In this document: piece after piece, positions 1 through 6,407 of the stretch
How positions within the stretch are numbered: position 1 is the stretch's first letter
Layout of the letters: each line of letters begins with the position of its first letter
Source of the DNA: Inovirus M13
Reading direction: 5' to 3' (one strand)
Sequence record: NC_003287.2
DNA: 6,407 nt
Program-made: the position numbers and the translations under genes
The notes under the pieces: generated by a model
Databases searched by the model: none
The model's input: the letters and a program-made list of their open reading frames with translations, nothing else
Told to the model about the DNA's origin: nothing

Positions 1-831
1 AACGCTACTACTATTAGTAGAATTGATGCCACCTTTTCAGCTCGCGCCCCAAATGAAAATATAGCTAAACAGGTTATTGACCATTTGCGAAATGTATCTA
101 ATGGTCAAACTAAATCTACTCGTTCGCAGAATTGGGAATCAACTGTTACATGGAATGAAACTTCCAGACACCGTACTTTAGTTGCATATTTAAAACATGT
201 TGAGCTACAGCACCAGATTCAGCAATTAAGCTCTAAGCCATCCGCAAAAATGACCTCTTATCAAAAGGAGCAATTAAAGGTACTCTCTAATCCTGACCTG
301 TTGGAGTTTGCTTCCGGTCTGGTTCGCTTTGAAGCTCGAATTAAAACGCGATATTTGAAGTCTTTCGGGCTTCCTCTTAATCTTTTTGATGCAATCCGCT
401 TTGCTTCTGACTATAATAGTCAGGGTAAAGACCTGATTTTTGATTTATGGTCATTCTCGTTTTCTGAACTGTTTAAAGCATTTGAGGGGGATTCAATGAA
501 TATTTATGACGATTCCGCAGTATTGGACGCTATCCAGTCTAAACATTTTACTATTACCCCCTCTGGCAAAACTTCTTTTGCAAAAGCCTCTCGCTATTTT
601 GGTTTTTATCGTCGTCTGGTAAACGAGGGTTATGATAGTGTTGCTCTTACTATGCCTCGTAATTCCTTTTGGCGTTATGTATCTGCATTAGTTGAATGTG
701 GTATTCCTAAATCTCAACTGATGAATCTTTCTACCTGTAATAATGTTGTTCCGTTAGTTCGTTTTATTAACGTAGATTTTTCTTCCCAACGTCCTGACTG
801 GTATAATGAGCCAGTTCTTAAAATCGCATAA
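1..831 (+). CDS. gII: Gene II, C-terminal part (pII, rolling-circle replication initiator; full protein 410 aa when circularised)
   Basis: Frame 1 is open from base 1 to TAA ending at 831 (NATTISRIDATFSARAPNENIAKQVIDHLRNVSNG...PVLKIA). The ORF-track call 85..831 uses a TTG alternative start and is a truncation artefact. Confidence 0.95.
   Translation, partial: NATTISRIDATFSARAPNENIAKQVIDHLRNVSNGQTKSTRSQNWESTVTWNETSRHRTLVAYLKHVELQHQIQQLSSKPSAKMTSYQKEQLKVLSNPDLLEFASGLVRFEARIKTRYLKSFGLPLNLFDAIRFASDYNSQGKDLIFDLWSFSFSELFKAFEGDSMNIYDDSAVLDAIQSKHFTITPSGKTSFAKASRYFGFYRRLVNEGYDSVALTMPRNSFWRYVSALVECGIPKSQLMNLSTCNNVVPLVRFINVDFSSQRPDWYNEPVLKIA
412..417 (+). promoter_or_regulatory. Candidate -10 hexamer (TATAAT) of the gene X promoter inside gene II
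   Basis: Perfect TATAAT at 412..417, about 80 nt upstream of the gene X start; possible -35 TTGATG at 387..392 with a long 19-nt spacer. The position fits an internal promoter known in Ff phages, but the exact hexamers are inferred. Confidence 0.35.
496..831 (+). CDS. gX: Gene X (pX, 111 aa), translated in frame from an internal start of gene II; needed for ssDNA accumulation
   Basis: Internal ATG at 496 in the gene II frame, preceded by a strong Shine-Dalgarno GAGGGGG at 484..490; product MNIYDDSAVLDAIQSK... is identical to the pII C-terminus. Known nested gene in Ff phages. Confidence 0.85.
   Translation: MNIYDDSAVLDAIQSKHFTITPSGKTSFAKASRYFGFYRRLVNEGYDSVALTMPRNSFWRYVSALVECGIPKSQLMNLSTCNNVVPLVRFINVDFSSQRPDWYNEPVLKIA
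802..807 (+). promoter_or_regulatory. Candidate -10 hexamer (TATAAT) of a gene V promoter at the 3' end of gene II
   Basis: Perfect TATAAT at 802..807, about 36 nt upstream of the gene V ATG; no clear -35 seen. Inferred. Confidence 0.3.
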
Positions 832-842
832 GGTAATTCACA

Positions 843-1106
843 ATGATTAAAGTTGAAATTAAACCATCTCAAGCCCAATTTACTACTCGTTCTGGTGTTT
901 CTCGTCAGGGCAAGCCTTATTCACTGAATGAGCAGCTTTGTTACGTTGATTTGGGTAATGAATATCCGGTTCTTGTCAAGATTACTCTTGATGAAGGTCA
1001 GCCAGCCTATGCGCCTGGTCTGTACACCGTTCATCTGTCCTCTTTCAAAGTTGGTCAGTTCGGTTCCCTTATGATTGACCGTCTGCGCCTCGTTCCGGCT
1101 AAGTAA
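843..1106 (+). CDS. gV: Gene V (pV, 87 aa), ssDNA-binding protein that coats progeny plus strands and represses gene II translation
   Basis: ORF 843..1106 gives MIKVEIKPSQAQFTTRSGVSRQGKPYSLNEQLCYVDLGNEYPVLVKITLDEGQPAYAPGLYTVHLSSFKVGQFGSLMIDRLRLVPAK, recognised as Ff gene 5 protein; SD AAGG at 830..833. Confidence 0.97.
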   Translation: MIKVEIKPSQAQFTTRSGVSRQGKPYSLNEQLCYVDLGNEYPVLVKITLDEGQPAYAPGLYTVHLSSFKVGQFGSLMIDRLRLVPAK

Positions 1107-1107
1107 C

Positions 1108-1209
1108 ATGGAGCAGGTCGCGGATTTCGACACAATTTATCAGGCGATGATACAAATCTCCGTTGTACTTTGTTTCGCGCTTGGTATAATCGCTGGGGGT
1201 CAAAGATGA
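1108..1209 (+). CDS. gVII: Gene VII (pVII, 33 aa), minor coat protein at the virion tip that emerges first
   Basis: ATG at 1108, one nt after the gene V stop, gives MEQVADFDTIYQAMIQISVVLCFALGIIAGGQR with TGA at 1207..1209. Too short for the ORF track. Canonical position between V and IX. Confidence 0.85.
   Translation: MEQVADFDTIYQAMIQISVVLCFALGIIAGGQR
1163..1190 (+). promoter_or_regulatory. Strong sigma70-type promoter upstream of genes IX/VIII (-35 TTGTAC, 16-nt spacer, -10 TATAAT)
   Basis: TTGTAC at 1163..1168 and perfect TATAAT at 1185..1190, inside gene VII and about 110 nt upstream of gene VIII. Consistent with the known strong promoter driving major coat protein expression. Confidence 0.6.
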
Positions 1210-1304
1210 GTGTTTTAGTGTATTCTTTCGCCTCTTTCGTTTTAGGTTGGTGCCTTCGTAGTGGCATTACGTATTTTACCCGTTTAATGGAAACTTCCTC
1301 ATGA
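1206..1304 (+). CDS. gIX: Gene IX (pIX, 32 aa), minor coat protein at the pVII end of the virion
   Basis: ATG at 1206 overlaps the gene VII stop (ATGA); product MSVLVYSFASFVLGWCLRSGITYFTRLMETSS, stop TGA at 1302..1304 overlapping the gene VIII ATG. Too short for the ORF track. Confidence 0.85.
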   Translation: MSVLVYSFASFVLGWCLRSGITYFTRLMETSS

Positions 1305-1522
1305 AAAAGTCTTTAGTCCTCAAAGCCTCTGTAGCCGTTGCTACCCTCGTTCCGATGCTGTCTTTCGCTGCTGAGGGTGACGATCCCGCAAAAGCGGCCT
1401 TTAACTCCCTGCAAGCCTCAGCGACCGAATATATCGGTTATGCGTGGGCGATGGTTGTTGTCATTGTCGGCGCAACTATCGGTATCAAGCTGTTTAAGAA
1501 ATTCACCTCGAAAGCAAGCTGA
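1301..1522 (+). CDS. gVIII: Gene VIII (pVIII major coat protein precursor, 73 aa: 23-aa signal peptide + 50-aa mature protein)
   Basis: MKKSLVLKASVAVATLVPMLSFA / AEGDDPAKAAFNSLQASATEYIGYAWAMVVVIVGATIGIKLFKKFTSKAS: signal peptide, acidic N-terminus, hydrophobic helix and basic C-terminus are the classic major coat protein. Asn at mature position 12 (AAC 1403..1405). Confidence 0.97.
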   Translation: MKKSLVLKASVAVATLVPMLSFAAEGDDPAKAAFNSLQASATEYIGYAWAMVVVIVGATIGIKLFKKFTSKAS

Positions 1523-1537
1523 TAAACCGATACAATT

Positions 1538-1565
1538 AAAGGCTCCTTTTGGAGCCTTTTTTTTT
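1538..1565 (+). terminator. Rho-independent terminator after gene VIII
   Basis: GC stem GGCTCC (1541..1546) / GGAGCC (1551..1556) with a TTTT loop, followed by a run of 9 T (1557..1565); located directly after the gene VIII stop. Confidence 0.85.
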
Positions 1566-1578
1566 GGAGATTTTCAAC

Positions 1579-2853
1579 ATGAAAAAATTATTATTCGCAA
1601 TTCCTTTAGTTGTTCCTTTCTATTCTCACTCCGCTGAAACTGTTGAAAGTTGTTTAGCAAAACCCCATACAGAAAATTCATTTACTAACGTCTGGAAAGA
1701 CGACAAAACTTTAGATCGTTACGCTAACTATGAGGGTTGTCTGTGGAATGCTACAGGCGTTGTAGTTTGTACTGGTGACGAAACTCAGTGTTACGGTACA
1801 TGGGTTCCTATTGGGCTTGCTATCCCTGAAAATGAGGGTGGTGGCTCTGAGGGTGGCGGTTCTGAGGGTGGCGGTTCTGAGGGTGGCGGTACTAAACCTC
1901 CTGAGTACGGTGATACACCTATTCCGGGCTATACTTATATCAACCCTCTCGACGGCACTTATCCGCCTGGTACTGAGCAAAACCCCGCTAATCCTAATCC
2001 TTCTCTTGAGGAGTCTCAGCCTCTTAATACTTTCATGTTTCAGAATAATAGGTTCCGAAATAGGCAGGGGGCATTAACTGTTTATACGGGCACTGTTACT
2101 CAAGGCACTGACCCCGTTAAAACTTATTACCAGTACACTCCTGTATCATCAAAAGCCATGTATGACGCTTACTGGAACGGTAAATTCAGAGACTGCGCTT
2201 TCCATTCTGGCTTTAATGAGGATCCATTCGTTTGTGAATATCAAGGCCAATCGTCTGACCTGCCTCAACCTCCTGTCAATGCTGGCGGCGGCTCTGGTGG
2301 TGGTTCTGGTGGCGGCTCTGAGGGTGGTGGCTCTGAGGGTGGCGGTTCTGAGGGTGGCGGCTCTGAGGGAGGCGGTTCCGGTGGTGGCTCTGGTTCCGGT
2401 GATTTTGATTATGAAAAGATGGCAAACGCTAATAAGGGGGCTATGACCGAAAATGCCGATGAAAACGCGCTACAGTCTGACGCTAAAGGCAAACTTGATT
2501 CTGTCGCTACTGATTACGGTGCTGCTATCGATGGTTTCATTGGTGACGTTTCCGGCCTTGCTAATGGTAATGGTGCTACTGGTGATTTTGCTGGCTCTAA
2601 TTCCCAAATGGCTCAAGTCGGTGACGGTGATAATTCACCTTTAATGAATAATTTCCGTCAATATTTACCTTCCCTCCCTCAATCGGTTGAATGTCGCCCT
2701 TTTGTCTTTAGCGCTGGTAAACCATATGAATTTTCTATTGATTGTGACAAAATAAACTTATTCCGTGGTGTCTTTGCGTTTCTTTTATATGTTGCCACCT
2801 TTATGTATGTATTTTCTACGTTTGCTAACATACTGCGTAATAAGGAGTCTTAA
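1579..2853 (+). CDS. gIII: Gene III (pIII, 424 aa with 18-aa signal peptide), minor coat/adsorption protein with N1 and N2 domains, Gly-rich linkers and C-terminal anchor
   Basis: ATG at 1579 with SD GGAG at 1566..1569; product [85 protein letters not shown](EGGGS)n... The ORF-track start at 1549 is a TTG extension into the terminator and is rejected. Confidence 0.95.
1834..1893 (+). repeat. Four tandem 15-bp coding repeats (GAGGGTGGYGGYWCT) encoding (EGGGS)3-EGGGT, Gly-rich linker 1 of pIII between N1 and N2
   Basis: Direct reading: gagggtggtggctct gagggtggcggttct gagggtggcggttct gagggtggcggtact. Confidence 0.9.
2284..2400 (+). repeat. Tandem 12-15-bp coding repeats encoding GGGS/EGGGS units, Gly-rich linker 2 of pIII between N2 and the C-terminal domain
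   Basis: Direct reading: protein [39 protein letters not shown]; DNA units ggcggcggctct / ggtggtggttct / gagggtggcggttct and variants. Confidence 0.9.
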
Positions 2854-2855
2854 TC

Positions 2856-3194
2856 ATGCCAGTTCTTTTGGGTATTCCGTTATTATTGCGTTTCCTCGGT
2901 TTCCTTCTGGTAACTTTGTTCGGCTATCTGCTTACTTTTCTTAAAAAGGGCTTCGGTAAGATAGCTATTGCTATTTCATTGTTTCTTGCTCTTATTATTG
3001 GGCTTAACTCAATTCTTGTGGGTTATCTCTCTGATATTAGCGCTCAATTACCCTCTGACTTTGTTCAGGGTGTTCAGTTAATTCTCCCGTCTAATGCGCT
3101 TCCCTGTTTTTATGTTATTCTCTCTGTAAAGGCTGCTATTTTCATTTTTGACGTTAAACAAAAAATCGTTTCTTATTTGGATTGGGATAAATAA
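2856..3194 (+). CDS. gVI: Gene VI (pVI, 112 aa), hydrophobic minor coat protein at the pIII end of the virion
   Basis: ATG at 2856 with SD AGGAG at 2843..2847; product MPVLLGIPLLLRFLGFLLVTLFGYLLTFLKKGFGKIAIAISLFLALIIGLNSILVGYLSDISAQLPSDF..., start placed 2 nt after the gene III stop. Confidence 0.95.
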   Translation: MPVLLGIPLLLRFLGFLLVTLFGYLLTFLKKGFGKIAIAISLFLALIIGLNSILVGYLSDISAQLPSDFVQGVQLILPSNALPCFYVILSVKAAIFIFDVKQKIVSYLDWDK

Positions 3195-3195
3195 T

Positions 3196-4242
3196 ATGGC
3201 TGTTTATTTTGTAACTGGCAAATTAGGCTCTGGAAAGACGCTCGTTAGCGTTGGTAAGATTCAGGATAAAATTGTAGCTGGGTGCAAAATAGCAACTAAT
3301 CTTGATTTAAGGCTTCAAAACCTCCCGCAAGTCGGGAGGTTCGCTAAAACGCCTCGCGTTCTTAGAATACCGGATAAGCCTTCTATATCTGATTTGCTTG
3401 CTATTGGGCGCGGTAATGATTCCTACGATGAAAATAAAAACGGCTTGCTTGTTCTCGATGAGTGCGGTACTTGGTTTAATACCCGTTCTTGGAATGATAA
3501 GGAAAGACAGCCGATTATTGATTGGTTTCTACATGCTCGTAAATTAGGATGGGATATTATTTTTCTTGTTCAGGACTTATCTATTGTTGATAAACAGGCG
3601 CGTTCTGCATTAGCTGAACATGTTGTTTATTGTCGTCGTCTGGACAGAATTACTTTACCTTTTGTCGGTACTTTATATTCTCTTATTACTGGCTCGAAAA
3701 TGCCTCTGCCTAAATTACATGTTGGCGTTGTTAAATATGGCGATTCTCAATTAAGCCCTACTGTTGAGCGTTGGCTTTATACTGGTAAGAATTTGTATAA
3801 CGCATATGATACTAAACAGGCTTTTTCTAGTAATTATGATTCCGGTGTTTATTCTTATTTAACGCCTTATTTATCACACGGTCGGTATTTCAAACCATTA
3901 AATTTAGGTCAGAAGATGAAATTAACTAAAATATATTTGAAAAAGTTTTCTCGCGTTCTTTGTCTTGCGATTGGATTTGCATCAGCATTTACATATAGTT
4001 ATATAACCCAACCTAAGCCGGAGGTTAAAAAGGTAGTCTCTCAGACCTATGATTTTGATAAATTCACTATTGACTCTTCTCAGCGTCTTAATCTAAGCTA
4101 TCGCTATGTTTTCAAGGATTCTAAGGGAAAATTAATTAATAGCGACGATTTACAGAAGCAAGGTTATTCACTCACATATATTGATTTATGTACTGTTTCC
4201 ATTAAAAAAGGTAATTCAAATGAAATTGTTAAATGTAATTAA
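3196..4242 (+). CDS. gI: Gene I (pI, 348 aa), inner-membrane assembly/export ATPase with N-terminal Walker A motif
   Basis: ATG at 3196 immediately after the gene VI stop (TAA 3192..3194); product MAVYFVTGKLGSGKTLVSVGKIQDK... with Walker A GKLGSGKT (about nt 3217..3240) and a membrane-spanning segment near LCLAIGFASAF. The ORF-track start at 3148 is a TTG extension overlapping gene VI. Confidence 0.93.
   Translation: MAVYFVTGKLGSGKTLVSVGKIQDKIVAGCKIATNLDLRLQNLPQVGRFAKTPRVLRIPDKPSISDLLAIGRGNDSYDENKNGLLVLDECGTWFNTRSWNDKERQPIIDWFLHARKLGWDIIFLVQDLSIVDKQARSALAEHVVYCRRLDRITLPFVGTLYSLITGSKMPLPKLHVGVVKYGDSQLSPTVERWLYTGKNLYNAYDTKQAFSSNYDSGVYSYLTPYLSHGRYFKPLNLGQKMKLTKIYLKKFSRVLCLAIGFASAFTYSYITQPKPEVKKVVSQTYDFDKFTIDSSQRLNLSYRYVFKDSKGKLINSDDLQKQGYSLTYIDLCTVSIKKGNSNEIVKCN
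3916..4242 (+). CDS. gXI: Gene XI (pXI, 108 aa), in-frame internal restart within gene I (from pI Met241); assembly protein partner of pI
   Basis: ATG at 3916 in the gene I frame (720 nt = 240 codons after the gene I start); product MKLTKIYLKKFSRVLCLAIGFASAF... Known nested gene in Ff phages; the internal initiation cannot be proven from sequence alone. Confidence 0.75.
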   Translation: MKLTKIYLKKFSRVLCLAIGFASAFTYSYITQPKPEVKKVVSQTYDFDKFTIDSSQRLNLSYRYVFKDSKGKLINSDDLQKQGYSLTYIDLCTVSIKKGNSNEIVKCN

Positions 4243-5500
4243 TTTTGTTTTCTTGATGTTTGTTTCATCATCTTCTTTTGCTCAGGTAATTGAAATGAAT
4301 AATTCGCCTCTGCGCGATTTTGTAACTTGGTATTCAAAGCAATCAGGCGAATCCGTTATTGTTTCTCCCGATGTAAAAGGTACTGTTACTGTATATTCAT
4401 CTGACGTTAAACCTGAAAATCTACGCAATTTCTTTATTTCTGTTTTACGTGCTAATAATTTTGATATGGTTGGTTCAATTCCTTCCATAATTCAGAAGTA
4501 TAATCCAAACAATCAGGATTATATTGATGAATTGCCATCATCTGATAATCAGGAATATGATGATAATTCCGCTCCTTCTGGTGGTTTCTTTGTTCCGCAA
4601 AATGATAATGTTACTCAAACTTTTAAAATTAATAACGTTCGGGCAAAGGATTTAATACGAGTTGTCGAATTGTTTGTAAAGTCTAATACTTCTAAATCCT
4701 CAAATGTATTATCTATTGACGGCTCTAATCTATTAGTTGTTAGTGCACCTAAAGATATTTTAGATAACCTTCCTCAATTCCTTTCTACTGTTGATTTGCC
4801 AACTGACCAGATATTGATTGAGGGTTTGATATTTGAGGTTCAGCAAGGTGATGCTTTAGATTTTTCATTTGCTGCTGGCTCTCAGCGTGGCACTGTTGCA
4901 GGCGGTGTTAATACTGACCGCCTCACCTCTGTTTTATCTTCTGCTGGTGGTTCGTTCGGTATTTTTAATGGCGATGTTTTAGGGCTATCAGTTCGCGCAT
5001 TAAAGACTAATAGCCATTCAAAAATATTGTCTGTGCCACGTATTCTTACGCTTTCAGGTCAGAAGGGTTCTATCTCTGTTGGCCAGAATGTCCCTTTTAT
5101 TACTGGTCGTGTGACTGGTGAATCTGCCAATGTAAATAATCCATTTCAGACGATTGAGCGTCAAAATGTAGGTATTTCCATGAGCGTTTTTCCTGTTGCA
5201 ATGGCTGGCGGTAATATTGTTCTGGATATTACCAGCAAGGCCGATAGTTTGAGTTCTTCTACTCAGGCAAGTGATGTTATTACTAATCAAAGAAGTATTG
5301 CTACAACGGTTAATTTGCGTGATGGACAGACTCTTTTACTCGGTGGCCTCACTGATTATAAAAACACTTCTCAAGATTCTGGCGTACCGTTCCTGTCTAA
5401 AATCCCTTTAATCGGCCTCCTGTTTAGCTCCCGCTCTGATTCCAACGAGGAAAGCACGTTATACGTGCTCGTCAAAGCAACCATAGTACGCGCCCTGTAG
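4220..5500 (+). CDS. gIV: Gene IV (pIV, 426 aa precursor with about 21-aa signal peptide), outer-membrane secretin channel for phage extrusion
   Basis: ATG at 4220 with SD AAGG at 4208..4211; product MKLLNVINFVFLMFVSSSSFA/QVIEMNNSPLRDFVTWYSKQSG...; C-terminal half (…VPFITGR…GQTLLLGGL…VPFLSKIPLIGLLF…) looks like the secretin domain shared with GspD/PilQ. Overlaps the gene I end by 23 nt. The ORF-track start at 4181 is a TTG extension. Confidence 0.95.
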   Translation: MKLLNVINFVFLMFVSSSSFAQVIEMNNSPLRDFVTWYSKQSGESVIVSPDVKGTVTVYSSDVKPENLRNFFISVLRANNFDMVGSIPSIIQKYNPNNQDYIDELPSSDNQEYDDNSAPSGGFFVPQNDNVTQTFKINNVRAKDLIRVVELFVKSNTSKSSNVLSIDGSNLLVVSAPKDILDNLPQFLSTVDLPTDQILIEGLIFEVQQGDALDFSFAAGSQRGTVAGGVNTDRLTSVLSSAGGSFGIFNGDVLGLSVRALKTNSHSKILSVPRILTLSGQKGSISVGQNVPFITGRVTGESANVNNPFQTIERQNVGISMSVFPVAMAGGNIVLDITSKADSLSSSTQASDVITNQRSIATTVNLRDGQTLLLGGLTDYKNTSQDSGVPFLSKIPLIGLLFSSRSDSNEESTLYVLVKATIVRAL

Positions 5501-5577
5501 CGGCGCATTAAGCGCGGCGGGTGTGGTGGTTACGCGCAGCGTGACCGCTACACTTGCCAGCGCCCTAGCGCCCGCTC
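5499..5577 (+). other. Packaging (morphogenetic) signal hairpin, the first element of the intergenic region
   Basis: GC-rich imperfect inverted repeat immediately after the gene IV stop (TAG 5498..5500): gtagcggcgcattaagcgcggcggg...ccagcgccctagcgcccgctcc. Position and sequence match the Ff packaging signal also present in f1-ori phagemids. Boundaries approximate. Confidence 0.7.
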
Positions 5578-5589
5578 CTTTCGCTTTCT

Positions 5590-5760
5590 TCCCTTCCTTT
5601 CTCGCCACGTTCGCCGGCTTTCCCCGTCAAGCTCTAAATCGGGGGCTCCCTTTAGGGTTCCGATTTAGTGCTTTACGGCACCTCGACCCCAAAAAACTTG
5701 ATTTGGGTGATGGTTCACGTAGTGGGCCATCGCCCTGATAGACGGTTTTTCGCCCTTTGA
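5590..5760 (+). promoter_or_regulatory. Minus-strand (complementary-strand) replication origin, hairpins B/C; host RNA polymerase primer-synthesis site
   Basis: Structured GC-rich non-coding segment between the packaging signal and the plus-strand origin (…ggctttccccgtcaagctctaaatcgggggctccctttagggttccgatttagtgctttacggcacctcgacccc…), recognised as Ff/f1 ori sequence. Boundaries approximate. Confidence 0.6.
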
Positions 5761-5765
5761 CGTTG

Positions 5766-5910
5766 GAGTCCACGTTCTTTAATAGTGGACTCTTGTTCCA
5801 AACTGGAACAACACTCAACCCTATCTCGGGCTATTCTTTTGATTTATAAGGGATTTTGCCGATTTCGGCCTATTGGTTAAAAAATGAGCTGATTTAACAA
5901 AAATTTAACG
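5766..5910 (+). promoter_or_regulatory. Plus-strand (viral-strand) rolling-circle origin: pII nick site between 5780 and 5781, core hairpins and downstream AT-rich enhancer domain
   Basis: Inverted repeat gagtccac…gtggactc around the sequence ttcttt^aatagtggactcttgttccaaactggaacaaca, with a second small hairpin tgttccaaactggaaca. This matches the canonical Ff pII recognition/nick sequence, followed by an AT-rich region. Boundaries of the enhancer domain approximate. Confidence 0.8.
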
Positions 5911-5933
5911 CGAATTTTAACAAAATATTAACG

Positions 5934-5962
5934 TTTACAATTTAAATATTTGCTTATACAAT
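5934..5962 (+). promoter_or_regulatory. Gene II promoter (-35 TTTACA, 17-nt spacer, -10 TACAAT)
   Basis: TTTACA at 5934..5939, 17-nt spacer, TACAAT at 5957..5962, about 45 nt upstream of the gene II ATG at 6006; near-consensus sigma70 promoter. Confidence 0.65.
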
Positions 5963-6005
5963 CTTCCTGTTTTTGGGGCTTTTCTGATTATCAACCGGGG
6001 TACAT

Positions 6006-6407
6006 ATGATTGACATGCTAGTTTTACGATTACCGTTCATCGATTCTCTTGTTTGCTCCAGACTCTCAGGCAATGACCTGATAGCCTTTGTAGACCTCTC
6101 AAAAATAGCTACCCTCTCCGGCATGAATTTATCAGCTAGAACGGTTGAATATCATATTGATGGTGATTTGACTGTCTCCGGCCTTTCTCACCCTTTTGAA
6201 TCTTTACCTACACATTACTCAGGCATTGCATTTAAAATATATGAGGGTTCTAAAAATTTTTATCCTTGCGTTGAAATAAAGGCTTCTCCCGCAAAAGTAT
6301 TACAGGGTCATAATGTTTTTGGTACAACCGATTTAGCTTTATGCTCTGAGGCTTTATTGCTTAATTTTGCTAATTCTTTGCCTTGCCTGTATGATTTATT
6401 GGATGTT
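6006..6407 (+). CDS. gII: Gene II, N-terminal part (pII replication initiator nickase); partial in linear view, continues in frame at 1..831 across the circular junction
   Basis: ATG at 6006 gives MIDMLVLRLPFIDSLVCSRLSGNDLIAFVDLSKIATLSG..., the recognised pII N-terminus. It runs to the window end with no stop; 402 nt = 134 codons, so it joins frame 1 at position 1. A -35/-10 promoter lies just upstream. Confidence 0.95.
   Translation, partial: MIDMLVLRLPFIDSLVCSRLSGNDLIAFVDLSKIATLSGMNLSARTVEYHIDGDLTVSGLSHPFESLPTHYSGIAFKIYEGSKNFYPCVEIKASPAKVLQGHNVFGTTDLALCSEALLLNFANSLPCLYDLLDV

Follow-up and report, generated by a model that had tools for sequence, protein, structure and literature searches.

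The window analyzed here, a stretch of 6407 nt, is the complete genome of the filamentous phage M13, and its segment 1108-1304 almost certainly represents genes VII and IX of this phage. Gene VII is placed directly after gene V, coding for the ssDNA-binding protein, and ahead of gene IX, which is followed in turn by gene VIII for the major coat protein. The four genes of the block are as follows.

843..1106, + strand: gene V, ssDNA-binding protein, 87 aa; Pfam PF02303, E = 1.3e-42; annotated as V in four GenBank records
1108..1209, + strand: gene VII, encoding pVII, MEQVADFDTIYQAMIQISVVLCFALGIIAGGQR; from ATG 1108-1110 to TGA 1207-1209, 33 sense codons, zero internal stops
1206..1304, + strand: gene IX, encoding pIX, MSVLVYSFASFVLGWCLRSGITYFTRLMETSS; from ATG 1206-1208 to TGA 1302-1304, 32 sense codons, zero internal stops
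1301..1522, + strand: gene VIII, major coat protein precursor, 73 aa; Pfam PF19199, E = 1.2e-27; GenBank annotation

The window aligned end to end, over all 6407 nt, with JX412914 ("Enterobacteria phage M13 isolate WT variety Rutgers") at 99.8% identity. Base-by-base comparison revealed 15 differences between the two sequences, none of them within 843-1522, where they were 100% identical. Among the 15 was the gene III start at 1579, which is ATG in our stretch and GTG in M13 Rutgers. The f1 records were approximately 99% identical to the window, with 61 base differences counted for V00606 in the base-by-base comparison. Over the 1050-1349 interval, the window was base-for-base the same as M13 Rutgers and two f1 records. 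Genes VII and IX were annotated at 1108..1209 and 1206..1304 in JX412914, V00606, J02448, and J02451 (M13, two f1, and fd). A search of the whole stretch against Rfam returned no family at the gathering score.

The preliminary description of this DNA had assigned 1108..1209 and 1206..1304 to pVII and pIX, and their translation, uninterrupted by stop codons, gave products 100% identical to these two proteins. All 33 residues of pVII were identical to chain 8b3p_AAA, Tail virion protein G7P, and the same was found for 8ixl and 8jww. The pVII sequence matched Pfam PF19978 (Inovirus_G7P_2) with E = 1.3e-21 and 76.4 bits (cutoff 27), its residues 1-33 aligning with profile positions 1-33 of 33, and also the PHROG "minor coat protein" family phrog_7781 (E = 4.6e-20). 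Correspondingly, 32/32 residues of pIX were identical to 8b3p_FFF, Tail virion protein G9P, and to its counterparts in 8ixl and 8jww; the match to phrog_10143 ("minor coat protein") had E = 3e-26 and covered profile positions 1-32 of 32. No matching model for pIX was found in Pfam-A or NCBIfam, and pVII was also unmatched in NCBIfam. One M13 record lists pIX as "hypothetical".

The products had also been described as small hydrophobic proteins of the virion tip, and both the identity to the G7P and G9P chains and the composition agree with this. The GRAVY values were 0.87 for pVII and 0.78 for pIX, and each protein contained one strongly hydrophobic stretch. In pVII, the best 15-aa window, MIQISVVLCFALGII, scored 2.55, and the C-terminus was basic (...GGQR).

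The search for relatives by tblastn with pV revealed IKe, the Erwinia PEar phages, and more distant inoviruses. In IKe and PEar6 (Lineavirus), pV was approximately 45% identical to that of M13, the order V-VII-IX-VIII was the same, and the VII and IX products were hydrophobic proteins of 30-33 aa, as in M13. The pVII of IKe matched PF19978, the same family as M13 pVII, and BLASTP of the two proteins gave just a 10-residue local match (E = 0.034). No BLASTP alignment was obtained between M13 pIX and IKe pIX, which are equated by position and composition. In the more distant inoviruses Dulem virus 57, D_HF5_61, and toucan80, the slot of VII and IX was occupied by longer ORFs, either one or two. 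In the IKe record, a putative TATAA box is annotated within gene VII.

The preliminary description had further pointed out that VII and IX are missing from a length-thresholded ORF list, and we reproduced their absence at the default cutoff of at least 60 aa. When the cutoff was lowered to at least 20 aa, the two genes were seen only as 44-aa frames, 1075..1209 and 1170..1304, with upstream TTG starts. The finder places the start at whichever of ATG, GTG, or TTG comes first behind a stop codon, and it also over-extended genes III, I, and IV in relation to their annotation. The list of ORFs of at least 60 aa contained, in this region, two antisense frames.

921..1133, - strand: antisense ORF, 70 aa
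1055..1267, - strand: antisense ORF, 70 aa

Short frames were common in this part of the genome, with 17 ORFs of at least 20 aa in a 1-kb region, and ATGA junctions with at least 30 open codons to either side occurred three times in the window versus 0.8 expected, a number reached in 14 of 300 shuffles. Since open frames were abundant and the ATGA junctions only mildly enriched, the frames by themselves are weak evidence for genes, and one might regard the two short frames as chance open frames. The chance of this being so is nevertheless negligible, as each product is identical, from end to end, to chains of three solved virion structures, their family matches ranged from E = 1e-20 to 1e-26, and the arrangement is kept in another genus. 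The natural variation among Ff phages told the same story. When ten other Ff sequences were compared over 1050-1349, where 21% of possible changes are silent, five positions varied inside VII and IX and all five carried synonymous third-position changes (P about 4e-4), which demonstrates selection at the protein level. On the strand opposite, the same kind of evidence works against the idea that the antisense ORFs are the coding features: although both exceed the 60-aa threshold, three of the four natural substitutions in 1055..1267(-) were amino-acid-changing and all were silent in the + frames, neither ORF had a PHROG match, and in every Ff record the annotated genes are all on the + strand. 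We therefore give the antisense ORFs practically no credit. It is also very improbable that the true products are the 44-aa forms initiated at two TTG codons, 1075 within gene V and 1170 within gene VII. These forms owe their place in the list to the start rule of the finder described above, which over-extends genes III, I, and IV likewise. The PDB chains, in contrast, consist of exactly 33 and 32 residues and start at the ATG-encoded Met, the PF19978 and phrog_10143 profiles have 33 and 32 positions and were matched end to end, and ATG 1108 and ATG 1206 are used in all four annotated records. Hence, the gene status of VII and IX, as ATG-initiated genes of 33 and 32 codons, is proven by the identity to the structure chains, the exclusively synonymous substitutions, and the gene order common to IKe and PEar6. 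No result spoke against these identities, and the weaker points all bear on expression.

The following features lie at or near the junctions of the four genes.

1104..1110, + strand: V/VII junction TAAcATG, with TAA at 1104-1106, C at 1107, and ATG from 1108; spacing +1
1206..1209, + strand: VII/IX ATGA, combining the gene IX start and the gene VII stop; spacing -4
1301..1304, + strand: IX/VIII ATGA, combining the gene VIII start and the gene IX stop; spacing -4
1195..1200, + strand: Shine-Dalgarno-like GGGGGT (GGGGGU) for gene IX, -9.1 kcal/mol
1138..1186, + strand: RNA hairpin predicted within gene VII by both the MFE and the centroid fold, ending 19 nt before the gene IX AUG

The preliminary description had seen in the junctions an unbroken chain of stop/start overlaps. 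The ATGA motifs at 1206-1209 and 1301-1304 are such overlaps indeed, but V and VII are merely adjacent, with one spacer base between them. To score the Shine-Dalgarno strength of each of the 11 phage genes, the 3' end of 16S rRNA was paired with positions -20 to -3 and the best duplex was taken. The weakest anti-Shine-Dalgarno match, -1.7 kcal/mol, was that of gene VII and was no better than 61% of ATG/GTG codons on the + strand. Gene IX had the second-strongest, within the top 4% of + strand ATG/GTG codons, and the match of gene VIII was weak by duplex energy (-3.3 kcal/mol). The weakness of the gene VII Shine-Dalgarno fits the documented dependence of this gene on gene V translation.

Translational coupling, which had been suggested for the chain as a whole, found support in the literature for the first two junctions. 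The VII and IX genes of f1 are coupled at the -4 spacing according to a 2025 review (PMC12548453). The V-to-VII coupling is described there for the IKe pair, and for f1 it is stated in the titles of the Ivey-Hoyle & Steege papers (1989) which the review cites (PMC12548453). When the f1 VII stop was moved 62 nt upstream, coupling was kept, whereas a stop 89 nt upstream abolished IX translation; an RNA-unfolding model involving an upstream hairpin is preferred over simple reinitiation for the VII-to-IX pair (PMC12548453). A long hairpin that stops shortly before IX had been predicted by Blumer et al. 1987 (via PMC12548453). Coupling of IX to VIII, the remaining part of the suggestion, was not encountered in the accessible text of the literature searched. 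Gene VIII presumably has a strong independent initiation site.

The hairpin predicted at 1138-1186 is a candidate for the structure of Blumer et al. that would tie IX to the translation of VII. Folding of 1090-1330 and 1130-1215 gave structures no more stable than those of shuffled sequences (z = 0.17 and -0.23, respectively), and the inverted-repeat search detected only a short imperfect palindrome, at 1293-1310, around the gene VIII start.

A promoter-like sequence is embedded in gene VII, where the preliminary description had located TATAAT at 1185-1190, a position that the sequence bears out. It belongs to the following set of elements.

1163..1168, + strand: candidate -35 hexamer TTGTAC, 3/6 matches to TTGACA; 16-nt spacer
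1182..1190, + strand: extended -10 element TGGTATAAT, with a perfect TATAAT at 1185-1190, inside gene VII
1538..1566, + strand: strong intrinsic terminator after gene VIII, a 9-bp stem followed by a T run; the top terminator-like match

Two copies of the 9-mer TGGTATAAT were found in the genome, each on the + strand, versus 0.30 expected (9 of 200 shuffles reached two); the second copy lies at 799-807, 36 nt ahead of gene V. TATAAT alone was not enriched, with six occurrences found in the whole stretch versus 7.2 expected. In a rough PWM scan with an extended -10 bonus, the 1185 site ranked 6th of 12,822 positions on both strands, a ranking that is supportive only, the weights being approximate base frequencies. 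The 1185 site was absent from a consensus promoter scan requiring at least 4/6 matches, as only three of the six bases in its -35 match. The extended -10 was invariant in 10 Ff sequences against an overall low diversity in 1050-1349.

Judging by the spacing from the -10 element, transcription would start near 1197 (G 1196-1198), about 9 nt before the gene IX ATG, and thus probably within the GGGGGT of gene IX (1195-1200). Such a start corresponds to approximately 0.187 of the genome length, which agrees with the classical G-start promoter, presumably located at about 0.18 map units, and with the classical fd coat-gene promoter, reportedly that of Takanami et al. 1976. It is plausible that the 1185 promoter is the strong gene VIII promoter, as the preliminary description had it. 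A start about 9 nt before the gene IX ATG would place IX under this promoter together with VIII. The full-text literature search did not return a published position, start site, or strength for the promoter ahead of gene VIII. An RNA running from the 1185 promoter to the terminator at 1538-1566 would be about 370 nt long and would most likely contain IX and VIII and lack VII.

As gene IX possesses a strong Shine-Dalgarno of its own, coupling is perhaps not the sole route. Gene IX might mainly initiate independently at its GGGGGU, also on the short transcript from the 1185 promoter, and the ATGA would then reflect genome compaction more than regulation. The anti-Shine-Dalgarno match of -9.1 kcal/mol, second among the 11 genes, speaks for such independence, as does the deduced 5' end of the short transcript, which would lie past most of gene VII and make a supply of ribosomes from VII impossible there; moreover, the predicted hairpin 1138-1186 leaves the Shine-Dalgarno uncovered and would be missing from the short transcript. 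On the long mRNAs, however, the VII stop placed 89 nt upstream abolishes IX translation, which argues for coupling (PMC12548453), and a start at G 1196-1198 would truncate the Shine-Dalgarno at the RNA 5' end, so that weaker initiation might be expected. We consider mainly independent initiation rather unlikely, albeit worth keeping in mind, and retain the reported coupling of IX to VII. The two routes could also be divided between two kinds of mRNA, with gene IX coupled to VII on the long one and preceded, on the short and abundant transcript of IX and VIII, by a 5' end that is truncated and almost leaderless. We put little trust in this version. If true, the two mRNA kinds would limit pIX in comparison with pVIII, although both are encoded on one mRNA, and would determine the VII:IX ratio. 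The matter may well have been settled already in the f1 literature of the 1980s.

The location of pVII and pIX in the virion and their role in assembly are taken from the literature. Cryo-EM of f1-derived nanorods and of an M13 mini-phage showed five pVII helices forming a central bundle, around which five pIX helices alternate with pVIII; the pVII and pIX pentamers constitute the round tip, the filament end that emerges first (PMC10175506; PMC10480500). The positively charged C-termini of both proteins are directed towards the DNA and the packaging signal (PMC10175506; PMC10480500; PMC4823517). Both are small membrane proteins without signal sequences and start the assembly by interacting with the packaging-signal hairpin (PMC4823517; PMC10175506).

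Altogether, these data suggest how the locus may work. The pVII (33 aa) and pIX (32 aa) proteins would each reside in the inner membrane as a single hydrophobic helix, and five copies of each would form the rounded cap at the filament end that emerges first, with the positively charged C-termini facing the DNA packaging signal, upon which assembly would begin. Most VII and IX transcripts of the V-VII-IX-VIII block would be supplied by upstream promoters. Gene VII, without a usable Shine-Dalgarno, would depend entirely on ribosomes that have just completed gene V one base before its start. Gene IX, starting inside the ATGA that ends VII and equipped with its own GGGGGU, would be translated in the coupled manner reported for it, and gene VIII starts inside the ATGA that ends IX. 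The putative sigma-70 extended -10 promoter (TGGTATAAT, 1182-1190) would launch the RNA of approximately 370 nt with IX and VIII that ends at 1538-1566, and this short transcript would add to the abundance of the coat-protein mRNA.

Genes VII and IX of M13, f1, and fd are already known from sequencing, annotation, genetic work, and atomic structures, and the locus holds no new biology. Rather, it is a compact, textbook illustration of translational coupling and of a putative promoter lying within a coding sequence. It also calls for caution with ORF tracks, as regards both length thresholds and the mechanical choice of start codons: a 60-aa cutoff loses two essential structural genes of a virus with 10-11 genes and reports two meaningless antisense ORFs instead. 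Profile-based annotation can leave pIX "hypothetical", since it has no Pfam or NCBIfam model.

In the Ff phages f1, fd, and M13, the VII and IX proteins, their coordinates, the junctions, and the neighboring genes are identical to those of the stretch analyzed. The composition of M13 pVII agrees with the published account (PMC4823517), in which the protein has about 33 aa, forms one hydrophobic helix, lacks a signal peptide, and is basic at the C-terminus. Beyond the Ff group, the -4 (ATGA) overlap of VII and IX is common to M13, IKe, and PEar6, whereas V and VII overlap by -4 in IKe and PEar6 and are spaced by +1 in M13. At the IX/VIII boundary, M13 has the ATGA overlap, whereas in IKe and PEar6 the two genes are 10-11 nt apart and a clear AAGGAAAA Shine-Dalgarno lies between them. 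Hence, the chaining of V, VII, and IX is conserved across genera, and the IX/VIII ATGA is specific to Ff phages. The phage gene pairs V/VII and VII/IX are treated as examples of coupling (PMC12548453), and, as in termination-reinitiation of the trpB-trpA type (ATGA/TAANATG, in bacterial operons), stop and start lie a few bases apart in M13. Gene VII resembles the junctions of the trpB-trpA type also in being devoid of a Shine-Dalgarno, whereas gene IX differs from them in having a strong one of its own.

The default list of ORFs of at least 60 aa kept two antisense frames of 70 aa, 921-1133 (-) and 1055-1267 (-), which overlie genes V, VII and IX, and lost the real genes VII and IX. A PHROG search gave no match for either antisense frame. 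Of the four natural substitutions that fall within 1055..1267 (-), three were non-synonymous. Both frames were judged to be spurious. For three annotated genes, the mechanical ORF finder, which took the first ATG, GTG or TTG after a stop, over-extended the reading frame:

Gene III: ORF-finder start TTG 1549, annotated start 1579
Gene I: ORF-finder start TTG 3148, annotated start 3196
Gene IV: ORF-finder start TTG 4181, annotated start 4220

Gene II spans the ends of the window (6006 to 831) and therefore appeared in the ORF list only as a truncated frame, 85..831. Neither gene X (496..831) nor gene XI (3916..4242, in frame within gene I) had a separate entry; the placement of gene XI was made in this analysis, and no gene XI annotation was found in the database records compared.

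The product of gene IX (1206-1304) was recognized by a single family among Pfam-A, NCBIfam and PHROG, namely PHROG 10143, with no model found in Pfam-A or NCBIfam. The pIX of the relative IKe had no match in Pfam either, and in the M13 Rutgers record (JX412914) pIX is labeled as a "hypothetical protein".

The search for promoter-like motifs in the whole genome revealed only two exact copies of the extended -10 9-mer TGGTATAAT, against 0.30 expected. These copies and a further candidate site are as follows:

799-807, + strand: TGGTATAAT copy 1, 36 nt ahead of the gene V ATG
1182-1190, + strand: TGGTATAAT copy 2, within gene VII
1508-1536: promoter-like site TCGAAA-17-TACAAT, 9 of 12 consensus matches, rank 5 in a rough PWM scan

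Another TATAAT was noticed at 412-417, 5' of the gene X start (496). The TCGAAA-17-TACAAT site is found where gene VIII ends, directly 5' of the terminator hairpin (1538-1559) and upstream of gene III. It looks like the gene III promoter, placed just before the terminator.

Several structures were predicted around gene IX. The terminator scan indicated a hairpin inside the gene (TGGTGCC...GGCATTA, 1248-1269), terminator-like but poor in its T tract, and the same hairpin was present in the predicted MFE fold of 1090-1330. This fold also predicts pairing between GGGGG (1195-1199), the Shine-Dalgarno sequence of gene IX, and a downstream GCCUCU; the latter was placed at approximately 1231-1236 by counting along the fold string. 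The inverted-repeat search showed a short imperfect palindrome, ACTTCCTCATGA / TCATGAAAAAGT (1293-1310, 83% complementary), centered on the ATGA that forms the stop of gene IX and the start of gene VIII. At 2443, within gene III and out of frame, there is one more ATGA junction, the third in the window that is flanked on either side by over 30 open codons; it probably arose by chance in the glycine-rich, repetitive linker region of this gene.

Base-by-base comparison of the window with JX412914 showed 15 differences, among them the A at 1579 and a cluster of six more in gene IV (4453-4489). Gene III of the window starts with ATG, the A being at 1579, whereas both M13 Rutgers (JX412914) and f1 (V00606) have G at this position and thus a GTG start, the V00606 record carrying a "valine start" remark for gene III.

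Follow-up and report, generated by a model that had tools for sequence, protein, structure and literature searches.

The window, by which we mean the whole 6,407-nt stretch of DNA that was analysed, is almost certainly the complete genome of a wild-type M13 of the classical reference type, in which the codon AAC for residue 12 of the mature major coat protein (pVIII) is the D12N change of the M13 lineage, a single G to A step from an ancestral GAC that would make the virion less negative. The codon occupies positions 1403–1405, directly after ttt (Phe11) at 1400–1402, and specifies Asn12 of mature pVIII, or Asn35 of the precursor. Gene VIII begins with an ATG that overlaps the stop codon of gene IX (ATGA, 1301–1304), and translation of the open reading frame at 1301–1522 gives MKKSLVLKASVAVATLVPMLSFAAEGDDPAKAAFNSLQASATEYIGYAWAMVVVIVGATIGIKLFKKFTSKAS, a precursor that divides into MKKSLVLKASVAVATLVPMLSFA and AEGDDPAKAAFNSLQ. 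Since the signal peptide is 23 residues long, the mature protein starts at 1370. Residues 24–73 of the window pVIII are identical to the 50-residue chains deposited in the PDB as 'M13 major coat protein' (2cpb, 2cps, 2mjz, 8ixj and others), aligned 1–50 to 1–50, and in the 73-residue PDB chain 8ixk_P the mature pVIII aligns at 24–73. An earlier reading of the DNA from its letters alone (the sequence-only reading) had assigned AAC at 1403–1405 to Asn12 of mature pVIII, and the sequence, the frame of the ORF and the mature N terminus in the PDB all bear this out. The features on which the analysis draws are as follows.

1..6407, + strand: complete genome of an Ff phage (M13-type), conventionally numbered
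1301..1522, + strand: gene VIII, 73-aa major coat protein precursor, from the ORF and the annotation of homologous records, which has the same coordinates; the exact protein is CAPSD_BPM13 (CAA23861.1)
1301..1369, + strand: pVIII signal peptide, 23 aa, MKKSLVLKASVAVATLVPMLSFA; the mature M13 chains in the PDB (50 aa) start at AEGDD
1370..1519, + strand: mature pVIII, 50 aa, the same sequence as the PDB 'M13 major coat protein'
1403..1405, + strand: Asn12 codon AAC; the diagnostic base is A at 1403, which is G in all non-M13 Ff genomes examined
1538..1569, + strand: terminator-like stem-loop and T-run from a consensus scan (9-bp stem, 5 G-C pairs), just downstream of gene VIII and outside the marker

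Two further ORFs overlap the codon (1338–1637 on the + strand and 1313–1414 on the − strand) and were dismissed, as they are annotated in no homologous record.

Residue 12 across Ff sequences

A lone codon has no chance expectation, and the meaningful test of Asn12 as a marker is its specificity. The window was aligned with 19 curated, non-redundant, full-length Ff genomes rotated to a common origin (n=20). Codon 12 is AAC in the window and in M13-Rutgers only and is GAC (Asp) in 18 of the 20, which comprise two classical f1, two NBRC f1, seven experimental-evolution f1, fd, and six recent environmental isolates (FfAmethyst, FfIris, FfLavender, which is ∼9.5% divergent, FfLilac, FfViolet and Copypasta). 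Including the contigs described below, each of the 11 other M13-type sequences has AAC, against 0 of the non-M13 Ff sequences examined. Since the compared sequences are related laboratory lineages, the 11 of 11 are to be counted as one clade-defining substitution from a single ancestral event and not as independent events. At the protein level, an exact match to the N12 protein (CAPSD_BPM13) is encoded on 396 contigs and one to the D12 protein (CAPSD_BPF1) on 34, and in the PDB the chains named M13 coat protein are N12 and those named fd are D12, as separate sequences. The D12N difference between M13 and fd/f1 is also stated explicitly in the literature (PMC9231167; PMC4270384). The sequence-only reading had given Asn12 for M13 and Asp12 for fd and f1 and had named an alignment to the three references as the check; that alignment finds Asn12 to be M13-specific within Ff, and the statement holds in the 20 Ff genomes, 14 further contigs, the PDB chains and both papers. 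As a difference between M13 and f1/fd, Asn12 versus Asp12 is textbook knowledge that has been in the literature for decades, and because the fact is so long known the marker raises no new biological question.

Four more sequences were obtained from a pattern scan in which the diagnostic base was given as R: one IMG/VR contig, which is fd-like and D12, and the contigs L021, L022 and L023. In the viral contig collection the scan found a copy of fd and nothing else, in metagenome contigs it gave zero matches, and gene VIII had no match among plasmids (PLSDB) or in the collection of complete E. coli genomes. L022, from a 'SAR11' single-cell assembly (JPUP01000080.1), is N12 and starts with lacZ-alpha fused at window position 5869; it is therefore M13mp-vector contamination. 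L021 and L023 are actinomycete WGS contigs (Streptomyces, Nonomuraea) and represent cloning-vector contamination with D12, L021 holding an f1-origin segment together with a D12 gene VIII fragment and L023 a 66-nt D12 gene VIII fragment only. In practice the codon is a fast and reliable sequence test for whether material derives from M13, as do most scaffolds for cloning, phage display and DNA origami, or from f1/fd, and it helps to spot vector contamination in assemblies.

Linked bases and the assignment to M13

Among the 20 Ff genomes, 19 sites are private to the window and M13-Rutgers, with 1403 as one of them.

875, 887, 971, 1403, 2370, 2817, 4285, 4321, 4324, 4343, 4348, 4354, 4366, 4369, 4666, 4678, 4681, 5302 and 5830 (within 1..6407, + strand): M13-private sites in the window

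Only two of these are non-synonymous, 1403 (pVIII D12N) and 4343 (pIV T42S), and the rest are synonymous or intergenic. Genotyping was extended to 14 more contigs, nine of them N12 and five D12, and to the IMG/VR contig. The N12 sequences (the nine contigs and L022) have the M13-private base at every site that they cover, with the sole exception of L033, which has T at 5830. The M13-private bases are in 0 of the D12 sequences (the five contigs, the IMG/VR contig, and the f1 and fd references). It is this complete linkage with the 18 other M13-private bases that makes Asn12 usable as a lineage marker. Most of the nine further N12 contigs carry lacZ-alpha and hence are M13mp/M13KE-type vectors.

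The differences from f1 cluster in gene IV, where the 110 nt of 4285–4394 hold 12 of the 52, versus 0.9 expected (P∼7e-11 for a given interval of this size). Nearly all of the differences in this patch are synonymous and M13-private, and FfLavender has only two of the alleles. Judged from this clustering, the patch looks like a recombination tract from an unsampled Ff lineage.

Ff phages were defined by a ∼6.4-kb genome, the gene order II(X)-V-VII-IX-VIII-III-VI-I(XI)-IV, an intergenic origin region and at least 90% identity to type members. The window is 97–99.8% identical to fd, f1 and M13 over 100% of its length, and its ORFs lie at the annotated coordinates (II/X, V, VII, IX, VIII, III, VI, I and IV). 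End to end, identity is 99.8% to M13-Rutgers (JX412914), ∼99% to several f1 and 97% to fd. Asn12, the 18 other private bases (including pIV Ser42 and the gene IV patch at 4285–4387) and the closest whole genome all place the window in the M13 lineage, and the assignment to M13 is secure. It is also wild-type and not vector, being free of lacZ-alpha or any other intergenic insert and having G at 6125, with ATG as gene II codon 40. The sequence-only reading had proposed an M13-type genome from Asn12 together with the 6,407-nt length. The M13-type assignment stands on the 18 other private sites and the whole-genome distance, but length has been dropped as an M13 marker: all f1 records are also 6,407 nt, and the length excludes only fd (6,408 nt), in which one base is added in the stretch between genes VI and I, after window position 3194.

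Two alternatives bear directly on the assignment. The window might derive from f1 or fd, or be a hybrid, and have acquired D12N independently, in which case Asn12 would mislead as to strain. Such an origin would fit the length of f1, and at eight gene IV positions the window carries the fd base, which other M13 sequences lack.

4453, 4471, 4477, 4479, 4480, 4489, 4786 and 5374 (gene IV): window sites that agree with fd and not with other M13 (n=8)

However, none of the 19 M13-private bases, which range in position from 875 to 5830, is missing from the window; 15 substitutions separate it from M13-Rutgers, 52 from f1 J02448, 61 from f1 V00606 and, together with one indel, 193 from fd; and its pIV, pI and pVIII have exactly the sequences deposited for M13 as CAA23865.1, CAA23864.1 and CAA23861.1. 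An f1 or fd origin is accordingly extremely improbable. The warning in the sequence-only reading that other positions may point elsewhere was partly apt in that ∼12 sites set the window apart and eight match fd, but these do not outweigh the assignment to M13. Hardly any weight falls, likewise, on the idea that AAC arose as a sequencing error in the record or as an artefact of the laboratory. Four bases of the window (1579A, 2710A, 4747A and 5443C) are found in no other full-length genome, and some of them could be historical sequencing errors. In contrast, all of the independent M13-type sequences that were examined have 1403A, among them vector-derived contigs and modern assemblies of several unrelated samples, and the N12 protein is encoded on the 396 contigs mentioned above and is the form in the solved M13 structures. 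Moreover, most of the private bases of the window are reproduced exactly in two independent read-archive assemblies.

Charge and ancestry of Asn12

At the site aligned with residue 12, the outgroup phages If1 (L044) and IKe (L047) have Asp and the outgroup phages I2-2 (L046) and Erwinia phage PEar6 (L045) have Asn, in the motif AMNSL. Because Asp is found in every non-M13 Ff lineage, including the most divergent, and in two of the four outgroups (If1 and IKe), it is the ancestral residue within Ff. The Asn of the distant class I phages I2-2 and PEar6 means that the D/N alternation arose independently and that Asn is M13-specific only within Ff. Asp in IKe and If1 versus Asn in I2-2 and PEar6 amounts to an independent D/N switch in the Lineavirus group.

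Residue 12 of pVIII lies on the virion surface, in the solvent-exposed N-terminal segment (PMC9231167). In fd, residue 12 is listed as one of the carboxyls that carbodiimide (EDAC) activation addresses. We propose that a G to A transition at 1403 converted GAC to AAC, which would replace the Asp carboxylate with a neutral amide and remove one negative surface charge from each pVIII subunit, such that the M13 virion would be less negatively charged than that of f1 or fd with the coat protein otherwise unchanged. The formal net charge of pVIII residues 1–25 is −3 in fd and f1 versus −2 in the window and M13. The statement in the sequence-only reading that Asn12 changes the surface charge of the virion follows from the exchange of Asp for Asn at a surface residue and from this difference in formal charge. 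There are ∼2700 copies of pVIII per virion, and therefore an M13 virion would have roughly 2700 fewer negative charges. The sequences themselves show the codon, its confinement to M13-type sequences within Ff, the linkage, the ancestral Asp and the formal charges, while the exposure of residue 12, the number of copies and how large the biophysical effect is are inferred or come from the literature. The charge difference would underlie the differing electrophoretic and liquid-crystal behaviour that has been reported for M13 and fd; a literature search gave nothing usable on quantitative charge or mobility of M13 versus fd. A difference of one charge per subunit is relevant to virions as colloids, nanomaterial scaffolds and display platforms. 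Since the rest of pVIII is identical, nothing in the sequence suggests an altered fold or assembly as a result of D12N.

Whether D12N was adaptive rather than neutral, as an adjustment of virion surface charge and part of a recurrent trend in Ff coats, is a separate matter. Several natural pVIII variants in the same 90% cluster have lost one exposed N-terminal acidic residue (E2Q, D4A, D5G and D5N), Asp and Asn alternate also between IKe and I2-2/PEar6, and D12N is one of just two non-synonymous changes in the 19 M13-private sites. However, drift alone predicts that most variation will occur at exposed, unconstrained residues, the variants are few and were compared without phylogenetic control, and no data on fitness, adsorption or stability were found. 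An adaptive origin is hence unlikely, and we retain D12N as a lineage substitution of M13. The losses of acidic residues within pVIII residues 2–12 (1373–1405) are carried by FfLavender and P0013 (E2Q), P0003 (D4A), FfIris (D5G), P0015 (D5N) and M13 (D12N).

Atypical bases of the window and comparison with known phages

The window differs from M13-Rutgers at 15 sites, and at 12 of these it stands apart from every other full-length M13-type sequence, for which reason a single marker codon gives an incomplete picture of this genome. Three of the 12 are coding changes, and the remaining nine are synonymous and in gene IV.

1579: start codon of gene III, ATG in the window versus GTG
2710: pIII residue 378, Ser in the window versus Gly
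4479: pIV residue 87, Ile in the window versus Asn

At a 13th site, 1737, the T of the window is common to only one of the other full-length M13-type sequences (L031). The gene III start at 1579 is ATG in the window and GTG in all other sequences that cover the site (19 curated Ff genomes and 16 contigs). Within gene IV, 4477A and 4479T are common only to the 1978 fd and 1981 f1 (V00606) records and 5374A only to the fd record. The window's exact pIII (gene III, 1579–2853) is absent from a collection of 15 billion proteins, and there is no contig encoding this exact pIII on record.

The occurrence of 4477A, 4479T and 5374A in old records only had pointed to sequencing errors made in 1978–1981 as the source of the private bases. 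This explanation is no longer favoured, given two read-archive assemblies (L048 and L049; runs SRR32389465 and SRR32389466) that are 100% identical to the window over 2331–6406, all private bases in that range included; both assemblies stop short of 1579. From this identity it follows that the private bases of the window within 2331–6406 exist in sequenced DNA, which is either a real sublineage or synthetic DNA made from the reference, and L048 and L049 could be synthetic DNA built in this way. We put forward only tentatively, as rather unlikely, two separate readings: that the window represents a real 'reference-type' sublineage of M13, distinct from the M13 that founded all common vectors and marked by pIII Ser378 and pIV Ile87, by ATG as the gene III start and by a mosaic stretch of gene IV that is longer; and that D12N is one of a series of recurrent, possibly selected losses of negative surface charge in Ff coat proteins.

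Among known phages, the window corresponds most closely to the classical M13 reference, with which it shares the 6,407-nt length and the conventional numbering origin. Its pVIII (CAA23861.1), pI (CAA23864.1) and pIV (CAA23865.1/NP_510894.1/P03665, G4P_BPM13) agree residue for residue with the proteins of the classical M13 reference, the unusual pIV Ile87 included. The near-consecutive numbering of the M13 accessions matched (61, 64 and 65) makes the classical M13 reference sequence itself the most likely identity of the window. Compared with f1 J02448, the window has 52 nucleotide and 5 amino-acid differences, and Hill & Petersen reportedly arrived at agreeing counts for f1 versus M13 in 1982.

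The M13-Rutgers isolate ('WT variety Rutgers', JX412914) and the M13mp/M13KE-type vectors have Asn12 and the other M13-private bases, as does the window, at 99.8% identity. Unlike the window, Rutgers has GTG at 1579, pIII Gly378 and pIV Asn87. Rutgers and all of the insert- or lacZ-bearing contigs (L022, L024–L029 and L032) also have 6125T (pII M40I), whereas the window has 6125G (Met40). The wild-type-like contigs L031 and L033 have 6125G as well. We take M40I at 6125 to be the gene II compensatory change of the M13mp vectors; if it is, the ancestry of the 'WT' Rutgers isolate may include a vector, either by descent or through recombination.

The phages f1 (J02448 and V00606) and fd (J02451) have the same gene order and coordinates as the window, and their pVIII differs from that of the window at residue 12 only. 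Both have Asp12 (GAC) in place of Asn12. At an equal length of 6,407 nt, f1 differs from the window by 52–61 substitutions, while fd, at 6,408 nt, differs by 193 substitutions and one extra base.

Follow-up and report, generated by a model that had tools for sequence, protein, structure and literature searches.

In the filamentous phages M13 Rutgers (JX412914), f1 (J02448 and V00606) and fd (J02451), gene III opens with GTG, and the annotation of V00606 reads 'valine start'. GUG and AUG are both decoded by the initiator tRNA (fMet), and the pIII protein is unchanged by the choice between them. Only a few copies of pIII are needed per virion, and gene III lies behind a strong terminator. A weak initiator fits this low demand for pIII. 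The window analysed here (i.e. the whole stretch of M13 DNA, 6407 nt) starts gene III with ATG, in contrast to these phages. Its terminator, its GGAG motif and the spacing between the elements are the same as in M13 Rutgers, f1 and fd, and 12 of 15 Ff records show no other difference within the 120 nt around the gene III start.

The preliminary description of this DNA had placed an ATG start of gene III at positions 1579–1581. This is confirmed: positions 1571–1590 read ttttcaacATGaaaaaatta, and the ATG is in frame with an open reading frame of 424 codons ending at 2853. The product of this reading frame is pIII (Pfam PF05357, Phage_Coat_A; E = 6.1e-66, 218.5 bits, in two stretches), and the records of M13, f1 and fd place gene III at the same coordinates, 1579–2853. 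The list of open reading frames and a terminator scan gave the gene order VIII, terminator, III, VI, with the following features around the gene III start:

1301..1522, plus strand: gene VIII (major coat protein), upstream of gene III; an ATG-initiated reading frame of 73 amino acids
1538..1565, plus strand: central rho-independent terminator; stem-loop at 1538–1559, T-run to 1565
1566..1569, plus strand: putative gene III Shine-Dalgarno motif GGAG, read from the sequence, 9 nt before the start codon
1579..1581, plus strand: gene III initiator, ATG (A at 1579); GTG in every other Ff sequence examined
1579..1632, plus strand: pIII signal peptide, 18 codons, from the translation; cleavage site from established knowledge of pIII
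1579..2853, plus strand: gene III coding sequence, pIII attachment and minor coat protein, 424 amino acids, from PF05357 and the coordinates in the reference records

The coordinates of gene VIII match its annotation in JX412914, J02448, V00606 and J02451. The central terminator sits at the end of gene VIII and consists of the stem-loop AAAGGCTCC-TTTT-GGAGCCTTT, for which the terminator scan reported nine pairs (five of them G-C), a loop of four and a T tail; the hairpin carries a run of nine T. In M13mp-type vector contigs, this U-tract (window 1557–1565), upstream of the gene III Shine-Dalgarno motif, has eight T rather than nine. The GGAG at 1566–1569 is unchanged in 15 of 15 Ff records, and its position, together with established knowledge of Ff phages, suggests that it acts as the ribosome binding site of gene III. 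Mature pIII presumably begins with AETVES at position 1633.

The window aligns end to end with Ff phage genomes. It starts with AACGCTACTA and ends with GGATGTT, as quoted for NC_003287.2 and V00604.2; other Ff genomes have the same ends, so that the ends say little about which record it is. It differs by 15 nt from M13 Rutgers (JX412914), by 52 nt from f1 J02448, by 61 nt from f1 V00606 and by 194 nt from fd J02451. The 52 differences from f1 J02448 are accompanied by five amino acid differences, while f1 and fd differ from each other by 186 nt. Hill and Petersen reportedly gave, in 1982, 52 nt and five amino acids for M13 and f1, and 186 nt for f1 and fd.

The proteins encoded by the window point to the same record. 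Its pIV is an exact match to CAA23865.1/NP_510894.1/P03665 (G4P_BPM13) and has no identical counterpart among the other Ff records compared, its pII exactly matches CAA23856.1/NP_510885.1, and its pI exactly matches CAA23864.1. These identifiers belong to the classical M13 records V00604 and NC_003287, i.e. the 1980 determination. Because the proteins are identical to deposited ones and the difference counts agree with those reportedly given in 1982, we take the window to be the classical 1980 M13 reference sequence V00604/NC_003287. Its M13 lineage is also visible in bases 1–2395, where 10 of the 12 sites at which it differs from f1 are common to M13 Rutgers and an mp vector. An exact look-up of the window pIII (1579–2850) in a collection of 15 billion proteins gave no match; the pIII of f1 was absent from this collection as well, so that the absence of the window pIII says nothing about the window.

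Some markers separate individual M13 lines. M13 Rutgers has 6125T (gene II codon 40, pII M40I), as do M13mp-type vector contigs, while G is found there in the window and in L049 and L051, two wild-type contigs. M13 Rutgers also has a private 2095T in codon 173 of gene III, which changes pIII to V173F.

For a single base such as 1579, comparison across records is the relevant test, and chance is not a suitable one. GTG was found at the gene III start in 15 of 15 Ff genome records, and the window alone had ATG. The record set consisted of M13 Rutgers, eight f1 records, fd, Copypasta and five 'Ff' isolates; its most divergent member, FfLavender (90.5% identity), has GTG as well. Some 20 more contigs have the same codon, M13mp-type vectors among them. 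A GTG start is thus typical of Ff gene III, although it is no defining trait of the family. Contigs with an M13-type pVIII all had GTG, both in M13mp-type lacZ-alpha vectors and in wild-type M13. The preliminary description had ascribed GTG to commonly used M13-derived sequences, and this holds for all 15 records and all further contigs, mp-type vectors included. It had also named ATG in all Ff references as the observation that would speak against it, and the 15 references, each with GTG, clearly show the reverse.

A scan of large collections with a pattern that was ambiguous for A and G at the initiator returned G alleles only; they came from a single IMG/VR contig, a single metagenome contig and two contigs that contaminate bacterial assemblies. 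The closest wild-type relatives of the window were two M13 contigs from independent samples, L034 and L035, which span window positions 1–2254 and 1–1881, respectively. Over these spans, position 1579 was their sole difference from the window. The change from G to A at this base removes an ACGT (MaeII) site and introduces a CATG (NlaIII) site. In phage, plasmid, E. coli, IMG/VR, metagenome and species-genome collections, we found no independent DNA with the ATG form, except for a synthetic part described below. The plasmid collection gave no match to the region of the gene III start. A literature search on a GTG or ATG initiator of gene III found nothing relevant, and its sole match concerned the PelB leader.

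M13 and M13mp DNA also occurs as a contaminant in unrelated assemblies, i.e. in those of Streptomyces sp. NPDC051776 and SAR11 PRT-SC02 and in a TARA metagenome scaffold. In the SAR11 contig, lacZ-alpha sequence adjoins the M13 origin region.

The initiator is one of 12 alleles of the window that were missing from all other M13-lineage DNA examined (M13 Rutgers, L049 and L051 as wild-type contigs, and the contigs of mp vectors), save that 11 of them occur in the contigs L027 and L028. At all 12 sites, M13 Rutgers, L049, L051 and, where they cover the site, the mp-vector contigs have the f1-like base. The record-specific alleles are:

1579A: gene III initiator
2710A: gene III codon 378, pIII G378S; G in M13 Rutgers and in those wild-type and mp-vector contigs that cover the site
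4453T, 4471T, 4477A, 4479T, 4480T, 4489A, 4747A, 4786T, 5374A and 5443C: gene IV

Outside the initiator, only three of the 11 alleles are non-synonymous (2710, 4479 and 4480), and they alter two residues, since 4479T and 4480T together give pIV N87I. Eight of the 10 gene IV alleles are the base of fd. A recombinant block derived from fd was considered as the source of these alleles and rejected: about 80 sites in gene IV distinguish fd from real M13, the record agrees with fd at only eight of them, and the fd-like alleles are interspersed with M13-specific ones. This scattering implies that no single recombination event explains the gene IV alleles.

Records of f1 provide a comparison for the reliability of early sequences. 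The f1 records V00606 and J02448 differ at 18 sites, whereas the modern f1 sequence AB334720 differs at 20 sites from V00606 and at two from J02448. Such deviations among f1 records of the early 1980s favour legacy sequencing or transcription discrepancies as the source of the alleles in the M13 record. T1737 first seemed private to the record as well, but it is common to the real contigs L034 and L035. Hence, not every odd base of the record is an error.

Other than in the window, the ATG form was found only in the terminator part 'M13 Central' and in a copy of this part in an engineered E. coli. The 85-nt BIOFAB part is identical to window positions 1511–1595, ATG included. Its sequence is printed in PMC6723963, which credits it to Cambray et al. 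(2013). In the part design of Cambray et al. (2013; PMC3643576), each natural terminator keeps 30 nt of context at either end, and the boundaries of 'M13 Central' fit a terminator core with a 30-nt flank on each side (1511–1595). Here the ATG is passenger sequence in a synthetic terminator, not a working gene III start as in the phage.

The E. coli copy lies in isolate FELIX_MS508 (NZ_CP148116.1, 3851031–3851114). It is an 84-nt copy of 'M13 Central' with one mismatch in the stem, C to G at window position 1544. The copy is directly downstream of thyA, and this thyA is inserted between caiF and caiE. The combination of thyA with the terminator copy is an engineering signature in an E. coli assembly presented as a 'complete genome'. 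The part and its E. coli copy do not count as phage isolates in their own right; both point to an ATG that stood in a public M13 sequence before designers copied it. As a design from natural M13 sequence, the part also lends indirect support to A at 1579 in V00604/NC_003287.

An exact match to the record came from two Logan contigs, whose runs are consecutive. L027 (SRR32389466) corresponds to window positions 2331–6406 and L028 (SRR32389465) to positions 2331–6331, both with 100% identity. They carry 11 of the 12 record-specific alleles, and their span stops short of position 1579. L027 ends 1 nt before the linear end of the record, whereas natural M13 Logan contigs from this assembler begin at 2331, pass through the origin and end at about 1862. 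L027 and L028 may thus have been made from the database sequence. The window pIV was present on two contigs, as compared with 508 index blocks that contain the M13-type pVIII; judged by these counts, the genotype of the record is very rare.

How A1579 arose can be weighed against this evidence. We lean, with some reserve, towards a legacy base-call or transcription discrepancy of the 1980 record; real phage would carry GTG, and the A would later have passed into DNA that was designed on the record, the BIOFAB 'M13 Central' part for example. A real mutation or polymorphism private to the M13 stock sequenced in 1980, i.e. a viable GUG-to-AUG up-variant making somewhat more pIII, is possible but less probable. 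Over 4 kb, L027 and L028 show no mismatch to the record and include its 11 other specific alleles, and if they came from a natural stock, the record would be accurate there and A1579 would probably be real too. The presence of T1737 in independent wild-type contigs and the mostly synonymous character of the record-specific changes, which resembles selection-filtered variation more than random misreads, also argue for a real variant. The natural ATG start of gene III in phage If1 further suggests that an ATG-initiated pIII fits the phage lifestyle. However, L034 and L035 have G at 1579, the collections searched hold the ATG form only in the synthetic part, and the scarcity of the record genotype speaks against a stock of this kind. 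Moreover, the end of L027 so close to the linear end of the record makes it possible that the two contigs were record-built. On balance, we infer an artefact of the record rather than a mutation of the stock.

Neither of two further readings seems probable. The contrast between A in the window, as M13, and G in f1 and fd had led the preliminary description to regard 1579 as a strain-typing nucleotide, which would divide M13, f1 and fd or separate wild-type phage from cloning vectors. M13 Rutgers, L049 and L051 (wild-type M13) and every M13mp-type vector contig carry true M13 markers yet have G at this position, as do f1 and fd, so that a strain-typing role is almost certainly wrong. Judging from the sequences compared, A1579 more likely marks one database record (V00604/NC_003287), together with DNA designed from it, than a phage strain. 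A deliberate change, such as an engineered increase of pIII, or an alteration of the window after deposition is also highly improbable. An engineer would indeed pick ATG, and the ATG form does occur in synthetic constructs. Nevertheless, the remaining window is wild type and contains neither an insert nor cloning scars, the 1980 record has exactly the same pIV, pII and pI, and the 52 differences from f1, which include 1579, match the figure reportedly given in 1982. The construction of 'M13 Central' as natural sequence with 30 nt of context likewise implies that the ATG was already in its source record.

The consequences for translation would be modest. In the RBS Calculator, the start-codon terms correspond to roughly 1.5- to 2-fold. 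A structural effect of the G-to-A change on the mRNA was considered and rejected as minor, since the predicted ensemble energy of local folding shifts by only 0.2–0.6 kcal/mol. With folding barely altered, any effect would come from the identity of the codon. In E. coli reporters, GUG and UUG initiate at 10–100% of the level of AUG (bioRxiv 10.1101/063800). AUG in place of GUG should therefore modestly raise the initiation of pIII, by roughly 1.5-fold to several-fold, in DNA that truly carries A1579. Hence, the rise in pIII initiation suggested by the preliminary description stands in principle, and its size, like any effect on pIII level and fitness, can be stated as an expectation.

A weak GUG start of gene III in the phage is textbook material, and the present comparison adds no new biology and has small biological weight. 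Its relevance lies in the use of the record. Besides the gene III initiator, 11 sites, among them those of pIII G378S and pIV N87I, appear to set the RefSeq-type M13 record apart from the DNA of real M13. Constructs, primers and models derived from NC_003287 or V00604 would inherit an ATG-initiated gene III that is absent from real phage and vectors. Conversely, ATG at 1579 may serve as a provenance mark: DNA that carries it was probably designed from the record rather than amplified from phage, as in the BIOFAB part and the engineered E. coli. If A1579 were a true natural variant, it would represent a spontaneous GUG-to-AUG up-mutation of pIII in a setting where Ff and IKe-like phages otherwise keep a weak GUG, and it would offer a ready isogenic test of why pIII initiation stays weak.

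More distant filamentous phages place the window in a wider context. GTG opens gene III of IKe (position 2082), I2-2 (4975) and PEar1 (2086), despite their large sequence divergence from the window. In these three phages, gene VIII is followed by a terminator hairpin with a T-run and then by gene III, as in the window. In If1 (NC_001954), the hairpin between gene VIII and gene III is GC-rich and lacks a clear T-run. The pIII leader opens with M/V-K-K/R in IKe, I2-2, PEar1 and If1. Across the filamentous phages of F-, N- and I-pili compared here, the weak GUG start of gene III is thus widely, though not universally, conserved. Its conservation in Ff and IKe-like phages hints at selection, but If1 shows that ATG is tolerated. 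The gene III start of If1 (position 776) is an ATG like that of the window but has a different upstream region, whereas the ATG of the window stands in a context that is otherwise identical to that of the Ff phages.

Follow-up and report, generated by a model that had tools for sequence, protein, structure and literature searches.

Internal initiation in gene I of phage M13: sequence context, conservation, and predicted architecture of the gene XI product

Introduction

Since 1995, gene XI has counted as textbook knowledge on the Ff filamentous phages. Its product (pXI, gp11, or G11p) is the C-terminal part of the larger gene I product (pI, gp1, or G1p), and initiation at Met241 of gene I has been described for M13 itself (Loh et al. 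2017, PMC5408679; Haase et al. 2022, PMC9228878). Expression of gp11 is lost in an M241L mutant, and a gene I Q23 amber phage still expresses gp11; because this phage supplies gp11, a plasmid making only gp1-M241L complements it fully (PMC5408679). Both G1p and G11p are detected on blots from plasmid-borne gene I, and untagged G11p co-elutes with His-tagged G1p (PMC9228878). The size of the G1p/G11p oligomer is estimated at ~320 kDa, and it appears ring-shaped (PMC9228878).

That both products are required is stated in PMC5408679 and PMC9228878, with reference to Rapoza & Webster 1995 and Haigh & Webster 1999. Genetic and cross-linking evidence indicates that pI/pXI contacts the N0 domain of the pIV secretin (PMC8563730; PMC9228878). 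The f1 pIV is described as having 15 subunits (PMC8563730), and a symmetry mismatch is suspected (PMC9228878). Haase et al. (PMC9228878), who count genes X and XI among M13's "9 genes, 11 proteins", call the role that sets G11p apart "still elusive". The present computational analysis follows up an earlier note, made from the sequence alone, that had proposed a nested gene XI within gene I.

Gene XI and its setting in the M13 genome

The stretch of DNA analyzed (the window, 6407 nt) is a complete Ff phage genome, that of M13, and its open reading frames agree with the annotated order II/X, V, VII, IX, VIII, III, VI, I, IV. Whole-genome comparison with M13 isolate "Rutgers" (NC_074765.1) identifies 15 differing sites among 6407, all outside 3196-4242. 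Over 3100-4400 the window matches the Inovirus M13 records JX412914.1 and NC_074765.1 at 100% identity, and f1 and fd at 96.7-99%. Coordinates of the features discussed are given in Table 1.

Table 1. Features of gene I and the nested gene XI, in window coordinates
Feature	Position	Strand	Remarks
Gene I (pI/G1p, 348 aa)	3196-4242	+	ATG 3196, TAA 4240-4242; CDS I 3196..4242 in NC_074765.1
Gene XI (pXI/G11p)	3916-4242	+	108 codons + TAA; pI residues 241-348
Internal start codon, ATG (pI Met241)	3916-3918	+	In frame; invariant in 11 aligned phage DNAs
Weak Shine-Dalgarno-like TAGGT	3905-3909	+	AGGU core 3906-3909, spacer of 6 nt to the ATG
Unstructured AU-rich initiation region	3886-3945	+	-30 to +30 around the ATG
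Cytoplasmic stub of pXI (MKLTKIYLKKFSR)	3916-3954	+	13 residues, 5 basic, 0 acidic
Single transmembrane segment (VLCLAIGFASAFTYSYI)	3955-4005	+	pI 254-270, invariant Gly260
Periplasmic beta domain	4066-4236	+	pI 291-347; Cys332 (4189-4191), Cys347 (4234-4236)
End of genes I/XI overlapping start of gene IV (secretin)	4220-4242	+	23 nt, other frame

The earlier note had placed an in-frame ATG at position 3916, corresponding to pI Met241, and had given the sequence of a 108-residue product. Codon arithmetic, (3916-3196)/3+1 = 241, and translation agree with both statements: 3916-4242 translates as MKLTKIYLKKFSRVLCLAIGFASAF...KCN*, with 108 residues and a TAA stop common to gene I. The residues of pXI as read from 3916 are MKLTKIYLKKFSRVLCLAIGFASAFTYSYITQPKPEV...EIVKCN, with a predicted mass of 12.4 kDa and an isoelectric point of 9.5. 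Alignment to annotated Ff gene XI, which the note had suggested as a check, gives exact coincidence, as the CDS "XI; formation of the phage assembly site" in PP430147.1 (FfAmethyst) and PP430149.1 (FfLavender) falls, once its coordinates are converted, precisely on window 3916-4242. An exact-sequence look-up identifies the 108-residue protein with AAT27369.1, "pXI [VCSM13 interference-resistant helper phage]", and with WZB35635.1, "assembly protein" of FfAmethyst. The proposed identity with the pXI known in Ff phages is borne out by these entries, and in PHROGs pXI falls on the C-terminal third of "protein I of M13". The stretch 3916-4242 is almost certainly gene XI of phage M13, started internally at codon 241. 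In M13 this gene is already known and an ordinary feature. Several reference records of M13, f1, and fd, NC_074765.1 (M13) and J02451.1 (fd) among them, annotate gene I and not gene XI.

The surroundings of gene XI are compact. Positions 4220-4242 encode parts of three protein products, the gene IV start codon lying at 4220. An overlap between the end of gene I and the downstream secretin gene is also found in If1, VFJ, fs2, and metagenomic relatives; IKe, PEar6, and I2-2 have a 2-nt gap in its place. The opposite strand contains no open reading frame of at least 25 aa inside 3916-4238, and a 32-aa opposite-strand frame at 4239-4337 merely touches the gene I/XI stop codon. An Rfam scan of the whole window came back empty, and the region is thus not explained by any known RNA element.

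The 15 differences from NC_074765.1 include the gene III start at 1579, which is ATG in the window versus GTG in "Rutgers". Three others alter residues of pIII (V173F, S378G) or pII (M40I). Six more lie inside 37 nt of gene IV, in codons 78-90 (4453-4489); four of these are synonymous third-position changes, and two jointly alter codon 87 (ATT Ile to AAC Asn). Such clustering suggests a small patch of divergent or recombinant sequence, not random error.

Initiation context and origin of pXI

The ribosome-binding site had been called weak, and the computed context supports this description. The AGGU core is the sole anti-Shine-Dalgarno (SD) complementarity upstream of 3916; its duplex with the 16S 3' end has an energy of -4.4 kcal/mol, a score equalled or beaten by 24% of gene I positions. 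Duplex energies at other M13 starts are -11.3 (gene X), -9.6 (gene IX), -8.8 (gene VI), and -6.4 kcal/mol (gene I). TAGGT is the same in M13, fd, FfAmethyst, and FfLavender, while If1, IKe, and the Vibrio phages carry other G-containing purine stretches. With the M13 site at the 24th percentile and the equivalent sites in relatives at the 14th-61st, the SD score fails as a discriminator of the gene XI start and was set aside. Given so ordinary a score, the start is not provable from sequence alone.

The mRNA around the ATG is predicted to be unusually open. Over -30 to +30 the ensemble free energy is -5.15 kcal/mol versus a gene mean of -9.2 +/- 3.5, and equally unstructured positions make up only 8% of gene I and 9% of the genome. 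The AU fraction is 0.77 over -20 to +15, and 195 of 200 shuffles fold more strongly than the 101-nt segment at the start (z +1.49). In-frame ATGs in gene I number only three (codons 1, 169, and 241), and in-frame TTGs number four; excluding the gene I start, 3916 outranks all other ATG/TTG codons in SD score and is also the least structured locally. Low mRNA structure may offset the weak SD at this site, an idea that draws on general knowledge of initiation in Escherichia coli. Ribosomes almost certainly start independently at the codon 241 ATG to give pXI, guided by the weak AGGU and, we infer, mainly by the open AU-rich region.

A short C-terminal species could also arise as a proteolytic fragment of full-length pI, leaving the ATG at 3916 merely as an internal Met codon. 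A weak and statistically ordinary SD would be in keeping with such an origin, as would a paper from the same laboratory whose subject is transmembrane-directed proteolysis of a fusion protein of pI (Guy-Caffey & Webster 1993). However, gp11 is lost in M241L and is supplied by the Q23 amber phage, which is unable to make full-length pI (PMC5408679); together, these results rule out an origin by proteolysis of full-length pI. Retention of ATG or GTG in 80 of 81 homologues, right after a variable segment, also speaks against cleavage, for which no such codon is needed. A proteolytic origin of pXI is very improbable and was rejected on the M241L and amber-23 results.

The same amber phage bears on the wording of the earlier note, which had spoken of an "internal restart". 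The term is loose, since in wild-type phage codon 241 is an independent start and no re-initiation following a stop is involved: the continued production of gp11 in the Q23 amber phage (PMC5408679) fits initiation that is independent of upstream translation.

Internal initiation at codon 241 might take place on a shorter mRNA of its own, transcribed from an internal promoter. A candidate is the sigma-70-like pair TAAACA-16-TATGAT at 3813-3840, ~75 nt upstream of the ATG. This pair scores 9/12, and the five promoter-like matches found compare with a chance expectation of 4.5 +/- 2.3. A promoter and terminator scan of 3000-4400 returned promoter-like sites at chance number and no terminators, leaving a dedicated transcript unsupported. 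Induction of a lac-controlled plasmid gene I with IPTG yields both G1p and G11p, fitting a single message (PMC9228878). We regard a separate transcript as improbable; it would in any case alter only the source of the mRNA and leave the identity of the gene unchanged. A second sigma-70-like pair, also scoring 9/12, is located at 4025-4053, upstream of the gene IV start, and the number of such pairs is not above that in shuffled sequence.

Conservation of the internal start

Taken by itself, an in-frame ATG is no more than chance would supply, and on the alignments it is conservation that exceeds chance. The first comparison set comprised annotated pI proteins from ten phages. Nine of them carry Met241 (M13, If1, PEar6, IKe, I2-2, two Vibrio cyclitrophicus/alginolyticus phages, VFJ, and fs2), at identities of 45-66%. 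The tenth, the pI homologue of Ralstonia phage 1 NP-2014 (NC_023586.1, 601-1431), ends shortly after the cytoplasmic domain and is without a Met241 equivalent, transmembrane helix, or periplasmic domain; gene I/XI of this phage is either split, degenerate, or otherwise organized. In the 11 aligned DNAs (four Ff phages and seven of these relatives), the 45 nt preceding the invariant ATG are poorly conserved.

The second set contained 81 full-length database homologues of pI (51-67% identity), found with full-length pI as the query; the 108-residue query returned two fragments only, a consequence of a word-index limit. Position 241 is Met in 78 of the 81 and is the sole internal Met conserved in more than 90%, the runners-up reaching 62% and 48%. 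Residues 232-240 of pI are highly variable and residues 241-253 strongly conserved, following the pattern M-R/K-x-T-K/R-I-Y-x-K/R-K/R-x-S/N-R. Two of the three exceptions (P0056 and P0089) have Val at this position, in both cases encoded by GTG and with an ATG two codons further on. GTG is a usable start codon, the one among the four Val codons that is able to initiate. A start-capable codon, ATG or GTG, is retained in 80 of the 81 homologues. At the P0056 and P0089 loci (codon at ~2215), the secretin gene lies directly downstream and overlaps the end of gene I, an arrangement also seen in M13.

Codon conservation at position 241 fits selection for an internal start. A structural role of Met241 in full-length pI could also explain it, and sequence cannot separate the two. 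Carried further, the ATG at 3916 would be coincidental and unused, with Met241 conserved only through packing in the juxtamembrane helix of pI. Met241 does fall inside a predicted continuous helix (residues 237-271), and equal conservation of its neighbors 244-253 implies that a structural constraint exists. Yet the product has been detected and is lost in M241L (PMC5408679, PMC9228878), both Val-bearing homologues use the initiating Val codon, and the region has been annotated independently as gene XI. An unused ATG is barely conceivable and was rejected on the published detection and the GTG substitutions.

Use of codon 241 as a start also has consequences for annotation beyond M13. For all the divergent relatives examined (If1, IKe, I2-2, PEar, and the Vibrio phages), the records have gene I only. 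Since a start-capable codon is conserved in pI homologues at 51-67% identity, the nested gene XI is probably under-annotated throughout this clade. The value of the present findings is mainly for annotation, and little as discovery.

Architecture of pXI

Gene I encodes a Zot-type P-loop NTPase domain (residues 2-185), a linker, a transmembrane helix, and a periplasmic domain. Pfam PF05707 (Zot) matches residues 2-185 with an E-value of 3e-53. An AlphaFold model of pI, based on the 81-sequence alignment (mean pLDDT 88.4), comprises an alpha/beta NTPase domain, a long helix (237-271), a linker, and a compact beta domain (291-347, pLDDT ~94). Fold matches to the NTPase part of the model are RecA and the Neisseria Zot N-domain (2r2a). 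The shorter product is without the P-loop NTPase (Walker A/B ATPase) domain and keeps the transmembrane anchor and the periplasmic domain; a Pfam search with the 108 residues of pXI matched no family.

In the pI model, the stub of pXI forms the start of the long helix running into the membrane. With five basic and no acidic residues in this stub, the N-terminus of pXI is predicted by the positive-inside rule to be cytoplasmic. Residues 254-270 are the most hydrophobic 17-residue window of pI, in line with the earlier description of the product as membrane-anchored; the published boundaries are 254-271 for the anchor and 272-348 for the periplasmic domain (PMC9228878). Gly260, Cys332, and Cys347 are invariant in the 81 homologues. 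Both Cys residues are described as essential, with a disulfide between them as a possibility (PMC5408679).

On these predictions, pXI begins with a short basic stub in the cytoplasm, crosses the membrane by a single helix (N-in, C-out), and continues into a periplasmic region of ~75 residues whose final part is a small beta domain, possibly with a disulfide. In the published work, pXI joins pI in the ring-shaped ~320-kDa inner-membrane complex, both proteins being needed for filament assembly and for export through the pIV secretin.

Comparison with known systems

Through residues 2-185, pI belongs with Zot of CTXphi in the PF05707 family. The start of pXI lies 55 residues past the end of this domain, and no Zot domain is left in the shorter product. 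As the PF05707 domain is absent, pXI is part of a Zot-family gene and not itself a Zot-domain protein.

Within the M13 genome, gene X in gene II (496-831) has the same arrangement, with an internal in-frame start, a product corresponding to the C-terminal part of a larger protein, and a common stop. However, the SD of gene X is strong (GAGGGGG, -11.3 kcal/mol) and that of gene XI is weak (-4.4 kcal/mol), and a large difference in strength between the two internal starts is probable. Their products differ too, as pX is a cytoplasmic replication regulator and no membrane protein.

A further comparison emerges from structure. A separate model of pXI (mean pLDDT 75.6) was searched against solved structures by two methods, and in both the HR domains of PilP and GspC were the top matches, though modest ones; in one search DotF and another PilP came next. 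The other, Foldseek, independently ranks PilP and GspC first with E-values of 0.15-1, which are not significant. The structurally aligned residues are 7-15% identical. When PDB sequences were searched with a profile from the pI alignment, the only hit was 2r2a (E 0.085), via the Zot domain; neither this search nor Pfam on the 108 residues detected sequence-level homology of pXI to GspC or PilP. The resemblance suggested by the models is a fold-level lead, not family membership.

GspC, from the type II secretion system, and PilP, from type IV pili, share the predicted layout of pXI, with an N-terminal membrane anchor, a linker, and a small periplasmic beta domain. Both are anchored in the inner membrane, and their HR domains dock on secretin N0. 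A fold of this kind in the pXI model fits the reported contact between pI/pXI and pIV N0. By analogy with these HR domains, the beta domain common to pI and pXI may be the part that docks on pIV N0, a possibility we hold tentatively. The nested gene would then provide additional subunits with anchor and docking domain and without the ATPase. The literature searched, which was incomplete, yielded no statement of an HR-domain resemblance for pI/pXI, and the resemblance may already have been published.

It is tempting to speculate on what a nested gene would add to such a system. As the phage counterpart of GspC/PilP, pXI could be a membrane-tethered HR-like domain on secretin N0, its ATPase-free docking subunits bringing the number of periplasmic domains up to that of the 15-fold pIV beside a roughly hexameric pI ring. 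This is rather unlikely, and its basis is limited, consisting of the fold resemblance of the model, the published 320-kDa complex, the suspected symmetry mismatch, and the 15-subunit f1 pIV. If true, it would explain the need for both pI and pXI. The GspC/PilP-like fold offers a testable idea for the separate, "elusive" role of pXI. Type II secretion provides the parallel, with a 15:6 relationship between GspC/GspD and GspE/L/M.

Follow-up and report, generated by a model that had tools for sequence, protein, structure and literature searches.

The intergenic region of a wild-type-like M13 genome: packaging signal, two replication origins and gene II leader

Introduction

The closest described system for the DNA studied here is the intergenic region of the Ff filamentous phages M13, f1 and fd, known as the 'f1 origin' of Inovirus M13. 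What phagemids use as the 'f1 origin' consists of the minus-strand origin, the plus-strand origin and the packaging signal (PMC4403547). The plus-strand origin has a region I and a region II, the latter of which can be omitted only in combination with a gII IR1 mutant, and the cut site of pII is TTCTTT^AATA (PMC4403547). The phage protein pV leaves the packaging hairpin uncovered, and this hairpin is believed to bind the pVII/pIX cap (bioRxiv 10.1101/2022.11.03.514279).

More distant inoviruses, namely IKe, the Erwinia PEar phages and a Klebsiella inovirus, have the same order of signals as M13: a long hairpin, then hairpins B and C, then D and E around TTT^AATA. They differ from M13 in that the packaging hairpin is unalignable with that of M13, about 100 extra nucleotides lie between C and D, the stem of E differs by a compensatory pair, and the pili and hosts are different.

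Here, we compared these systems with a 6407-nt stretch of DNA (the window, meaning the whole stretch that was analysed) and in particular with its segment 5501–6005, for which an initial annotation had been made from the letters alone.

Results and Discussion

Identity of the Genome and of the Intergenic Region

A megablast comparison with a phage collection showed that the window is a complete Ff phage genome of 6407 nt. M13 (JX412914) matched it over 6407/6407 nt in a single ungapped match with 99.8% identity, and the base-by-base comparison gave 15 substitutions and 0 indels. Whole-genome identities (megablast) were 99.0–99.2% for f1 and 97.0% for fd; relative to f1 J02448 there were 52 substitutions and no indels. 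All ten genes that the M13 and f1 records annotate were collinear with the window.

The intergenic segment 5501–6005 is 505 nt long, with the gene IV stop codon TAG on its left and the gene II ATG (6006) on its right; its position matches that of the M13/f1/fd region, and its length is that of M13 and f1. It was 100% identical to M13 JX412914 over the full 505 nt in one ungapped piece. The identity with f1 was 99.6% (ungapped), with two substitutions, T5704 (A in f1) and G5830 (T in f1), and that with fd was 95.6% (ungapped), with 22 substitutions, mostly within 5813–5933. The five hairpins, the pII cut site, the AT-rich enhancer, and the gene II promoter and leader are all common to the window and the M13/f1/fd region, and no structural differences were found between them. 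The features are as follows.

5498..5500, plus strand: gene IV stop codon TAG, the left intergenic boundary, overlapping the base of hairpin A
5499..5577, plus strand: hairpin A, packaging (morphogenetic) signal, 32 pairs, 69% GC
5523..5738, plus strand: spurious ORF of 71 aa with a GTG start, not a gene
5578..5623, plus strand: C/T-rich, G-poor spacer between hairpins A and B, GC skew −0.46 to −0.51
5624..5678, plus strand: hairpin B, minus-strand (complementary-strand) origin, inverted repeat I1, fold z −4.6
5627..5818, minus strand: spurious ORF of 63 aa with a TTG start, not a gene
5705..5735, plus strand: hairpin C, minus-strand origin, 14-bp stem with 3 G-T pairs, z −4.8
5766..5792, plus strand: hairpin D, plus-strand origin, inverted repeat GAGTCCAC/GTGGACTC, 11-nt loop holding the pII nick
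5793..5811, plus strand: hairpin E, plus-strand origin core, inverted repeat TTGTTCCA/TGGAACAA
5766..5819, plus strand: plus-strand origin core (region I / domain A), right-hand limit approximate
5820..5933, plus strand: AT-rich replication enhancer (region II / domain B), uninterrupted, GC 0.18–0.33, no foreign sequence
5934..5962, plus strand: gene II promoter-like site, sigma-70-like, TTTACA-17-TACAAT, 10/12 consensus matches
5963..6005, plus strand: gene II mRNA leader, containing the run TTTTTGGGGCTTTTC and the ribosome-binding region

This segment is almost certainly the intergenic region of an M13-type Ff filamentous phage in intact, wild-type form. We are equally confident that it is a series of cis-acting DNA signals, the majority of which work on the single-stranded plus strand. 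The initial annotation had described a non-coding 505-nt segment carrying a packaging hairpin and both origins; the bounds, the hairpins and the near-identity to M13, f1 and fd all agree with this description.

Wild-Type Phage or Engineered Vector

Engineered derivatives are far commoner than wild-type phage in laboratories and as contaminants of public records, and in several 'phage' or 'plasmid' records the f1 ori module is plainly vector sequence. The window could thus be an engineered derivative, that is, an M13mp-type phage, a helper phage such as M13KO7, or a phagemid. In M13mp phages the inserts sit at a HaeIII site at about 5868, within the enhancer. These phages also carry G6125T in gene II (Met40Ile, ATT), which compensates for the inserts in domain B, and the BamHI site at 2220 is missing from them. 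The backbone and origin of M13mp phages such as M13mp18 are common to the window.

The vector test was based on marker sequences and restriction sites, rather than on a direct alignment with M13mp18. The lac promoter, lac operator O1, the 5' coding part of lacZ-alpha, and the universal and reverse primer sites were absent from the whole window. Sites for EcoRI, HindIII, PstI, SalI, XbaI, KpnI, SacI, SmaI and SphI were found nowhere in it. Hence, judged by marker sequences, the window is without the lacZ-alpha and polylinker that M13mp phages carry in the enhancer. The HaeIII site GGCC lies at 5867–5870 in a contiguous context, codon 40 of pII (6123–6125) reads ATG, and a BamHI site (GGATCC) occurs at 2220. 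The stretch GATTTCGGCCTATTGG, which had been reported as contiguous at 5861..5875, is indeed contiguous and has a single occurrence, but its end coordinate was one base short: it spans 5861–5876.

The length of 6407 nt is that of wild-type M13 and f1, substitutions were the only differences, and no foreign insert was found; furthermore, the ten annotated genes are collinear with M13. Because the markers are absent, the length is exactly that of the wild type and there are no indels, an M13mp-type phage, a helper phage with an intergenic insert and a phagemid are ruled out, and an engineered origin of the window can be regarded as extremely improbable. The window is therefore a wild-type-like M13 genome, rather than a cloning vector or helper phage. 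This upholds the earlier description of a wild-type-like phage without lacZ-alpha or polylinker, to which the absence of marker sequences, the length, codon 40 and the BamHI site all testify. Lac or polylinker sequence, or the loss of inverted repeats, had been named as findings that would speak against it; the former was absent and the repeats were present.

Vector-derived 'f1 ori' copies in public records span window positions 5501–5943/5944 with about 99% identity. The phagemid f1 ori (pBluescript-type) shares with the window the packaging signal, the minus-strand origin, and the plus-strand origin with its enhancer. However, it lacks the −10 element of the gene II promoter and the leader (5944–6005), both of which the window has. 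In addition, the module of the window is accompanied by the full set of phage genes in a complete genome, unlike the phagemid f1 ori. Thus, the statement that the whole segment is the same module as the phagemid f1 ori holds for 5501–5943/5944, the first 88%, but phagemids are without the remainder.

Stability and Strand Preference of the Hairpins

The hairpins were folded as single-stranded DNA and compared with 200 dinucleotide-preserving shuffles. We found that all five hairpins (A–E) were more stable than the shuffles, with z from −3.6 to −5.4. For hairpins A, B, C and D and for D and E together, none of the 200 shuffles folded equally well. The folds of the plus strand were as follows.

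5499–5577, plus strand: hairpin A, −28.7 kcal/mol, z −3.7
5620–5682, plus strand: hairpin B, z −4.6
5700–5740, plus strand: hairpin C, z −4.8
5766–5792, plus strand: hairpin D, z −5.4
5766–5810, plus strand: hairpins D and E together, z −6.0
5480–6010, plus strand: whole region, z −5.2
5820–5960, plus strand: AT-rich part, z +0.56, without stable structure

Folding of 5499..5577 and 5766..5810 had been proposed as a check on the hairpins, and it confirmed both (z −3.7 and −6.0, respectively). The base composition also changes strongly along the region: the GC content was 0.69 in the packaging hairpin versus 0.28 in 5821–5960.

The two strands of hairpin A were quite different in stability, the plus strand folding with −28.7 kcal/mol (z −3.7) versus −22.1 kcal/mol (z −1.3) for the minus strand. 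For hairpin C the values were −10.4 kcal/mol on the plus strand versus −6.9 kcal/mol on the minus strand. G-T pairs account for 5 of the 32 pairs in hairpin A and 3 of the 14 in hairpin C. The preference of A and C for the plus strand fits signals that are read on the packaged plus-strand DNA. Because of their G-T pairs and their markedly better folding on the plus strand, these two hairpins are expected to act on that strand.

Hairpins D and E contain Watson-Crick pairs only, and either strand folds about equally well. This symmetry fits recognition by pII in the duplex replicative form. The covariation in D and E described below is compatible with a single-strand hairpin and with a protein-bound duplex palindrome alike.

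Packaging Signal, C/T-Rich Tract and Transcription Termination

Hairpin A is strictly conserved: 0 of 77 nt differed in every one of six Ff relatives. One of the six is FfLavender, in which hairpins A and C are both unchanged even though the whole-genome identity with the window is only 90.5%. A long hairpin lies directly 3' of gene IV in IKe, PEar1 and the Klebsiella inovirus (z −4.1 to −4.8), and its sequence could not be aligned with hairpin A of M13. In the IKe record, the equivalent stem-loop is labelled 'morphogenetic signal'.

The spacer at 5578–5623 showed 0–2 differences among the Ff relatives. It resembles a Rho-utilisation (rut) tract, which would be consistent with the termination after gene IV that is known from the literature. 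Termination of transcription at this point was reportedly described by Moses and Model in 1984.

From these observations, one might suppose that the hairpins are mainly transcription terminators or RNA-level elements and not signals for DNA replication and packaging. The rut-like tract follows hairpin A directly, the IKe record annotates each hairpin also as 'pot. transcription termination', and the packaging signal, together with other intergenic structures, has been implicated in the termination of gene IV transcription (PMC10334589). However, our scan of the plus strand over 5400–6100 found no stem with a T run behind it, which is the pattern of an intrinsic terminator. A search of the whole window against Rfam (E ≤ 1) gave no matches in the intergenic region; there were only weak chance matches, at the gene VIII terminator (1441–1649). 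Function at the DNA level is further indicated by the pII cut sequence and the origin annotations of fd and IKe, as well as by the use of 5501–5943 as a replication and packaging module in phagemids (PMC4403547). A mainly transcriptional role of the hairpins is therefore very unlikely. We regard them as DNA signals for replication and packaging, with termination as a further role alongside these rather than in their place.

Minus-Strand Origin

We analysed the pairing of hairpin B in 13 aligned homologues from phages and plasmids. Its 19 pairs were 97.6% paired across these homologues, and 5 of the 19 change on both sides. None of 500 shuffles reached the covariation score of hairpin B, and the pairing was destroyed when the partners were slid by 1–3 columns. 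Hairpin C showed 0 differences in 31 nt among the six Ff relatives and was near-invariant out to IKe and the plasmid homologues. We also considered the A/T-rich outer extension of hairpin C, which appears in the minimum-energy fold, as a conserved feature and rejected it, as it was often unpaired in the homologues.

The IKe record contains two 'minus-strand origin' stem-loops that are equivalent to hairpins B and C. We take the RNA primer of the minus strand to be templated by about 5736 down to 5717.

Plus-Strand Origin and Enhancer

The sequence TTCTTTAATAGTGGAC has a single occurrence in the window, at 5775–5790, and places the cut TTCTTT^AATA between T5780 and A5781. The 'origin of viral strand synthesis' in the fd record is fd 5782, which corresponds to window position 5781, the first base 3' of the nick (the fd numbering is one ahead of that of the window in the intergenic region, and TTTAATA begins at fd 5779). 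The nick at 5780/5781 that had been assigned to pII is therefore borne out: the motif is unique at 5775, and both the fd origin annotation and the published cut site (PMC4403547) agree with it.

The stems of the core vary in a compensatory manner. In FfLilac, the top pair of hairpin D is changed to A-T, giving the variant GAGTCCAA/TTGGACTC, and the stem of hairpin D in IKe is identical to that of the window. Hairpin E of IKe has GTTGC/GCAAC for GTTCC/GGAAC, which is again a compensatory change. Two 'viral-strand origin' stem-loops are given in the IKe record, and they follow the morphogenetic and minus-strand signals in an order that matches the window.

Among the Ff relatives, the core formed by D and E showed 0–2 differences in 47 nt, and divergence rises sharply from 5813. 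The enhancer is the most variable part of the region among Ff phages: 11–12 of 103 positions differ in fd-type phages and 22 of 103 in FfLavender. In 5813–5933, the differences numbered 16–17 in fd-type phages and 34 of 121 in FfLavender.

We also searched for the IHF consensus WATCAANNNNTTR with one mismatch allowed. The genome contained 18 matches versus 11.2 ± 3.7 expected, which was not significant. Four of the 18 matches cluster at 5832–5955; this local cluster may be considered as suggestive only.

Gene II Promoter and Leader

The promoter-like site at 5934–5962 showed 0–1 differences among the Ff relatives. The leader at 5963–6005 likewise showed 0–1 differences in its 43 nt, FfLavender included, and it was unstructured when folded as DNA. 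The site at 5934–5962 is presumably the gene II promoter, and we take the leader to be the target of translational repression by pV. A pV translational operator that matches TTTTTGGGGCTTTTC was reportedly described by Michel and Zinder in 1989.

The initial annotation did not mention the gene II promoter and leader (5934–6005) or the C/T-rich tract. It was thus incomplete rather than wrong.

Two Open Reading Frames in the Intergenic Region

Two ORFs are open in the window, at 5523..5738 (plus strand) and 5627..5818 (minus strand), and the automated annotation of phage Copypasta calls the equivalent of the plus-strand ORF a 'hypothetical protein'. If one or both of them encoded small proteins, the region would not be purely non-coding.

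The conservation of the ORFs was judged on full-length ungapped comparisons, for both ORFs in f1 and for the plus-strand ORF in FfLavender, where it has a 1-nt insertion; the minus-strand ORF of fd, FfIris and FfLilac was set aside as unreliable, since local alignment had trimmed ends. We found that the single change T5704A in f1 stops both ORFs (plus-strand codon 61, TTG to TAG; minus-strand codon 39, AAA to TAA), and f1 is fully viable although it carries this change. The insertion in FfLavender frameshifts the plus-strand ORF 5523..5738. Neither ORF product matched Pfam or PHROGs. Moreover, the starts are GTG and TTG, and the conservation tracks the hairpin boundaries, with compensatory changes in the stems, rather than a codon pattern. 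Small proteins encoded here are therefore highly improbable. Because both carry a stop codon in f1, the two ORFs are not genes, as had been stated when they were first listed, and they should not be called genes even though automated pipelines sometimes annotate them.

Homologues in Other Inoviruses and in Plasmids

Outside the Ff group, homologues could be detected for one part of the intergenic region alone, the one that contains hairpins B and C (5625–5750). Homologues with 78–84% identity were found in IKe and the Erwinia PEar phages, and another was found in a 6.8-kb Klebsiella inovirus that has been deposited as a plasmid.

Homologues of the B/C part were also present in 1199 plasmid records of PLSDB (IncFII and small Col plasmids), with 74–81% identity. 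Stem pairing in these plasmid copies is kept by compensatory changes, and Salmonella pSLT-like plasmids match the 33-nt core of hairpin C with 100% identity. The copies in IncFII plasmids are located about 600 nt beyond repA and on the opposite strand, an orientation in which priming of the f1 type would proceed away from that gene. Those in plasmids of about 2.1 kb (Col(BS512) and ColpVC types) are in non-coding DNA. No B/C homologue was found in the F plasmid at E ≤ 0.01. The possibility that the plasmid copies resemble the complementary-strand origin of phage G4 was considered and rejected (best E-value 0.1–0.7, stretches of 10–17 nt).

The start of leading-strand priming in R1/R100 fits the position of the IncFII element, and the G sites of R1/R100 are reported to be primed by primase. 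Judged by their position, the IncFII elements may be the published 'G sites' of R1/R100. These ssi/G-site-like elements have the B/C hairpins in common with M13, and they are without a packaging signal and without a pII origin. We did not find mention of homology to the f1 minus origin in the literature that we searched on plasmid ssi and G-site elements. The minus-strand origin (5624–5736) and the elements in about 1200 enterobacterial plasmids form one sequence family, throughout which the covariation of the stems is preserved. It is a speculative suggestion, and rather a doubtful one, that this relationship between phage and plasmids is undescribed.

Proposed Functions of the Signals

We infer the priming, nicking, packaging and termination functions from the identity of the region with those of the experimentally characterised phages M13, f1 and fd. 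After infection, the host RNA polymerase would recognise hairpins B and C on the SSB-coated plus strand. The short RNA primer that it makes would allow synthesis of the minus strand and would thus lead to the double-stranded replicative form.

In the next stage, pII is likely to bind repeats D and E of the core origin, with the AT-rich enhancer and IHF assisting, and would nick the plus strand of the replicative form between T5780 and A5781. The free 3'-OH would then support rolling-circle synthesis, and after one round pII would cut and reseal at the nick site. The new plus strand would be coated by pV, with hairpin A left exposed. Recognition of hairpin A at the membrane assembly site (pI/pXI, pVII/pIX) may then lead to packaging, in one orientation only.

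Two further functions would concern transcription. The end of gene IV transcription may be aided by hairpin A and the C/T-rich tract, and 5934–6005 probably drives and regulates the expression of gene II.

Conclusions

The intergenic region has already been fully described and itself adds nothing new; it leaves the current picture of Ff replication and packaging unaltered. As a textbook element that was recognised from sequence alone, it provides a clean calibration case. The link to plasmids is of a different kind. If it has not been described before, it would mean that filamentous phages and the plasmids in their hosts have exchanged a single ssDNA priming module. One would then also have to ask which enzyme primes the plasmid copies: RNA polymerase, as it does in f1, or primase.

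Substitutions Relative to Other Ff Records

The window differs from M13 JX412914 at 15 positions, including the following:

4453-4489: clustered differences in gene IV
4747, 4786, 5374, 5443, 1737 and 2710: further differences

Because f1 agrees with JX412914 at 13 of the 15 positions, these 13 changes are window-specific. Gene IV holds a cluster of six of them in a 37-nt stretch (4453-4489); the six are A/T swaps for the most part, and only one, N87I, alters the pIV protein. An early sequence record with errors could account for the window-specific pattern, as could strain-specific changes.

The start codon of gene III is ATG in the window (A1579). Position 1579 is G in M13 JX412914 and f1, which gives a GTG start. 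Across a 71-nt stretch that includes this position, each of the 27 Ff records of the phage collection has a single mismatch to the window.

At window position 6125 (gene II codon 40), T was found in JX412914 (L003), resulting in pII Met40Ile, and G in the window and f1. The record is named 'M13 WT variety Rutgers'. In M13mp phages, 6125 T offsets the effect of insertions into the origin enhancer; thus, this 'wild-type' record may have descended from, or recombined with, a vector lineage.

Probable False Gene Calls and Probable Vector Sequence in Public Records

In Escherichia phage Copypasta (OR791786, L013 326-538), the equivalent of window ORF 5526-5738 was automatically annotated as a 'hypothetical protein', as was a second intergenic ORF that spans the record start. 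In both cases the gene call is very probably spurious.

At about 99% identity, the f1 ori module (window 5501-5943) recurs in public records (database hits H61-H63 and H72-H85). Some of these are labelled Lambdavirus lambda, Listeria phage or Escherichia phage; there are also small 'plasmids' assigned to Micromonospora, Ruficoccus, Staphylococcus, Mucilaginibacter, Aeromonas and others, and a Bacillus thuringiensis plasmid has the module beside lacZ. Such copies are most likely cloning-vector sequence.

Split Plus-Strand Origin in PEar4

The plus-strand origin of Erwinia phage PEar4 (MT901799, L007 646-760) lies in two separated halves; in IKe, the halves are contiguous. The right half (AATAGTGGACTC...GTGCTA) lies upstream of the left one (GAGTCCACTATGTTT), some 95 nt away, and the pII-type cut site TTT^AATA coincides exactly with one of the junctions. 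This arrangement could be an assembly artefact, or a real rearrangement that arose at the nick site.

Minus-Origin Homologues in Plasmids

In PLSDB, 1199 plasmid records carry homologues of the minus-origin hairpins B and C (window 5625-5750), with identities of 74-81%. The loci concerned are:

L008 4001-4112 (IncFII plasmid)
L019 3001-3033
L014-L018

The pairing of hairpin B is preserved by compensatory changes across the phage and plasmid homologues, and Salmonella pSLT-like plasmids match the 33-nt hairpin C core at 100% identity. The F plasmid has no copy of the element, and the G4 origin shows no similarity to it. It is carried by IncFII plasmids and by Col-type plasmids that are small, at about 2.1 kb. 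In IncFII plasmids, the element is located on the strand opposite to repA, about 600 nt past that gene, and the plasmid element may be the published 'G site' of R1/R100.

Follow-up and report, generated by a model that had tools for sequence, protein, structure and literature searches.

Gene II of Inovirus M13 is divided by the ends of its linear sequence record at the unique HincII/HindII site

Characterisation of gene II of the Ff phages M13, f1, and fd, together with the product pX, the replication origin, and the operator bound by gene V protein, dates back to the late 1970s and 1980s. A comparable strategy is used by the gene A protein of phage phiX174 and by the HUH/Rep_trans Rep proteins of plasmids, which nick an origin, become linked to the DNA through a tyrosine-5'-phosphate, and transfer the strand in a reaction that closes the circle. 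This overall logic is common to those proteins and to the gene II protein (pII), although no sequence relationship between them was detectable here; an hmmscan of pII at E-values up to 10 returned no match to an HUH or Rep_trans family.

In the M13 and f1 records (JX412914 and J02448), gene II is given the coordinates 6006..6407 joined to 1..831, exactly as in the sequence described in this work, and in the fd record (J02451) it lies at 6007..6408 joined to 1..831 and likewise encodes 410 amino acids. The internal gene X, the origin, and the operator of these three phages are also the same as those found here, with no difference of substance. The pII proteins of phage IKe (NC_002014) and of the Erwinia phages PEar1/2/4/6 align to ours in one piece over residues 1-406 with 60% identity. 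These phages share with M13 the nested arrangement of genes II and X, the residue Tyr197, and the start methionine of pX, while the C-terminus of the IKe protein is slightly longer. Their records, unlike those of M13, f1, and fd, open a short distance upstream of gene II, with the coding sequence running from base 7, and the gene is therefore unsplit in them.

The stretch of DNA analysed here (referred to as the window) comprises all 6407 nucleotides of record NC_003287.2, assigned to Inovirus M13. It is equal to JX412914 (Inovirus M13) in length and in first base and is 99.8% identical to it over 1..6407, with 15 substitutions and zero indels; identity to the f1 records is 98.6-99.2% and to fd 97.0%. 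Circular topology is annotated in the records of M13, f1, and fd. On our reading, held with a probability of about 99%, the window represents the entire single-stranded DNA genome of the Ff phage M13, a circle of 6407 nt linearised at GTT^AAC within gene II. The circularity in this reading is taken from other records and from the biology of Ff phages and is probable on those grounds, as the window by itself is no proof that the molecule is physically circular.

The circularised sequence contains a single GTTAAC hexamer, at 6405, which is also its sole GTYRAC (HincII/HindII) site. The left half of this site (GTT, 6405..6407) stands at the end of the record and the right half (AAC, 1..3) at its beginning, where it forms codon 135 (Asn) of pII; neither half is assigned to a strand. 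The end of the record is thus the blunt cleavage position, and this position is the boundary between codons Val134 and Asn135. Nucleotide 1 was reportedly placed at the unique HindII site by Beck et al. in 1978 for fd and by van Wezenbeek et al. in 1980 for M13. The cut point is non-arbitrary: it is the unique HincII/HindII site, the historical zero of Ff numbering.

Among other explanations, the one that survives best is that the break point was set arbitrarily by software or by a submitter, and that its agreement with GTT^AAC is a matter of chance. However, of the 6407 positions at which the circle could have been opened, a single one is where the sole GTYRAC site is cleaved, and it is there that the record is broken. 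Moreover, all the classical M13, f1, and fd records, which were deposited by different laboratories over decades, share the same first base, whereas the records of recent isolates follow other rules for their first base and begin at other positions. A chance agreement is very unlikely, and nothing was found against the explanation that M13 was linearised at GTT^AAC. The split of gene II is a long-known bookkeeping convention, already described and ordinary. It matters only as quality control, in that linear scans miss or truncate gene II, and annotation pipelines must handle the M13 record as circular; the finding at the junction opens no biological question.

The 5' part of gene II (6006..6407, plus strand) starts with the ATG at 6006-6008 and comprises 402 nt, equal to 134 codons without a stop, which encode residues Met1 to Val134 of the replication initiator pII; the same interval is the first gene II piece in JX412914 and J02448. 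The 3' part (1..831, plus strand) is open in frame 1 from base 1 to the TAA at 829-831 and provides codons 135-410, that is, 276 codons, followed by the stop. In the preliminary description, an open frame of exactly 134 codons from ATG 6006 to the end of the window, and an open frame 1 from base 1 to a stop at 831, had already been claimed, and both are found in the sequence as described there. When 6006..6407 and 1..831 are joined, the resulting 1233 nt are translated into 410 amino acids, with one stop codon, at the terminus. As 6407 mod 3 equals 2, the linear record places the 5' part in nominal frame 3 and the 3' part in nominal frame 1, and it is only the length of the tail, a whole number of codons, that keeps them in phase.

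The nearest in-frame stop upstream of gene II is a TGA at 5985, and the first start codon after it is ATG 6006. Measured from stop to stop, the open frame extends over 416 codons and is the third-longest on the circular molecule, while the other two frames of the joined segment contain 25 and 56 stops. Under a base-composition model, the chance of 410 open codons is approximately 6e-11. When the joined segment was shuffled 20,000 times, it stayed open in none of the cases, and the longest open run reached 207 codons. The open frame of the joined gene II is far beyond chance. ATG 6015 (Met4) was also considered as the start of gene II and was rejected in favour of ATG 6006, which no other start separates from the upstream stop and which has GGGG 5 nt upstream; in addition, the N-terminus MIDML is kept in IKe, and the residues M1, D3, and L5 are invariant.

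The mechanical list of open reading frames contains 85..831 (248 aa, with a TTG start) and nothing for 6006..6407. The latter is absent because frames that run off an end of the record go unlisted, so the split accounts for the truncated 85..831 entry being the only one for gene II, as had been proposed earlier. The TTG at 85 simply happens to be the first codon of a start type that a linear scan meets in frame 1. The 248-aa frame at 85..831 is an artefact of linear scanning without biological standing.

The contiguity of the junction can be followed in independent genomes. A query of 600 nt, composed of 6108..6407 and 1..300, was searched in the phage collection. In the classical records it is found in two 300-nt places, at either end of the record. 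In six Ff isolates that were sequenced independently and whose records start elsewhere (FfViolet, FfAmethyst, FfIris, FfLilac, FfLavender, and Copypasta), it is present whole, ungapped and in a single piece, with 93-99.8% identity, inside the annotated replication initiation gene. The intact 1233-nt replication gene that bears the junction is the coding sequence 506..1738 in FfAmethyst and 226..1458 in Copypasta. The junction of FfAmethyst, composed of GATTTATTGGATGTT immediately followed by AACGCTACTACTATT, is the same as that of the window, with 30 identical nucleotides, and reads contiguously GATGTT/AACGCT. Across its joined ends, the window reads GGATGTTAACGCTAC. The same junction was sought in collections that contain no Ff genomes and are therefore uninformative on this point: the 600-nt query had no match in complete E. 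coli genomes or in PLSDB plasmids, and an exact 32-mer of the junction had none in IMG/VR.

Rotation of the FfAmethyst genome (6407 nt) by 907 nt brings it into register with the window along the full 6407 nt; the alignment shows 98 substitutions and is free of gaps. No terminal repeat or prefix-suffix overlap was found in the window. Taken together, the ungapped alignment and the lack of such a repeat indicate that nothing is missing or duplicated at the window ends. These results bear on a second alternative, in which the molecule is circular but was imperfectly circularised, with a few bases lost or duplicated by the assembler, so that the seamless look of the join is an accident and the true gene differs at the junction. 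Terminal overlaps or gaps are indeed common in assembled circular contigs. Nevertheless, the window has no overlapping ends, its length of 6407 is common to the M13 and f1 records and FfAmethyst, and its ends coincide exactly with a blunt restriction cut, which speaks for a deliberate convention and against an assembler break. This alternative is refuted by the alignment to rotated FfAmethyst, with its zero indels and identical 30-nt junction, and its probability is well below that of an arbitrary break.

The products of the two halves, and of their junction, were also compared with known proteins. The joined protein, which the preliminary description had proposed to obtain by concatenation and to align to pII, is 100% identical to the pII proteins of FfAmethyst and FfViolet over all 410 aa, and the head fragment (1..831), compared with pII across the records of M13, f1, and fd, shows 99.3-100% identity over residues 135-410, the full 100% being reached in M13 and f1 records. 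Most of the homologues listed, which are replication proteins of IKe, Erwinia PEar phages, Pseudomonas filamentous phages, and Dulem viruses, align with the joined protein as a single piece over its residues 1-400 or more, at identities down to 29%. An alignment of six homologous sequences has no gap at residues 134/135, and the invariant residues flanking the junction in it are D133 on one side and T137, D143, T145, and S147 on the other.

The tail fragment alone (6006..6407) matches positions 1-110 of the 232 in the Pfam profile Phage_CRI (E = 9e-37), and the head fragment alone matches positions 113-231 of the same profile and 1-87 of the 88 in G2P_X_C. In the joined protein, Phage_CRI (PF05144) is matched in one stretch over 1-231 of 232 with 261 bits (cut-off 21.7), and G2P_X_C (PF05155) with 120.9 bits (cut-off 25). 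The joined protein also matches the TIGR01629 rep_II_X profile over 1-405 of 407 positions with 465 bits (cut-off 29; E = 2e-139), as well as PHROG 702, named 'replication protein', with E = 7e-127. No Pfam family other than Phage_CRI and G2P_X_C had an E-value below 0.1; the matches to Sod_Ni and HTH_psq (E of about 0.1) are below their cut-offs and were dismissed as noise. In phmmer searches of PDB chains with pII, and with a profile of the six sequences, no significant match was obtained, and the sole structure returned, 2fxa (Hpr), was rejected as not significant (E = 0.64).

At the nucleotide level, the joined gene differs from gene II of FfAmethyst at four positions, one in the tail and three in the head, and all of these differences are synonymous. 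Such a pattern in both halves is what would be expected from selection acting on one frame. With a continuous frame of 410 codons on the circle and no indel relative to the relatives at the junction, the joined protein is, as judged from its sequence, the Ff (Inovirus M13) gene II protein, in agreement with every feature testable here. The weakest of the alternatives, in which a linear molecule or contig has real termini and carries unrelated end fragments that are in phase by accident, may draw on the window alone giving no direct evidence of circularity and on a prior of about 1 in 3 for an in-phase join, but it is refuted for practical purposes, and is the least probable of all, as the end fragments are complementary halves of Phage_CRI, six other genomes run through the junction without a break, an intact pII is known with 100% identity to the joined protein, every close record is annotated as a circle, and 410 open codons are so improbable by chance. 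The claim of the preliminary description that the molecule is a circle cut inside gene II is borne out by the circular annotation, the unbroken junction in six isolates, the ungapped alignment after rotation, the one-piece alignment of the joined protein to intact pII proteins and homologues, and the complementary Pfam halves.

Two features lie within the joined gene. Gene X (496..831, plus strand) starts at an internal in-frame ATG at 496, preceded by GAGGGGG (484-490) as its own ribosome-binding site, and encodes the 111-aa pX, which is identical to the C-terminus of pII. Gene X is annotated in M13, f1, fd, FfAmethyst, and IKe, and Met300, the start residue of pX, is invariant in the homologue alignment. 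The second feature is the tyrosine codon at 187..189 (plus strand), which specifies residue 197 of the joined protein. Tyr197 is invariant across Ff, IKe, Pseudomonas phage 42-1, and Dulem virus 52, in an alignment of six homologues with identity down to 40%. A catalytic role is ascribed to this residue in PMC5405960, in a statement for which that paper cites Asano et al. 1999.

The region upstream of gene II contains elements that may control its expression. A Shine-Dalgarno-like GGGG (5997..6000, plus strand) is located 5 nt upstream of the start codon, within the sequence CCGGGGTACATATG at 5995-6008. A Shine-Dalgarno mutation at position 6813 of M13KE corresponds, by the 815-nt offset, to wild-type position 5998 (PMC5405960). 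Further upstream, at 5969..5984 (plus strand), lies the 16-nt operator of gene II mRNA, GTTTTTGGGGCTTTTC, which has an exact and single match in the window; gene V protein was reported to bind this sequence and to repress the translation of pII (PMC5405960). A sigma-70-like promoter match, composed of TTTACA, a 17-nt spacer, and TACAAT, is present at 5934..5962 (plus strand) and agrees with the consensus at 10 of 12 positions. It is the strongest such site within 5480-6407 and, on the grounds of its consensus match, is a putative promoter upstream of gene II.

The target of pII, the core of the plus-strand origin (Domain A), is located at 5766..5819 (plus strand), in the intergenic region. The nick-site sequence TTCTTT^AATAGTGGACTC is found there at 5774-5792, and the inverted arms GAGTCCAC (5766-5773) and GTGGACTC (5785-5792) flank T5780/A5781. 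According to PMC5405960, the nick is made between T5780 and A5781, the pII footprint covers 5774-5813, and Domain A covers 5769-5819; the nick-site coordinates in the window agree with that paper. In the fd record, rep_origin is annotated at its position 5782. The cognate origin of the joined protein is thus present in the same molecule.

These elements fit the following mode of action. In the real molecule, gene II is one continuous gene of 1233 nt, with the HincII/HindII site lying between codons 134 and 135, and its 410-aa product pII is the initiator of rolling-circle replication. The protein nicks the plus strand between T5780 and A5781 and becomes covalently joined to the 5' end via Tyr197; after one round of rolling-circle synthesis, it transfers this 5' end to the new 3' end, giving a closed single-stranded circle. 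The internal in-frame ATG at 496 allows the production of pX, and gene V protein represses the translation of pII at the operator 5969-5984. The nick, the Tyr197 link, and the transfer and closure steps are described in PMC5405960, and the nicking-closing activity of f1 and fd pII on supercoiled RF DNA is established in literature which that paper cites. The biochemical steps rest on that literature, while the sequences compared here themselves show the reading frame, the unbroken junction, membership of the family, and the presence of the origin, the operator, and the catalytic tyrosine.

Several sequence variants distinguish the window from related records. Codon 40 of gene II (6123-6125) is ATG in the window (Met40, G6125), as in f1, fd, and FfAmethyst, whereas JX412914 ('WT variety Rutgers') has ATT (Ile40, T6125). 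The change G6125T (Met40Ile) was described in M13mp1 and was inherited by M13mp18 and M13KE (PMC5405960). The 'wild-type' isolate of JX412914 therefore carries an allele of the vector lineage.

The start codon of gene III, at 1579 in the window, is ATG, while GTG is present in M13 Rutgers, f1 (J02448), fd (J02451), and FfAmethyst. The ATG may be genuine variation or may be peculiar to this record; an exact 33-mer with this ATG is absent from IMG/VR, a collection without Ff genomes. In gene IV, six substitutions occur within 37 nt (4453-4489) relative to M13 Rutgers, f1, and FfAmethyst, and at all six positions the window has the fd allele. Such a small fd-like patch in an otherwise M13-type genome suggests either recombination or a shared old polymorphism. 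That the window represents a slightly mosaic lineage, in which the gene III ATG and the gene IV patch result from real recombination among Ff phages and not from historical sequencing differences, seems rather doubtful. Neither variant has a bearing on the junction in gene II.

Gene I (3196..4242) and gene IV (4220..5500) overlap by 23 nt. In FfAmethyst, a nested in-frame gene XI is located inside gene I at its positions 4823..5149, equivalent to about 3916..4242 of the window. Genes I and XI form a second nested pair resembling genes II and X, and gene XI is unannotated in the M13 Rutgers, f1, and fd records.
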